DNA of 60,260 bases from positions 1-60,260 of the forward strand of contig LCMS01000003.1 of assembly GCA_001002765.1 (NCBI GenBank), read 5' to 3'. Below the pieces are notes generated by a model. The model made no database searches and was not told the origin of the DNA. It was given only the letters and a program-made list of their open reading frames with translations. This document shows, one piece after another, positions 1-60,260 of the stretch. The stretch is from Candidatus Uhrbacteria bacterium GW2011_GWE2_46_68. Its GTDB lineage: Bacteria; Patescibacteriota; Patescibacteriia; UBA9934; GWF2-40-263. The stretch's first letter is position 1; each line of letters opens with the position of its first letter. The position numbers and the translations under genes are program-made.

Positions 1-28
1 GTAGGGGCAAACAGCCGTTTGCCCCACG
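1..28. repeat. GTAG-type REP-like palindrome, copy 1 (at window edge)
   Basis: gtaggggcaaacagccgtttgccccacg; near-identical copy at 33509-33536 and variant at 43144-43171. Confidence 0.7.
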
Positions 29-191
29 ATAACGATACATTCCGGTTTTTACGAAACGACCCCCGTTGAGCTTTGCTCCGGGGGTTTTCTTGTCTATGAG
101 ATAGGTCCTATAGGACCAATGGGGCCTATACCAAAAACACCCAAGGTACAATCGCCCCGGGTGTTTCTTTTTTTTATTTTTCCTCCAGTTC

Positions 192-572
192 CTAACTCGC
201 TACCGTTGCCAAGGAATCAATCACGAAATCGGCAAGAGCAAAGGCGCCGATAATGATAATAATTCCGATCACAGCCTGGGTAAGCATCTTGGTTGCGTCT
301 CCAGTCTTTTTTGTATCTCCTTGTGCGGTCAGCCACTTAAATCCGGCAAAAATGATAAGGATCAAAAAGACAATGCCTAAAACAGATAGTACGACTTGAA
401 TAATGTTGCCAATAAGCACAGGGAGGGAGACTCCGCCTGTATCTGTAAGTTGTCCTTGAATATCAGCCAATGTGTCCCCGGAGGCTGATATCTGCGCATA
501 CACCGCGCCCGGCAAAAGGAGAACAGGCAAAACCGAGACCCATGCTCCGAATTTTGAAAAAAATTGTTTCAT
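192..572 (-). CDS. CPR-type pilin (TrbC/VirB2-like)
   Basis: Signal peptide, then two hydrophobic helices flanking IIFAGFKWLTAQGDTKKTGDATKML, the typical CPR pilin motif. Confidence 0.8.
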   Translation of the reverse strand: MKQFFSKFGAWVSVLPVLLLPGAVYAQISASGDTLADIQGQLTDTGGVSLPVLIGNIIQVVLSVLGIVFLILIIFAGFKWLTAQGDTKKTGDATKMLTQAVIGIIIIIGAFALADFVIDSLATVAS

Positions 573-605
573 AAAAAAAGATTAAATGACTATTTTTATA
601 ATAAT

Positions 606-929
606 TTAAACCGCAGCGGAAAGGAGGATGCCAATCACAGCGTTCACCAACATCTTGGTTGCATCTTGGGTCTTTTTGGAATCTCCTTGTGCGGTCAGCC
701 ACTTGAATCCTGACCACACAATCAGAATCAAAAAAGCAACACCAAGAATCGAAAGCACCACATCAATAAGCCCGGCAACGGTCTCGGCAAAACTGGTGGC
801 TGTGACATATCCGGCCTCGCTCCCTGCGCGCCCCAATCCTGCTGTCACAGCATCGTACGCATCATCGGCAAAAACAACCGTGGGAATTATGGCAAGAAAC
901 ATGGAAGGAATCCATTGTAAAATCTTCAT
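606..929 (-). CDS. CPR-type pilin, C-terminally shortened paralog of 192..572
   Basis: WSGFKWLTAQGDSKKTQDATKML motif; stops at GILLSAAV, about 15 aa earlier than its paralogs. Confidence 0.7.
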   Translation of the reverse strand: MKILQWIPSMFLAIIPTVVFADDAYDAVTAGLGRAGSEAGYVTATSFAETVAGLIDVVLSILGVAFLILIVWSGFKWLTAQGDSKKTQDATKMLVNAVIGILLSAAV

Positions 930-930
930 A

Positions 931-985
931 GTCTGGGGTGAAGAGCTCTAAAGCCCCTCACCCCAGACCCCCACAAATGTGGGGG
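931..985. repeat. Intergenic inverted repeats between pilin genes
   Basis: gtctggggtga (931-941) pairs with tcaccccagac (958-968); cccccac-aaat-gtggggg at 968-985. Confidence 0.6.
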
Positions 986-994
986 ACAAGGATA

Positions 995-1438
995 TTATTC
1001 TGTACTAGTAGTACCTGAAACCGCGGTTGAAATTTGATCGATTACAAAAGAGGCGATCGCATAGGCAGACAAAATGATGATCAACCCTGTGATGCCTGCA
1101 AAAATCAGCTTACGCGCGTCATCCACCTTTTTGCTGTCGCCTCCGGCAATCATCCATCTGAATCCACCATAGAGAATGATTACCACAGCAACAACTCCCA
1201 AAAACCCAAGAGCCACGCGAATGATCGAAGCGATGGTGTCCGCAAGATCTCCTGATCCAAGACCTGCGGTAGCGGCGAATGTGGAAGCATCAGATCCGCC
1301 AAAAAAATCATCTGCTCCGCTTAATGCCTGCGCGTGGACCAAGGATCCACCAAAGAGAACCGGTGTAGCAATGGCAAAAGCCATAAGACCACCCAAGAGA
1401 TATCCGAAATATTTTTTCATAACGATCTCAGAGCTCAT
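995..1438 (-). CDS. CPR-type pilin (TrbC/VirB2-like)
   Basis: ILYGGFRWMIAGGDSKKVDDARKLIFAGITGLIIILSAYAI motif; start could be the downstream MKKYF. Confidence 0.8.
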   Translation of the reverse strand: MSSEIVMKKYFGYLLGGLMAFAIATPVLFGGSLVHAQALSGADDFFGGSDASTFAATAGLGSGDLADTIASIIRVALGFLGVVAVVIILYGGFRWMIAGGDSKKVDDARKLIFAGITGLIIILSAYAIASFVIDQISTAVSGTTSTE

Positions 1439-1481
1439 TTTGATGAACTCTCCTTACTTAGTTAGAAAGTTTTTTAAAATG

Positions 1482-1838
1482 TTATGGTGTGGTTGATCCT
1501 GTAATCGTCCCTGTTCCTATCAAAGAAACGACAGTGGCAACCAAGGTGTACGCTGTAAATAATACCACAAGTCCGAGCGCTGCCCAAACCAAAGTATCTC
1601 TTCCTTTAGTTACTTTGCTTGGAGTTCCTCCCGAGGTAAGCCACAAAATTCCTCCGTAAATAAACATGGCAAGAGCAAGCACGCCGCTTAATCCCAAAAT
1701 CGCGCGGATGATGTATCCCACTATGGTCGGGACATCGGTGGTGCCCCCAAACGGAGAAACAAGCGCCCCTGCAGCCAAAGCTGCGGAAGGAAGCAATAAA
1801 GCACCCAGATAAAAAAGTAAATGACGAATCGTGTTCAT
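1482..1838 (-). CDS. CPR-type pilin (TrbC/VirB2-like)
   Basis: IYGGILWLTSGGTPSKVTKGRDTLVWAALGL motif. Confidence 0.8.
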   Translation of the reverse strand: MNTIRHLLFYLGALLLPSAALAAGALVSPFGGTTDVPTIVGYIIRAILGLSGVLALAMFIYGGILWLTSGGTPSKVTKGRDTLVWAALGLVVLFTAYTLVATVVSLIGTGTITGSTTP

Positions 1839-1853
1839 AAAGTTTTCTATGGA

Positions 1854-2513
1854 TCAAAATTCAATATAACAACATTGATTGCTTTCATCCCCTGGACAAA
1901 GATTTATCACACAGTTTGGTGTGTCCCCCGATGCTTCAATAATATCTACATCAGCACACATCCATGACCCTGTTGTATCTCCTGTTGTATTTTTAAGATC
2001 ACATTCACTCTCACAGGTGCCAATCTCCGAACAGCGCATATACTCCCCGCAAGGCTCACCCTCATTGATCTCTCCCGGGCCACAAGTGACATAGCTTTCA
2101 CTGGTGAGTACATCTCCTCCACGCAAAACAGATTCCAAAGTTTTTACCCCGGCATACGCCACAAAAACAATGACTAAACCAACCGTAGAAACTTGAAGAT
2201 ATTTAATCCCCTTTTGAACTTGGGAGGTGTTCCCGCGAGAAGTGATGAGATACAGTCCTCCGATCACATACATGAGAAGCACCAAGGAACCCGAAATACC
2301 CAAAACATAATTTCCGATATTATGAAAAACCTGCATGATGTCGTCCATGGAACAGTCCCCCGTATTCCCGCAAGACCTTGAGATGCCGTCCATAAAAACT
2401 CCAACTTCGGATGTAACGCAGGGGTCATTGGTGCAAATCTGCGAAGCAAAAACCGGAAGTGCTGCGACACTCAACAAAAAACTCATACTTAGAATGAGAG
2501 ATATTTTTTTCAT
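1854..2513 (-). CDS. Pilin with Cys-rich N- and C-terminal extensions
   Basis: YVIGGLYLITSRGNTSQVQKGIKYL pilin core; Cys-rich flanks ending NLCPGDESNQCC. Confidence 0.7.
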   Translation of the reverse strand: MKKISLILSMSFLLSVAALPVFASQICTNDPCVTSEVGVFMDGISRSCGNTGDCSMDDIMQVFHNIGNYVLGISGSLVLLMYVIGGLYLITSRGNTSQVQKGIKYLQVSTVGLVIVFVAYAGVKTLESVLRGGDVLTSESYVTCGPGEINEGEPCGEYMRCSEIGTCESECDLKNTTGDTTGSWMCADVDIIEASGDTPNCVINLCPGDESNQCCYIEF

Positions 2514-3883
2514 AACGTCTCATTCACTTTATTTTGCGCGTCTTGCATGGTCCTCACAATATCCTCGGATCCGGTAACGGCCGTATCAATCAAATCGGCT
2601 AACGCCTCCTCAGCCACAGCCGCATCATCCCCTTCATACCAACTATCCGCAGTCAAAAGCTGACTTGCAAAAGGCGCCAGCCATTCGTCGTTAAGTTGAT
2701 CTTCGATAAGAGATCGCAGTGCGGTTGGGCGCCCGGCTCTTTCAAGATAACTTCCCACCTGATCCGCATCTGTGGCAAATAGAATGAAATCCCATGCCCA
2801 ATTGCTGTATTTGGTATCTTTGGAAACTGTCTCTACCCAATAATTGGCATAATTCACCACACGCCCACCGGAAATTTGCGGCACGGTCGTGACCCCAAAA
2901 TCCAATTTGCCGTTCGCGGCTTGAATCAAAGGGATGTGATAGGAATAACCGAAAAAATATCCGACCTGACCGTTGACAAACGCGTTAAAAGAATTTGTTT
3001 GCTCTTCATTCCAGCAATAAACTTGCTTCATGGGATTGGCGAAGTCCGTGTAAAAATACAAAGCATCGAGTCCCAGATTCTCTTCTTTTCCGCGCCCCGA
3101 AAAAGCAGCGTCCCCACGATCATCCACCATGTTTGTGCCATTTTGCATCATGAGAAGTGAGAGGATATCAAACGATCGCTCCACATTATCGCTTGTGCCA
3201 AGTGCTGTACCTGATTGTAAAACCGCATCATTGGCCCCAAGCAAGGTCATTTTAGCGACATCATTTTGGAACACATCCCATGTGGTCGCAGGTTGTGCGA
3301 TCCCGGAGGCATCTAAAAGATCTTTGTTATAAAACATGGTCAGGGTGTCAACAAACAAAGGCAGTCCGTAGATCTTTTCTACAGACTCCTCTTTGACGGT
3401 TGATTGATAAAAACGCAATACATCATCTGCTACCACATCTACAAAAGTGGTTTCCAGCTGACGTTTGCTTAGGGTTGCGCTTTCAACCAAGGTGGTAATC
3501 TCTTCTTTTTTGAGAGAACCTGTAATTTCGGTAAAAGGGATTGTGACTGTCTCTGGCATGGGGGAGATCAGATTATCGTATTTGCCGATCCAGGTATTGT
3601 GTAAAGAAAAAATGTCCGGACCGTTTCCTTCAGCAAGCGCGCGAATGAGCTCGTCTTCATAATCATCAAAACGAAGCTCGCGATATTCAAAACTGACATT
3701 GGGATGGATGGCGCGATAGGCGCTCATGATCTCCCCCATGGTCTCATCGTCATCAAATACGCGCCACAAGGTGAGTTTCACCGGCATGTTCGCCGCCTCC
3801 TCGGCAGCCGAAGATCCTCCGCATCCTGCGCCGGAAGTGATTAAAAAAATGAAAAGAAGAAACAAAGGAAAAAAACGTTTCAT
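2510..3883 (-). CDS. Extracellular solute-binding lipoprotein (carbohydrate ABC SBP-like)
   Basis: Lipobox GAGC; GNGPDIF, YGLPLFVDTLTMFYNKDLL and AFVNGQVGYFF motifs of SBP family 1. Confidence 0.85.
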   Translation of the reverse strand: MKRFFPLFLLFIFLITSGAGCGGSSAAEEAANMPVKLTLWRVFDDDETMGEIMSAYRAIHPNVSFEYRELRFDDYEDELIRALAEGNGPDIFSLHNTWIGKYDNLISPMPETVTIPFTEITGSLKKEEITTLVESATLSKRQLETTFVDVVADDVLRFYQSTVKEESVEKIYGLPLFVDTLTMFYNKDLLDASGIAQPATTWDVFQNDVAKMTLLGANDAVLQSGTALGTSDNVERSFDILSLLMMQNGTNMVDDRGDAAFSGRGKEENLGLDALYFYTDFANPMKQVYCWNEEQTNSFNAFVNGQVGYFFGYSYHIPLIQAANGKLDFGVTTVPQISGGRVVNYANYWVETVSKDTKYSNWAWDFILFATDADQVGSYLERAGRPTALRSLIEDQLNDEWLAPFASQLLTADSWYEGDDAAVAEEALADLIDTAVTGSEDIVRTMQDAQNKVNETL

Positions 3884-3886
3884 ACG

Positions 3887-4750
3887 TCAAAGAGTTTTGA
3901 GATAACGCTTAAGCTCTTTGCCAATATCCGGATGCTTGAGACCGAACTGAATCTGCGCTTTCAAAAATCCGAGTTTGTCCCCGCAATCATATCGATCCCC
4001 TTCAAACTGACATCCGTACAAAGCTTTTTTATTCTTAAGATGAGAGATGAACGCATCGGCCAAACGAATTTCTCCTCCCACGCCGGGTTTTTGCGTTTCC
4101 AAAAGACGCATGATCTCGGGGGTGATGATGTACTGCCCGACCACGATCAAGTTTGAAGGAGCTTCGGAGGGAGAAGGTTTTTCCACAAAACGCTTGATCT
4201 CCCATATGTTTTTTCCAACCGAAGTGCCATCAATGACCCCGTAGCGAGACACTTCTTTTTTGGGAACAGACATGACGGCCACCACGGGATCACCATACTT
4301 TTCGTACACATTGATAAGTTGTTTGATCGCGGGAACCTTGCCGTCGATGATGTCGTCGCCAAATAAAACCGCAATGGGTTCATCTTGATCCACAAAAGGA
4401 AGAGCCGCCAAAATCGCATGCCCGTCACCCAGTGGTTTGTTTTGACGCACGAAAGCAAACTTCGCAAGTTTTCCGATCGCGGAAATTTCCTCGTACTCTT
4501 TTGTTTTATTTTTTTGCTTCAGGCGATACTCCAACTCGAAGTTGCGATCAAAATGATCTTCAATCGCACGCTTACCGATTGCGGTCACGAAAATAATTTC
4601 TTCTATGCCACTTTTCACCGCCTCCTCGACAATATATTGGATGACGGGTTTATCTACGACCGCCAACATTTCTTTTGGCTGCGCTTTGGAAGCGGGAAGA
4701 AACCGCGTGCCCATACCGGCCACGGGAATAATCGCTTTCTTGATTGCCAT
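3887..4750 (-). CDS. galU: UTP--glucose-1-phosphate uridylyltransferase
   Basis: KAIIPVAGMGTRFLPASKAQPKEML and YDCGDKLGFLKA; start moved to MAIKK (4750). Confidence 0.95.
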   Translation of the reverse strand: MAIKKAIIPVAGMGTRFLPASKAQPKEMLAVVDKPVIQYIVEEAVKSGIEEIIFVTAIGKRAIEDHFDRNFELEYRLKQKNKTKEYEEISAIGKLAKFAFVRQNKPLGDGHAILAALPFVDQDEPIAVLFGDDIIDGKVPAIKQLINVYEKYGDPVVAVMSVPKKEVSRYGVIDGTSVGKNIWEIKRFVEKPSPSEAPSNLIVVGQYIITPEIMRLLETQKPGVGGEIRLADAFISHLKNKKALYGCQFEGDRYDCGDKLGFLKAQIQFGLKHPDIGKELKRYLKTL

Positions 4751-4828
4751 ATGTGCAATCATTATAACGAAAAATGTGTATGAACGGAAACATTCATACA
4801 CACCTATCTTTTATTTTTCTTTTCTTTT

Positions 4829-5992
4829 TTACAAAAAGGCTTCTTTCTTTTCTTGAATGGCTTTGGTGAGTGCGGATCGTTCTTGCGATCTCCCTACCAA
4901 GGTGGCGCCAACAATTCTTCCGTCGCGTAAAAAACGCTGAATAATTCCCGTCCCTTCTGTTCCATTTGTGATAATTTCTTCTGCCGCTTCCCGTGATGTA
5001 TCTCCGATAAAAATCGCATCGAGTCCTAAAATACTCATGGAGTACGAGGGAACCGTTTCATACATTTCATGACCACCGGTCATATTTGCTCCGGCAATTC
5101 TTCCTTGTAACATGGCATTGGTCCATGTGCGTGCAACAAGTGATCTTCCCGAAATCTCATCCTTTACCTCTACAATATCACCGGCCGCATACATATCGGG
5201 GATACTGGTTTGCATATTTTTATCGACACAAACACCTTCTTGTGTATCCACCCCCGCTTCTTTTATCCAATACAATTCGGGCGCTGTTCCAATCCCCACC
5301 CCCAAAAGTGTGCTCTCCCAAATTTGCCCCTCGGTTTCTACGCCCTCTAAAGTCTCTTGTCCTAATAATTTTTGAATGGAAACTGAAGGGATAACGCGCA
5401 CACCCTTTTTTTGAAGCCACTTCTCAATCATCCCTCCACTTTGCGCATCAAGGACCTTAGACCAAAACCAAGGACCGCGAAACGCAATCGTCGTGGAAAT
5501 ATGGTGGTGAGAAAAAATCCAAAGATATTCGCAGGCAATAAATCCTCCTCCGTAAATAAATCCGCAGCAATGGTCTCTTTGCTCTCGTAAAAGTTGATGA
5601 AGATGGTCGGCGTCGTCAAGTGTTCGCAAATAACTCACTCCGCGCAGATCCTCGCCCAAAAGCCGCGGTTGACACCCGCCAGCCAAAAGGAGTTTGTCGT
5701 AGGGAATCTCACGGCCGTCAGAAAGAGTGACAGCGTGATTGATCGGATCAAGAGCTTTCGCTTGCAGGCCTCTTAACCACTCGATCTTTTGTTCATCATA
5801 CCAACTTTCGGTCTTCAAAAAAATCTTTTCTCGAGAAATTTTCCCTACCAGATAAGCTCCCAAAAGCACGCGTGAATACAAAGGATGTTCTTCCGCATCG
5901 ATAAGAACGATTTCTCCTTTGGGATCTTTCTTGCGGATCACTTCACATGCGTTCACCCCCGCGATGCCTCCGCCCACAATCACATAACGCAT
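4829..5992 (-). CDS. FAD/NAD(P)H-dependent oxidoreductase (ferredoxin/rubredoxin reductase-like)
   Basis: YVIVGGGIAG FAD motif, YGGGFIACE and TSIPDMYAAGD; start moved to MRYV (5992). Confidence 0.85.
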   Translation of the reverse strand: MRYVIVGGGIAGVNACEVIRKKDPKGEIVLIDAEEHPLYSRVLLGAYLVGKISREKIFLKTESWYDEQKIEWLRGLQAKALDPINHAVTLSDGREIPYDKLLLAGGCQPRLLGEDLRGVSYLRTLDDADHLHQLLREQRDHCCGFIYGGGFIACEYLWIFSHHHISTTIAFRGPWFWSKVLDAQSGGMIEKWLQKKGVRVIPSVSIQKLLGQETLEGVETEGQIWESTLLGVGIGTAPELYWIKEAGVDTQEGVCVDKNMQTSIPDMYAAGDIVEVKDEISGRSLVARTWTNAMLQGRIAGANMTGGHEMYETVPSYSMSILGLDAIFIGDTSREAAEEIITNGTEGTGIIQRFLRDGRIVGATLVGRSQERSALTKAIQEKKEAFL

Positions 5993-5996
5993 AGTT

Positions 5997-6263
5997 TTAA
6001 ATCGGGTAGATTTGATTTCCCGCTTCGTCCAAAATAATAACCGCAAGAGTGGGACAGGATTGTGCGGAAAGAATGATGTTTTCTTTTTCTTCTTCACTCA
6101 CCTCTACTATGCGCTCATAGGTCGGGCCTCCGGGTTCTTGTCCGCGATCAAGAACAAATGCTTTGTTCTCATCGTTCAGACGAAAGGTTTCGGGAGCGAC
6201 CGTCACGCAAGAGGCAGCGCCGATGCAAAGGTCAGGATCCACTTTGATGGTTAAACGTGGCAT
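5997..6263 (-). CDS. Single-cluster ferredoxin, probably [3Fe-4S]
   Basis: CIGAASC...AP..F...CP; the second Cys of CxxCxxC is replaced by Ala. Confidence 0.85.
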   Translation of the reverse strand: MPRLTIKVDPDLCIGAASCVTVAPETFRLNDENKAFVLDRGQEPGGPTYERIVEVSEEEKENIILSAQSCPTLAVIILDEAGNQIYPI

Positions 6264-6272
6264 ACAAAAAAA

Positions 6273-6716
6273 TTAAAAATGAGTTTGTTCATAATGATGA
6301 ATCGCCTCAAAAAGAGCCTTGTCGCACAAAACCGAACAATGAATTTTACGATCAGGCAATCCTCCCAAATGCTCAATAATGGTCTGAGGCTTAAGATGCT
6401 TGGCTTCCTCTAAGGTCATACCGCCGTCTTTGGTTACGATTTCGGAAGCAATCGAAGTCGCGGCAATCGCGCTTGCACATCCAAATGTCCGCCACTTGCA
6501 TCCGACAATACGTTTTGTCTGCGGATCCACCTTGATCCACATATGCATCTCGTCCCCGCAGGCCGGAGATCCGTACGAACCATGGGCATCATAATCCTTC
6601 ACCTCTTCATCATCTTTTACAAAATTACGCGGATGAAAAAAATGATCTTTCACAATATCGGAATACACCCAAGAAGTTTTTGTCTGTGTACTGCCATCCA
6701 AAAAAGGTGAGGTCAT
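6273..6716 (-). CDS. iscU: Fe-S cluster scaffold, IscU/NifU-like
   Basis: SPACGDEM, FGCASAIA and KIHCS motifs. Confidence 0.9.
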   Translation of the reverse strand: MTSPFLDGSTQTKTSWVYSDIVKDHFFHPRNFVKDDEEVKDYDAHGSYGSPACGDEMHMWIKVDPQTKRIVGCKWRTFGCASAIAATSIASEIVTKDGGMTLEEAKHLKPQTIIEHLGGLPDRKIHCSVLCDKALFEAIHHYEQTHF

Positions 6717-7966
6717 ACGAGCGGACTTAAAAGACGTAATTTTTGAATGATAGGAGGGAGAATGTCCAAAACATCTTCAATATCTTTTTTTGTGGTGGAT
6801 CGACCAAGAGTAAAACGCAGGGAACTGTGCGCTTCCTCGTGGGTAGAGCCAATCGCCATAAGCACATGACTTGGATCAAGTGACTGGCTTGTGCAAGCCG
6901 ATCCTGTGGAAACGGCAATGCCTTCATGATCAAGATAAAGAAGCATGGCCTCCCCTTCCGCTGCGGCAAAAGAAATATTGATATTATTGGGAAGACGTGT
7001 GGTTGGATGACCATTCAAATGCGTGTGCGAAACCGAGGTGAGGATTTCTCTGATGAAAAAATCGCGAAGAGTGCAAAGACGTTCGCATTCTTTCGCGCGG
7101 AGTGATTCAGCGATTTCCAAAGCTTTTGCCAATCCGACAATCACCGGAACATTTTCAGTTCCGGGACGGATGTTGTGTTCTTGTGATCCTCCAAATTGAA
7201 GCGATTGTAATTTTATTCCCCGACGACGATATAAAATCCCGATGCCTTTTGGTCCATACATTTTGCTTCCATTGAGCGTCAAAAGATCCACATGAAGTTT
7301 CTCCGCTTGCAGATCAAGGTATCCTGTGGCCTGACAGGCATCGGTGTGAAAGACTGGAAACGTTTTTCCTGTTTCCTGACGATATTTTTGCACCATGTTT
7401 CCAATTTCGCTGATAGGCTCTATGGTTCCGATCTCGTTATTTGCATACATGATCGAAATAAGAATCGTATCCGGTCGCAGAGCTTGTTTCACTTGTTGCG
7501 CCGTAATCAATCCTTGTGTGTCCGGCACAAGATAGGCCACTTCAAAACCCTCTTTCTCAAGCTGTTTTGTGGCTCCTAAAACCGCATGATGTTCAATCGC
7601 CGTTGTGATGATGTGTTTGCCTCCTTTTGCATGAGCACGCGCATAACCGAGGAGGGCGAGATTATCCGACTCGGTTCCACCCGAGGTAAAAAGAATTTCC
7701 TCGGGAAGAGCACCGAGTATTTTTGCCACACTCTTGCGGGAATTTTCGACTGCTTGTCCTGCACGCACTCCTTGCCCGTAAAGACTCGAAGGATTCCCAA
7801 ATTCTTCTTGCATATAAGGTTCCATCACTGCCCTCACTTGAGGATCAAGATGGGTTGCGGCTGCGTGATCGAGATAAATAAAACGAGTGGATTTTTGGGG
7901 GGTGCCAAACCATGTTTGGCGAACCTGACGCATGAGAAGTTTTAATTTTTCGCAAGGACAATTCAT
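6713..7966 (-). CDS. iscS: Cysteine desulfurase IscS/NifS
   Basis: IYLDHAAAT, FTSGGTESDN, NGSKMYGPKG (PLP Lys) and STGSACTS; start uncertain. Confidence 0.95.
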   Translation of the reverse strand: MNCPCEKLKLLMRQVRQTWFGTPQKSTRFIYLDHAAATHLDPQVRAVMEPYMQEEFGNPSSLYGQGVRAGQAVENSRKSVAKILGALPEEILFTSGGTESDNLALLGYARAHAKGGKHIITTAIEHHAVLGATKQLEKEGFEVAYLVPDTQGLITAQQVKQALRPDTILISIMYANNEIGTIEPISEIGNMVQKYRQETGKTFPVFHTDACQATGYLDLQAEKLHVDLLTLNGSKMYGPKGIGILYRRRGIKLQSLQFGGSQEHNIRPGTENVPVIVGLAKALEIAESLRAKECERLCTLRDFFIREILTSVSHTHLNGHPTTRLPNNINISFAAAEGEAMLLYLDHEGIAVSTGSACTSQSLDPSHVLMAIGSTHEEAHSSLRFTLGRSTTKKDIEDVLDILPPIIQKLRLLSPLV

Positions 7967-8367
7967 AGGACAATGAGATCTTGTAAGGTCATGGATCGCA
8001 GTTCCGCATCCACCCCTTCTTGAAGACGTTGCCAGATTTTTTTAAGTTGACATCCATGCCGAGCGCAAGACATTCCTCCACAAAGAGGAATGGAAACTTC
8101 CAAAGCCACGACGACATCGTAAAGATTAATAGCCGAGGGAGTGTGTAAAAGTTGATAACCCCCGTGAACTCCCCGTCTGGCTTTGATTATTCCGGCTTTG
8201 CGCAAGGTGCAAGCAATCTCTTCCAAATATCCTTGAGGAACAAAGCCTGTTTGCATGGAAAAAGCCTGTAAAGAAAGCCAATCTTTTGTGCCATATACTT
8301 GTGCTAGGGCAGCCAAAAAAAGAAAGGCATAGTGAAGACGGGCGTTCATGGGTAATAAGCTCGACAT
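7963..8367 (-). CDS. Rrf2 family regulator, IscR-like
   Basis: YLEEI..L.KAGIIKARRGVHGGYQL winged HTH; three Cys in CGGMSCARHGC; directly upstream of iscS. Confidence 0.85.
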   Translation of the reverse strand: MSSLLPMNARLHYAFLFLAALAQVYGTKDWLSLQAFSMQTGFVPQGYLEEIACTLRKAGIIKARRGVHGGYQLLHTPSAINLYDVVVALEVSIPLCGGMSCARHGCQLKKIWQRLQEGVDAELRSMTLQDLIVL

Positions 8368-8436
8368 ATTTCCTAGTTTGCAACAAGGAAAATATCAAAA
8401 AGCCACCTTTTTTGCAAGGTGGCCTTATCCTCTTTT

Positions 8437-8634
8437 TTATTCCGCAACTTCTTCCTCTGAAAAATCTCCATAAAGTTCGGGATTTTCCAGATATTCTTTA
8501 TAACATTTGTCCGAACAAAATGTCTGGAGTTTCCCTTCTTCTTCTCGCGTAATCATATCGGGCATATCTTCAAGTGGTATACCGCAGACATCGCAAGCGC
8601 GAATCAATTCACCTAAAGCATTTTCTTGGTTCAT
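8437..8634 (-). CDS. Small YHS/TRASH-like metal-binding protein
   Basis: CDVCG...TFCSDKCYKEYLENPELY; overlaps the stop of the upstream VIT1 gene. Confidence 0.65.
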   Translation of the reverse strand: MNQENALGELIRACDVCGIPLEDMPDMITREEEGKLQTFCSDKCYKEYLENPELYGDFSEEEVAE

Positions 8635-9191
8635 AATTCTTGGTTAAAAAAGAGAGTAAATTCTTGACCAATAAGATATCCGATCACTGCAGCTCCCAAA
8701 GAGACTCCCATCATTTCAAGCCCACTCTTCCAATACGAACGTTTGGTGTAATAGGCGCTCCCTATTCCCACGCAAAAAAGAATAAGCGCGATAAAACAGG
8801 GGGTGATATACAAAGCCGTAGCAATGGGTAAAAAAAGATAGGGAAGAAGGGGAAGAAATCCGCCTGCGGCATAGGAGACAGCCATGGTAAGAGCTGATCG
8901 CAAAGAAGCAAACACGAGACGAGATTCGCTTTGAAATGGTTTTTGAATTCCAATGGCACTTTTGGCGGAAAGGTAAGAACCGGCAGACATGGAAGCAATG
9001 GAAACTATGGTTACGACAACGCCGGAAAGCAAAATCACGAAACGATCTTGCCCGCCTGCCGCCATTCCCGTGACTGTTCCCAGACTTGTGATCAAACTAT
9101 CCTCCATACCAAAAATCACTTCACGCATGTTGTCGTGGGTGATGCGATTCCACCAAGATCGTTTATGCCATGCAAACATATCATCTCTCAT
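8631..9191 (-). CDS. VIT1/CCC1 family iron/manganese transporter
   Basis: REVIFGMEDSLITSLG, SMSAGSYLS and GGFLPLLPY motifs; start may be MFAWH. Confidence 0.85.
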   Translation of the reverse strand: MRDDMFAWHKRSWWNRITHDNMREVIFGMEDSLITSLGTVTGMAAGGQDRFVILLSGVVVTIVSIASMSAGSYLSAKSAIGIQKPFQSESRLVFASLRSALTMAVSYAAGGFLPLLPYLFLPIATALYITPCFIALILFCVGIGSAYYTKRSYWKSGLEMMGVSLGAAVIGYLIGQEFTLFFNQEL

Positions 9192-9199
9192 GATACACT

Positions 9200-9667
9200 G
9201 TGGACATCATCATAAACAATATGCATATACCAGAATCTCTTTCTTCTTTTTCTGTCCCCACTCTTGTGGCTGTAACCGACAGCCAACAAGCTCTTTTCTA
9301 TCTTGGTCGTGATCGTCTTTTTGAAAAAATCAAAGAGGTGCATCAAGACGAAATGCTTGATAAAGATCCGGAACGTTATGCGATGTATACGCCCGACGGC
9401 ACTCACTCGGGAGCATACAACGAACGGGCTGCTATGGTGGCGCGAGAAAAATTTTACGATGAGCTTAGCGAATCGTTAAAACAGGAGTGTGAAAAACATG
9501 CAGTTGAGTCCTTGGTGATTTGTGTGCCTGAAGAACACGAAAATGAACTCAAGGAGACCTTGCACGGAAACTTATTGAAACGCACAAAACTCTGGATCCC
9601 AAAAAATCTTGTGCAGGAGGCGCCGCTTGATATTTTAGAATATCTTGCCGAGGCAAAGGAAAAATAA
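9200..9667 (+). CDS. Host-attachment/baeRF (release-factor-like) family protein
   Basis: LVAVTDSQQALFY start and LVICVP...LKETLHGNLLKR...KNLVQ end resemble the eRF1-domain-like family; no database check. Confidence 0.55.
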   Translation: MDIIINNMHIPESLSSFSVPTLVAVTDSQQALFYLGRDRLFEKIKEVHQDEMLDKDPERYAMYTPDGTHSGAYNERAAMVAREKFYDELSESLKQECEKHAVESLVICVPEEHENELKETLHGNLLKRTKLWIPKNLVQEAPLDILEYLAEAKEK

Positions 9668-9694
9668 AACACCCGTCTTTTTCGGATGCTTTCC

Positions 9695-9771
9695 TGGAGG
9701 CCACGGCCGGAGTCGAACCGGCGAATAGCGGTTTTGCAGACCGCCGCGTTAGGCCTCTTCGCCACGTGGCC
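9695..9771 (-). tRNA. tRNA-Cys(GCA)
   Basis: GGCCACG/CGTGGCC acceptor stem, anticodon loop CTGCAAA, TTCGACT T-loop, U discriminator, encoded CCA. Confidence 0.97.
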
Positions 9772-9835
9772 AGGGTGAGCCGATCATAGCAAAGACAAAA
9801 GGAAAAATCAAAAAAACGGCCCGGAGGCCGTTTCT

Positions 9836-10462
9836 TTAAAATGTTTCGATCATGACATATTGAACACCGAATTGAACCGCTTGTTCACGTGTAGGCATCC
9901 AGATATCTGCGCGATAATAATAGCGGGCATTCATGCGGTCGTTCACGGTAAATACTTTGTCACCATAGAGCTCCGGGATTCTCACCTTGGTTCCAATTGG
10001 AAGAAAGTTTGCGGCGATTCCTCCGTCATACACATATTCTCCGGTGGCTGTAATAAATGGGTCATCATCACATTGGTCAACTGTGGAGGAATACGCTGTA
10101 ATGGGGATAGTAAAAATTTTACGAGCTTCCGCGTCTTGTGCTTGAGGAAGAATGCCGAAATCCCGTGTCTTGTTTTGAATGGACTCTACAATAAGAGAAG
10201 CTGTTTTTTCGGAAATAATATGAGGCCCCGTGTCTACATCAGCAATAGCTGTCAGAGGGTGAAAGACCGCACAAGAAATCACAAAAACAAAGAAAATGGC
10301 GATGAGCTCTCCGGTGTGTTTTTTTAAAAACATCCGGCGAGCCATTTTTTGTTTCTTGTTCAAAGAAATTCGGTGTAAAGACGAAAAGAATGTCTGTATT
10401 TTTGCGATCCAGGAAAAATGAATGATTCTGTTCTTTTTTTGTTTCTTTTGTGTATTCGACAT
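9836..10462 (-). CDS. 3D-domain (MltA-like) cell-wall protein
   Basis: ITAYSSTVDQCDDDPFITATG...IAANFLPIGTKV...VNDRMN...DIWM; start 10462 or 10345. Confidence 0.85.
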   Translation of the reverse strand: MSNTQKKQKKNRIIHFSWIAKIQTFFSSLHRISLNKKQKMARRMFLKKHTGELIAIFFVFVISCAVFHPLTAIADVDTGPHIISEKTASLIVESIQNKTRDFGILPQAQDAEARKIFTIPITAYSSTVDQCDDDPFITATGEYVYDGGIAANFLPIGTKVRIPELYGDKVFTVNDRMNARYYYRADIWMPTREQAVQFGVQYVMIETF

Positions 10463-10536
10463 ACCCCGTGTAGCAGTCCTCCTTGGGCCACACAGGGTAG
10501 GCCAAATAAAAAGTTCCGCGCTTACGGAACTCCTAA

Positions 10537-10565
10537 AGAATACCATATTTTAGCCTTTTTGTCAA
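10537..10565 (-). promoter_or_regulatory. Sigma-70 promoter for the 3D-domain gene
   Basis: Minus strand TTGACA-N17-TATTCT with extended -10 TG. Confidence 0.6.
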
Positions 10566-10673
10566 CGTATGGTATGTGCAAAAAATGCGTTTGCTATAAT
10601 CATTGTCAAGAGGGAAACGTCTTTTTTTCTTGAGAAAAATGCGCTATTCTATAAGCAACTTTTCTCTTTTTTT

Positions 10674-13637
10674 ATGACCATGCATTACACACGAGGGTGG
10701 AAAAAACATTCTTCAAAACAACGTATCATTTCTCTTCTCACAAAAGTTTTTGTCTTTCTTACTAAACGATTTGGGTTATCAAAAGGAACTTTGATTAAAA
10801 ACGGTATTCTCATTTTTCTTACTTTAGGGGTTCTTGGTTCTCTTGGAATTCTTGGTGTTTTTGCCTATGTCAGTCAGGATCTCCCAGATCCCAACACACT
10901 CACCGATCGTTCCATTAGCCAAACGACAAAAATCTATGACCGCACAGGGGAACATCTCCTCTATGAGGTCTATGGGGAAGAAAACCGTACTCTTGTTCAG
11001 TTAAGTGAAGGTTTTTGCAAAGATGATGAGCATCTTGTGGTAGATGTAAGCGGGATCCCTTTGGTGGCGGTAGAGGCAACAATCGCGGCAGAGGATCGTC
11101 ATTTTTGCTCTCATTATGGTTTTGATCTCAAAGGTATTGCACGCGCCTTTATTCAAAATATTTTCGGAAATCGTGTCGGTGGCTCTACTATTACTCAGCA
11201 ACTTGTGAAAAATGCGATCCTGTCGAGCGAAAAAACCATGACGCGAAAAATAAAGGAACTGATCATTTCCATCGAGCTCGAACGCCGATATTCCAAAGAT
11301 GAAATCCTCCAAATCTATTTCAATGAAATTGGTTATGGATCGACCTATTATGGAATCGAAACGGCTTCACAAAATTTTTTTCATAAACACATCTCTGATG
11401 TAACCCTTGCCGAAGCTGCCACTCTTGCGGCACTTCCCCAGGCCACCACCACTTATCTCAATAACCCCGATCTTTTAAAAGCGCGCCGTGATTGGATTTT
11501 GGGAGAAATGTTGGAACAAGGATTTATTACGCAAGAAGAGTTGAATGAGGCTCTTTTACAAGATACGGCCATCGGTGTGCAGGTCACCAACATCTTTGCT
11601 CCCCATTTTGTTTTTTACGTCAAAGAAAAATTAGAGGAATCTTTTGATGTACCTATGGTAGAAGAAGGTGGACTTAAGGTCATCACTTCTCTGGATTATG
11701 ATCTACAGACCATTGCAGAGGAAGAGGTGGTAAAAGGGGTGGATGCTCGGGGAGAAACCTATGGTTTTACCAATGCCTCTTTAGTCGCTTTAGACCCACA
11801 TACAAGCCAGGTTCTTTCCATGGTCGGATCAAAAGATTTTTTTGATGAAGAAATTGATGGGCAGGTAAACGTAGCAACACGTCTTCGACAGCCGGGATCA
11901 AGTTTTAAACCCATTGTGTACGCGAAAGGTTTTGAGCTTGGTTATACACCAAACACCATTTTGTGGGATGTAGTCACCACATTTCAAACCGATACTGATC
12001 CTTACACTCCTCACAACTACACCCTTTTGGAATATGGGCCTGTTCACCTACGGAAAGCGCTTCAAGGGTCTTTGAATATTCCTGCGGTAAAAATGATCTC
12101 TCTGATTGGAGTCAATCAAGTCATTGATTTTGCACGCACTCTTGGGTACACCTCGTTTGAAGATTACGCAAATTATGGCCTTTCTCTTGTTCTTGGAGGA
12201 GGAGAGGTGCAATTATTGGAACATGCCAACGCTTACGGAGTTTTTGCAAATGAGGGCGTCTACCATGAACCGGTTGCTATTTTAAAAGTGGAAAATTATG
12301 ACGGAGAAACTTTGTATGAATGGAAAGAAGAGAAGGGAAAACAGGTAATTGATTCTAATGTGGCGCGCACGATCACAAATGTTCTTAAAGACAATGATGC
12401 TCGGTCGTTTATCTTTGGGGCAGAAAGTTATTTACAACTTGGGGATCGCGCGGTTGCGGCAAAATCCGGAACCACCAACGATTACCACGATGCTTGGACT
12501 GTTGGTTATGTCCCCTCTCTAGTAACAGGGGTATGGGTGGGAAACAATGATAGTACTGAGATGAAAAAAGGGGCGGATGGATCTACCGTCGCCGGACCTA
12601 TTTGGAACGGTTTTATGTCCCGTGCTTTGATGGGAAATCCTGTGGAATCCTTTCCTGATGCTGAAATTCTTGCAACAGGAAAAGAAATTTTGGATGGTGT
12701 TCTCCCTACCACCACAGTTACGGTTGATAAAACGACAGGAAAACTTGCAACCGATTACACACCAGATACTCAAAAAGAAGAACGGCAATACGCCGAATAT
12801 CACTCTATTTTGCACTATGTGAATCCAAGTGATCCACTTGGCCCTATCCCCGAGCATCCGGAGGAAAATGCACAATATGAAAGTTGGGAATCTGCCGTGG
12901 CCGCATGGATCTCCGCTAAAGAACAAGAAACGGGAATAAAAATCACAGCAGGTGAACCACCGACCGAATATGATGATATTCATGGGCCCGCATTTTACCC
13001 ATCTCTTTCCATCGAATCTCCTTCGCAAGGAGAAGAAATCAATGATCGAGAATTTTCTGTGCAGGTGAACGCAGATGCTCCTTTGGGAGTTGCTCGTGTG
13101 GATGCTTATATTGATGGTTATTATCTGGACTCTGACACTTCCGAGCCCTATCAACTCCATCTGTCTTTGCCAAACAATATCACACGAGGTTATCACACTC
13201 TTAAGGTGGTTGCTTATGATAATGTAGATAATAGCGCTTCTCTATCAGTGGGGATTCAAATGAATGAAGATCCTTCCTCTGCGCAAGTGGAGATTGTGGA
13301 CCCGAAAAACAATCAATTGATCCAAAAAGTTTCTGATATTTACACGGTCGTTGTGTATTTAGAAGATCCTTCGCAATACACCTCACTTTCTCTTTACCAA
13401 AAACCCTTTGGGCAAGGAGAAACGACAACAGTGGGGAGTATTAGAGAACTTTCCTCTCCTTATCAAATATTTGATTGGACTCTTCCTGAGGATGGAAAAT
13501 GGATTTTATATGCCAAGGCACGCCTTATAAGCGGAGAAAACATTCAAACAGCCGGAATGATCGTGGAGGTTTTTACCTCACAGACAACGACAGATGAGGT
13601 GTTTATAGAAGATTCTCCCCTGAGTCCATTTGAGTAA
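10674..13637 (+). CDS. Class A penicillin-binding protein (PBP1A) with C-terminal Ig-like domains
   Basis: Transglycosylase motifs AAED, GGSTITQQLVKN and RKIKE; transpeptidase motifs GSSFK, SLN and KSGTT; start approximate. Confidence 0.95.
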   Translation: MTMHYTRGWKKHSSKQRIISLLTKVFVFLTKRFGLSKGTLIKNGILIFLTLGVLGSLGILGVFAYVSQDLPDPNTLTDRSISQTTKIYDRTGEHLLYEVYGEENRTLVQLSEGFCKDDEHLVVDVSGIPLVAVEATIAAEDRHFCSHYGFDLKGIARAFIQNIFGNRVGGSTITQQLVKNAILSSEKTMTRKIKELIISIELERRYSKDEILQIYFNEIGYGSTYYGIETASQNFFHKHISDVTLAEAATLAALPQATTTYLNNPDLLKARRDWILGEMLEQGFITQEELNEALLQDTAIGVQVTNIFAPHFVFYVKEKLEESFDVPMVEEGGLKVITSLDYDLQTIAEEEVVKGVDARGETYGFTNASLVALDPHTSQVLSMVGSKDFFDEEIDGQVNVATRLRQPGSSFKPIVYAKGFELGYTPNTILWDVVTTFQTDTDPYTPHNYTLLEYGPVHLRKALQGSLNIPAVKMISLIGVNQVIDFARTLGYTSFEDYANYGLSLVLGGGEVQLLEHANAYGVFANEGVYHEPVAILKVENYDGETLYEWKEEKGKQVIDSNVARTITNVLKDNDARSFIFGAESYLQLGDRAVAAKSGTTNDYHDAWTVGYVPSLVTGVWVGNNDSTEMKKGADGSTVAGPIWNGFMSRALMGNPVESFPDAEILATGKEILDGVLPTTTVTVDKTTGKLATDYTPDTQKEERQYAEYHSILHYVNPSDPLGPIPEHPEENAQYESWESAVAAWISAKEQETGIKITAGEPPTEYDDIHGPAFYPSLSIESPSQGEEINDREFSVQVNADAPLGVARVDAYIDGYYLDSDTSEPYQLHLSLPNNITRGYHTLKVVAYDNVDNSASLSVGIQMNEDPSSAQVEIVDPKNNQLIQKVSDIYTVVVYLEDPSQYTSLSLYQKPFGQGETTTVGSIRELSSPYQIFDWTLPEDGKWILYAKARLISGENIQTAGMIVEVFTSQTTTDEVFIEDSPLSPFE

Positions 13638-13673
13638 AAAAATCCCTCGCGTGCCTGTGCGAGGGATTTTTTT
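13636..13673. terminator. Bidirectional intrinsic terminator (PBP1A/dnaN)
   Basis: aaaaaaatccctcgc-gtgcctgt-gcgagggatttttt between convergent genes. Confidence 0.85.
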
Positions 13674-14808
13674 ATTGCCGAATTGGCATCACGACATAGC
13701 GGTAGGATTCATGAGAGCCCTTGGGCAGTATGAGACAAGGGTTTGAGGCATCGATCATCTGAAATTGTATTTGCTCGCTTGTCATCGCATTTAAACCGTC
13801 TAGAAGGTATCTGTAGTTCACGGTTACGTTGTTTGTTTGACCCGAAAGATTCCCCATACAAATTGTGGTGTTTTTTCCACGATTGGCATCAAGGGCTTTC
13901 ACGTGGATTTGTTGCTTGTCTGGAAAAAACTCCAATGTGACATCATAAAGCCCGGTACGGGAAAAAAGACTGGCGGTTTTAATGGATTTAATAAAATCCG
14001 TGCGATCCACCACTGCTTCCGTTTGAAAAGTGGAAGGAATGATCTGTTGATAATCCGGATAATACCCTTCGATCATACGAGAAATAATTTCCACCGGACC
14101 AAAAACAAACACGACTTGATTTTCAGATAACTGCACGGTAAGGGAAGATGGGGATTCCACATCATCTTTAAACACAGAAAGAATTCTGTTTACTTCCACC
14201 AAGGTTCTTGCGGGAAAAATAACGGTTTCTTCTTGATCTACTTGAGAAATGAGGGGAAGGGTGGATTCGGAAAGACGGTAAGAATCGGTGGAAGCAAGAG
14301 TAAGAAGACTTTCTCCATCCCCTTTTTTAAATTTTGCACAAATACCCGTAAGTTCGGGACGGGATTCGTTTGTTGCTACAGAAAAAAGGACTTGCGAAAG
14401 AGCTTTTTTAAAATCATCAACAGGAATGGAATAAGAACGCTGCGCCTGAACAGAAGGAATAAGAGGAAAATCAGAAGAAGGAAGTCCTTTGATTGTTGTT
14501 TCGTAAGAACCGCAAAAAATATCTACTCCTTCATCTTGATTAATAAGGGTAACGATCTCGTTTGGAAGAAGGGAAACATAGTCATAAAAAAGCTTGGAGG
14601 GAATAGTATATTCACCCTGTTCTTCTACTTTTCCACGAATAATACAATGAATAGCTATTTCTAAATTTGTGGAAGTAAATTTTATTGATCCCCCCTCTGT
14701 TTTTACAAGAACATTTTGAAGAATGGGAAGATTTACATTTTTATTTGAAAGATGACTTGTAATAGAGAGTCCTTGAAAAAGATTTTCTCTTGTGCAAGAT
14801 AGTTTCAT
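13672..14808 (-). CDS. dnaN: DNA polymerase III beta clamp
   Basis: TNLEI, ESRPELTG, ASTDSYRLSE, YPDYQQIIP and YVVMPIRQ; downstream of dnaA. Confidence 0.97.
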   Translation of the reverse strand: MKLSCTRENLFQGLSITSHLSNKNVNLPILQNVLVKTEGGSIKFTSTNLEIAIHCIIRGKVEEQGEYTIPSKLFYDYVSLLPNEIVTLINQDEGVDIFCGSYETTIKGLPSSDFPLIPSVQAQRSYSIPVDDFKKALSQVLFSVATNESRPELTGICAKFKKGDGESLLTLASTDSYRLSESTLPLISQVDQEETVIFPARTLVEVNRILSVFKDDVESPSSLTVQLSENQVVFVFGPVEIISRMIEGYYPDYQQIIPSTFQTEAVVDRTDFIKSIKTASLFSRTGLYDVTLEFFPDKQQIHVKALDANRGKNTTICMGNLSGQTNNVTVNYRYLLDGLNAMTSEQIQFQMIDASNPCLILPKGSHESYRYVVMPIRQ

Positions 14809-14811
14809 ATT

Positions 14812-15029
14812 AATTCAAGAGATATATATAAAAGATAATAACAATAAGGGGTGTGGATAGGGAGGATAAGTGAAAAAAGAGGAGGAAAGATAAGGGGTTT
14901 TAAGAAAAAAATTTGTGAGCAGTCTTGTGTAAAGAAAGTGTGGGACAGTGGATGAAATAAAGAGAAAAAATCATAAAAACATTTTACCCACTTTTTTATC
15001 CCACAAAACCCTCTTATTACCCACAACAT
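14812..15029 (-). promoter_or_regulatory. oriC unwinding region: DnaA boxes, DnaA-trios and AT-rich tract
   Basis: Minus strand TTATCCTCC (14861-14869), CTATCCACA (14852-14860), CCCC, TTA-TTG-TTA-TTA, AT-rich run, then dnaN ATG; further box TTACCCACA on plus strand at 15017-15025. Confidence 0.8.
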
Positions 15030-16439
15030 TTAAGCGTTATATAAACGTTGTTTAATAAGCTCAATATCATGTTGTAGTTTTTCATCTTCCTCAAGACAAT
15101 TGATTATTTTTTCATACGCATGCATAGCGGTTGTATGATCTCTTCCCCCAAGCTCGGTGCCGATAGAAGGATAACTTGCTTTCATTTCTTCTCGCATTAA
15201 ATACATGACAATTTGTCGTGGGAAAGCGAGGCGTTTTTCCCGACTTTTTCCAAGGAGTTCTTCAGCTTTGATTTCAAAATAGGTAGCGACCGTATGAATG
15301 AGATGTCTTGGGGTCACGGTCTTTTTTGTGGCATTTGCACTAAAACTTCCTAGAATTGGTTTTACAGTTTCGAGAGTAGGGTGGAGGTTTTTAAATTGAT
15401 GAAAAGCAATGATTTTATTGAGAGCTCCTTCAAGTTCCCGCACATTGCTTTGGATAAGAGAGGCAACATGATGCAGGATTTCTCTAGCAAGCGGACAAGA
15501 TTTTTCTTTACATTTCATTTCTAAAATGGCAACACGTGTTTCAAAATCCGGGCTTCCTACATCAGCCATCATTCCGCATTCAAAACGTGAAATGAGCCTA
15601 CTTTCAAGGGTTGGAATAGCTTTAGGAGGACGATCGGAAGAAATGATGATTTGCTTATTGTTTTGATAAAGCTGGTTAAATGTATGAAAGAACTCTTCCT
15701 GCGTTCCTTCTTTTCCCGTAATAAATTGAATATCATCCACAAGGAATACATCCACATTACGATATCGATTTTTAAAATCCCTCGCCTGACCACTGCGTAC
15801 CGCATTGATATAGTCATTGGTAAAACGCTCGCAGGTAACATAAAGGATACGAATAGATGGGTTTTTGCGAAGTAATTCATTCCCCACCGCCTGAAGAAGG
15901 TGGGTTTTACCAAGCCCAACACCCCCATAAATAAAGAGAGGGTTGTAGACCCCACCGGGTTGACTGGAGACAGCTTGGGCAGCGGCATGAGCCAGTTCAT
16001 TTTGTTTTCCTACAACAAAACTTGAAAACGTATATTTTCCGTTTAAGGAAAATTCACTTCCCGGTTGAGTGTTTGTCTGTGGTTGATATGAGGAAGGAGA
16101 AGTGTAAGTGTAAGGTGCAGCCGAGGGTTGTTGGGAAGCTTCCTCGACGGGTATTGGTTCTTCTTGAGGAATCTGTTGTGGATCGGTTGGGCGAGTTTCT
16201 ACACGATAAGCAATTATTTTAACGCGATTGTTGGTATGGTTTTGTAGAGAAAGAATAATCTGTTTGTGATATTTTTTTTCAAGCCACGCATGAGTGAATA
16301 AATTAGGGACACCAATGACAACCGTATCCACACTAAAAGAAACAATAAAGGTGTTACGAAACCATGTTGTGAAATTAGCCTTACTCAACGTAAGCTCTAA
16401 TTCTCCCAGTACAGCTTTCCACAAATCTTTTGTATCCAT
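15030..16439 (-). CDS. dnaA: Chromosomal replication initiator DnaA
   Basis: YNPLFIYGGVGLGKTHLL Walker A, VDDIQF and GGRDHTTAMHA. Confidence 0.99.
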   Translation of the reverse strand: MDTKDLWKAVLGELELTLSKANFTTWFRNTFIVSFSVDTVVIGVPNLFTHAWLEKKYHKQIILSLQNHTNNRVKIIAYRVETRPTDPQQIPQEEPIPVEEASQQPSAAPYTYTSPSSYQPQTNTQPGSEFSLNGKYTFSSFVVGKQNELAHAAAQAVSSQPGGVYNPLFIYGGVGLGKTHLLQAVGNELLRKNPSIRILYVTCERFTNDYINAVRSGQARDFKNRYRNVDVFLVDDIQFITGKEGTQEEFFHTFNQLYQNNKQIIISSDRPPKAIPTLESRLISRFECGMMADVGSPDFETRVAILEMKCKEKSCPLAREILHHVASLIQSNVRELEGALNKIIAFHQFKNLHPTLETVKPILGSFSANATKKTVTPRHLIHTVATYFEIKAEELLGKSREKRLAFPRQIVMYLMREEMKASYPSIGTELGGRDHTTAMHAYEKIINCLEEDEKLQHDIELIKQRLYNA

Positions 16440-16493
16440 AAAATAAAGGTCTAAAGAGAATCTAAGAAGGAAGTGATTACCAGTGTAGTTGAT

Positions 16494-16564
16494 TTATCCA
16501 CACCTAAGCAAGTGCAAGAATGGAGGATAAAACAGTTGATAAAATGTGGATAGAATGGTAGAAT
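16494..16564 (+). promoter_or_regulatory. DnaA boxes and rpmH promoter in the dnaA-rpmH intergenic region
   Basis: Perfect TTATCCACA at 16494-16502; TGTGGATAG (16545-16553) lies inside the spacer of TTGATA-N17-TAGAAT (16536-16564). Confidence 0.7.
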
Positions 16565-16573
16565 GTTTTCATT

Positions 16574-16726
16574 ATGACTAAAAGAACCTATCAACCAAAA
16601 AAACGTCGACAGGTAAAAAAGCACGGATTTCGTGCCCGCATGAAGACAGTCGGCGGACGTCGTGTCCTTAAAGCAAGACGTGCAAAAGGACGCAAAAAAC
16701 TCGCATCCGAAAAGAAGTTGAAATAA
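16574..16726 (+). CDS. rpmH: 50S ribosomal protein L34 (not in ORF track, 50 aa)
   Basis: Hand translation [43 protein letters not shown]. Confidence 0.97.
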
Positions 16727-16727
16727 C

Positions 16728-17075
16728 ATGCTTCCAAACATTTATCGACTTCGGCAAGAAAAAGATATCAAAGCGCTCTTTGCACGTGGCAAGAGCGTTT
16801 TTGACATTGTTCTTGGAATAAAATTCAAAAGGAATAATTTTTCTCATTCTCGTTTTGCGGTTGTTGTGGGAACAAAGATTTCAAAACGAGCGGTGATAAG
16901 AAATTTGATTAAGCGTCGACTACGAGCTGTTTTAGAGAAACACCTGGAAGATTTTCGACCTGGTTTTGACGTGATTGTTCTTGTGAAAGAAGGAGTGACA
17001 AAGTGCACTTTTACAGATTTAGAAAGCGAGCTTTTAAGATTATTGGAGCGTTCGGATATAAAGAAACCATCCTGA
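16728..17075 (+). CDS. rnpA: RNase P protein component
   Basis: [25 protein letters not shown] (RNR motif); follows rpmH. Confidence 0.95.
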
Positions 17076-17080
17076 TCATT

Positions 17081-17350
17081 ATGATGTTTTTTCGTTTTCC
17101 GAGCATTTTTATTGCCTTTTTGATCTCTATTTATCAAAAAACGCTTTCTTTTGACCATGGATTGTTGCGAATATTTCGACCTTACGGATCTTGTCGATAT
17201 TATCCGACTTGTTCTGAATATGGACGTGTGGCTATTTTACGTTTTGGAGTTTTTAAGGGGTGTTACCTCGCTTTTCGTCGTGTTTTACATTGCACCCCAT
17301 TTTCTCCGGGCGGTTTTGATCCTGTTCCAGAAAAGAAAAAACAGCCTTAG
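17081..17350 (+). CDS. yidD: Membrane protein insertion efficiency factor
   Basis: [10 protein letters not shown]...G...[18 protein letters not shown]; start moved to 17081. Confidence 0.93.
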
Positions 17351-17601
17351 ATGGCTGTTTTTTGAATCTTTTCTCGATAAGACTCTGGAATCGTGATTTG
17401 TTTTATTTTTGCTGTAGCTCCTCTTGTGATCATTATTTCACTTTTTGGGATATTCCATGTTTTTGCCAGAAAATCCACCAGTTCTTTATTTGCTTTCCCT
17501 TTTTCCGGAACCGCGGCAACCCACATTTGGAGTGTGTCTTCATCTAGCCAAACCAACTTATTCTCACGCGCATTTGGTTTTGTATAGATTGTGATGATCA
17601 C
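17347..17601 (-). CDS. DUF167/YggU family protein
   Basis: KPNA...[20 protein letters not shown]...RGATAKIK. Confidence 0.85.
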
Positions 17602-17603
17602 AT

Positions 17604-18899
17604 TTACGCTTTTACCATTACTTCACGCAGTTTTTGAATGGTTTTACGGTTTCGGATCATGTACTCGGTATAATCTCGGTACTCGGGAGAGTAGAGATGC
17701 TTTTTTATCTCCGGATTATCTTCATACATTTGTGCTGATCCATCTATTTCCTGATCAAGCTCTTCAGGTTTAACTGTAATTTCAAGGTCTTTTGCTATTT
17801 TTCTAAGAAGGATAGCCACTTTTATACGCATGAGAGCCTGTGGAGTGAAATCTAACTTTAAGTCTGCAATTGTGCGTTTGATGTTTTTGAGATAATCCTC
17901 AAAATTTACTCCCTGGCGCTCCACAGACTTTTGAAGTTCATAGAGCATCTTGTTTATTTCTTCGTTGACTAAAAGATCGGGAATTTCTTCAAAATCAGAC
18001 TTTTTAGCGATCATTTCAAGCATTTCTTTTTCTTGGCGACGCTCTTCTTCATGTTCTTTTTCATGAGCAATATTGTGTTTTAACACCTCTCGCAACCCGA
18101 TTAAATCTTTTTGCCCAATGGATTGAGCAAAAGCATCGTCTATTTCGGGAGAATCAAGGTGGTAAAGTTCATTGATTGTCACTTCAAATTCAATTTCCGA
18201 TCCAGCCAATATTTTTTGTATATGATCTTCAGGAAATTTTAACGTAAACGTCTTTTGTTCCCCCTCAGTCATTCCAATAAGCTGATCTTTAAGGCCTGGA
18301 ATATAGTAATCCTCTGGAAGATAAATCGCATGATTTGGCGATTGCCCTCCTTCAATAGCTACTCCGTCTTTTTTCATGTTCATGGAGACGACCACTTTAT
18401 CTTTTACTGTTGTTTTTACATCTTTTTGTGCGCGCACCTCTTTTGTTTGCATGCGAGAAAGGTCCTTGAGCGTGAGGTCAATTTCTTTATCCACGACTTG
18501 AATATCTTTTGGAGCAATAGTAAATGTTTTATAATCAGCCATTTGTGTTACCGATGGCATACGCGTAACTTCGGCGGTATAAATCAGATCGTTTCCAGGA
18601 GCCAATTTCACCACATCGATTTTTGGAGATCCAACAGCCTCGATTTTTTCTCCCATCAAAGCCTCGATATACGTCTTTCTAACCAACGGTTCCAGAGCCT
18701 CTTCGTAAATTTTCATTTCACCAACGCGTTGTTTTACGATTTCATAATTTGCCTTTCCAGGACGAAACCCAGGAATACTGGTTTCCTGTGAGATGTGCAT
18801 AGCAGCATCTTCTAAAAAAGGGGCAAGTTCGGTAAGAGGAATCGTGATCGTAAATTTTACGATATTTTTAGGGAGATGTTCGACAGCGATTTGTGGCAT
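17604..18899 (-). CDS. tig: Trigger factor
   Basis: IPGFRPGKA motif, FKBP-like middle domain; start moved to MPQI (18899). Confidence 0.95.
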   Translation of the reverse strand: MPQIAVEHLPKNIVKFTITIPLTELAPFLEDAAMHISQETSIPGFRPGKANYEIVKQRVGEMKIYEEALEPLVRKTYIEALMGEKIEAVGSPKIDVVKLAPGNDLIYTAEVTRMPSVTQMADYKTFTIAPKDIQVVDKEIDLTLKDLSRMQTKEVRAQKDVKTTVKDKVVVSMNMKKDGVAIEGGQSPNHAIYLPEDYYIPGLKDQLIGMTEGEQKTFTLKFPEDHIQKILAGSEIEFEVTINELYHLDSPEIDDAFAQSIGQKDLIGLREVLKHNIAHEKEHEEERRQEKEMLEMIAKKSDFEEIPDLLVNEEINKMLYELQKSVERQGVNFEDYLKNIKRTIADLKLDFTPQALMRIKVAILLRKIAKDLEITVKPEELDQEIDGSAQMYEDNPEIKKHLYSPEYRDYTEYMIRNRKTIQKLREVMVKA

Positions 18900-19019
18900 A
18901 AATAAAAGATAATAGTGTCGGAAAGTGTAGCTTTCTTGAGTTTTTGTGTCAAAAGAAAAAAGCGCACCCAACGACAATGACCGAAGGGTGGCTTTGTCGC
19001 GTAGATACGCGAGAGATCT

Positions 19020-19496
19020 TTATTCCATTTTTCGATTCCACTTCCACGTTTCGAGATCTTCGACCATGTTTTCAGGAACATAGACGTCATGAACCGCCTT
19101 GTAAAGGAGCGATTGTGCTTCGAGAATCTCGGTGTCAGTGAATGGCTCAACCTTTCCATCATCTGATGGACAAGGCTGCCAGACCCATCCACCTCTTGTG
19201 CTTTGGGTAAAGGCATTGCAGCCGTTGGTCACCTCCGGGTAACCGCACCAGAAGATGGCATCCCAGAGTCCATCGTTTTCATGGTCATGGCCAGCGATGC
19301 CACACCACGAACAGCGGTTTGTATCGTTGAGGTGGACGATACGAGTCCAGTCCTTCCGACTTCCAAAAAGGCTATCAACGATTTCAACCGAGTATCCGGT
19401 GATTTCGCCTTTGTAGACGAAATAGCCGGTCGTTTTGGGTTGATTGATACAGGCGGAAAAGGCAAGGGTAAGGATGGAAATGAACAGGGGTCGCAT
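19020..19496 (-). CDS. Hypothetical Trp/Cys-rich lipoprotein
   Basis: AAGGAG 5 nt before ATG 19496; lipobox AFSAC. Confidence 0.6.
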   Translation of the reverse strand: MRPLFISILTLAFSACINQPKTTGYFVYKGEITGYSVEIVDSLFGSRKDWTRIVHLNDTNRCSWCGIAGHDHENDGLWDAIFWCGYPEVTNGCNAFTQSTRGGWVWQPCPSDDGKVEPFTDTEILEAQSLLYKAVHDVYVPENMVEDLETWKWNRKME

Positions 19497-19648
19497 GGGG
19501 TCTCCTTGGGTTGGAGGGGAGTGATTGCGACTACTAAGAATATAAGAAAACTCCAGGTTGTCAATGGGATTTGACCTAAATTTGTACAAAATAAAAAGAA
19601 AACCCCACGTTTAGTGGAGTTTTCTGCCACACTCAATTTTTTTGGATT

Positions 19649-21640
19649 TTAGACAATCAAGGCGGCGATAAGGAGAGCGACGATATTCAAGATTTTGATC
19701 ATGGGGTTAATGGCAGGTCCAGCTGTATCTTTGTATGGATCCCCTACCGTGTCTCCAGTCACTGCGGCTGCGTGAGCTGCAGAACCCTTTCCACCATAAT
19801 TTCCCGATTCAATGTATTTTTTTGCATTATCCCAAGCGCCGCCACCCGTGGTCATGGAGATAGCAACGAAAAGCCCAGTAATAATGGATCCGATAAGAAG
19901 TCCTCCCAAAGCCTCGGCTCCTAAGGTAAATCCGATAATGATAGGAGCAAATACAGCAAGGAGAGAAGGAATAATCATGTTGCGGATTGCTTCTCGTGTG
20001 ACAATATCAACCGCTTTTCCATAATCAGGCTTTTCTGATCCATCCATAATGCCTTTAATCTCACGAAATTGGCGACGCACTTCGACCACAACACACCCGG
20101 CAGCTTTTCCTACAGCTTCCATAGCCAGGGCTCCAAAGAAGTAAGTGATAAGTCCTCCCAAGAACAATCCGGCAATGACACGAGGGTCCACAAGTTCAAA
20201 TTTTATTGTGACACCTTCGGCTTCAATGGCATGGACATAGTCACCAAAGAGAACAAGAGCGGCTAACCCGGCCGAACCGATCGCATAAGCTTTTGTAACA
20301 GCTTTTGTGGTGTTGCCTACCGCATCAAGAGGATCGGTAACAGCACGTACTTCTTTTGGGAGTTCGGCCATCTCAGCAATTCCTCCGGCATTGTCTGTGA
20401 TCGGACCATAAGCATCGATTGTCACGATGATTCCAGTTAAAGACAGCATAGCCATCGCCGCAATCGCAATTCCATATAAACCACCAAGGTTATAAGCGAC
20501 AAGGATGCCAAGGACAATGGTTAAAACAGGGAGGGCTGTAGATTTCATGGAAAGGGCAAGTCCGGCAATAATATTGGTTCCATGACCGGAGACGGATGCT
20601 TCGGCAAGTTTCTTGACCGGAGAGTATTGGGTGCCTGTATAGTACTCGGTGATTATAATCATAAGACCGGTGATCACGAGGCCTACCAAGGAACAAAAAT
20701 AGATGTTCAAAGAAGAAAGATCGGCAATAGGTGCCAACATGATGCGCGTGATTGGATAAAAACCAATAGCTGCTAAAATACCTGCAGCTGCCAAACCCTT
20801 GTAAAGAGCTTTCATGATTTTTTGATCCTTTCCAAGACGAATGAAAAGCGTTCCAATAATTGAAGCGACAATAGCGATAGAACCAAGGGCAAGTGGGTAA
20901 TAGATTAATTCAGGATTGTGAGGGAAAAGCAAGGTGCCAAGGACGATGGCCGCAACCGTGGTCACTGCATAGGTTTCAAAAAGATCGGCAGCCATTCCAG
21001 CACAATCCCCTACATTATCACCGACATTGTCAGCAATCACCGCAGGGTTACGAGGGTCATCCTCGGGGATACCCGCCTCGGTTTTTCCAACAAGATCAGC
21101 ACCGACATCAGCCGCCTTTGTAAAGATTCCTCCTCCCAAACGTGCAAAAACGCTGATCAAAGATCCTCCAAATCCAAGTCCGATAAGGGCATGGACATCA
21201 TGGGTAAGAGCATAAAAACCGGCAACACCGATAATTCCAAGGCCGACGACGAAAAGTCCGGTTACTGATCCTCCGCGCACAGCTACTTTGAGTGCTTGGG
21301 CAAGACCCTGTTTAGCCGCTTCGGTAGTGCGCACATTTGCACGTACAGATACTGACATACCGATCACTCCGGCAAGGGCGGACAAAATCGCACCAACCAG
21401 AAATCCAAAAGCCAAGGTCCAACCAAGAAAAGCCCCAAGAACAAAGAATATTACTATACCGATCGCGGCCACCATTTTGTATTGACGAGCCATGTAGGCG
21501 TTAGCACCTTCTTGAATTGCCAGAGCAATCCCTATCATTTTTCCTTCTCCCGCAGGGAGTTTAAGGATCCAGCGGATGAGGATTCCTCCGTAGATGAGAG
21601 CAAGAAGCCCTGCTCCTATGGCGTATAAAGTCAGATCCAT
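19649..21640 (-). CDS. hppA: Membrane-bound H+-translocating pyrophosphatase
   Basis: [26 protein letters not shown] and [14 protein letters not shown]. Confidence 0.97.
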
Positions 21641-21729
21641 ACGTATATTGTTGCGAGTATTAGAGAATTAAAAAGTGAAAAATACGTTGATATACTAGGA
21701 AAAAATACCATTTTCGTCAATGGAAGACT

Positions 21730-22335
21730 ATGAAGACCATATCTCATTATGATTTTGAATCCGAGGCGCGCGAGCGCGGTTTTATTTGCGTAGCCGGAGT
21801 GGATGAGGCTGGGTGTGGAGCTTTGGCCGGGCCGGTTGTTGCCGGAGCTGTAGTGCTACCCTTAGGATTAGAACTCGAGACAGTGCAAGACAGTAAACAG
21901 CTAACACCAAAGGCGAGAGAAAAAGCTTTTGAGCTTATTGCATCTTCAGCTTTGGCTTGGGCAACCGGGCAAGCAAGCGTAGAGGAGATTGAAACGATCA
22001 ATATCAGACAAGCAACTTTTTTGGCCATGTGTCGAGCACTTGAGCAGTTAAAAGGCATTGATTTTGTATTGGTTGATGCTTGGACGATTCCGGGCATTAA
22101 CTTCCCACAAAAGGCTATCATTCGAGGTGATCAGATTGTCAAATCCATTTCCGCTGCCTCGATCATGGCAAAGGTGACGCGAGATCACATGATGGAGGCC
22201 TATCATTTAGAGTTTCCGGAGTACGGTTTTAAGGATCATAAGGGGTATGGAACTCTTTTTCACAGAGAGGCGATCGGGCGATTTGGACCCTGTAGAATTC
22301 ATCGAAAGACCTATAAGACTTTTTGCTTTGATTAG
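21730..22335 (+). CDS. rnhB: Ribonuclease HII
   Basis: GVDEAGCGALAGPV, DSKQL, SISAASIMAKVTRD and HKGYGT. Confidence 0.95.
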   Translation: MKTISHYDFESEARERGFICVAGVDEAGCGALAGPVVAGAVVLPLGLELETVQDSKQLTPKAREKAFELIASSALAWATGQASVEEIETINIRQATFLAMCRALEQLKGIDFVLVDAWTIPGINFPQKAIIRGDQIVKSISAASIMAKVTRDHMMEAYHLEFPEYGFKDHKGYGTLFHREAIGRFGPCRIHRKTYKTFCFD

Positions 22336-22356
22336 CTAAAAAGAGCAGTTTTTCCA

Positions 22357-22385
22357 TTGACCGAATACCCCTCCCATGGTATGAT
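22357..22385 (+). promoter_or_regulatory. Sigma-70 promoter upstream of the LysM/M23 gene
   Basis: TTGACC-N17-TATGAT with extended -10 TG. Confidence 0.65.
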
Positions 22386-22555
22386 TTCGCTGCTTTTTTG
22401 GAGGGGCTTTTTGTCGGAAGAGCCGTAATAACCCAATCTTCAGGGGCAAAGGAAAATCGTTTTTGGTCGTTTCCGTTTTCCAACCGCTCGTGAGGCAAGG
22501 GAGCTAAGAGGTTTCTATCCAACTCGTCTTTAAACAATGGATTGTTCGCACCCTT

Positions 22556-23851
22556 TTGACCCTACTTCGCGGGTGCATTTTCTTGAAGCGCCATAGTGGA
22601 CCATTTTTTCGAAAGGTTTTTCCACCTTTCGCTGCGGTCTGGCGTTTTTTTGTTTACACAGGCGTCCTTCCTGTTTATCGTCTTGTTCTCGTTGTTCGTC
22701 GTCACTTAACTGTTTTTCTTGGACCGGCCAAGCACAGGGCTGCTTACATTGTTTCCAACCGTTATGCCTTTCATGCGGCAGTTGTCGCTCTCGCTATTAT
22801 AACGAGTGCTATCAACATTACAGGTGAGGAGGTGCGCGCTGAATCCTTTGGACAAAGAAGCGCCCTTTATCGTCTTGTGGCTCATCATGATGTGGAAAGT
22901 GTTGAGACCGTGACCGCAAAAAACAACAGTCAACTTTTCTCTTCCAGTTATATGGAAGATACGGTTGTTGATGTAAATGCTCACATTGATTTGAACTACA
23001 TCGGCGAGGATTATGTCACCACGCGCGTAGGGGGTGATTCTCTTTCTACTCCTCCCATACAGACAACCGAGGAATCCGCGACTTCCACAACACGAACCGA
23101 GATAATTACGTATATAGTACAAGAAGGAGATATCCTCGGGGCGATTGCGGAAAAACACAGTTTGAGTCTTAGTACGATTTTGTGGGCGAACAATCTAACG
23201 TTTCGCAGTGTGATCCGCCCAGGACAAGAACTTTCCATTCCTCCGGTTGATGGCGTTATCTATCAGGTGAAAAACGGAGATACGCTTTCGAGTATTGCAC
23301 AACGTTATTCTGCAGACATGGAAACAATTTTATCTTTTAATAATTTTTCTTCCACCGATACCTTGAGTATTGGTCAAAGTCTCGTACTTCCGGGGGGAGA
23401 ACCTCCTTCTACCTACATTCCCGTTTCACGTACTGCCCCGGTTTCCAACCTGTTTACCACAGCTCCAACCGCGCGAAGTCCATCAAGCGGGACAGGATCT
23501 TGGGTTTGGCCTTCGGATTGGTATGTCATCACCCAGTATTACGGCTGGCGGCACACAGGACTTGATATTGACGGGGATTACACAACTAACAATTATGCGG
23601 CAAGGGATGGGGTAGTGATTTATAGTGGTTGGCGCAATGGATATGGATTAACTGTAGAGATTGATCATGGAGATGGTTATGTCACACGCTACGCACATCA
23701 CAATAAAAATTACGTGGAAGTGGGAGATGTGGTAATGGCCGGAGACCCGATTGGTCAGACCGGAACAACCGGACGTTCAACGGGAACTCACTTGCACTTT
23801 GAGATTATCAAAGATGGCAAATTTCAAAACCCTCTTGATTATATTCGATAA
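22556..23851 (+). CDS. LysM-domain M23 peptidase (peptidoglycan hydrolase)
   Basis: Two LysM domains (YIVQEGD, YQVKNGD); HTGLD, YAHH and STGTHLHFE; TTG start uncertain because no in-frame ATG. Confidence 0.9.
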   Translation: MTLLRGCIFLKRHSGPFFRKVFPPFAAVWRFFVYTGVLPVYRLVLVVRRHLTVFLGPAKHRAAYIVSNRYAFHAAVVALAIITSAINITGEEVRAESFGQRSALYRLVAHHDVESVETVTAKNNSQLFSSSYMEDTVVDVNAHIDLNYIGEDYVTTRVGGDSLSTPPIQTTEESATSTTRTEIITYIVQEGDILGAIAEKHSLSLSTILWANNLTFRSVIRPGQELSIPPVDGVIYQVKNGDTLSSIAQRYSADMETILSFNNFSSTDTLSIGQSLVLPGGEPPSTYIPVSRTAPVSNLFTTAPTARSPSSGTGSWVWPSDWYVITQYYGWRHTGLDIDGDYTTNNYAARDGVVIYSGWRNGYGLTVEIDHGDGYVTRYAHHNKNYVEVGDVVMAGDPIGQTGTTGRSTGTHLHFEIIKDGKFQNPLDYIR

Positions 23852-23872
23852 AAAATTCATAGTAGATTACAG

Positions 23873-23900
23873 AAGACAGGCCCGCATCGGGTCTGTTTTT
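23873..23900 (+). terminator. Intrinsic terminator
   Basis: aagacaggcccg-cat-cgggtctgttttt. Confidence 0.7.
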
Positions 23901-23930
23901 CGTTTTATAGATCGCGTATCCTAGAGTGGT

Positions 23931-25238
23931 ATGAGATTTTTTCCCAGCATCATTCCCACAGAAGCACATTCCTCCCACGACTATCATCCCCGCACAGGCG
24001 AGGATCCGGCGTCTTCTGCGCTTCTTGGCGAAGCCATCATGGATTCGGTTTCAAGTGTTCGTGATTCTCTTCCTGAACAATACCGCGCGCATTTTGAAAC
24101 TCTGCGACAAGAGATCATTGATTTTACAAAAGCTCACGGGATTCCAAGAGAATCTCTTGGTAAGTCCGACCTCCTGCGTGAGGCGACCTGTAAACTTTCC
24201 ATTCCAGATCTTGAACGACTCGCTCTCCTTCTCGAACGTTTTGAATATCTGCTTAAGAATAGGGAACCAAAGAAAGGAGAGATAGACCCCGCCAGAGCCA
24301 TTGAGTATGTAGAGGAGCATTATCATCTTCGTAAACAATACGATTTTCAAGTAGAGCTTCTTGAGGAAGTAGGCATCCTCAAAGAAGGAGCCATCACTGG
24401 TATAGATGGTCATAAATATCCCGTTCCAACTCTCGAACAAATCGCCATGTGTCTGTTTGAACGTCGTGGTGAACTTTCCACTAAACACGACCAAGGCTTT
24501 ACCAAACTCCTCCTCGTTCCCTTTGGTATGAGTCTCGACTCCCTCCAAGAAACCCTCAAACAATTTCTCCTTAAGTACAAGAAGGATCATCCATCCTTTC
24601 CCCTTGATACTGGCAATCCTCTCTATACATGGTCAGGATATCAAGGAGCAGACATAGGAAATTCCCCCAAGCTTGTCTATTATCCACAGTTTTTTACAAA
24701 AGAAGGTCATGGGGGGAAGACAAAGATGGAGATACTTAGGGAACAAGAAGACAATCAAGATTCCTTTCCCGGTTGGACGGTTCATCTTCTTCAACCATCA
24801 AACTCTGACTCACAAGATACTGAAGCTCCCATGGGCTTTGCTTCTATTCCCCGACAAGGTAAAGGAACATCCCAAGGAGATCTTGTTGCTCGACCTTCTC
24901 TTGAAGCAAACAAAACCTCCATTGAATACCTTTCCATTCTTCAAAAAGCTCAAGATGATGAAGACTCTCCTTATCATGGTGAAACAAGCATGACTCCCGA
25001 AGATTGGATCACAGCCTTTATGATTCATCTTTCGGAAACAGGAAAACCTCTTGATGATGCATGGAACCCCACAAACAAAGAAAGTGTCTCTTGTCTTACA
25101 GGAGCTTTTTTTCGGTCCTCCGTCGTCGTTGTGCCTTACGCGTTTTGGGGCCGTGCCGGTCGGCGGGTTGACTTCAGCGGGTGTGATCCTCGTGATCGGG
25201 ATGAGGGCATTGGGGTGCGGTCTTCGGTGGTGGTTTAA
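23931..25238 (+). CDS. Putative DGR target protein 1 (CLec-like variable C-terminus)
   Basis: Ends VPYAFWGRAGRRVDFSGCDPRDRDEGIGVRSSVVV; 3' 128 nt hold only 10 A; paralog of 48578..49834. Confidence 0.7.
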   Translation: MRFFPSIIPTEAHSSHDYHPRTGEDPASSALLGEAIMDSVSSVRDSLPEQYRAHFETLRQEIIDFTKAHGIPRESLGKSDLLREATCKLSIPDLERLALLLERFEYLLKNREPKKGEIDPARAIEYVEEHYHLRKQYDFQVELLEEVGILKEGAITGIDGHKYPVPTLEQIAMCLFERRGELSTKHDQGFTKLLLVPFGMSLDSLQETLKQFLLKYKKDHPSFPLDTGNPLYTWSGYQGADIGNSPKLVYYPQFFTKEGHGGKTKMEILREQEDNQDSFPGWTVHLLQPSNSDSQDTEAPMGFASIPRQGKGTSQGDLVARPSLEANKTSIEYLSILQKAQDDEDSPYHGETSMTPEDWITAFMIHLSETGKPLDDAWNPTNKESVSCLTGAFFRSSVVVVPYAFWGRAGRRVDFSGCDPRDRDEGIGVRSSVVV

Positions 25239-25280
25239 CCTTTGACCTTTAATCTTTGTCCTTTTTTATTCTTTATTTTT

Positions 25281-25446
25281 ATCCTTCATCGTATAACGTC
25301 CGGTTATCACGTACGTGATGACTGATCATATACCAGGGAAAGATTTTTATCGGCAATAGTCACCCGATGCTAGTCGGGCTGCCGAGCAATATCAACTATC
25401 TTTCCCGCTTAAGGCGACGACGACGTAGTGTTGTATGTGGCGGGAT
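25281..25446 (+). ncRNA. Candidate structured ncRNA (6S-RNA-like long hairpin with central bubble)
   Basis: gggaaagat/atctttccc, tcggca/tgccga and cccga/tcggg nested stems plus a closing stem with G-U pairs that favour the plus strand; about 166 nt, intergenic. Confidence 0.45.
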
Positions 25447-25488
25447 GATTTCAAAGTGTCAGATATCTTATTCAACATTTTATTTTCT

Positions 25489-25878
25489 ATGCAACCTCGA
25501 TTGTGCAAACAATGTCAGGCAAAGGTGGAAGAATGGAATCATACTTGTAAAGGCTGCGGGTATCATCTTGTACTGGAGCCTGAAGAGAAATTGCGCGCCC
25601 GCTATTTACGCACACCTTCCCTTGGCGCACTTTTGTTTACGCAAGGATGGGCACTTGGCGCTCGTGTGTATGTGCTTTTTATTCTTTCTTTGATCCCAGC
25701 TGTTGGGATCGCAGCTCTTATTATTGGAATGATTTTTGGACGGAGGATTTCTTGGAAAATGGGAAGTTGGGGAAGTTGGCAAGAATACACAACACGCATG
25801 CGATTACTCGATGGTATTGGAGTAGCTTGGATTTGTTTGCTCGGGCTTGTGTATCTCTATCTCCGTTTTAAGTCATGA
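25489..25878 (+). CDS. Zinc-ribbon membrane protein
   Basis: CKQC...CKGC followed by three hydrophobic segments; start moved to MQPRL. Confidence 0.7.
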   Translation: MQPRLCKQCQAKVEEWNHTCKGCGYHLVLEPEEKLRARYLRTPSLGALLFTQGWALGARVYVLFILSLIPAVGIAALIIGMIFGRRISWKMGSWGSWQEYTTRMRLLDGIGVAWICLLGLVYLYLRFKS

Positions 25879-27397
25879 GTGAGTTTCCTTCTTTGTATTG
25901 GAGTGCCTCGGCAATATGGGGTGCGGAAATATATTCACATTCTTCCATGTCCGCGATTGTGCGAGCTATTTTGCAAGCGCGGGCATAGCCGCGTGCGGAA
26001 ATACGCTGTTGTCGCAAGGCTTGTCGCAAAATTTCTGAAGCTTCCGTATCTTTTTTACAAAATGTATCAAGCAAAGAAGCGGGGATCTCGGCATTTGAAA
26101 AGATCCCAGCTTTTTTCATACGTTTTTGTTGGATGGTTCTCGCCTTTTCCACTCGTTTTTGTACTTCTTTCGATGTTTCTTGCACATGGGAAGAACAAAA
26201 AGCGTCTGGGTCCAGTCGAGGAACTTCGATGATCAAATCAAAACGATCGAGAAGCGGGCCCGAGAGACGCTTGCGATAATGATGAATCATGGAAGGGGTG
26301 CAAGTGCAGGTTTGTTTTGGATCATCAGCAAAACCGCAAGGACAAGGATTCATAGTGGCGGCCAGAAGAAAGCGTGCAGGAAACTGAATAGTGTTTGCTA
26401 CCCGAGAGATCGTCACTTCCCCATCTTCCATGGGTTGGCGCAAATGTTCGAGCACATGACGAGAAAATTCCGGAAGCTCATCCAGAAATAATATTCCACG
26501 ATGCGCCAAGCTTACCTCACCCGGTTTTGGCCAGGAACCTCCCCCCACAAGAGCAGTCGCTGAACTTGAGTGGTGTGGATGACGAAAAGGCGGCTCAATA
26601 ATGAGGCCTTGGTTAGATTTTAAAATTCCAGCTACAGAAGCAATGGAAGTGGTTTCAATGGATTCTTGATAGGTAAGTGATGGTAAAAGAGAGGGGAGGG
26701 CACGGGCGAGCATGGTTTTCCCTGTTCCCGGCGGGCCTTTGAGAAGCACATTGTGCGCACCAGAGGCAGTGATTTCCAAACCTCGTTTAGCATGAGCTTG
26801 ACCTTTAATGTCTTCCAAAAGGATGGGGTAAACAGAGTGGGCTTTGCGTCCTTGTTTTATTTTGTGGGCAGGAGGAATGACCTGTTCTTTTTTTAGATGT
26901 AAAACAAGATTGATAAGGGAGGAGGCGCCAAAAATAGACAGGGATGGGATCGCCAAAGCTTCTTGAACATTTTCTTTTGGAACAAAAACGTTTTTTGTTT
27001 TGAGATATTGTGCCAAAAGAGCAGCGCCCAGGGTTCCGGTTACAGATCGTATGTCTCCGTTTAAGGCGAGTTCTCCCATGAAAATGGAATCAAGAATCAT
27101 TTCTTTTGAAAACTCACCTTCTGCCAAAAGAATTGCAAGGGCAATGGGAAGATCGTAAAAAGTTCCCTGTTTTTTTACATCAGCTGGCGCCAGATTGATG
27201 GTGAGGCGCGTGCGTGGAAATGGGAAACCGGAATTTTTAATGGCAGAGCGGATACGATCTCTTGCCTCTTTGACCATAGCATCTGGTAATCCCACAATTT
27301 GGAATTGTGGCAGGCCCGGTGAAATATCAGCCTCTACAAAAACCGGAATTGGCTGAATGCCGCAAAGGGCAAGTGTTGTCACATGTTTGGAATACAT
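25868..27397 (-). CDS. comM: YifB/ComM Mg-chelatase-like AAA+ ATPase
   Basis: INLAPADVKKQGTFYDLPIA, GPPGTGKTMLA, GEVSLAHRGILFLDELPEF and SARGYAR; start moved to 27397. Confidence 0.93.
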   Translation of the reverse strand: MYSKHVTTLALCGIQPIPVFVEADISPGLPQFQIVGLPDAMVKEARDRIRSAIKNSGFPFPRTRLTINLAPADVKKQGTFYDLPIALAILLAEGEFSKEMILDSIFMGELALNGDIRSVTGTLGAALLAQYLKTKNVFVPKENVQEALAIPSLSIFGASSLINLVLHLKKEQVIPPAHKIKQGRKAHSVYPILLEDIKGQAHAKRGLEITASGAHNVLLKGPPGTGKTMLARALPSLLPSLTYQESIETTSIASVAGILKSNQGLIIEPPFRHPHHSSSATALVGGGSWPKPGEVSLAHRGILFLDELPEFSRHVLEHLRQPMEDGEVTISRVANTIQFPARFLLAATMNPCPCGFADDPKQTCTCTPSMIHHYRKRLSGPLLDRFDLIIEVPRLDPDAFCSSHVQETSKEVQKRVEKARTIQQKRMKKAGIFSNAEIPASLLDTFCKKDTEASEILRQALRQQRISARGYARACKIARTIADMEECEYISAPHIAEALQYKEGNSLMT

Positions 27398-27449
27398 AAA
27401 ACCCCCTTTTTTTGGGGGGTTCTTATAGTTCCAGAATAGCGGATTTTTG

Positions 27450-27941
27450 TTATTTGTCAATTGATTTTTTTGTGCGCGAGGCAAAAATCAACAGAAGAGC
27501 GCCAGAGACAATAATAAAATCTGAGATATTTAAGGCTGAAGTATCAAAAAAGAGAAGATAGTCCACAGTGAAACCATAGGCGATGCGATCATAGAGATTT
27601 CCTGATGCTCCCAGAACAATCATTATGGCGGCAAGGGAAATAAGCGGAGTGCAGGAGAAATGTTTGAGGATAATTTTAAGTAAGAGAATGCCAAGAATGG
27701 CGGAAACCGAGATTGTGGCGACAGGAGTAAAGGGAATATCAAAAGCAATGCCAAAATTTTTATGAAGACCGATTGTAAAAAAAGACCACTCAAAAAACTC
27801 CCCATTTATCGGGAGTTTTTGTATGATATGCCATTTTGCTATCTCATCGAGAAGAACAATGATTCCCACGACCAAGGAGATGCCACTCACTATCCATGGG
27901 CTTAGAGTTCTTGTGTGAGCGTTTTCTTGCATTGGATGCAT
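27450..27941 (-). CDS. lspA: Lipoprotein signal peptidase II
   Basis: NFGIAF, GASGNLYDRI..G.TVDY and NISD. Confidence 0.9.
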   Translation of the reverse strand: MHPMQENAHTRTLSPWIVSGISLVVGIIVLLDEIAKWHIIQKLPINGEFFEWSFFTIGLHKNFGIAFDIPFTPVATISVSAILGILLLKIILKHFSCTPLISLAAIMIVLGASGNLYDRIAYGFTVDYLLFFDTSALNISDFIIVSGALLLIFASRTKKSIDK

Positions 27942-28276
27942 GAAGTGGATGTTGGACGAGCACGTAGTCGGCGCTCATCAATAATGTTTCCACAGTATTT
28001 ACAACTACCATAGGTTCCTTTTTCAACCATTTTGATAGCTGATTCTACATCGCGCAGAGCTTTTTCTAACTCTCCTTCCAAGGAAAGATTGTCGGAAAAT
28101 TGAGCAACCTCGGAGGCATTTTCATCTTCTTTGTCCCCCATGTTTGGAAAATCCGCATTAAAGTCGGTTGTGGCCGCTTTTGTATTTCGATGAGAAATGG
28201 AAGAGAGTTCTTGCTCTAAACGCGTTTTTTCGGAAAGAAGATTTTTTGTAAGTTCTTCAAGAAGTGCCTTGTCCAT
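27902..28276 (-). CDS. DksA/TraR C4 zinc-finger protein (YlyA-like)
   Basis: Coiled coil with DENASE; CKYCG...ERRLRARP...CIQC. Confidence 0.88.
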   Translation of the reverse strand: MDKALLEELTKNLLSEKTRLEQELSSISHRNTKAATTDFNADFPNMGDKEDENASEVAQFSDNLSLEGELEKALRDVESAIKMVEKGTYGSCKYCGNIIDERRLRARPTSTSCIQCKKTLTQEL

Positions 28277-28816
28277 ACGTTTTTTCAGAGGGAATAAGAT
28301 AAAAAAAGAATAGCATTTTTCGGATATTCTGACAACGGAAATTTTTGAAAAAGAAAAGAGGGCGTAGGCCCGGAATATAATATTTTAAGGCTTCGCCCTC
28401 GACTGGTGTTAGCCAGCTTTTTGGGCATCGGGTTTTGGGTCGGAAAAAGATTTCCGGCGCGAAACTCGGTGCCCATACAGCATGAAGCCTTCACCATAAC
28501 GCATATCCCCCTCTACCATTCATTGGTTTTACTCGAGACAGTCGCAAGCGACTGCATAGGACGAGCGAACCTAGATGTTTGCTTTTGTTTTTGTTTTTTT
28601 GCTCAATCAGAACAGTAGAGAAGCGGGGTATTTTCCGAAAAAAGAAGTGGGGACACTTTTTTTCGGAAAAATTCCCAAATATTGTTGAAAGAACTAACAT
28701 CAACACTATACCATTTTTTTGCCTTATAGTCAAAGGTAGATTTATCACTAGAATTAAACAAAAAACTGACTTGTTGAAATCAGTTGTTGTTCAAGGCTTG
28801 TTTTGAATAAATATAC

Positions 28817-28856
28817 TTATCCACATTTTTGACTGTTTATGTACAACTTATCCACA
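28817..28856 (+). promoter_or_regulatory. Pair of perfect DnaA boxes outside oriC
   Basis: TTATCCACA at 28817-28825 and 28848-28856, same orientation, 31 bp apart. Confidence 0.7.
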
Positions 28857-28860
28857 GAAC

Positions 28861-30144
28861 CTATTTTATTGTGAAAATAACATTACTTCCTTTTGTTTTT
28901 ATTTCAAATACACGAATATTGCTCAAAAAGTTAACAGAAAAATATTCTGATCCAAACATTTCACGATTTCTAACAAAAGGAATGGTTTTTTCAATATCCA
29001 GATAAAACACCCCCATTTTTATATCTGAATGCTGTTCAAGATATTGACCAGTAAGAGTAAAAGAGTTGCTGAGGATAATAATATCATTCTCTTGCCAAAA
29101 ATGTATTTCATTACCGTTTTTCATGGAAAAACGGACAAGAGGAGTTCCAACTATGTTGATTTCCTCATGACTGATATTACTTGGGTCAGCAACCATCTCT
29201 AATGCGTGACTTCCGTCTTTCAGTTCCCAGTTTTCCACAGTCGGTTCATTGGTAGCCACCACCTGTTTTAAGAGACGAATCATTTCCTCTTTGTTTTTTG
29301 ATGTTTTTGTAGATAAAAGATATTGAAAATCTTCACCAGAATCATTTTTGACCAGCAAAATATTTAAAGATCCATTGATGTTTTCTTCTAAAATCGTGAA
29401 AAATCCATTTTCTAATCCTACAAGATTGCTCAATGACGTGGAAATAATTTTATGATCAAGTAATGTCAAACCCTGTATAGACAAAGCCGCTAGTGTATTT
29501 TCAGGAATGTTCATCTCCTCATCAGGTTTTATCCCTGGATTTGGCAAAATAATGTTTATCTGATCGTTTTTTTGTGCAATGGGTCCGGAGATCCACGAAG
29601 ATTCATCCATTTTTAAAGACAAGCTCCCAATGGTTCCAAGAGAAAGAAAAGAAGATCGAGAATATATCCCCTTCGGTTTTCCTCCTATGGGCATAAGGGT
29701 TTCAGACAAAAGAAACAACTGTCTGTTGATTTTTTGAATGGAAATTCCAAGTTTATCCAATAAATCCTTTGGTATTTCTTTTTCCGAAGCCCTTATCCCA
29801 AGACTCTTTCCTCCCTGTTCATCGAAAAAGACAGCAAATTCCCCTTTTACAAACGGTTGGATATCTCGAATGGTAATAGGTCGATTTGATATAAGGGTGG
29901 TTTGACCAAGCAGGCAAGAGAGATCATCCCAGGTGTTTTGAGAAGGATGGAAACGGACCATAACAGCAGTATGTTCTGGTGCTGCTTCAAAAACTGTGTC
30001 TCTTGTGAGAAAAACGTCAACAATTCTCCAAGAAAGAAGAATCCCCACTATAATGCAAAGTACAAAAAACCAAACAACCCACCGAGAATGATGGCGGGTT
30101 GTTTTTCTGTTTCGAGAAAGAGGGATGTTGAGATAAGGTGTCAT
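28861..30144 (-). CDS. Hypothetical N-terminally anchored membrane protein
   Basis: 427-aa ORF with a single N-terminal TM segment; no recognised motif. Confidence 0.7.
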   Translation of the reverse strand: MTPYLNIPLSRNRKTTRHHSRWVVWFFVLCIIVGILLSWRIVDVFLTRDTVFEAAPEHTAVMVRFHPSQNTWDDLSCLLGQTTLISNRPITIRDIQPFVKGEFAVFFDEQGGKSLGIRASEKEIPKDLLDKLGISIQKINRQLFLLSETLMPIGGKPKGIYSRSSFLSLGTIGSLSLKMDESSWISGPIAQKNDQINIILPNPGIKPDEEMNIPENTLAALSIQGLTLLDHKIISTSLSNLVGLENGFFTILEENINGSLNILLVKNDSGEDFQYLLSTKTSKNKEEMIRLLKQVVATNEPTVENWELKDGSHALEMVADPSNISHEEINIVGTPLVRFSMKNGNEIHFWQENDIIILSNSFTLTGQYLEQHSDIKMGVFYLDIEKTIPFVRNREMFGSEYFSVNFLSNIRVFEIKTKGSNVIFTIK

Positions 30145-30168
30145 AGTTCCCTCTGTCAGTGTGCGGGA

Positions 30169-32448
30169 TTACTCGTCTCGTTTCAAGGGGACCTGGGAAT
30201 GTGCCTGGAAAGGCCGGCGTTCTGGTCTTCCACCCCTGTTTCCAAACGGTCGGGAAGGTCCTTGCCCGTCATGAGGAGGCCTCGGTTTTTGTGCAGGAGC
30301 CTCGGGATAGACATTCCCCGGAGCTTCTTTCATAGAAAGTGAAATTTTACCCGTGTCTTCGATGGCTAATACTTTTACAAACACCTCATCTTTTAATTTC
30401 ACAATATCTTCTACTCTATCCACTCTCCAAGGAGCCATGTTGCTGACATGAACCATACCATCGCGTTTTGGCAAAAACTCTACAATGGCACCAAAGTCCA
30501 TGATGCGTACCACCTTACCTTTATAGATTTCTCCCACAATGACATCCTTGGTCAAATTGCGTACCCAATCCTCCGCTTTCTTTGCTCCTTCTGCCGAAGT
30601 CGAGGTAATCATTACTAAACCATCATCATCAATATCAATCGCCGCAACTCCTGTTGTTGCAATAATTTCATTGATCATTTTTCCTCCAGGACCGATCACA
30701 TCTCCAATACGTTCAGGGTTGATGCGCAAGGTGATAATGCGTGGTGCATAAGGAGAAAGATCTGGGCGAGGAGCAGCGATTATATCAAGCATAGACTTGA
30801 GAATATGAGCGCGTCCTTCTTTCGCCTGCCAAACGGTTTTTTCCACGATTTCTTTCGAAAGCCCACTCGTTTTTGTATCCATTTGAATAGCGGTGATTCC
30901 CTGTTCTGACCCTGCAATCTTAAAGTCCATACCCCCTTTACCATCTTCCAAATCCTGCAGATCAGTGATGATTTTCCAGTCCCCCTTTTCATCGGATGCA
31001 AGACCCATGGCTACTCCTGCAACAGGGGCTTTGATAGGCACGCCTGCGTCCATAAGAGACAGTGTAGATCCACAAGTGGAAGCCATAGAGCTTGAGCCAT
31101 TGGATCCGAAGACTTCAGAGACAACGCGGATCGTATAAGGAAAGCTTTCTTTATCTGGAATCATGGGAAGAATGGCTTTTTCCGCAAGCGCTCCATGACC
31201 GATGTCACGGCGACTTGGGCCGCGCATAGGCTTTACTTCTCCCACAGAATACGGAGGAAAATTGTAATGATGGAAATAACGCTTGGTCCCAACCATTTCC
31301 ATGCTGTCGAGTGTTTGTTCATCTCCCGGCGCTCCCAAAGTGACAAAAGAAACCACCTGGGTTTCTCCTCGCATAAAATGTCCGGATCCGTGGACGCGCG
31401 GAAGAACACCAACCTCAATTTCCAGGGGGCGCACCTCGGTTAATGATCGGCCGTCCACACGTTTGTTCTCTTTGAGGATCTTTTGTACAACCTCACTTTC
31501 CAAAATATTCAAAGCTATAGAGGTTCCATAATGAACATCGTCCATTTCAACCCCTTGAGACAAAAGATATTCTTTTATTTTTTGTTTGAGTGTGCGTTTT
31601 TGCTCATTGCGCTCCGCTTTCGTTGCTTTAGGCTTGGCAAAAAAGAGTTCTTGAATTTGAGTCTCGATAAAAGGTTTTGCCAGAGCTTCCACTTTCTCTC
31701 GTTTTTCAAATGTGAGTTTCTGTTCCTCATTTTTTGGGGAGAGCATGTCGCGCTTTTTCTTTCCAAACCCTTTTTGCACTTCTTCAATAAGTTTAATTGG
31801 GTCTTGAAGATGTTTTTGTCCAAACCAGAAAGCATCAAGAATGATTTGTTCTGATACTTGATTGCATCCCGCCTCTACCATAATGATTTTTTCCGGAGTG
31901 CCGGCAAAAGCAAGATCCAGATCAGACTTTTCCCGCGCAAGATAGGTAGGATTGATAACCCATTCACCGTTGATCTGTCCTATACGAATGTCAGCGATAG
32001 GGCCGTTCCAAGGAATGTCGCTGATATGAAGCGCACAACTGGCTGCGATAAGACCCAAAATATCCGGGTCATTTTCTCCATCAAAAGCAAGACAAGTCAC
32101 CACCACTTGGATTTCGTTGCGGATACGATCATCAAACAGTGGGCGAATGGCACGGTCTACAAAACGTGCCATCAAAATGGCATTGTCTGTGGGACGCCCC
32201 TCGGTTTTCATAAATCGACTACCTTTGATGCGACCGGCTGCATAAAATCGCTCTTCAAACTCGACGGTGAGCGGGAAAAAATCCAATCCTTCACGAATTT
32301 CTTCACTCATGGTTGCGGTTGCCAAAACCACGGTGTCGCCATAACGGACCATGCAAGATCCATTGGCTTGTTGGGCATATTTGCCCACCTCAATAGCGAG
32401 GGTTTTTCCTCCCCATTGGGTTTCAAAACGCTTTGATTGCGTAGGCAT
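30169..32448 (-). CDS. pnp: Polyribonucleotide nucleotidyltransferase
   Basis: RRDIGHGALAE, GSSSMASTCG and DFKIAG, with KH and S1 domains. Confidence 0.98.
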   Translation of the reverse strand: MPTQSKRFETQWGGKTLAIEVGKYAQQANGSCMVRYGDTVVLATATMSEEIREGLDFFPLTVEFEERFYAAGRIKGSRFMKTEGRPTDNAILMARFVDRAIRPLFDDRIRNEIQVVVTCLAFDGENDPDILGLIAASCALHISDIPWNGPIADIRIGQINGEWVINPTYLAREKSDLDLAFAGTPEKIIMVEAGCNQVSEQIILDAFWFGQKHLQDPIKLIEEVQKGFGKKKRDMLSPKNEEQKLTFEKREKVEALAKPFIETQIQELFFAKPKATKAERNEQKRTLKQKIKEYLLSQGVEMDDVHYGTSIALNILESEVVQKILKENKRVDGRSLTEVRPLEIEVGVLPRVHGSGHFMRGETQVVSFVTLGAPGDEQTLDSMEMVGTKRYFHHYNFPPYSVGEVKPMRGPSRRDIGHGALAEKAILPMIPDKESFPYTIRVVSEVFGSNGSSSMASTCGSTLSLMDAGVPIKAPVAGVAMGLASDEKGDWKIITDLQDLEDGKGGMDFKIAGSEQGITAIQMDTKTSGLSKEIVEKTVWQAKEGRAHILKSMLDIIAAPRPDLSPYAPRIITLRINPERIGDVIGPGGKMINEIIATTGVAAIDIDDDGLVMITSTSAEGAKKAEDWVRNLTKDVIVGEIYKGKVVRIMDFGAIVEFLPKRDGMVHVSNMAPWRVDRVEDIVKLKDEVFVKVLAIEDTGKISLSMKEAPGNVYPEAPAQKPRPPHDGQGPSRPFGNRGGRPERRPFQAHSQVPLKRDE

Positions 32449-32571
32449 AAAATGGATCCGGTCGAGACGGAAGAGATCGAGAGTTCTCGATGTCTCAGAG
32501 TCTCAACCGGAAAGAGTTAATGATTTAGCCAGGAAAAGCCGGAAATTTTCCGGTCAAACCTCACAAAACCA

Positions 32572-33084
32572 CTATCCGTGTTTTGGATGGGAGAAAAAAA
32601 GATAACGTTTTTTTTCTTTGGAAAGATCTCGGAAACGATCTGCGGCCTCGATCAAACGAGAAGAAGTCGTCTCTCCAAAACTCATAATCTCCACAATTCT
32701 TCCTCTATTTTGAGCAAAATCCACCAAGGGGACAAAGTCGCCGTCCCCGGTGATCAAAATAACGACATCGAGCATATCGAGCATGCGAACGACATCGATT
32801 GCCATTCCCACATCCCAATCGGCTTTTTTAGCGCCGCTTGCGTACTCGATTAATTCTTTTTCCCGAAGCTCTATGCCAGTTTTTTCTAATGCCTCAAAAA
32901 AGGGTTGTTCTTCCTCGGTTTTGGTGCTGATGACGTAAGCCATAGCGCGGATGAGTTTGCGTCCGGCCACCGCATCCTCAAGGATGTTTTTAAAATTCAC
33001 CCGTCGATTGAAAAGGTGCCGGGCGCTGTGATACATGTTTTGGCTATCAATGAAGATTCCAACTTTTTGGTCTGCATGCTGCAT
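32572..33084 (-). CDS. NYN domain protein (LabA/DUF88, PIN fold)
   Basis: IFIDSQNMY, KADWDVGMAID and ITGDGDFVPL. Confidence 0.9.
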   Translation of the reverse strand: MQHADQKVGIFIDSQNMYHSARHLFNRRVNFKNILEDAVAGRKLIRAMAYVISTKTEEEQPFFEALEKTGIELREKELIEYASGAKKADWDVGMAIDVVRMLDMLDVVILITGDGDFVPLVDFAQNRGRIVEIMSFGETTSSRLIEAADRFRDLSKEKKRYLFFSHPKHG

Positions 33085-33123
33085 AAAACGACAATACCCG
33101 CCGGTTTGCGGCGGGTTTTTTAA

Positions 33124-33387
33124 TTAAACAAGTCCGAGATCCTCCACCAGTTTGGCATGGGCCTTTGCATCCTCGCGCTCCAAGTATTTGAGGAGGCGAC
33201 GACGCTCATTGACCTTTTTCATGAGTCCGCGGCGGCTGGAAAAATCTTTTTTATGGGTTTTGAGATGTTTGGTTAAATCTTTAACCTCTTGAGTCAAGAT
33301 CGCGATTTGCACCTGGGGAGAGCCGGTATCCGACTCGTGGGCGCGAAACTTCTCAATAATTTTTTGTTTCTTTTTGACATCGAGCAT
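33124..33387 (-). CDS. rpsO: 30S ribosomal protein S15
   Basis: DTGSPQVQIAILT...HKKDFSSRRGL. Confidence 0.98.
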   Translation of the reverse strand: MLDVKKKQKIIEKFRAHESDTGSPQVQIAILTQEVKDLTKHLKTHKKDFSSRRGLMKKVNERRRLLKYLEREDAKAHAKLVEDLGLV

Positions 33388-33508
33388 AGTAACGAATATT
33401 CATGCGTGTAGCCAAGGAAGAGGGCTCAATCTTTTTCCCAAGCCACCGCGAGGAATTAGTAGCAAAAGAGTACCGAAAAAGAGTGTTTTCGTCAATCGGT
33501 CGTTGACG

Positions 33509-33536
33509 GTAGGGGCAAACGGCCGTTTGCCCCTAC
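33509..33536. repeat. GTAG-type REP-like palindrome, copy 2
   Basis: gtaggggcaaac-ggcc-gtttgcccctac, perfect inverted repeat. Confidence 0.75.
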
Positions 33537-33583
33537 CGATGAAACAACGAAAAAACCAGCGGTTAAGGCTGGTTCGTTGCCGC

Positions 33584-35374
33584 TTATTCTTGAGGCGGCT
33601 TTTTTGGAATCTTCATACCGAGGGCAAGTTGGATCAATCCCAAAGCTTCTTTTATTGGACCCATATCCCAATAATTCAAACAATATACATCCCAGAGGCT
33701 TGCCTCAGTTTTTTCCGCAAGTTCATAGATATAGAAGATGCCGCGATTTTGAAGTTTGAAACAGGTGGATTTCTGAAGGCCCAGCTGCTCCACAGGTTTC
33801 AGGAGATGTGGATTGGTGTCTGTAAGCACATCAGGGTCGGGAGGATGCCATCTCGGATGATTTTCTGGGAGTTTTGCTTTATCCATTTTCATTCCAAGAT
33901 AAAGACACATTTCCGCCAGAATTTCCTTGATCTCATAGAGCGATTTGCGACCAAAGTTCTTAGTCTTGAGCATATCGGCTTCCGTACGCTCTACTAACTG
34001 AAAGATATACTCGATTCCGGCGTTTTGGAGGCAGTTTGCTGCACGTACAGAAAGCTCAAGTTCATCTACACGTCTGAACAGATGTTCATTCAAAACTTCC
34101 TCATCTTCCATTTCCATGCCTGTCTCGGAAACAACCACAGGTTTTTGCTTCAACCACTCGATCATTGTGAGCGCTTCGTTCAGTTTTTCTTTAAGACCCG
34201 ATTGCGCCTCACCAATTTCCCCAAGGGTGATGGCTTCACTTTGCAGTATACAGAACGCGGCCTTTTTTCTCATATGATTGAGCGCTCCGTGAGATATGCG
34301 ATCAATCCAGATCCGTGAGAGGCCCATACCTTTTGCAATTTTTTCTGATTTCACCGGAGATTCATCAAATCCATAGATCTTACGGACAACAAAGCGCTCA
34401 CGTTCAGACAATTCTCCCATGAGCGTATCGAGCACATCGCACCATTCTTGTTTCCACACGGGCCAAATATTGTCACGCTCATTTCCTCCCGATGTAAGCA
34501 CCTTGATGATATCCCACTTATTTTCCGGAGGGAGGGTTGTTCCGGACGCAACTTCCCCCATATAGCGTTCAAAACAAAGGGTGATATTCCGCAGGATTTC
34601 TTTGGGTGATAGGCGTCTATTGAGGAGTTTTGGTTCCCCGATCATGGCCAAATACAGTCGCACATAGGGTTCTTGCACAGGGGTGAAGGACGGAGTTGCA
34701 AGGGTATGGGTGGCAATGAGGGTGCCATGTGTAAAGGCAAATATTTCGGACACTTGGAGATAGCGTCCCAAGACCTCGCCGTACCATTTCGCGTCTCCGA
34801 TCCCTTCTTCCACATACGTTCCGGCAGCTGCTTTTGCAACGCTTTCGGCATAGTCACAAAATACGTTTGCATAGGCTCGGCTTTCATCATGTTCTTTTGG
34901 GCAATATCCTTTTAGATCCAGTCGTACGACTTGGTAATCATATCCCGTGATGCGAGGAATGGCCGCCTTGCGGATTCCCAGCCGATAGAGTCGGCGTACC
35001 ACCGCTTGGCGACTGCAACTTGAATGATACCCTTCGTAAGGGTTCAGATTTTCATTGCGATCAAGCCATGACTGAAGGGCAAGACGAAGCACTTCTTTTT
35101 GTACATCCGAGAGCTGATCATTTTGCGCGTTTTCATCGAAGTTTTCGAGATAGGTATTTGCACGGATCACGACAAGATCAAGTTTTCTGGAAATTCCACG
35201 GTGCCATCCCGGAATATTTGCAAGACGAAGATATCCGGCTTCCCTAAGTTGATTATCTACGGATATCGGACACATATCAAAAATAATACCAATGTCCTCT
35301 CGCGCGATTCCAATGCGCACCAAGACTGCAGCAATCTGACCGATTTCTTTACGGGTAAAAGAGGAGATGTCCAT
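33584..35374 (-). CDS. Sigma-70 region 4 plus tandem RNAP alpha-CTD domain protein
   Basis: [14 protein letters not shown]...[15 protein letters not shown] (sigma4 HTH); [19 protein letters not shown]...[15 protein letters not shown] (alpha-CTD) and a degenerate second copy; AAGGAG precedes ATG 35374. Confidence 0.8.
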
Positions 35375-35439
35375 GGCGTACTCCTTGAAGTTGGAAGGAA
35401 CTGCCTGTTTCTTATCAAGGTCTAGGTGAGAAGTCAATC

Positions 35440-35477
35440 AAAAAACCACCATTTGCCTTGGGCTTTTGGTGGTTTTT
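35440..35477. terminator. Intrinsic terminator-like hairpin
   Basis: aaaaaaccacca...tggtggttttt. Confidence 0.7.
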
Positions 35478-35487
35478 GCGTGAAAAT

Positions 35488-35940
35488 TTAGGGAAGTTGC
35501 GCGTCCAGGAGTTTATCCATTTGTCCTTCGTTATAAGCATCCAAGACTCCCATGGCGTTTTCGCTTGCTCGGGTCACCAAGGGTAGGTGATCGGCAATAA
35601 CATGATTTGCCGAATCAAGATCATCACGATACGAGTCATTCCAGAAGTTTTGCATGTCTTTTTCCATAAAACTTTGCACTTCGGATAATGTTACGCGTCC
35701 GTTTTCCAAAAGAAGTGATACAGCTTTTTCTTTGGCCAAAGCGTCATAGTACGCATAATGATCATTCGTCCTTTCCGGCGCCACAAATCCTCGATCTTTT
35801 TTTCTTTCCTCAATCCTTCCTTGATAGTGTTCTTGTTTAATAAGAAGGAGATTACGTTGTTCTTCTTTTAAAATAACTTCAGTGTATTTTTTTTGAGGCG
35901 CTTCCCCTTCGACGGGGTGTAAACCGTGTTCTTGGCTCAT
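35488..35940 (-). CDS. Hypothetical protein
   Basis: 150-aa ORF filling the gap between terminator and dsbA-like gene. Confidence 0.65.
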   Translation of the reverse strand: MSQEHGLHPVEGEAPQKKYTEVILKEEQRNLLLIKQEHYQGRIEERKKDRGFVAPERTNDHYAYYDALAKEKAVSLLLENGRVTLSEVQSFMEKDMQNFWNDSYRDDLDSANHVIADHLPLVTRASENAMGVLDAYNEGQMDKLLDAQLP

Positions 35941-35964
35941 AAAGTTGATAGATTATTGAGATGA

Positions 35965-36723
35965 TTATTCCGCAAGAATTTCATCTAACATGGTTTTGAC
36001 GGTTTCAAACGGAAGAGCTCCTTTGACAGGGGTTGCACTTCCCTTGCTATCAATAATGAATGACCCTGGAGTGCCGGTTACTCCGGCTCCTATCCCCCCT
36101 TGATACATGGTGGTGATCGTGGTTTCTTCCTCGTCATTATCTAAACAGGATTGGAATGTGGTTGTGTTAAGTCCAAGTTCCCCTGCGATTGAAAGATACA
36201 CATCAGCCCCAAGACTGGCGCGATTTTCCGTAAGCTTGTCCGCGTACTCCCAAAATTTTCCTTGATTGGCCGCGCATTCGGAAGCCTCGGCTGCGGATTG
36301 AGAGTTTGGATGAAAGGAAAGAGGGAAATGGCGATAGACCCAGCGGACTTGCCCATCATATTCTTCCATAACCTGCACCATGGTTTCATGGAATTTGCTG
36401 CAATACGGACACTCGAAGTCCGAATATTCAATAATGGTGATCGGAGCGTTTTCATCTCCTCTGATATGATCCGTGCTGGAGACAATGGGGATGGAGGCAG
36501 GCTCATCGGCCGCCACTTGGGCGGCAGCGGGAGCCTCTTCCTTTGCTATGGCAAGATCATCCGCCTGTGCGGCATTGCCGTTTAGATTTGTGCAATCTCC
36601 TTTGAGGAAGCATCCACCCAAGACAATGAATCCGAGGGTTCCCACCATAAGAATTGCGCTTACAAAGCCAATACCAAAAGCTGTTTTGGAATTCACTGTG
36701 TCAAAGATCGTTTTATTTTCCAT
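35965..36723 (-). CDS. DsbA-family thioredoxin with N-terminal TM anchor
   Basis: IIEYSDFECPYCSKFH, VYRHFPLSFH and VTGTPG. Confidence 0.9.
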   Translation of the reverse strand: MENKTIFDTVNSKTAFGIGFVSAILMVGTLGFIVLGGCFLKGDCTNLNGNAAQADDLAIAKEEAPAAAQVAADEPASIPIVSSTDHIRGDENAPITIIEYSDFECPYCSKFHETMVQVMEEYDGQVRWVYRHFPLSFHPNSQSAAEASECAANQGKFWEYADKLTENRASLGADVYLSIAGELGLNTTTFQSCLDNDEEETTITTMYQGGIGAGVTGTPGSFIIDSKGSATPVKGALPFETVKTMLDEILAE

Positions 36724-36819
36724 AGGATAAAGTTTGTAGATTACTCGTGTAGACTATCACAAAAGAACAGTGGATATCAACGGCGACGAGAAAGAAAAAG
36801 CGTCGTATAATATCTTCAT

Positions 36820-37749
36820 ATGGCTAAGACCAAGATGGATCAGTACATCACCGATTTTTTAGAATACCTCGAGGTGGAACGCGGACGATCTCCTCGTACG
36901 ATCCGTAATTATCATTTTTATTTACGGCGATTTGCGGATTGGGCAAAAGTAGCGTCCCCCGCTTTGATTACCACTGAGATGATTCGCAAATACCGTTTGT
37001 GGCTTAACCGTATTGCACAGGGGCGCGAGGAAGAGTTTATGAAAAAAAGCACACAGAATTATCACCTCATTGCCCTGCGATCATTTCTCAAATATCTTTC
37101 GCGGCGTGACGTGCCTTCAGTGGCTTCGGAGAAAATCGAACTTTCCAAACAACCACAGCGTGTGGTGGAATTTTTGGATGAAGATGAGTTAACACAACTT
37201 TTAGCGCAACCGCTGCGGATTTCCGAAGGGCTTGTGGCACTACGGGATCGCGCGATTTTGGAATTGCTGTTTTCAACAGGCATGCGCGTGTCTGAAGCTA
37301 CGAATTTAAAAATAGAAGAGGTGAATTTGAAACGGTACGAGTTTACCGTGCGAGGTAAGGGGGATAAGCCGCGTGTGGTTTTTTTAACCGATCGCGCCAA
37401 ACAAGCCGTTCAAGAATATCTGTCCAAACGCCGCGACCTTTCTTTGTTCATGTTTGTTTCCCACGATCGTGCCAAAGGAGGACGCAAAGAAGCCGGTCCT
37501 CTCACCCCTCGTTCAGTTCAGCGAATGGTGGAACGCTGCGCCACGGCTGCGGGAATCACCAAACATATCACTCCACACACACTACGCCATACGTTTGCCA
37601 CAGGATTGTTGCGCGAAGGTGCGGATATTCGTAGCGTACAATCCATGCTTGGTCACGAGTCGATCACAACAACACAGATCTATACGCACGTCACCAATAA
37701 ACAATTGCGCGACGTGCATAAAAAGTTTCATCCTGGTGCAAAGGAATAA
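36820..37749 (+). CDS. Tyrosine recombinase XerC/XerD family
   Basis: RDRAILELLFSTGMRVSE, TPHTLRHTFAT and MLGHESITTTQIYTHV. Confidence 0.93.
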   Translation: MAKTKMDQYITDFLEYLEVERGRSPRTIRNYHFYLRRFADWAKVASPALITTEMIRKYRLWLNRIAQGREEEFMKKSTQNYHLIALRSFLKYLSRRDVPSVASEKIELSKQPQRVVEFLDEDELTQLLAQPLRISEGLVALRDRAILELLFSTGMRVSEATNLKIEEVNLKRYEFTVRGKGDKPRVVFLTDRAKQAVQEYLSKRRDLSLFMFVSHDRAKGGRKEAGPLTPRSVQRMVERCATAAGITKHITPHTLRHTFATGLLREGADIRSVQSMLGHESITTTQIYTHVTNKQLRDVHKKFHPGAKE

Positions 37750-37773
37750 GGGGTTTGTTGATTTTTTCCTCGA

Positions 37774-37843
37774 GTCACCCCTGCGGAGGCAGGGGTCCAT
37801 CGTTTCCTGGTATGCGATGGATCCCCACCTTCGTGGGGATGGC
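37774..37843. repeat. REP/RPE-like bipartite palindrome
   Basis: gtcacccctgcggaggcaggggtccat...atggatccccaccttcgtggggatggc resembles the GTCATTCCCGCG...GCGGGAATGAC family. Confidence 0.7.
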
Positions 37844-37888
37844 AGCATCTTTGACACCACTCTTTTTTTTTCGTATTGTTTGCGTCAT

Positions 37889-37963
37889 GCCCCGGTAGTT
37901 CAATGGATAGAACTGTGGACTTCTAAGCCACTAATGGGGGTTCAATTCCCTCCCGGGGCACCA
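37889..37963 (+). tRNA. tRNA-Arg(TCT)
   Basis: GCCCCGG/CCGGGGC acceptor stem, loop CTTCTAA, GGTTCAATTCC, CCA. Confidence 0.95.
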
Positions 37964-38062
37964 CTCTTCGCTCCTTCGGAGCTTCGAGTGGCAGGCCACT
38001 CATAACTATTCAAGATAGAATAGAGTAAAGAATTGGTTGTGCCACGAGAGAGGAGTGAAGAG
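37964..38062 (+). repeat. tRNA-3'-adjacent miniature hairpin element, copy 1
   Basis: ctcttcgctcctt pairs with gaggagtgaagag; shares gctccttcggagcttc with 52705-52720. Confidence 0.55.
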
Positions 38063-38167
38063 CGAACTGGACGATCCCCCCTAAAACTAAAAAAGAACAT
38101 TTCAAAATCAGCGGACAAACCGCTTTTTTTGTTTTACAATATCCCCATCATTCCTAAATAATCTTTT

Positions 38168-38917
38168 ATGCGCTTACAAGATAAAGTCGCTATTGTGACG
38201 GGAGGCGGATCTGGAATTGGGAGAGCGATCGCCTTTTTGTTTATTCAAGAAGGGGCCAAGGTCGTCGTTGCCGATTGGTCAACACAAGGCGGGCAGGAAA
38301 CTGTGGATTTGATTGAAAAGCAAGGGGGACAATCTGTGTTTGTGAAAACCGATGTCAGCAAAGAATCCGATGTAAAACAAATGGTGGATGAATGTGTAAA
38401 AATGTACGGTCGCGTGGATATTTTGGTGAATAATGCGGGGATTGAAAAAGGAGAACCTTTGCACGAGATGACGCAAGAGGATTGGGATCAAGTGATGGCT
38501 GTCAATGCGCGTGGGGTATTTTTGGGAAGCAAACATGCGATACCGCATATGCTCAAGCAAGGCAAAGGAAAGATCATCAATATGGCTTCGATCGCAGGCA
38601 TCATCGGTTTTGCGCAAAGCAGTGCCTACTGCGCGTCAAAAGGAGCGGTTATTCAGCTCACCAAATCCATGGCCACGGAATATGCTCCTCAAAAAATCAA
38701 TGTGAATGCCATCGCTCCCGGTGTGATCCGCACCGCGATGACCAAGGAGTATCTTGAAGATCCGACCTATGCTCAAATGTTTACATCACAAACTCCTTAT
38801 CCGCGTTTGGGAGAGCCTGAAGATATTGCAAACGGAGCCGTGTATCTTGCCTCAGACGAATCTGACTTTGTGAACGGACATGTGTTAGTCATCGATGGGG
38901 GTTGGGTGGCGAAATAA
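38168..38917 (+). CDS. Classical SDR oxidoreductase
   Basis: TGGGSGIG, NNAG and YCASK. Confidence 0.95.
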   Translation: MRLQDKVAIVTGGGSGIGRAIAFLFIQEGAKVVVADWSTQGGQETVDLIEKQGGQSVFVKTDVSKESDVKQMVDECVKMYGRVDILVNNAGIEKGEPLHEMTQEDWDQVMAVNARGVFLGSKHAIPHMLKQGKGKIINMASIAGIIGFAQSSAYCASKGAVIQLTKSMATEYAPQKINVNAIAPGVIRTAMTKEYLEDPTYAQMFTSQTPYPRLGEPEDIANGAVYLASDESDFVNGHVLVIDGGWVAK

Positions 38918-38918
38918 T

Positions 38919-40268
38919 ATGCGACCAGGATTTGAAAGGGCCCTTCGACAATACGGGGATGTCATCAAAGATGTCCGTAAGACGGAAAAAGGAGATCAAG
39001 TATCCTCGGACGTGGATCTTCAAAAATTGGAAACCGTTGCGGATTATTTTGTCTCCAAACGATCATCGGAGTTGGATATGGAACGAGGAACACAAAGCCG
39101 CATTTTCGATCTTCAAAAAGAAAAACAGATCATCATGGAGCAACTGAAAGCGCGGCTGCGTGACATAGATGATCCTCATGCGCCTGAAGTGGAATCCTCC
39201 AAAGATGCATTGGTGGCGCATTATGACGTACAGAAAAATAATTACACAGTGACCGATTCTCAAGGGCGTGTTCACGAAGTCACACTGGGAGAAATGGTGG
39301 CCGATGTTCCTTGGGGACTCTCTTATTTATTGAGAAAAGACGCTCCGCGCGTGCATCAAAAGCAGTATGCCGTCGCTCAAGCCAAAGAGGCGCTCATGTC
39401 TCATCTGGATAGGCAGATTTGTTTGGAGGAACGAGAGCGGAAAGATCATGCTCCTAACATTCACAAGGGCGCTTATGCTCCTTTTGTACAAAAATTGGAA
39501 GGAGCGAGTTTCCCGGAGCATGTGTTGGTTGGATGGTGGGCGGAGGAGATGGTGTGCGGATTTTTAACGAGACTTGTTACAGACGGTATGGTAGATGTGG
39601 AAGTTCACAAAGCCGATGTGTATGAAGACATCAATCACAAGATAGATTTTTCCATTCGTCGCCAACGACATATCCGAGGAGTGGATACTCAAGTGATTCA
39701 AAAAGGGGTGGGTATACAATTTACGCTTTTACGTGATAGGGAAAAACTTCAAAAGAAACAAAGGCAAGTGGAAGAGGCGAGAGGCAATTTGGAGCAAATG
39801 GATTTGGATGATTTGGTGCTCGTACATATTTCCATTGGAAGTAAAATCATCCAATCAGTCAGGCAGTGGAAAGAGGCGGGAGAACCGCCCGGGGGTCCTA
39901 TGCGATTTTGGTCAGTGGAGACTAGGCGCGCGATCCTTCGTGGTGTTTTGCAAAATCTTTTTTCTCCTGAGGAGTTGCAATCCGTGCAAGAGGCGATGGG
40001 AGACTCTTCAGAAAAGAAAAAATCTGCCAAAGAAAATAAAAAAGTTCGTTTTGTTGAGCGCATACAAGAAATTTCCGGCTATCTTACAGAAGAGATGAAG
40101 GCTGATGAAGTGTTGATGACAAGAGCTCTAGAGGTACTGGGAGCCATTCATGGAGGCTTACCTGTTGATCATCCAAAAAGAGAAAAGATTTTTTTGCATG
40201 CTGCCGCCAGATTGGTACGAAAGTATCGTGCAGATCAAAAGCAACAAAAATTAGAACAAGCGGCGTAA
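38919..40268 (+). CDS. Hypothetical protein, possible PD-(D/E)XK-like fold
   Basis: WAEEMV...EDINHKIDF...GIQFT; start moved to MRPG. Confidence 0.7.
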   Translation: MRPGFERALRQYGDVIKDVRKTEKGDQVSSDVDLQKLETVADYFVSKRSSELDMERGTQSRIFDLQKEKQIIMEQLKARLRDIDDPHAPEVESSKDALVAHYDVQKNNYTVTDSQGRVHEVTLGEMVADVPWGLSYLLRKDAPRVHQKQYAVAQAKEALMSHLDRQICLEERERKDHAPNIHKGAYAPFVQKLEGASFPEHVLVGWWAEEMVCGFLTRLVTDGMVDVEVHKADVYEDINHKIDFSIRRQRHIRGVDTQVIQKGVGIQFTLLRDREKLQKKQRQVEEARGNLEQMDLDDLVLVHISIGSKIIQSVRQWKEAGEPPGGPMRFWSVETRRAILRGVLQNLFSPEELQSVQEAMGDSSEKKKSAKENKKVRFVERIQEISGYLTEEMKADEVLMTRALEVLGAIHGGLPVDHPKREKIFLHAAARLVRKYRADQKQQKLEQAA

Positions 40269-40277
40269 GATTATTTT

Positions 40278-40862
40278 ATGCAAAAACGTATTTTTATTGT
40301 GTATGGATGGGGTGGGCATCCTGGGGAGGGATGGTTTCCCTGGCTTAAACAGGAACTGGAGGCGCGAGGGTTTCGAGTTTTTATTCCAAAACTTCCTGAC
40401 GCGGAAAATCCACACAAAGAACACTGGGTGCCCGCACTTGCACAAGTAGTTGGAATTCCTGATGCTCAAACTTATTTTGTGGGGCATAGCATGGGATGTC
40501 AGACGATTGCTCGATATCTTACTTCCCTTCCCTCCGAAGCACGGGTGGGCGGTGCGGTTTTTGTGGCAGGATTTTTTAAGAAGTTGACCAATTTAGAGAC
40601 AGATGAGGATACACAAACCATAGTCAAGTCGTGGCTTGATTGTCCGATTGATTTTGCGGACGTTGCTTCTCACCTTCCAAAATCCATTGCGATTTTTTCC
40701 GACACTGATCCATATGTGCCTATGGAAAATCAGGATGACTTTCGTGATCACCTTGGATCGAAAATTATTATAGAACACGCAAAGGGACATTTTAGCGGGT
40801 CCCTTGATAAAGCTTTTGAAGTTCCCGTCATTTTAGAGTCAGTATTGGAGATTGCAACGTAA
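40278..40862 (+). CDS. RBBP9/YdeN family alpha/beta hydrolase
   Basis: YGWGG..WFPWL, GHSMG, SDTDPYVP and GHF. Confidence 0.9.
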   Translation: MQKRIFIVYGWGGHPGEGWFPWLKQELEARGFRVFIPKLPDAENPHKEHWVPALAQVVGIPDAQTYFVGHSMGCQTIARYLTSLPSEARVGGAVFVAGFFKKLTNLETDEDTQTIVKSWLDCPIDFADVASHLPKSIAIFSDTDPYVPMENQDDFRDHLGSKIIIEHAKGHFSGSLDKAFEVPVILESVLEIAT

Positions 40863-40873
40863 GACAAGTAAAC

Positions 40874-40911
40874 AAAAAATCACCCTCATAAGCAGAGGGT
40901 GATTTTGTTTT
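40874..40911. terminator. Bidirectional terminator
   Basis: aaaaaatcaccctc-ataagca-gagggtgattttgtttt between convergent genes. Confidence 0.85.
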
Positions 40912-40918
40912 AAAGTGT

Positions 40919-41722
40919 TTATTCTTGGAAGCAGCTGGTGAGCAGATCTTCTGGAATATCGTCAGAGCCGATCAATAGGCGTAGATCATCACATGCGACA
41001 GATCCCTCATCTCCACTCATCACAATTTCCCATTGAGTGGTTTTTTTTGCGATAAACATTCTTGGGTAAGGTTCCTCTCCTTTTGTGTAAACACCTCGTA
41101 CAATATGCATCCCTTCAAGATCCCAAGAAGTTTTTTCCATAACAACTTCTGTTATCTGTGATCGCGGAATCTCCAAGGCGGAAGCGATAAGATTGGTGAT
41201 AGATTCCTCGGTCGTCACCTCGGGGATTTCTTCAAGCAGATTGATTCCACAGGAAATGGTCATGCCGCTTGGAAGTTCCAAAATAAGATTGCCCTGGGTA
41301 TGCGCCATGTGTACCACCGTACAGACGACATTATTTTTTTTGTAAGCCTCTTGCGTCCACTGATTTGGATTGGCTCCGACATTGGGAAGATCCAAGACAA
41401 ATCCATTTTGCATGAAATAGTCAGAGATTGCCGTCCAATTTTCCTGTGTCATCTCGGGGGCCATCCACTGTTTACCTGTGATCATCATGTTCTTGACCTC
41501 TCTATCAACAACCACAATCCAAGGAAATTCCTTGTCGATCATGAAGGTAAAGGTGATGCCGGTTTCGCGTTGAACATCTTGGAGAAATTCGTAGGTGGCA
41601 TCATGTGCGGTCTCGGGCGGAGTCCATGGTTTTTCGCGGGAAGGCGCAGTGAATCCATAAATGACAGCTCCAAAGACTAAGGCGCAGACAATACCCCAGA
41701 GGGGGGAAATAGTTTTGTTCAT
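40919..41722 (-). CDS. Hypothetical membrane-anchored/secreted protein
   Basis: N-terminal TM after MNKTIS (41722); several Cys. Confidence 0.65.
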   Translation of the reverse strand: MNKTISPLWGIVCALVFGAVIYGFTAPSREKPWTPPETAHDATYEFLQDVQRETGITFTFMIDKEFPWIVVVDREVKNMMITGKQWMAPEMTQENWTAISDYFMQNGFVLDLPNVGANPNQWTQEAYKKNNVVCTVVHMAHTQGNLILELPSGMTISCGINLLEEIPEVTTEESITNLIASALEIPRSQITEVVMEKTSWDLEGMHIVRGVYTKGEEPYPRMFIAKKTTQWEIVMSGDEGSVACDDLRLLIGSDDIPEDLLTSCFQE

Positions 41723-41754
41723 AGAAGTATGATCAGCGTAGCGGATCTTGAATG

Positions 41755-42207
41755 TTATGAGAAGAGTGGACTTTGGGGATGGATTTTGTCCCCAAATTTT
41801 TCGAGGAAATAAGGCAATTGCGAGTGAAGAGGTTCTGGCCATTGTCCGTAGGGAAACCATTTAAGATCATCAAACTTGTGTGGTTCACAATTTTTGACTT
41901 GCGAGGCATTGATATGAACGAGAAAATGCAGAGCAATCCAATGAGTGGGAGATCCCTCGTGCTTCCGATGGACATCACGATAGCCAAGGAAGTGACAAGA
42001 AAGAACATCGGCTCCGTATTCTTCTTTGATTTCTTTATGGATGGTTTGATCCACGGTTTCTCCAAAGTCGAGTCCCCCACCTCCACAATCCCAACATCCA
42101 TGTTCATCACGACAATTTGTGCTACGTTTGGCAAAAAGAAAATTTCCTTCCCCATCGTGACAAAGGAAAACGATAGTAACTCCGGTATAATCAACACCTT
42201 TTTTCAT
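41755..42207 (-). CDS. NUDIX hydrolase
   Basis: GGGLDFGETVDQTIHKEIKEEYG Nudix box; start moved to MKKG. Confidence 0.9.
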   Translation of the reverse strand: MKKGVDYTGVTIVFLCHDGEGNFLFAKRSTNCRDEHGCWDCGGGGLDFGETVDQTIHKEIKEEYGADVLSCHFLGYRDVHRKHEGSPTHWIALHFLVHINASQVKNCEPHKFDDLKWFPYGQWPEPLHSQLPYFLEKFGDKIHPQSPLFS

Positions 42208-42230
42208 AATGCTTTTTATTCCCAAATTTA

Positions 42231-42878
42231 TTAACGCACGATCCACTGATTAGAGATTGCCTTCCACACTTTATCAGCGAATTGAATAAATATGTAAACA
42301 TGTTCCTTTTCAAAATAGATTTCGTCATTATGAAAATCAATTTTAAAATTAGATCCCTTTAAGTTTTTTTGAAGATTACTCTGCCTTTCTTTTGAGAGCT
42401 TTGTGTCTCCGTGGTCTAGTGCATTTCGTATATGACGACAAACTCTTATATCTGCATCTCCCAGCATGAAATCATGTTCAAGTATACGGTCAAGATAAGT
42501 CAGACATGCATACATGCCATTGCCTTTCATATCCCTTAGAGAAAACTTCTGTTCACTCATTTTTTGGAGCTGATTACAGAGTTCTTTCAAGTCATGTTCA
42601 ATGAAAGCAAAAACAGTTGATATAAAGGATCGAAATAAAATTTGTTGGAAGCATTCAATCTCATATGTTTCCTCACCTAATTGAAGGCCATCCCATTCTT
42701 TTTTTGTATATCCCTGATATTCTTCACCTCCGTCATGCATTCGTTCCCATTCCTTCCCTTTTTTCTTTAGAACTTCATCTTGTTTTTTTGATTCTTCTAT
42801 CAAAAAATCAGCAACCCGTTTAAGCTGACTTATTTCGGTCGCGCCTACAATTTCTCGCCAGTTAATTTGTTCTTTCAT
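42231..42878 (-). CDS. Putative HEPN-domain protein
   Basis: Helical protein with RSFISTVFAFIEHDL and C-terminal R-X4-H (RNALDH); AT-rich. Confidence 0.6.
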   Translation of the reverse strand: MKEQINWREIVGATEISQLKRVADFLIEESKKQDEVLKKKGKEWERMHDGGEEYQGYTKKEWDGLQLGEETYEIECFQQILFRSFISTVFAFIEHDLKELCNQLQKMSEQKFSLRDMKGNGMYACLTYLDRILEHDFMLGDADIRVCRHIRNALDHGDTKLSKERQSNLQKNLKGSNFKIDFHNDEIYFEKEHVYIFIQFADKVWKAISNQWIVR

Positions 42879-42986
42879 AAAATAATGCTTTTACTATACA
42901 TCAGTTTTTTACAGACAGAAAAACCTCCCATTTTGGGAGGTTCTTCTCTGGTCTCTCGGAGTCTCGTTTGACGAGGCAAAGTGAGA

Positions 42987-43062
42987 TGGGGTGCCTAGAG
43001 AGAATCGAACTCTCATTACCGGGACCACAACCCGGCGCACTAACCATTATGCTATAGGCACC
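42987..43062 (-). tRNA. tRNA-His(GTG)
   Basis: G-1, GTGCCTA/TAGGCAC acceptor stem, anticodon loop TTGTGGT, C discriminator, CCA. Confidence 0.96.
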
Positions 43063-43143
43063 ATGAATAACGATGGGGAGTATAGCAGGGGGAAAGGGTG
43101 ATTTCAAGGCATCGATATGAGTGAATGGCCGTTTACCGCGGCG

Positions 43144-43171
43144 GTAGGGGCGAACGGTTGTTCGCCCCTAG
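43144..43171. repeat. GTAG-type REP-like palindrome, copy 3
   Basis: gtaggggcgaac-ggtt-gttcgcccctag. Confidence 0.7.
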
Positions 43172-43241
43172 AAAATGTTGTTTTCAATTTTCATGTTTTT
43201 TACAAAAGAAGGAAAAAAGAAAGGAGACCCAAGCAGGGGTC

Positions 43242-43682
43242 TCAAGACGCGTTATTCTTGGAAGACGTTTTTTTGTGCCCACCACCACGTTTGCGCGCGG
43301 AGGAAGGAGTGGAAGGTGACGCACTAAGGTTTATCAACTTTTTTCCACACCCCACACAGAATTCTGCGTTCTCCTCAAGAATGGAACGGCACTTCGGACA
43401 ATGTGGTTTGTCAAACAGGCTTTTGTCCGAGGCACCTCCGCAATAGGGGCAGAAGTTTAGTTTGATGTCGAGACGTCGCCGACACTTTTTGCACCATCCG
43501 CCTTCTTGTGCGAGATAGGACAGTTTTTCGATCTTTTTTCCACACTGCGTGCAAAAGAGATGATCAGATTTGATACTCGTTCCGCAGTTTGGGCAGTAGC
43601 TCCACATTTTTCCTGTCGTTTGTACCGGCTTATAGGGAACATGGGTTTGGTCCGGGTAGTCAGGAGAGTCGTGTTTCCACAT
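43242..43682 (-). CDS. Multi zinc-ribbon (DZR-like) protein
   Basis: Six CxxC pairs (CPNC, CTQC, CKKC, CPYC, CPKC, CVGC); AAGGAGG before ATG 43682. Confidence 0.75.
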   Translation of the reverse strand: MWKHDSPDYPDQTHVPYKPVQTTGKMWSYCPNCGTSIKSDHLFCTQCGKKIEKLSYLAQEGGWCKKCRRRLDIKLNFCPYCGGASDKSLFDKPHCPKCRSILEENAEFCVGCGKKLINLSASPSTPSSARKRGGGHKKTSSKNNAS

Positions 43683-44397
43683 GGGAGCGTCCTCCTTCTG
43701 GTTTGATGTTTTGAGATGGGGCACCGCAGCGGAAGCAGAATTTATTTTTTCGCTCAAATGTTTTCATACCGCAGCGCAGACAGTGGTGACCCATTAGCAC
43801 AAACAAAATTGGAGCTCGGTTTGCCCAATTTTCGGCCGTCACAAGTCCGGTCTCATAACGCCAAGCCTTCACAAATTCGTCTTCACACATCCGCCAGTCA
43901 AGCAAAGCGATTTCCGTTTGAGGATGGAGCCCATGGCGCAAAGTCGTTTGCACAACTCGCATCACCTGCCACATGGACACAGCGACTCCACTCGTAGGAC
44001 GACAGGCAAGCGACCAATCAATACCGAGAACCCCTGGGTTCTTTGGATATTGTGGATTGGTGAAAGCTACAAAGCGCGTAAATCCTCCAAATCCCTTTTG
44101 ATGATTTTTCTCGTCATAGCACAAGGGATAGGGATCTACCTCATCGGTGAATTCGGCGACAAGTTCCGCATGAAGGCCGCGATGGAGAGAATCCTTATGT
44201 GCCAAGATGGAAAGATCACGGGCGGGATGTGTCACACCTTTGCTCATCCCCCATCCAATCCATGGGCATTGCGCTTTATCTTTGGGGCGCATCCGCGAAG
44301 GATCCATGAAATGTCCAACTTCTACCGATCGGGCGAAGTGCGGATGAAGGGATGGAACCTCCACACGCACTCCGTGGTCAAAGAGAAACGCGGGCAT
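43660..44397 (-). CDS. Hypothetical protein with C-terminal zinc ribbon
   Basis: CLRC...CFRC at the C-terminus; ATG 44397 overlaps the upstream stop (TAATG). Confidence 0.65.
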   Translation of the reverse strand: MPAFLFDHGVRVEVPSLHPHFARSVEVGHFMDPSRMRPKDKAQCPWIGWGMSKGVTHPARDLSILAHKDSLHRGLHAELVAEFTDEVDPYPLCYDEKNHQKGFGGFTRFVAFTNPQYPKNPGVLGIDWSLACRPTSGVAVSMWQVMRVVQTTLRHGLHPQTEIALLDWRMCEDEFVKAWRYETGLVTAENWANRAPILFVLMGHHCLRCGMKTFERKNKFCFRCGAPSQNIKPEGGRSHVETRLS

Positions 44398-44732
44398 TAG
44401 ATCCACTCCATGGCAAGGATGATTCCCAAGCACAAGAAGTGAAGGCCTTGATCCACAGCATCAGAAAACAGGTTGAGCCTTGCCTTACAAATGTCGATGA
44501 GCAGGTGGGAGCAGAGGATGAAGAGGAGTGCACAGGGATCAAAGGTCAAAGTGGGAAAGGCGAAGATGAGGGCAAACACAGACGTGTAGGTCGTGACATG
44601 GGCAAACATGGGGTGCCATTCCTTGCCCTTCATCATGGCCATCCAGGCGTTTTGGAGCCCGTAGTCTCCCAAAAAATGGCAAGCCAAGAGGAGAAGAAAC
44701 TTTTTGATGAGGAGAAAGAGGACGGCGGACAT
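44397..44732 (-). CDS. DUF3307-like membrane protein
   Basis: HFLGDYGLQ...H...SHLLID..K...DQGLH; AAGGAGG SD. Confidence 0.8.
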   Translation of the reverse strand: MSAVLFLLIKKFLLLLACHFLGDYGLQNAWMAMMKGKEWHPMFAHVTTYTSVFALIFAFPTLTFDPCALLFILCSHLLIDICKARLNLFSDAVDQGLHFLCLGIILAMEWI

Positions 44733-44873
44733 GGGGCGACCTCCTTTTTATGAACGTATTGGAAAGAACTTCATCTTCACCATAAGGGGTTTTAAGGAAA
44801 GGGTCGAGACGATCTGTCGTTTATTTCGACACACTTTTGACTTCCTTTTTTAGATGAAATACCCTGAAAATAT

Positions 44874-45668
44874 ATGCGTATGCAAGATGCATCCAAACTT
44901 ATCGCCGGTCTTCAGGCGTTTGGCTTGGACAAAAGAGAAGCCCGGCTTTATCTGGCCAGTTTGCGCAAAGGGCCTTCAAGCGTTTTAGAGCTTTCACGCG
45001 CAACTCATTTGCCGCGCACAACGATCTATCCGCTTTTGGATCGTTTGACGCAGGAGGGGGTATTTCGCACAGGAAAACAAAAGAATCGTGCGGTGTATAT
45101 TGCTGAGGAGCCTGGTGTTTTGGATCGGAGACTGCGCGAGCGGCAAGCTGTGTTTTCCCAAATCACAGACGAGCTTTCCACCATTGAAGAGATCGGATCC
45201 TCAAGTCCTTCGATCACCTATTACGAGGGAACCGAAGGGCTCAAAAGATTATGGCGTAGAATTTATCGCTCTGGAGTCAAGGAATATCACATGATGACGA
45301 CCGGGGTTGGGTTTCTTGAATACGTAAAAAAGCCGTATCTCATCAAACAAATTATCGGGGATCGGGTGAAACAAAAAATCATGAGTTATCAGTTATTGCC
45401 CGAGAATCGGTATACCAAAGAAATTGTTGCCAATGACGTAAATGAACTTCGCGAATCCCGTTTTCTTCCTGCAAACATCGAACTTCCCGCTACCATCATT
45501 TTATTTGGACAAGAAGTGGCGTTTGTGACAACCCGAAAAGAAAATGCCATGATATTGGTGACAAGCGGCGACATTGCCGTTTCCTTGCGATCATTGTTTT
45601 CTCTTTTATGGCAATGCGCCAAGATGCCCGAGCGTGATGAAGGTGTGTGGGGTGCAGGAGGCGCATAA
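44874..45668 (+). CDS. TrmB family transcriptional regulator
   Basis: GLDKREARLYLASL...LPRTTIYPLL HTH; YYEGTEGLK PLD-like sensor domain. Confidence 0.88.
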   Translation: MRMQDASKLIAGLQAFGLDKREARLYLASLRKGPSSVLELSRATHLPRTTIYPLLDRLTQEGVFRTGKQKNRAVYIAEEPGVLDRRLRERQAVFSQITDELSTIEEIGSSSPSITYYEGTEGLKRLWRRIYRSGVKEYHMMTTGVGFLEYVKKPYLIKQIIGDRVKQKIMSYQLLPENRYTKEIVANDVNELRESRFLPANIELPATIILFGQEVAFVTTRKENAMILVTSGDIAVSLRSLFSLLWQCAKMPERDEGVWGAGGA

Positions 45669-45938
45669 GGTATAAAACAAACCGCTCGATGAGCGGTTTT
45701 TTGGAAGAGGATTCTTAAGGTTATAGAAAACCGCCCATCTGTTGCGGGCGGTTCACGTCGTTAAAGAGAATTTCCAAAACTCTTAGTGCGATTTCCGAGT
45801 TTTTCACGGAAGTCTCCTCCTTTTATTGTTGGGGATTTTCCCCGTAAGTTATTTCCTTTTTTGCGTCAATAGACACTCCGCGATCGTCCATTGGTTTTTC
45901 GTAGACGCAAAAAATGAAAGCACGTACCATATGCGTGT

Positions 45939-48572
45939 ATGGAATATCAAAAACCTCGCCTGCTTTTACTTGATGGTAATGCTCTTTTGCATCGTGCTTG
46001 GCACGCCATCCCCCCCCTTACCACAAAAGATGGACTCGTGGTAAACGCCGCTTACGGATTTTCCATGATTTTGGAGCGCATGCTCAAACAGTACGCACCT
46101 ACACACATGGTGGTTGCTTGGGATCGCAGAGAAAAAACATTTCGCCATGAGGAGTTTGCCGCTTATAAAGCGCAGCGAGAAAAAAAAGAGCAAGAGCTTT
46201 ATGATCAGATTCCGATTATTCAAAATATTTTGAAGGCGCATGGGATTATTTCGGTTGATGCCAGGGGGTATGAGGCGGATGACATTATTGGAACTTATGC
46301 CACCCAAGCATCCAAAAAAGAATGGGAGACGTTTATTGTGACCGGGGACTTGGACAGTCTTCAGCTTGTGGATCGTCATGTCCACGTGGTTACGTTTAAA
46401 AAAGGTGTTTCTGAAACCATGGAATATGATGAGGCTGCGGTTAAGGAACGCTACGGACTTACACCAAAACAACTCATTGATTACAAAGCTTTGCGCGGGG
46501 ATCCGTCGGATAATATCCCTGGCGTTATGGGAATTGGAGAAAAAACGGCGGTGATTTTACTTCAAGAATATGGGGATCTTGCTCATATTTTGAAGGCATT
46601 AGCCTCCGGTGGTTTGGATCAAAAATATGCAAAAAAGTTTGAAGGGCAGGAAGAGATTGCCCTGCAAGCGCTTCGGCTTGTGACGATCGTTAAAGATATG
46701 GATTTGCCTCTTTCGCTCACACAAACCACGTGTCAGGATGCACACGAAGATGAGATTAAATCCCTGTATCAATCTTTGGAATTTCATAGTCTCTTGCGAC
46801 ATCGTCAAGAAAAAAATGAAAAAGCGGTTTCCAAAGAGGAGAAAGAAAAACCTCGCGCGTCTTTGGTGCGGAAAGCAGATGCCTCTACACTTGAAACATT
46901 TTGTCGCGACCGTGTGATCGGGTTTTTTGTTTTACCAAAGCCTGCGGATTTGTTTGGATCCGCTTCCATTGCATTTGCGTTTTCGGATGGAAAAGAATTC
47001 ATGGTTTTTTCAGAACCCACAGAAGAGGAGATCAAAGAAGCACAACGCGTTTTATCTCTTGCTTCCACCGCGATTGTTTGCGATTTGAAAAAGATTTTTC
47101 ATCTTTTTGGAAATGTGATTTCGGGAAATTTTTTTGATCTTGAGCTTGGATATTATCTTTTGCATTCCGGAGATCGTGTGCATGATGTCGTGGATATTTT
47201 GCGCCAAACACTTGGTGATCGCGTTTCTGATACCCCCATTTCTCTTGCAAGTGCGGGAGAAGAAAAAAAGATCGGATTTTTTGTTTCCTGTTTTATTCCC
47301 GCTTTTCAAAAAATTCAAAAAGAAATGGTCGAGTGCGGGATGACATCCGTATTCGAACATATTGAAATGCCGCTTGTTCCTGTGCTGTATGTCATGGAAA
47401 AAAGAGGAGTGCTTGTGAATACCAAGGCCCTTGGAGAGTTTTCCAAAGAGCTGCAGGAAGAGCTGAAGGGACTGACAGAGAAGATCACAAAAAGCGCAGG
47501 AGAAACGTTTAACATCAACTCCCCTCTTCAGCTGGCCGAGGTGTTATTTGATCACTTGCATCTTCCCATCAAGGGGATCAAAAAAACACAAACAGGATAT
47601 TCCACGGCGGCCGCGGAATTGGAAAAATTATGGGAGACGCATGAGATTATTCCACTCATTAGCGAATATCGTGAGCTGGCGAAATTGCAATCCACCTATG
47701 TGGAGGCGCTCCCGCGACTTGTGAAACCTGATGGGCGCATTCACACAACCTATCAACAAGCGGTTACAGCAACCGGTCGCCTTTCTTCTTCTGATCCCAA
47801 TTTGCAAAACATTCCCATTCGCACCGATCTTGGGAAAAAAATTCGCGAAGCGTTTGAAGCTCCGCGAGGAAAACGGATTCTTTCCGCGGATTATTCCCAA
47901 GTGGAATTGCGTTTGGTTGCCGTGATTGCAAAGGATAAAGCATTTATCAGCGCGTTTAAGGAAGGGGCAGATATTCATACGCGCACTGCGGCCGAGGTGT
48001 GGGGCATTGAAGAATTAAAAGTCACTTCTTCTCAACGTCGCGCGGCCAAGGCTATCAATTTCGGAATCATTTATGGGATGGGTCCGCGTTCGCTCGCGCG
48101 TTCTACAGGCATGACCATGGGAGAGGCAAAACATTTTATTGATCGGTATTTTGAGATCCATCATGCGGTCAAAGATTATCTTGATGAAACAAAGATCAAG
48201 GCACGCGAGCGGGGTTATGTGGAAACATTATTTGGTCGCAGGCGCTATCTTCCCGAGATTCACTCGGGTGTGCAGCAACTGGTTGCCTCTGCCGAGCGAA
48301 TGGCGATCAATATGCCGGTACAAGGGACCGCGGCTGATTTGATGAAAAAGGCGATGTTGGCCGTGGATGGTTGGTTGCAGACTAGTAAGTGGCCTGCCGA
48401 GCTTATTTTGCAGGTGCATGATGAATTGGTGTTTGAAGTGGAAAAAGATGCCGTGTCTGTGGTTGCCTCCGGGGTTAAAAAGATGATGGAAGGCGTGGCG
48501 GATTTTGACGTTCCCCTTTGCGTGGAAGTGGAGGCGGGAAAAAATTGGGGGGAAATGGAGTCTGTTTTGTAA
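45939..48572 (+). CDS. polA: DNA polymerase I
   Basis: 5'-3' exonuclease (LLDGNALLHRAWHA, GDPSDNIPG); polymerase motifs SADYSQVELR, KAINFGIIYG and QVHDEL. Confidence 0.98.
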   Translation: MEYQKPRLLLLDGNALLHRAWHAIPPLTTKDGLVVNAAYGFSMILERMLKQYAPTHMVVAWDRREKTFRHEEFAAYKAQREKKEQELYDQIPIIQNILKAHGIISVDARGYEADDIIGTYATQASKKEWETFIVTGDLDSLQLVDRHVHVVTFKKGVSETMEYDEAAVKERYGLTPKQLIDYKALRGDPSDNIPGVMGIGEKTAVILLQEYGDLAHILKALASGGLDQKYAKKFEGQEEIALQALRLVTIVKDMDLPLSLTQTTCQDAHEDEIKSLYQSLEFHSLLRHRQEKNEKAVSKEEKEKPRASLVRKADASTLETFCRDRVIGFFVLPKPADLFGSASIAFAFSDGKEFMVFSEPTEEEIKEAQRVLSLASTAIVCDLKKIFHLFGNVISGNFFDLELGYYLLHSGDRVHDVVDILRQTLGDRVSDTPISLASAGEEKKIGFFVSCFIPAFQKIQKEMVECGMTSVFEHIEMPLVPVLYVMEKRGVLVNTKALGEFSKELQEELKGLTEKITKSAGETFNINSPLQLAEVLFDHLHLPIKGIKKTQTGYSTAAAELEKLWETHEIIPLISEYRELAKLQSTYVEALPRLVKPDGRIHTTYQQAVTATGRLSSSDPNLQNIPIRTDLGKKIREAFEAPRGKRILSADYSQVELRLVAVIAKDKAFISAFKEGADIHTRTAAEVWGIEELKVTSSQRRAAKAINFGIIYGMGPRSLARSTGMTMGEAKHFIDRYFEIHHAVKDYLDETKIKARERGYVETLFGRRRYLPEIHSGVQQLVASAERMAINMPVQGTAADLMKKAMLAVDGWLQTSKWPAELILQVHDELVFEVEKDAVSVVASGVKKMMEGVADFDVPLCVEVEAGKNWGEMESVL

Positions 48573-48577
48573 AATAA

Positions 48578-49834
48578 ATGCGTATGACTTTTTTTCGACC
48601 ATCTCCCGAATCCTCTCATCCCGAAGCTCTCCACGAAGCTGTCATGGATTCTGTTTCCAGTGTCCGCGATTCTATTCCAGAACAATACCACACACATTTT
48701 GACACTTTACGACAAGAGATTATTGATTTCACAAAAGCTCACGGGATTCCCAGAGAATCTCTTGGCAAGCCCGACCTCCTGCGCGAGGCTACAAAAAAAC
48801 TTTCTACCCCAGATCTTGAACGACTCGCTCTCCTTCTTGAACGTTTTGAATATCTTCTCAAGAATGGGGAACCAAAGAAAGAAGACCATACCGAAGCCCT
48901 TGAGTATACGGAGAAGTATTATCACCTCAAAGAGCAATACGATTCTCAAGTAGAGCTTCTTGAACAAGTAGGCATTCTCAAAGAAGGAGCCCTCTTAGGC
49001 ATAGATGGAAAAAAGTACCCCATCCCCACCTTGGAACAAATCGCTTCTCGTCTCTTTGAACGCCACGAAGAACTTTCCACTAAACACGACCAAGGCTTTA
49101 CCAAACTCCTCCTTGTTCCCTTTGGCATGAGTCTCGATGTTCTTCAAGAAGTCCTTAAACAATTTCTTCTTGATTACAAGAAAAAGAACCCTGACTTTGA
49201 TCTCGATACTGACAATCCTCTTTATACATCGGAAGAATATCAAGGAGCAGACGATGGAGATTTCCCTAAACTTGTCTATTATCCACAATCTTTTGATAAA
49301 AAGAATCATCAAGGAAAGACCAAGATACAGATACTTGAGAAACAAGAAGATAATCAAGATTTCTTCCCCGGTTGGACCATTCATCTTCTCCAACCCTCAA
49401 ACCAGGGCACCCAAGATACTAAAACTCCTCAAGGTTTTGCTTTCATTCCAAGGAAGGGTCAGGGGATATCAGAAGGAGATTTTATCCCACGTCTTCCTCT
49501 TCAGGCAGGTAAAACCGAGGAAGAATATCTTTCCATCCTTAAAGATGCAAAAGAAGATAAAGGCTCTCCCTATCACCATGAATCAAGCCTTACTCCTGAG
49601 GATTGGATCATGGCATTTATGCTTCACCTTGAGGAAACAGGAAGACCCCTTGATAATGCATACAACCACGTATTCACAGAAAGCGTCTCTTACCTTGCAG
49701 GAGCCTTTTTTCGTTCATCCATCCTTGTCCCTTACGCGTATTGGTCTCATGATTTTCGGAAGATTCTCCTCAATACACACGCTCCACACAGTCGAAATTG
49801 GAATACTGGTTTACGGTCTTCGGTGATCGTTTGA
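48578..49834 (+). CDS. Putative DGR target protein 2 (paralog of 23931..25238)
   Basis: Ends VPYAYWSHDFRKILLNTHAPHSRNWNTGLRSSVIV; shares cggtcttcggtg near the stop. Confidence 0.65.
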   Translation: MRMTFFRPSPESSHPEALHEAVMDSVSSVRDSIPEQYHTHFDTLRQEIIDFTKAHGIPRESLGKPDLLREATKKLSTPDLERLALLLERFEYLLKNGEPKKEDHTEALEYTEKYYHLKEQYDSQVELLEQVGILKEGALLGIDGKKYPIPTLEQIASRLFERHEELSTKHDQGFTKLLLVPFGMSLDVLQEVLKQFLLDYKKKNPDFDLDTDNPLYTSEEYQGADDGDFPKLVYYPQSFDKKNHQGKTKIQILEKQEDNQDFFPGWTIHLLQPSNQGTQDTKTPQGFAFIPRKGQGISEGDFIPRLPLQAGKTEEEYLSILKDAKEDKGSPYHHESSLTPEDWIMAFMLHLEETGRPLDNAYNHVFTESVSYLAGAFFRSSILVPYAYWSHDFRKILLNTHAPHSRNWNTGLRSSVIV

Positions 49835-49891
49835 TCTTTATTATCAGAAGAAGTGGTCACCCCACTTTTTTTGTTTTACAATACAGGCACT

Positions 49892-50869
49892 ATGTTGATT
49901 TGCGTGTACGGGGACGACACATTTCGCGCACGAGAAAAAGTAAAACAGATGCAAGACGCTTTTCGCGAAAAGTTTGATCCGTCCGGTTTTAATACCACAT
50001 TTTTTCCTGAAGAAGGAAAAACAACGATTGAAATGGGGGCTGCATTGCAAGCAATGTGCAGCGCTCCTTTTTTATCTCCAAAACGTTTGGTTATTTTGAA
50101 AGATTTGCTTTCCTCTTGGAAAAAATCCGATGTGATCGCGTGGAAGGAAGGTGTTTCTCATGTGCCGGATTCGAGCATCGTGATTTTTTGGGAAACGGCT
50201 GAGCCTTCGGTAATTGAAAAGAATATTCTTTTTCAAGATTTGCAAAAACAGGGACAAGTGCATGCCTATCCTTTCCCGATGTTGAAAGATGTTCAGTTGG
50301 AGCGATGGGTGCAAGAGCGAGTGAAAAAGCTTGGGGGTGTGATGGAAAGTCGTGCGCGAAAATTGCTTGTGGAATATTCCGGAGCTGATTTGTGGAGGTT
50401 GCAGACTGAGCTTGAAAAATTAGTGGCCTATGCGCAGGGCCAGGAAATCACGGAAGAAATGGTGAGAACCCTTGTCTCCGCTTCTTTTGAAGAGCACATT
50501 TTTGCGTTTATAGATGCGGTAAGTCAAAAAGATGGAAAGCGTATTTTGAAACTTTTGCAAGAAGAGCGATGGGCCGGAACCAACGATCATTATGTATTGT
50601 CCATGTTGGCGCGACAGATACGATTATTGCTTGGAGCCAGAGCATTGTTTGAAAAACATCAGGGGAAAATTTCCAAAGATCAGTTAAAAGATGCGCTTGG
50701 AGTTCATCCTTTTGTCGCTCAAAAATTGTTGGGGCAAATCAAAGGATTTTCTCTTCCCGTTTTAAAAGAAGCTCATAGAGCCTTGTATTGTTACGACAGC
50801 TTTATCAAACAAGGAAGAATAGATTCGACATTGGCCGTGGATTTATTTCTCGTCCAATTGTTCAAATAA
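49892..50869 (+). CDS. holA: DNA polymerase III delta subunit
   Basis: VYGDDTF, PFLSPKRLV, ELEKL.AY and GVHPFVAQK; start moved to MLIC. Confidence 0.88.
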   Translation: MLICVYGDDTFRAREKVKQMQDAFREKFDPSGFNTTFFPEEGKTTIEMGAALQAMCSAPFLSPKRLVILKDLLSSWKKSDVIAWKEGVSHVPDSSIVIFWETAEPSVIEKNILFQDLQKQGQVHAYPFPMLKDVQLERWVQERVKKLGGVMESRARKLLVEYSGADLWRLQTELEKLVAYAQGQEITEEMVRTLVSASFEEHIFAFIDAVSQKDGKRILKLLQEERWAGTNDHYVLSMLARQIRLLLGARALFEKHQGKISKDQLKDALGVHPFVAQKLLGQIKGFSLPVLKEAHRALYCYDSFIKQGRIDSTLAVDLFLVQLFK

Positions 50870-50896
50870 AAAATCCGGGGAAACCCGGAATTTTTT
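50868..50896. terminator. Bidirectional terminator (holA/rpsT)
   Basis: aaaaaatccgg-ggaaac-ccggaatttttt. Confidence 0.7.
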
Positions 50897-51167
50897 ATAC
50901 TGCTTTTTTTGCAGCGTTGATTTTTTGCATGAAGCGGGACTTAAGACGCGCGGCTGTATTTTGTTTGTAGATTTTTTTTGACACCGCTTTGTCGAGCTTT
51001 TTGACGATGGTGGATGAAAGCTTTTCCGCCTCTTCCGCCTTTTTTGAGTCGAGGAGTTTGCGTAATTTTACTCGGAGGGAGTGGATTTCAGCTTTGACAA
51101 TGGTATTGCGTTGGGCACGTTTAATGGTTTGACGCAGAGCTTTCTTGGCGTTTGCCTTGATCGGCAT
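50895..51167 (-). CDS. rpsT: 30S ribosomal protein S20
   Basis: NAKKALRQ...RN...LDKAVSK...NTAARLKS. Confidence 0.95.
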   Translation of the reverse strand: MPIKANAKKALRQTIKRAQRNTIVKAEIHSLRVKLRKLLDSKKAEEAEKLSSTIVKKLDKAVSKKIYKQNTAARLKSRFMQKINAAKKAV

Positions 51168-51230
51168 AGGAAATATGTGAGCGTGAGAATTAATTAGCGT
51201 GAGTTTATTGTAGGGATTTTCTCTATTTCG

Positions 51231-52361
51231 TCAAGCTTCGTCATCCGGAGAGCTAATAAGAATTTCTTGAGGTTGCAGCTGATTACCTGCCGCTCCTTCG
51301 GTAATACGAAAGATGTCTTTGTCTATTTTTTTAAGTTCTCCAGAGGAAGCAGTATAGGCTCTCATAGATGTTTCAAGATGTTTCCCTATTTTATTGTGAT
51401 GTTCCTCATAAGTAGCCAAATGTTTCATGAGATGTTCGGTTTGTTTTTGAATTTCTTTCACAGATTCCTCGATTTGGAGGGCACGCAGTCCCAAAAGGAC
51501 GGTTTGGAGATAGGCAAAAAAGGATGTGGGAGAGACGATCATCACTTTTTTTTCAAATGCGTATTCGATGAGATTTTTTGTATTGATGTTTGCAGCCCCC
51601 ACATTTGCCGTAATGAGATTATGGAAAACACCTTCCGCCGGGACAAACATGAAGGCAAAGTTTGTGGTGCCTTTTGTAGGTTGAATATAACGTGAGGTTT
51701 CGTCAATACGTTTTTTTATGTCTGCCTTGAAATCTCGCTCAAAACGTTCTTTTTGTGAGTCATCGTTTTCTTTGACAAGACGGTTGTAGTTTTCCAAAGA
51801 AAATTTTGCATCAATGGGGATAATGAAATCTTTTACAAAAATAACCGCATCAGGAATAAGTTTTTGGCCTGAATCCTCATCTATTCCAAGGTCAAATTGC
51901 ATTCGGTATTGCCCGGGAGAAAGAACTTGTCCTAAAAGAGTTTCGAGCCAATATTCCCCTAGGATTCCTCGATGTTTTGGATTCTTGAGGATATCTTCAA
52001 GAGATTTCATTTGTTCGGAAAAGGAAAGAACCTGTTTGTTTGTTTCATCCAAGGTAGTTAATTTTTCCGTAACATTTTTAATGATTTGATTTGTTTGGGA
52101 AAAATGACTTTGGAGCATGTTAGAACTGGAAGAAATATTTTGAACAAGCTTGTCGTGAATGCCTTCAAGTCGATCTTGCATTTCTTTTCGTTGAAGATTC
52201 GTAGTTTGTTGAAGTTCTTTACGAAGATCATTAAATAATTGATAAAAAGAATCTTCAGAATTGATATTTTTATTTGGACGAGACTTAAAGAGGAGAAAGA
52301 GAAGTAAAAGAAAAGTTAAAATACTGGTACTGATAACAAAAAAGATAAGAAAGTTGGACAT
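51231..52361 (-). CDS. rmuC: DNA recombination protein RmuC
   Basis: RGILGEYWLE, PIDAKFSLE and FMFVPAEG. Confidence 0.92.
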   Translation of the reverse strand: MSNFLIFFVISTSILTFLLLLFLLFKSRPNKNINSEDSFYQLFNDLRKELQQTTNLQRKEMQDRLEGIHDKLVQNISSSSNMLQSHFSQTNQIIKNVTEKLTTLDETNKQVLSFSEQMKSLEDILKNPKHRGILGEYWLETLLGQVLSPGQYRMQFDLGIDEDSGQKLIPDAVIFVKDFIIPIDAKFSLENYNRLVKENDDSQKERFERDFKADIKKRIDETSRYIQPTKGTTNFAFMFVPAEGVFHNLITANVGAANINTKNLIEYAFEKKVMIVSPTSFFAYLQTVLLGLRALQIEESVKEIQKQTEHLMKHLATYEEHHNKIGKHLETSMRAYTASSGELKKIDKDIFRITEGAAGNQLQPQEILISSPDDEA

Positions 52362-52368
52362 AAAATCG

Positions 52369-52397
52369 TTGACTCAAAGATAAGCGTCACGTATCAT
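52369..52397 (+). promoter_or_regulatory. Probable sigma-70 promoter of the tRNA pair
   Basis: TTGACT-N17-TATCAT. Confidence 0.5.
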
Positions 52398-52476
52398 AAT
52401 TTTCGCAAAGTTTATTATAATCTGAACAGATCGAAAGAACAAAGATAGTTATTTTACGACACATATCCTCAAGCTT

Positions 52477-52552
52477 GTCCCTGTAGCTCAAAAGGATAGA
52501 GCAGGTCTCTCCTAAGGACCTGATGGGGGTTCAATTCCCTCCAGGGACACCA
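52477..52552 (+). tRNA. tRNA-Arg(CCT)
   Basis: GTCCCTG/CAGGGAC acceptor stem, loop CTCCTAA, CCA. Confidence 0.95.
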
Positions 52553-52622
52553 GGATGTTCCACATGGAATTGAACAGTATTTTTTAAAAAACAGATCCCC
52601 TCTTAGATGATTGTAGTTTTAC

Positions 52623-52698
52623 GGGCCTGTAGCTCAGCTGGTAGAGCGCTGCATTCGCATTGCAGAGGTCAGGAGTTCGATTCTCCTCAGGTCCACCA
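52623..52698 (+). tRNA. tRNA-Ala(CGC)
   Basis: Acceptor stem with G3-U70, loop TTCGCAT, CCA. Confidence 0.96.
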
Positions 52699-52704
52699 CC
52701 CTTT

Positions 52705-52811
52705 GCTCCTTCGGAGCTTCTGGCGGTAGTCTAGACTTCGTTAAGACTTCGGCTTTGCACAGTTAGCCTTCCTCGAAAGATCCTGAAATAATTGATTTGA
52801 GTCTAGCTGCC
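52705..52811 (+). repeat. tRNA-3'-adjacent miniature hairpin element, copy 2
   Basis: gctccttcggagcttc identical to 37970-37985; ggcgg..ctagactt pairs with gagtctagctgcc. Confidence 0.5.
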
Positions 52812-53075
52812 ATTTCCTAAATTTTTACCAAAAGAAGATTAGTTCAGTGATATAAAACAAATCGCAAAAACGCGACTTGTTTTGTTTTTAGTCTGTTTAG
52901 GGATTTTTCAAAGGCGGTTCCCAAAAGCTTTATTTAAAATGAGTTAATTAAACTTCCGTGTTGGTAGAAACGTTGTTTCTCTTCTAGTTTTAGCGACGTT
53001 CTGGAAAATTTATGGGTCCATGACCATAAGTGGACCAAAAAAGAGGTGTTTGAGGTACCGTAAAATCATGCAACG

Positions 53076-53309
53076 ATGGGGAGAAACATCGATCGGTCGC
53101 TTTTGAAGAATGCTCTCCCTGACTTATTTCGCTTTGTGACAGACCCATCCATACCAAAAACCTCCAACCATGTGGAAGGAGGTTTGAATGCTCGACTGAA
53201 GGAACTGTTCCGCTGTCATCGAGGCTTTTCGCTTCAGAGAAAACTCATTCTGGCGGCCTGGTATCTCGCTCTTAGGCAGGGGCAAAAACCAACACAAAAG
53301 TTGTATTAG
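53076..53309 (+). pseudogene. Transposase C-terminal remnant (IS256-like, tentative)
   Basis: LPDLFRF..DPSIPKTSNHVEGGLNARLK..HRG resembles transposase C-termini; no intact upstream frame. Confidence 0.55.
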
Positions 53310-53602
53310 CTCTTTAAAATACATGTGACAGAATCTTCATGTTACACAGATGGTTACAGAATAATTTCTTTCCATATTTTTTCTCAATTTTGATAAACAT
53401 GGGGTAGTCAATTGTATTGGGCGCAGAATTTTTTTGAGAAGCGGCATTATTTTCCATATGGAACGAACTATTTGTCTACAACAGTATAGACAAACATGTT
53501 AGCTGTGGAAAACTTTTTGATGGAAATTGCGTTTTCAAAGCAAAAACGCAATTTTTATAAAAATTCACTGTATTTTTTAGCTAAAGTTAGCAATAAAATG
53601 GA

Positions 53603-54553
53603 TTGACTACATTTTGTATTCATGATATTATGGTTCTGAAGGTAACACCTATGAACAACTATATTGTTCTAGCGGTGTTTGTGGGGGTTTTTATATATCT
53701 GCAGTCCGTTTCAGCTCAGATGACCTCTACGAACTATCAGATTTTGTGGGACTCGGTAAATTCCGGGGGTCTTGATATTAGTTCTTCTACAAACTACCAA
53801 CTTCGCGACACGATTGGTCAAGGCACACAAGGACGTTCCCTATCCACTACCTATATCCAAGACGCTGGTTATCGATCAGGAATTTATGATCAAGTTCTTT
53901 CTCTCAATATTTTAGGTCAAAATGACGCTTCTTCCCGCGCGGCATCATCGCTTTCAAGCCTGACCATCACGATTGACCCCACAGGCTTATCTGTGGGTGA
54001 TTACATCGTTCTTATACAAGATCGTGGCGTAAGCCAGGTAAGCGGAATTGGGAAAATAGTATCTTTAAGTGGTTCGACCGTTACACTCGATCGGCTAAGC
54101 ACAAACGGCACAACACCTGTGATTGATGGTACTAATGATTATGTCTACGAATTGACAGGTACATCGATATCCCTTGGCACGATCACAACATCCGCTGTCC
54201 AAACCAGTCTTATCGGTTTTGATACGACAGCTGATCTTTCTGGTGGTTATACGTTACAGATTAAAGAAGATGGGGAGTTGCGATCTGGCTCTTATACGAT
54301 TGATGATGTAAGCGATGGGACAGTTTCTGCAGCAAGTGAAGAATATGGCGCGCGCTCATCTGATACATCGCTTTCCACAACATTTGACACACAAGACACA
54401 GCCATTACTTCAGCCTTTCAAGAAATTGTTTCCTCTTCCATTCAAAAATTTGATGATCGTCATTTTTTGACTCTCAAAGCAAGTGCAGGAAGCTCGTCGT
54501 ACAGTGGTTCCTATTCTCAAACACTTTCTGTTATTTTGTCCGGTAATTTTTAA
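53603..54553 (+). CDS. Secreted Ser/Thr-rich protein, WxL-like C-terminus
   Basis: Signal peptide; ends GSYSQTLSVILSGNF; start uncertain. Confidence 0.7.
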   Translation: MTTFCIHDIMVLKVTPMNNYIVLAVFVGVFIYLQSVSAQMTSTNYQILWDSVNSGGLDISSSTNYQLRDTIGQGTQGRSLSTTYIQDAGYRSGIYDQVLSLNILGQNDASSRAASSLSSLTITIDPTGLSVGDYIVLIQDRGVSQVSGIGKIVSLSGSTVTLDRLSTNGTTPVIDGTNDYVYELTGTSISLGTITTSAVQTSLIGFDTTADLSGGYTLQIKEDGELRSGSYTIDDVSDGTVSAASEEYGARSSDTSLSTTFDTQDTAITSAFQEIVSSSIQKFDDRHFLTLKASAGSSSYSGSYSQTLSVILSGNF

Positions 54554-54554
54554 T

Positions 54555-55472
54555 ATGTCGCTTAGGAGGATTTTTCTTTTTTTGCTCGTGAGTCTCGCTG
54601 TGCTTGTTCCCACACGATCGTTTGCTTTTAGTGTTACCCCGTCCATTATTGATTCATCCGCTCTTCGAGGAGAAACAGGTAGGGGAGAATTCACTCTTAT
54701 AAATACAGCATCGGAAGAAAAAATATTTTATTTTGATACACTTAACTTTACTTCTTCAGAAACAGGATCTCCTGTTTTTTCCACTGATTCCTCAAAAGGG
54801 AATCTTGCTACATGGATGAGTCTTCCATCTTCTCTTTCTGTCGCGGCAAATTCTCAGAGTCAAATTTCTTTTTCCATAGTTATTCCCGATGACATTCCAT
54901 CAGGATCTTATCAATCAGCCATCACCATTTCCGAATATCCTTCCGAAGTTGTGTCAGTAAATGGAGCCACGGTCGAAGCCATCGTCGCTCTTCTCGTTTT
55001 TTTAACCGTGGAGGGAGAAACCACAGCACAAATAGGGCTTCTTGATGTTTTCGCAGATTTTGCCGATCGTTTCGTTTCTCTTCCTACTGGCACAATATCG
55101 TATCGTCTCCAAAATCAGGGAAATATTTTTTTGATTCCCACCGGTGCTCTGATCATTCAAGATTTTTTTGGCAGAATCCTTTATCAACAAACGCTTAATG
55201 AGAAAGGAAGCAGAATTCTTCCGGCAACCACACGCACTTTTACAGAGAGTGTTTTAGCACCTCAATCCTGGAAAGAATTTTTGATGATGCAAACACGTTT
55301 TTGGTCTGTGGGACCCATGACGGCTGAAGTTACACTTGTGGCAGAAGGACAAACGGTTTCAACCACTTTTTTATTTTGGTATTTTCCTTGGCAACTGGGA
55401 ACTGTCGTTTTGAGTAGTTTGTTGGTGATTTGGTTGATAGGGCACTTCCTTCTTTCAAAAAAGAAATCATGA
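54555..55472 (+). CDS. DUF916/WxLIP-like membrane-anchored surface protein
   Basis: FSVTPSII, IVIPDDIPSGSY, NQGNIFLIPTG and WYFPW plus C-terminal TM; start moved to MSLRR. Confidence 0.7.
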   Translation: MSLRRIFLFLLVSLAVLVPTRSFAFSVTPSIIDSSALRGETGRGEFTLINTASEEKIFYFDTLNFTSSETGSPVFSTDSSKGNLATWMSLPSSLSVAANSQSQISFSIVIPDDIPSGSYQSAITISEYPSEVVSVNGATVEAIVALLVFLTVEGETTAQIGLLDVFADFADRFVSLPTGTISYRLQNQGNIFLIPTGALIIQDFFGRILYQQTLNEKGSRILPATTRTFTESVLAPQSWKEFLMMQTRFWSVGPMTAEVTLVAEGQTVSTTFLFWYFPWQLGTVVLSSLLVIWLIGHFLLSKKKS

Positions 55473-58400
55473 ATTTTTGTGATGTGTTTCCACGATTTTT
55501 GCAACACGCCCTGATTTTTCTCGCCGCCACTCTTGTAAGTCTGGGGGGTTGTTCAGTTGCTTACGCCGCTACCATCACCACAGCTCATGATATTCCGAGT
55601 TCCTTACAATTATCGCAATCTGTCGATCATGCCGTAACATTCACGACTCCCACAGGAGTCGCCGAAGGACAAACCATTATTTTTACTTTTTCTTCTGCGT
55701 TTGGAACAGGAGCGGTCGTTGAAAACGATATGGATATTTCTGATGATGGAGTTGATCTCACCACAGCTTCTGATTGTACGGGGAGCGAACAGGTTTCGGC
55801 TGTTATGGCAGCCGATATCCTCACCATGACCGTTTGTGCAGGGGATGGAGGATCCATCGCCGCCGGAAGCATCATCGTTGTAGAGATCGGTACCAATGCA
55901 ACCGCCTCGGGCACAGGATCCAATCAAATCACCAATCCTTCAACGGGCGGAACCTATTTTCTTGCGGTATCAGGAACATTCGGTGATCGAGGCACCATTC
56001 TTTACCCCATTTCTAGTAGCACCGATCAGGTGACCGTATCTGCCACAGTTTCCGTCACAGGTGGAGATGGCGGAGGAGGCTCCACCCCGACCGCGGACAC
56101 AACCGCACCCAGTATTTCCAGTATCACAGTTTCCGGTCTTACCGCATCTCAAGCCACTATTTCTTGGACAACCTCGGAAATGGCCACAAGCGCGGTGGAT
56201 TATGGAACAACAGCATCCTTTGGTTACACCTCTTCAAGTCCCTACACCTATGTCACTTCCCACAGCATAACTCTCACCGGACTTTCCGAAGGGCAGACCT
56301 ATTATTTCCGTGTTCGTTCTTCCGACACCTACAGCAATCAAGCGACCTCATCCACTCAAACGTTCACAACTCTCGATACCACTGCACCCGCGATCACAAT
56401 GATCGAGGTTGTAGACATCACGACAAGTTCGGCGCGTGCGACCTGGACGACAAATGAGTCAGCAACCAGTGTGATCGAATACGGGACAACGACAAGTTAC
56501 GGTTCCACATCATCTGACCTTTCTTTTGTCACATCACATTCAATACTTCTTACAGGTTTAACTGATGGAACGACCTATCACTTTTTTGTGCAGTCATCAG
56601 ACGCGTCAGGGAACAGCACCACATCAAGCGATCAAACATTTACAACAGACGCAGACGACGTTCCTGCCAATGTCTCTAGCTTGACCGTTACCGAAGAGGA
56701 TACACAACTCACACTCTCCTGGATCAATCCTTCCGATACTGATTTGACAGGCATTCGCGGACTTATTTGTACGGACGGGTACCCGACTTCCCCAAGTGAT
56801 ACGGATTGCACGGTCATATTTGATGGTCTTTTGACCTCGTTTATCGCCACCGGACTCATGAATGACACGACTTATTATTTTGGAGTGTTTGCTTATGATG
56901 CGGCTTTACAATTTGCTTCTGGGGCCCTTGCATCGGGTATGCCAAGAGCTTCAGAAGAAGAATTGCCAAGCGATGAGGAGACTCCTGACGAAGAAGATCC
57001 GGGGGATGATGATATCCCCGGTGATGAAGACGTCCCCGGAGATGATGACACTCCCGGCGATGAGGAGACTCCTATCGAAGAAGGCGAAGAAGATGAGGGA
57101 CAACCTCCTTCTGATACCACAGGGGAAACCAAAACCTGCGGTGATGGTGTGTGTGCCGGCGAAGAGACGCTGGCAATTTGCCCTGATGATTGTGGGGAAG
57201 ACGTTCCACCACAAGAAGGGGAGACTATTGAGCCGTCCGAAGAAGGAGGGAACATGCAGTTCCTTGTCGCAGAAGATTCCCTGTCACTTTTCACAACGGA
57301 CTCCGGTGTTGTGAAAATACTGCCAGAGACTCTTGTGCACCTTGTTTTTGAATCCGTTCAACCAGAGGAGGGGATTTCCATTCTCATTACTTTGGATGAT
57401 CAAACCTATCTTTTGACCCCCACCGTGTCAAAAGAAGGAAACGTTTTTTTTGAAGCGGAGATCCTATCTCCTCTAACCCCTGGTTTGTTCCCTCTGATTC
57501 TTACGACCATCCTTCAAGGCGGAACAATCACCACACAAATATTCACCATTGAGATCGAAGGCTACGGGTATGCCTTCGAAATCAAGGGGGAAGAACAAGT
57601 GATAATCGGGGATACGGTTTTCACCCTCTACGCTGAGGATGGAACCGTTTGGGACAGCTCTCCTTTTTTTCAGTGGAATCCGTTTTCCTCAGATACTTCT
57701 GGGCAGTATGCCTGGTATGTACCTAATGGATCCTATGTGGTGCGTGCGCAACATGAAGGATATCAGATGGCTCAAAGTGCATGGGTGACGGTTGCCGATC
57801 ATGTGTTTGCCGTTTCCATTGAGATGTCTCCTCTGGTGGTTCAGCCTTTTTTTGAAGGTCAAACCATTTTTTCAGGAGGCGCTTCGTTTTTATCTGATGT
57901 TGTCCCACAGATCGAACAAACTCAACAAGCAATCCAAGACCTTCCTGGAGTTGAGACTGCTATCGATATTTCGGTTCCGGTTTTGGTTATAAACGCCGGA
58001 GCAGGCGTTCTTCTCATGGGGTCGGCGTTTAATCTTCTGCCGTTCCTTCAATATCTTTTCACTTCTCCTTTATTGTTGTTTTGGAGGAAAAAGCGACAAA
58101 AGTATGGGGTGGTGTATCACGCATATCGCAAGACCCCCGTGGATTTGGCCACCGTGCGTCTCTATCGCCTTACTGGAAAAACAACCGAGGGAACATTCTT
58201 AGGAAAGTTGGTGAAGAGTTGTGTAACAAATAAAGAAGGAAAATACGCCTTCTTTGCTCCCCCTGGAAAATATTACCTGACGATTTCCAAATCAGGATAC
58301 ACGTTTCCTTCCAACTATTTGGTGCAAGAGAAAACCGATGGAAATTTTCTCGATGTTTATCATGGGGAAGAAGTGGAGGTGACAAGTGACAGCGCTCTTT

Positions 58401-58930
58401 TAACCCCGAACATTCCTCTGGATCCGCAAGAAGTTACACAAGCGCACACTCCTGCGCGCATCATCTTGATCACGCGCTTGCGGTGGATTCAACAGATTAT
58501 CGCGCCAAGCGGTGTATTCCTTTCTCTCGTCATTTTGTTTATCGAACCTTCGTGGATCGCCGGCGGACTCTTTGCTTTACAAGCCGTGGTTTACGGTTTT
58601 TCCAAACGTCTTGCCGTTTCTCGCAAACCGTTCAAGTGGGGAATTGTGTATGACAAAACCACTGGTCGGCCGCTTGCCAATGTGGTCGCTCGAATTTTTG
58701 AAGAAAAATATCACCGTCTTGTGGAAACTCAAGTGACGGATAGTAAAGGTCGTTATAATTTCCTTTTGGGACCAAACCAATACGCCGCACGATTCGAACG
58801 AGAGGGTTTTGTCCCCGTAGAGGTGAAACCCATTGATTTCACAAAAGAAAAAGAAAGCAAAGATTTTTCCACTGAAGTTTCTTTGGAGCCGGAGCATCTA
58901 CTAAAAGATATCCCCTCACAAGATCATTAA
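55469..58930 (+). CDS. Large surface protein with Fn3 repeats, acidic PGD repeat, Cys motif and carboxypeptidase-regulatory-like domains
   Basis: ATISWTT...VDYGTT...HSITLTGL...YYFRVRS (twice); CGDGVC...CPDDC; TDSKGRYNF. Confidence 0.85.
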   Translation: MNFCDVFPRFLQHALIFLAATLVSLGGCSVAYAATITTAHDIPSSLQLSQSVDHAVTFTTPTGVAEGQTIIFTFSSAFGTGAVVENDMDISDDGVDLTTASDCTGSEQVSAVMAADILTMTVCAGDGGSIAAGSIIVVEIGTNATASGTGSNQITNPSTGGTYFLAVSGTFGDRGTILYPISSSTDQVTVSATVSVTGGDGGGGSTPTADTTAPSISSITVSGLTASQATISWTTSEMATSAVDYGTTASFGYTSSSPYTYVTSHSITLTGLSEGQTYYFRVRSSDTYSNQATSSTQTFTTLDTTAPAITMIEVVDITTSSARATWTTNESATSVIEYGTTTSYGSTSSDLSFVTSHSILLTGLTDGTTYHFFVQSSDASGNSTTSSDQTFTTDADDVPANVSSLTVTEEDTQLTLSWINPSDTDLTGIRGLICTDGYPTSPSDTDCTVIFDGLLTSFIATGLMNDTTYYFGVFAYDAALQFASGALASGMPRASEEELPSDEETPDEEDPGDDDIPGDEDVPGDDDTPGDEETPIEEGEEDEGQPPSDTTGETKTCGDGVCAGEETLAICPDDCGEDVPPQEGETIEPSEEGGNMQFLVAEDSLSLFTTDSGVVKILPETLVHLVFESVQPEEGISILITLDDQTYLLTPTVSKEGNVFFEAEILSPLTPGLFPLILTTILQGGTITTQIFTIEIEGYGYAFEIKGEEQVIIGDTVFTLYAEDGTVWDSSPFFQWNPFSSDTSGQYAWYVPNGSYVVRAQHEGYQMAQSAWVTVADHVFAVSIEMSPLVVQPFFEGQTIFSGGASFLSDVVPQIEQTQQAIQDLPGVETAIDISVPVLVINAGAGVLLMGSAFNLLPFLQYLFTSPLLLFWRKKRQKYGVVYHAYRKTPVDLATVRLYRLTGKTTEGTFLGKLVKSCVTNKEGKYAFFAPPGKYYLTISKSGYTFPSNYLVQEKTDGNFLDVYHGEEVEVTSDSALLTPNIPLDPQEVTQAHTPARIILITRLRWIQQIIAPSGVFLSLVILFIEPSWIAGGLFALQAVVYGFSKRLAVSRKPFKWGIVYDKTTGRPLANVVARIFEEKYHRLVETQVTDSKGRYNFLLGPNQYAARFEREGFVPVEVKPIDFTKEKESKDFSTEVSLEPEHLLKDIPSQDH

Positions 58931-58931
58931 T

Positions 58932-60260
58932 ATGTCTTTTTTGCGCAAACAAACAATACAAAGCATCGCAAACGCAAGTCTTCTTTTCTTGCTTGCTTTA
59001 GGTTGTCTTTTTGCTCCGCTTGCAACCTTTGCGGCTTCGCCTTCCAATATCATCAATTACCAAGGTCGGATTTTGGATAGCAACGGCACTCCTGTTGCCG
59101 ATACCACCATCAACATGGAGTTTCGTTTTTACACCGCATTGACCGGAGGGACATGCGTTTGGTCCAACTCTTCTTCTGATTGTGATGGCAACACCCCGGC
59201 TTCCACTGTTGCTCGCAGTGTGACTCTCACCTCAGGATTATTGAGTGAAGCCTTGGGAGATATAGCTGCCACGACTCCTTATGCGGCGATTGCTTCCAGC
59301 ACGTTTGCGGATAATAGTGCCATTTATCTTGAAGTGGAGATTGCAGGGGAAGCTCTTTCTCCGCGCAAACAAATGGTTGCCACACCCTATGCGCTTAACG
59401 CGCAGACCTTGGATGGTTATGATTCTTCCGCACTTTTACTTAAAGCAGGTGATACAGCCACAGGCGTTTTTACTTTTCAACAAACCGTGGATATTGATGG
59501 CGGTGCAAATATTTCCGACGTGACGGCCGGTGCCAATGTCACCATGGGAAACAGTACAGGCAATCTCACCTTTCTTTCCGATAACGCAGATATCACTCTC
59601 ACAGACGCCACGGACAATGTGTTTCAAATTTTAGGATCTGGCGGGGCCACTTTGTTTGATATTGATCTTGGAGCCTCGGACGCTATAACCTTGGGCGACA
59701 ATTCCACAACGATTGCGATCAACTCTTCTGATTGGGACGTGAGTGTCACAGGAGACATGACCGGAATCGGCGTTATAACCATGAACGGACTTTTGACAGG
59801 AACCCTGGGCGCCACGCTTTCAGGTGCCACGATTTCTCTCAATGCAAGTTCCAATTTTAATACCAACATCAATACCGGAACTTCAACGGGTACAGTGACG
59901 ATTGGTGGCAGCGCGGGAAACACCATCAATATCGGTTCTGATAATACCGTGGCTGATACCATTGGGATCGGTTCGGTTTTGGATCAACTGGCTTTGATTG
60001 GAGATGATTGGTCCGTGACATCCGCCGGTTTGATAACAACCGCCTCTGACCTTGCCGTTAACGGCGACGATGTTACTGCAGACGGCAGCCTCACATTGAA
60101 TGCAACGGGTTATCTTCGTGTGGGAGATGCAGGAACTCCTGGAGTGGCAAATGGAGATGATGATCTGTATGTCGAAAGTGATATCGAACTTGATGGTGAC
60201 CTGTATCTTCAAGGAGATGATTTGTTCATGAACACCAATACAAACGGATTTATTCTTGTT
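58932..60260 (+). CDS. Large secreted surface/fibre-like protein, runs off the window end (not in ORF track)
   Basis: Hand translation MSFLRKQ...signal...INYQGRILDSNG...LSPRKQMVATPYALNAQTLDG; Gly/Thr/Asn-rich. Confidence 0.8.
   Translation, partial: MSFLRKQTIQSIANASLLFLLALGCLFAPLATFAASPSNIINYQGRILDSNGTPVADTTINMEFRFYTALTGGTCVWSNSSSDCDGNTPASTVARSVTLTSGLLSEALGDIAATTPYAAIASSTFADNSAIYLEVEIAGEALSPRKQMVATPYALNAQTLDGYDSSALLLKAGDTATGVFTFQQTVDIDGGANISDVTAGANVTMGNSTGNLTFLSDNADITLTDATDNVFQILGSGGATLFDIDLGASDAITLGDNSTTIAINSSDWDVSVTGDMTGIGVITMNGLLTGTLGATLSGATISLNASSNFNTNINTGTSTGTVTIGGSAGNTINIGSDNTVADTIGIGSVLDQLALIGDDWSVTSAGLITTASDLAVNGDDVTADGSLTLNATGYLRVGDAGTPGVANGDDDLYVESDIELDGDLYLQGDDLFMNTNTNGFILV

What the first reader, a model, noticed from the sequence alone, without database searches (positions are those of the whole stretch)
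33584..35374. Sigma4 plus double alpha-CTD fusion: a possible RNA polymerase mimic
One 596-aa protein carries two N-terminal HTH-like segments, a sigma-70 region-4 HTH, a short coiled coil, a well-conserved alpha-CTD (including the DNA-contacting SVRAANCL and NFGRKS motifs) and a degenerate second alpha-CTD. I see no sigma region 2. In holoenzyme, sigma4 binds -35 and alpha-CTD binds the adjacent UP element and activators, so the fusion could occlude promoters, titrate activators or redirect RNAP, in its own cell or a host. It has a strong SD site, its own upstream terminator and a downstream REP, consistent with an inserted accessory gene.
Basis: partly seen in the sequence, partly recalled or inferred. 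Interest (0 to 1): 0.72.

Follow-up and report, generated by a model that had tools for sequence, protein, structure and literature searches.

The report
Sigma-4 plus alpha-CTD fusion regulator
An ultra-small groundwater bacterium whose RNA polymerase alpha subunit has lost its DNA-binding tail carries a separate, real gene that joins copies of the two polymerase parts that read the upstream half of promoters; the gene belongs to a rare, unstudied protein family and is most likely an optional DNA-binding regulator, not a polymerase subunit.

Summary
Window 33584..35374 (-) encodes a 596-aa protein with these parts:
- a family-specific HTH plus helical-bundle domain, whose first half is weakly duplicated at the N-terminus;
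- a primary-sigma-type region 4 (Pfam 25.6 bits, gathering cut-off 24.1);
- a long helix;
- a canonical alpha-CTD (E=3e-27);
- a degenerate second alpha-CTD.

No sigma region 2/3 is detectable.

It is not a chimera. At least 31 cluster representatives share the architecture, and homologues at 75% and 42% identity keep the same neighbours.

The genome is Uhrbacteria-like Patescibacteria. Its own RpoA is 247 aa with no alpha-CTD, as in all 40 relatives examined, and only 15 of 151 genomes of the class have any alpha-CTD. The fusion's alpha-CTD is 74-90% identical to some non-CPR RpoA tails but only 21-41% identical to Patescibacteria ones.

The gene is optional. It occurs in 14 of 121 genomes of the order, and elsewhere it coexists with full-length RpoA. 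It is therefore not an obligatory replacement subunit. In this copy four of the five -35-reading residues of sigma-4 are changed, while the alpha-CTD DNA contacts are intact.

Best reading: an accessory DNA-binding transcription regulator. No function has been tested. I found no paper on the family, although this scan has met it before.

The parts
33584..35374 (-). Whole gene, 596 aa plus stop (protein P0001)
   Evidence: ORF list and translation. The ATG start is supported by the homologues' N-termini and by the conserved SD and ATG in the alignment of upstream regions.
35039..35374 (-). N-terminal extension, aa 1-112: an HTH (aa 8-45) plus helices. It is a probable partial duplication of the first half of the family-specific domain and occurs only in the ~500-600-aa 'long' members.
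   Evidence: AlphaFold model pLDDT >90 for most of the segment. hhalign against the X-domain profile aligns aa 12-110 collinearly with profile positions 11-102; this is weak (probability 24%, E=8e-4). The ~400-aa members begin at the equivalent of aa ~115.
34439..35038 (-). Family-specific 'X' domain, aa 113-312: an HTH (aa 122-153) followed by a helical bundle, ending in the nearly invariant I-x-P-x-W motif.
   Evidence: The domain model has pLDDT 93 and pTM 0.84. Foldseek finds no significant PDB match; the best is E=0.5, a weak TetR-like resemblance only. No Pfam family. No homology to RpoD regions 1.2-3. Conserved across 20-38 family members.
34235..34438 (-). Sigma-70 region 4 domain, aa 313-380 (Pfam match 319-370). 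It is of the primary-sigma type, but the -35-reading residues have diverged.
   Evidence: PF04545 E=8.5e-6, 25.6 bits against a cut-off of 24.1. The family profile matches the C-terminal region 4 of RpoD/SigA chains in PDB at E about 1e-20 to 1e-23. hhalign to the genome's own RpoD residues 349-412 gives probability 97.7%. At the sigma70 positions this copy has R584=R, E585=I, R586=W, R588=D, Q589=R.
34145..34225 (-). Long single helix, aa 384-410. It is a possible coiled-coil or spacer and is followed by a disordered linker (aa 411-424, window 34103-34144).
   Evidence: DSSP on the AlphaFold model gives H384-410; pLDDT is <50 for aa 414-427. Oligomerisation was not tested.
33905..34102 (-). 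Canonical alpha-CTD, aa 425-490, with all DNA-contact residues and the acidic '261 determinant' retained.
   Evidence: PF03118 E=3e-27. Foldseek gives TM 0.87-0.95 and rmsd 0.6-1.5 A to E. coli, Caulobacter and Vibrio alpha-CTD structures, including 3N97, 1LB2 and 9ZUM. R265, N268, C269, G296, K298, S299, D258, E259 and E261 equivalents are present.
33605..33823 (-). Degenerate second alpha-CTD, about aa 518-590. It is a tandem duplicate found only in this protein and its 75%-identical homologue.
   Evidence: TIGR02027 positions 229-297, E=0.004. BLASTP against the first alpha-CTD gives 39% identity, E=2e-14. pLDDT is 53-79. DNA-contact residues are replaced (read from the alignment). It is absent from P0003-P0008.
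35409..35437 (-). Promoter-like site: TTGACT (35432-35437), a 17-nt spacer, then TAAGAA (35409-35414). The SD AAGGAG lies at 35381-35386.
   Evidence: Read from the sequence. TTGAC(T/G), the spacing, TAA.AA and GGAG are conserved upstream of the 75% and 42% homologues. This is a consensus match only; no transcription data are available.
35440..35473 (-). Hairpin plus T-run (ACCACCA ... TGGTGGT TTTTT) directly after the upstream 150-aa ORF. It is a terminator-like site that separates the two genes.
   Evidence: Sequence. The stem is kept through compensatory changes in two relatives.
33545..33575 (-). Terminator-like hairpin (GAACCAGC..GCTGGTT) plus T-run, 9 nt after the stop codon.
   Evidence: Consensus scan. 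The same hairpin follows the gene in the P0002 and P0004 contigs (printout).
33508..33537 (.). REP-like 30-nt perfect palindrome GGTAGGGGCAAACGGCCGTTTGCCCCTACC, lying between the gene and the rpsO promoter-like site. It is probably not a functional part of the gene.
   Evidence: Unique in the window at 3 mismatches. The genome holds at least 13 copies at 5 or fewer mismatches, all intergenic, with compensatory arm changes. It is absent at this position in relatives.

Best explanation
**What it is.** The gene encodes an optional, chromosomally encoded, free-standing transcription regulator. It belongs to a small family seen so far almost only in Patescibacteria.

**How it is built.** A family-specific HTH plus helical-bundle domain is followed by two modules taken over from RNA polymerase. 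The first is region 4 of the primary sigma factor. [quoted passage not shown] A long helix and a flexible linker join them.

**Inferred mechanism.**
- The intact alpha-CTD binds the minor groove of A/T-rich DNA, as it does at UP elements.
- The neighbouring HTH modules (sigma-4-like, X-domain HTH, N-terminal HTH) read adjacent major-groove sites.
- The protein would therefore sit on promoter-upstream DNA and change RNA polymerase access, either by repression through occlusion or by architectural activation.

**This copy.** Sigma-4 has lost the canonical -35-reading side chains, so its target is not an ordinary TTGACA hexamer. The second alpha-CTD is a decayed duplicate.

**Shown versus inferred.** Shown: the domain composition, the family, the distribution, and the retention of the DNA-contact residues. 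Inferred: DNA binding, the target sites and the regulatory outcome.
For: - **Real, conserved architecture.** Of 38 family members, 32 have Sigma70_r4 and 31 have RNA_pol_A_CTD. The models are confident.
- **Alpha-CTD DNA contacts are almost universally retained in the family.** Counts over the 38 alignment rows: R265 in 30, N268 in 28, C269 in 29, G296 in 29, K298 in 24, S299 in 24; most of the remaining rows have a gap there. The alpha-CTD superposes on DNA-bound alpha-CTD structures at rmsd about 1 A.
- **Sigma-4 is of the primary-sigma type**. About half of the members keep the canonical [10 protein letters not shown] recognition helix.
- **No sigma-2/3**, so it cannot act as an initiation factor.
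- **No alpha-NTD**, so it cannot assemble into core RNAP.
- **Optional.** It is present in 14 of 121 genomes of the order, patchily even within genera. At the same threshold it is in 3 of 401 across the phylum. Three members in other classes coexist with full-length RpoA: G401, G170 and G559.
- **Independent transcription unit.** A conserved promoter-like site, SD and terminators flank it at a conserved syntenic position next to rpsO. Contexts elsewhere are ordinary chromosomal ones with no shared operon.
Against:
- The whole alpha-CTD surface is conserved far beyond what DNA binding alone needs. It is 74-90% identical to some non-CPR RpoA alpha-CTDs, while the rest of the protein falls to 28% identity within the subfamily. 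This hints at additional protein partners.
- The sigma-4 module could dock on the RNAP beta flap instead of on DNA.
- At E<=1e-26 the family is roughly 20 times more frequent in this alpha-CTD-less order (13 of 120 other genomes) than outside the class (2 of 374). That would also fit an RNAP-linked role. The search profile is biased towards this lineage.
Confidence: 0.5

Rival explanations
1. **Detachable polymerase accessory subunit.** In a lineage whose alpha subunit has no CTD, the protein docks on RNAP. The docking surface would be its sigma-4-like domain on the beta flap, or its X domain elsewhere. It would supply an alpha-CTD in trans and so give UP-element-type upstream contacts at a subset of promoters.
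For: - The genome's own RpoA is 247 aa and NTD-only, in the canonical rpsM-rpsK-rpsD-rpoA-rplQ operon.
- All 40 family and order relatives share this. Only 15 of 151 genomes of the class have any alpha-CTD. The 120 best RpoA homologues are 204-270 aa without PF03118.
- The family is much commoner in this order (14 of 121) than across the phylum (3 of 401 at the same threshold).
- The sigma-4 is of the primary-sigma type, including the C-terminal helix.
- The alpha-CTD keeps the acidic 261 determinant, which contacts sigma-4 in E. coli (the role of that determinant is established knowledge, PDB 3N97).
Against: - 107 of 121 genomes of the order lack the gene and still have alpha-CTD-less RNAP.
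- Family members coexist with full-length RpoA in G401, G170 and G559. The G044 member has no alpha-CTD at all.
- The genome's RpoD has an intact region 4, which would compete for the flap.
- The RpoD tail reads EKIQANTII where E. coli has RKLRHPSRS. It therefore lacks the basic patch that contacts alpha-CTD in E. coli (compared with the sigma70 sequence from memory).
Confidence: 0.2
2. **RNA polymerase mimic or decoy.** By presenting RNAP's own upstream-reading modules, the protein would compete with holoenzyme for -35/UP DNA. Alternatively it would titrate factors that normally bind alpha-CTD or sigma-4.
For: - The architecture reproduces in one chain the alpha-CTD/sigma-4/(UP,-35) complex of PDB 3N97, which is among the best structural matches.
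- Many ~400-aa members keep a near-canonical sigma70 region 4.2, including the RKLRHPSRS tail.
- Promoter-like sites in this lineage use TTGAC(G/T) -35 hexamers.
Against: - In this copy the -35-reading residues are replaced: E585I, R586W, R588D, Q589R.
- The cell's RNAP has no alpha-CTD, so there is nothing to mimic in cis.
- No partner proteins are known.
Confidence: 0.15
3. **Host-directed effector.** These bacteria are thought to live attached to other bacteria. The protein would carry an alpha-CTD (and, in other family members, a sigma-4) that looks like that of classical bacteria, so that it can interfere with a host cell's transcription factors or promoters.
For: - The alpha-CTD is 74-90% identical to RpoA alpha-CTDs of MAGs labelled Myxococcota or Proteobacteria, and 56% identical to E. 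coli. It is only 21-41% identical to 24 Patescibacteria RpoA alpha-CTDs.
- That conservation has been held while the rest of the protein diverged.
Against: - No signal peptide, secretion motif or secretion-system neighbourhood was seen.
- The gene context is housekeeping (rpsO, pnp).
- The reference RpoA set was chosen by similarity to the query, so the comparison is biased.
- Consensus-like sequence may simply reflect slow evolution.
Confidence: 0.03
4. **Assembly artefact or decaying pseudogene.** The ORF would be a chimera of rpoA and rpoD fragments.
For: None beyond the unusual domain combination.
Against: - The same architecture occurs on independent contigs from different samples, with conserved synteny.
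- 31-32 of 38 cluster representatives share it.
- The genome's rpoA has no alpha-CTD to donate, and its rpoD region 4 has a different sequence.
- The ORF is uninterrupted and models with high confidence.
Confidence: 0.01

Closest known systems
Alpha-CTD / sigma region 4 / (UP, -35) DNA ternary complex of bacterial RNAP holoenzyme (PDB 3N97)
   Same: It has the same two modules: a primary-sigma-type region 4 and an alpha-CTD with the 265 and 261 determinants. In holoenzyme these sit side by side on promoter-upstream DNA. 3N97 chains are among the best structural matches, TM about 0.9.
   Different: - Here both modules lie in one polypeptide, in the order sigma-4 then alpha-CTD, joined by a helix and linker and preceded by a novel domain.
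- There is no sigma-2/3 and no alpha-NTD, so no known route into the polymerase.
- This copy's sigma-4 lacks the -35-reading residues.
RNA polymerase alpha subunit RpoA (TIGR02027; PF01000 + PF01193 + PF03118)
   Same: The alpha-CTD fold and all DNA-contact residues are shared. NCBI names relatives 'alpha C-terminal domain-containing protein'.
   Different: - It has no N-terminal assembly domain.
- It is not in the ribosomal-protein operon.
- The real rpoA lies elsewhere and is itself CTD-less.
Primary sigma factor RpoD/SigA, region 4 (PF04545)
   Same: The region 4.1/4.2 fold and sequence signature are shared. The family profile scores 76-86 bits against RpoD/SigA structures.
   Different: - Regions 1.2-3 are absent.
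- JGI's label 'sigma-70 family' for one relative is therefore misleading.
- The recognition helix has diverged in this copy.
Alpha-CTD-less RNAP of Parcubacteria/CPR and of extreme endosymbionts (PMC8321222)
   Same: The host genome shows the published phenomenon: an alpha subunit with the NTD only.
   Different: The paper does not describe free-standing alpha-CTD proteins. Here an alpha-CTD survives, or was regained, on another protein in a minority of such genomes.
One-component HTH regulators with an N-terminal HTH and a helical bundle (TetR-like layout)
   Same: The X domain has an N-terminal three-helix HTH followed by an all-helical bundle. TetR-family structures are the weak top Foldseek matches.
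   Different: The matches are not significant (E>=0.5, TM about 0.2), and no ligand pocket or dimer interface was shown. This is a resemblance of layout only.

Membership tests
RpoA, RNA polymerase alpha subunit (TIGR02027) | N-terminal dimerisation and assembly domain (PF01000 RNA_pol_A_bac / PF01193 RNA_pol_L) | tested here: not met
   Pfam finds only PF03118 and PF04545. TIGR02027 matches only model positions 197-297, at 99.6 bits against a cut-off of 227.8. The genome's only PF01000 match is at C7.
RpoA, RNA polymerase alpha subunit (TIGR02027) | C-terminal domain PF03118 with DNA-contact residues | tested here: met
   E=3e-27. R265, N268, C269, G296, K298 and S299 equivalents are present.
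RpoA, RNA polymerase alpha subunit (TIGR02027) | Position in the rpsM-rpsK-rpsD-rpoA-rplQ operon | tested here: not met
   The gene lies between a DsbA-like gene plus a 150-aa ORF and rpsO-NYN-pnp. The operon copy is at G000:C7.
Sigma-70 family sigma factor | Region 2 (core binding, -10 recognition; PF04542) | tested here: not met
   No Pfam or NCBIfam match outside region 4. hhalign of the X-domain profile against RpoD 1-349 gives probability 0.2%. Foldseek on the X-domain model finds no sigma structure.
Sigma-70 family sigma factor | Region 4 HTH (PF04545) | tested here: met
   25.6 bits against a cut-off of 24.1. hhalign to the genome's own RpoD region 4 gives probability 97.7%. The family profile against PDB sigma-A chains gives E about 1e-20 to 1e-23.
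Sigma-70 family sigma factor | Canonical -35-contacting residues of region 4.2 (sigma70 R584, E585, R586, R588, Q589) | tested here: not met
   This copy has R, I, W, D, R at these positions. Among the 38 family sequences the canonical residue is kept in 16-27, depending on the position. The numbering was mapped through the genome's own RpoD and the E. coli sequence from memory.
Sigma-4/alpha-CTD fusion family (undescribed; Patescibacteria) | Family-specific HTH plus helical domain ending in I-x-P-x-W, directly followed by sigma region 4 | tested here: met
   phmmer with aa 1-410 finds 35 cluster representatives. Profile A3 matches the window gene over positions 4-276 of 276, E=9.5e-89. W307 and P305 are invariant or nearly invariant.
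Sigma-4/alpha-CTD fusion family (undescribed; Patescibacteria) | C-terminal alpha-CTD after a helix and linker | tested here: met
   31 of 38 members, including this one, carry PF03118. Some members (G044 and 7 of the 38) lack it.
RNAP-docking accessory factor (works-like claim, not a family) | Physical binding to RNAP core or the beta flap | not testable with these tools
   No complex prediction or interaction data are available.

The most novel reading that the evidence does not exclude
[quoted passage not shown] In this reading the family acts as a detachable 'upstream promoter-recognition head'. It would dock on RNA polymerase through the sigma-4-like or X domain and give back an alpha-CTD at a private set of promoters. 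A normally built-in polymerase module would thus become an optional, regulated, trans-acting subunit.
Probability: 0.15. Interest if true: 0.85.

Novelty: new variant of a known kind. Interest (0 to 1): 0.6.

Why it matters
Alpha-CTD and sigma region 4 are the two RNAP modules that read the upstream half of bacterial promoters, and most activators contact them. Three things make this case worth attention:
- Both modules are hard-wired into one free-standing protein.
- The host lineage's polymerase has dispensed with alpha-CTD altogether.
- The fused alpha-CTD is kept more 'classical' than the alpha-CTDs of the organism's own phylum.

Together these give a natural experiment on what the modules can do outside the holoenzyme. 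If the protein docks on RNAP, it would be a new kind of exchangeable promoter-recognition subunit. If it only binds DNA, it shows how polymerase parts are recycled into regulators in bacteria that have very few transcription factors. Either way the family is easy to test in vitro with standard E. coli tools, namely alpha-deltaCTD RNAP and UP-element promoters.

Tried and rejected
1. **X domain as a diverged sigma-2/3.** Rejected. hhalign against the genome's own RpoD aligns only region 4. The X-domain model has no sigma hit in PDB. The 330-380-column Foldseek alignments of the full model to sigma chains have TM 0.13-0.15 and rmsd above 19 A. The long tblastn alignments to plasmid RpoD are carried by region 4.
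2. **A partner sigma lacking region 4.** Rejected. The genome has one complete RpoD. The only other weak 'sigma-3' hit, at C22, is on a 410-aa ORF that I read as exonuclease VII large subunit (XseA) from its sequence alone, without a family search, and treat as spurious.
3. **Obligatory trans-complementation of alpha-CTD-less RpoA.** Rejected by distribution.
4. **Phage or plasmid carriage.**
   - tblastn against INPHARED and PLSDB gave only region-4 or alpha-CTD pieces. Those under annotated features lay on rpoD or rpoA genes. The one 'Bacteriophage sp.' contig I opened (MT837710.1) is a bacterial rpsK-rpsD-rpoA-rplQ fragment.
   - An IMG/VR scan with the X-domain pattern found nothing.
5. 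**The 30-nt palindrome as the protein's operator.** It looked attractive: three of about 14 genomic copies flank the two alpha-CTD genes. It is absent or replaced by a different hairpin at the same position in relatives, and its arms covary like a REP hairpin. I treat it as a mobile REP-like element.
6. **PDB 8VD6 'CAP repeat' match to the HTH.** This is a de novo designed repeat protein (PMC12339374) and is irrelevant.
7. **Genome-contig scan with aa 1-410.** No relatives found.
9. **HGT origin of the alpha-CTD.** Not resolved. My non-CPR reference set was chosen by similarity to the query, so I built no tree.
Full report
**1. What is in the sequence**

- Window 33584..35374 (-) is an uninterrupted ORF of 596 codons.
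- The frame is open up to a TTG at 35437, but three things point to the ATG at 35374:
  - It is preceded at 6 nt by AAGGAG.
  - The homologues start at the same Met (MDIS/MDIT/MDLT/MKLQ).
  - The TTG lies inside a TTGACT-N17-TAAGAA promoter-like site that is conserved upstream of homologues at 75% and 42% identity.
- A hairpin with a T-run follows the preceding 150-aa ORF. A second terminator-like hairpin follows the stop codon. The same hairpins occur in the relatives.
- The gene is therefore its own transcription unit. Its base composition is unremarkable.

**2. Domains**

- Pfam gives RNA_pol_A_CTD at aa 425-488 (E=3e-27) and Sigma70_r4 at aa 319-370 (25.6 bits, cut-off 24.1).
- NCBIfam rpoA models match only their C-terminal third.
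- A second, degenerate alpha-CTD lies at about aa 518-590:
  - It matches TIGR02027 positions 229-297 at E=0.004.
  - It is 39% identical to the first, E=2e-14.
  - It has lost the equivalents of R265, N268, C269, G296, K298 and S299.
  - It models at only pLDDT 53-79.
  - It exists only here and in the 75% homologue.
- An AlphaFold model built on a 38-sequence family alignment has mean pLDDT 86.9. It shows:
  - an N-terminal HTH plus helices (aa 1-112);
  - a second HTH plus helical bundle (aa 113-312);
  - sigma-4;
  - one long helix (aa 384-410);
  - a disordered linker;
  - the alpha-CTD.
- The alpha-CTD superposes on solved alpha-CTDs, including DNA-bound ones (3N97, 1LB2, 9ZUM), at TM about 0.9 and rmsd 0.6-1.5 A.
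- The middle 'X' domain, modelled alone, has pLDDT 93 and pTM 0.84.
  - It has no significant PDB neighbour: best E=0.5, with weak TetR-like layouts.
  - It shows no homology to RpoD regions 1.2-3: hhalign probability 0.2%, and only region 4 aligns at probability 97.7%.
- The N-terminal 112 residues align collinearly, but weakly, with the first half of the X domain (probability 24%). This suggests a partial duplication.

**3. It is a family, not an artefact**

- phmmer with aa 1-410 against 1.84 billion cluster representatives finds 35 proteins. About ten are ~500 aa. About 25 are ~400 aa and begin at the equivalent of aa ~115.
- Of 38 members scanned, 32 carry Sigma70_r4 (best E=9e-20) and 31 carry RNA_pol_A_CTD.
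- The family profile matches the C-terminal region 4 of RpoD/SigA structures at E about 1e-20 to 1e-23, and alpha-CTDs at E about 1e-31 to 1e-36.
- Many short members have an almost textbook region 4.2 (LTEREAKVIRMRFG...[23 protein letters not shown]).
- Contigs carrying the 75% and 42% homologues keep the order xerC-like, dsbA-like, 150-aa ORF, fusion, rpsO, NYN, pnp.
- Other members sit in ordinary chromosomal contexts of small genomes.
- A scan of species-representative genomes with the X-domain pattern returned five loci: three 'Patescibacteria group bacterium', one unclassified, and one third-party-annotation MAG labelled Gammaproteobacteria.
- I found no evidence of phage or plasmid carriage. 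Details are in the tried-and-rejected field.

**4. The polymerase of the host**

- The genome is 1.06 Mb and 99% complete.
- Its best named RpoA relatives are Candidatus Uhrbacteria.
- Its rpoA lies in the canonical infA-rpsM-rpsK-rpsD-rpoA-rplQ array. It encodes 247 aa ending in an acidic tail, and it matches TIGR02027 positions 2-229 only.
- All 40 family and order relatives have the same truncation.
- In the class, only 15 of 151 genomes have any PF03118 match.
- The 120 best RpoA homologues are 204-270 aa without PF03118.
- Most other Patescibacteria sampled have full-length RpoA.
- The loss of alpha-CTD in Parcubacteria is mentioned in the literature (PMC8321222), so that part is not new.
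- The genome has one complete RpoD. Its C-terminal tail (EKIQANTII) lacks the basic RKLRHPSRS patch that contacts alpha-CTD and activators in E. coli; the E. coli sequence is from memory.
- One further alpha-CTD protein exists: 256 aa at C2, with the alpha-CTD at its N-terminus.

**5. What the distribution says**

- With a profile of the X domain plus sigma-4 at E<=1e-26, the counts are:

| Sample | Genomes with a match |
|---|---|
| Own order | 14 of 121 |
| Whole phylum | 3 of 401 |

- Within the order the distribution is patchy even inside genera, for example G016 against G598, G604 and G608.
- The three phylum-wide matches are G000, G401 and G044.
- G401, G170 and G559, all from other classes, carry alpha-CTD-bearing members next to full-length RpoA. 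The G044 member has no alpha-CTD.
- The protein therefore cannot be the general substitute for the missing alpha-CTD.
- It is, however, clearly commoner in the alpha-CTD-less order. Two caveats apply: the profile is biased towards this lineage, and the genomes are not phylogenetically independent.

**6. Residue-level reading**

- Across the family the alpha-CTD DNA-contact residues are retained in 24-30 of the 38 alignment rows, and most of the remaining rows have a gap there. The acidic 258/259/261 positions are mostly retained as well.
- The sigma-4 recognition-helix residues are canonical in about half of the members.
- In this copy they read R, I, W, D, R in place of R584, E585, R586, R588, Q589.
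- The alpha-CTD of this protein is:
  - 74-90% identical to a set of non-CPR RpoA alpha-CTDs from MAGs labelled Myxococcota, Delta- or Alphaproteobacteria;
  - 56% identical to E. coli;
  - 21-41% identical to 24 Patescibacteria RpoA alpha-CTDs.
- Within the long subfamily the alpha-CTD stays near-invariant while the rest of the protein drops to 28% identity.
- Selection this strong on the whole domain is not explained by DNA binding alone. It remains the main open observation.

**7. Mechanism**

- The protein has no sigma-2 and no alpha-NTD, so it cannot be a sigma factor or a core subunit.
- The best-supported reading (0.5) is a free-standing regulator. It would use the alpha-CTD as a minor-groove A/T reader next to one or more HTH modules on promoter-upstream DNA.
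- The main rival (0.2) is a detachable RNAP accessory subunit that brings an alpha-CTD to a CTD-less polymerase.
- A host-directed effector (0.03) and an artefact (0.01) are unlikely.
- None of these has experimental support.

**8. Relation to earlier notes of this scan**

- I read these notes after forming the reading above.
- Several agents have met the same fusion family in other CPR genomes. Separately, others have met alpha-CTD-less RpoA.
- My results agree on the reality of the architecture, on the canonical alpha-CTD and on the lineage-wide loss from RpoA.
- I could not reproduce the suggestion that phages carry the module.
- New here:
  - the two phenomena occur together in one genome;
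  - the presence counts in the order against the phylum;
  - the conserved synteny and promoter;
  - the N-terminal and alpha-CTD duplications specific to this copy.

**9. Novelty**

- I found no paper on a sigma-4/alpha-CTD fusion.
- Database names for relatives are generic or wrong.
- The parts are well known, but the combination and its setting are uncharacterised. I therefore rate it a new variant of a known kind, with interest 0.6.

Noticed in passing
G000:C7:52071-52811 (locus L008 4069..4812, - strand); outside the window: The genome's rpoA encodes only the alpha-NTD: 247 aa with an acidic tail ...HRTEQENFTTEEDR and no AT-hook or Lys tail. It sits in the canonical operon. The same truncation occurs in all 40 family and order relatives, and alpha-CTD is almost absent from the class (15 of 151 genomes). 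The loss in Parcubacteria is mentioned in PMC8321222.
   Followed up: yes
G000:C2:55133-55903 (locus L002 985..1755, - strand); outside the window: This is a second free-standing alpha-CTD protein of 256 aa. The alpha-CTD lies at the N-terminus (PF03118, E=1.4e-14), followed by about 170 aa with no Pfam match. The gene is flanked on both sides by copies of the REP-like palindrome (C2:55045-55074 and 55909-55938).
   Followed up: partly
window 33508-33537 and 43143-43172; 11 further copies on C1, C2, C8 and C18: A dispersed 30-nt GC-rich palindrome family, GGTAGGGGCRAACGGCCGTTYGCCCCTACC, has at least 13 copies, all intergenic. Its two arms change in a compensatory way, so it is REP-like. Three copies flank the two alpha-CTD genes. 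Relatives carry a different hairpin or none at the same position, so this is probably coincidental.
   Followed up: partly
G000:C4, locus L009 2305..3156 (+), directly after rpoD: A 283-aa IS200-like Y1 transposase (PF01797, E=3.5e-9) lies directly after rpoD. It is a RAYT-like candidate that could mobilise the REP-like palindromes. No link was tested.
   Followed up: no
G000:C4, locus L009 958..2214 (+): The only sigma factor, RpoD (418 aa), ends ...AKALEKIQANTIINKLRDY. It lacks the basic RKLRHPSRS tail that contacts alpha-CTD and activators in E. coli sigma70. This is consistent with a polymerase that has no alpha-CTD.
   Followed up: partly
window 35488-35940 (-): A 150-aa ORF directly upstream has no significant Pfam match. 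It is conserved in the same position next to the fusion gene in relatives (150-152 aa). Its function is unknown.
   Followed up: no
protein P0007 (NCBI: Candidatus Uhrbacteria bacterium GW2011_GWE2_45..., annotated as RNA polymerase subunit alpha): This 327-aa protein carries two tandem canonical alpha-CTDs and no alpha-NTD. It is another free-standing alpha-CTD architecture in the same candidate phylum, and it is mis-annotated as rpoA.
   Followed up: no
window 33388-33500 (-), and the same position in loci L024 and L026: The rpsO promoter-like site TTGACG-N17-TACTCT (TACGCT in one relative) is conserved across three species. This suggests that the lineage uses classical -35 hexamers even though its RNAP lacks alpha-CTD.
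   Followed up: no
INPHARED record MT837710.1 (locus L064): This 'Bacteriophage sp.' contig from human faeces is a bacterial rpsK-rpsD-rpoA-rplQ operon fragment. It is a contaminant in the phage collection and produces false 'phage alpha-CTD' hits.
   Followed up: yes
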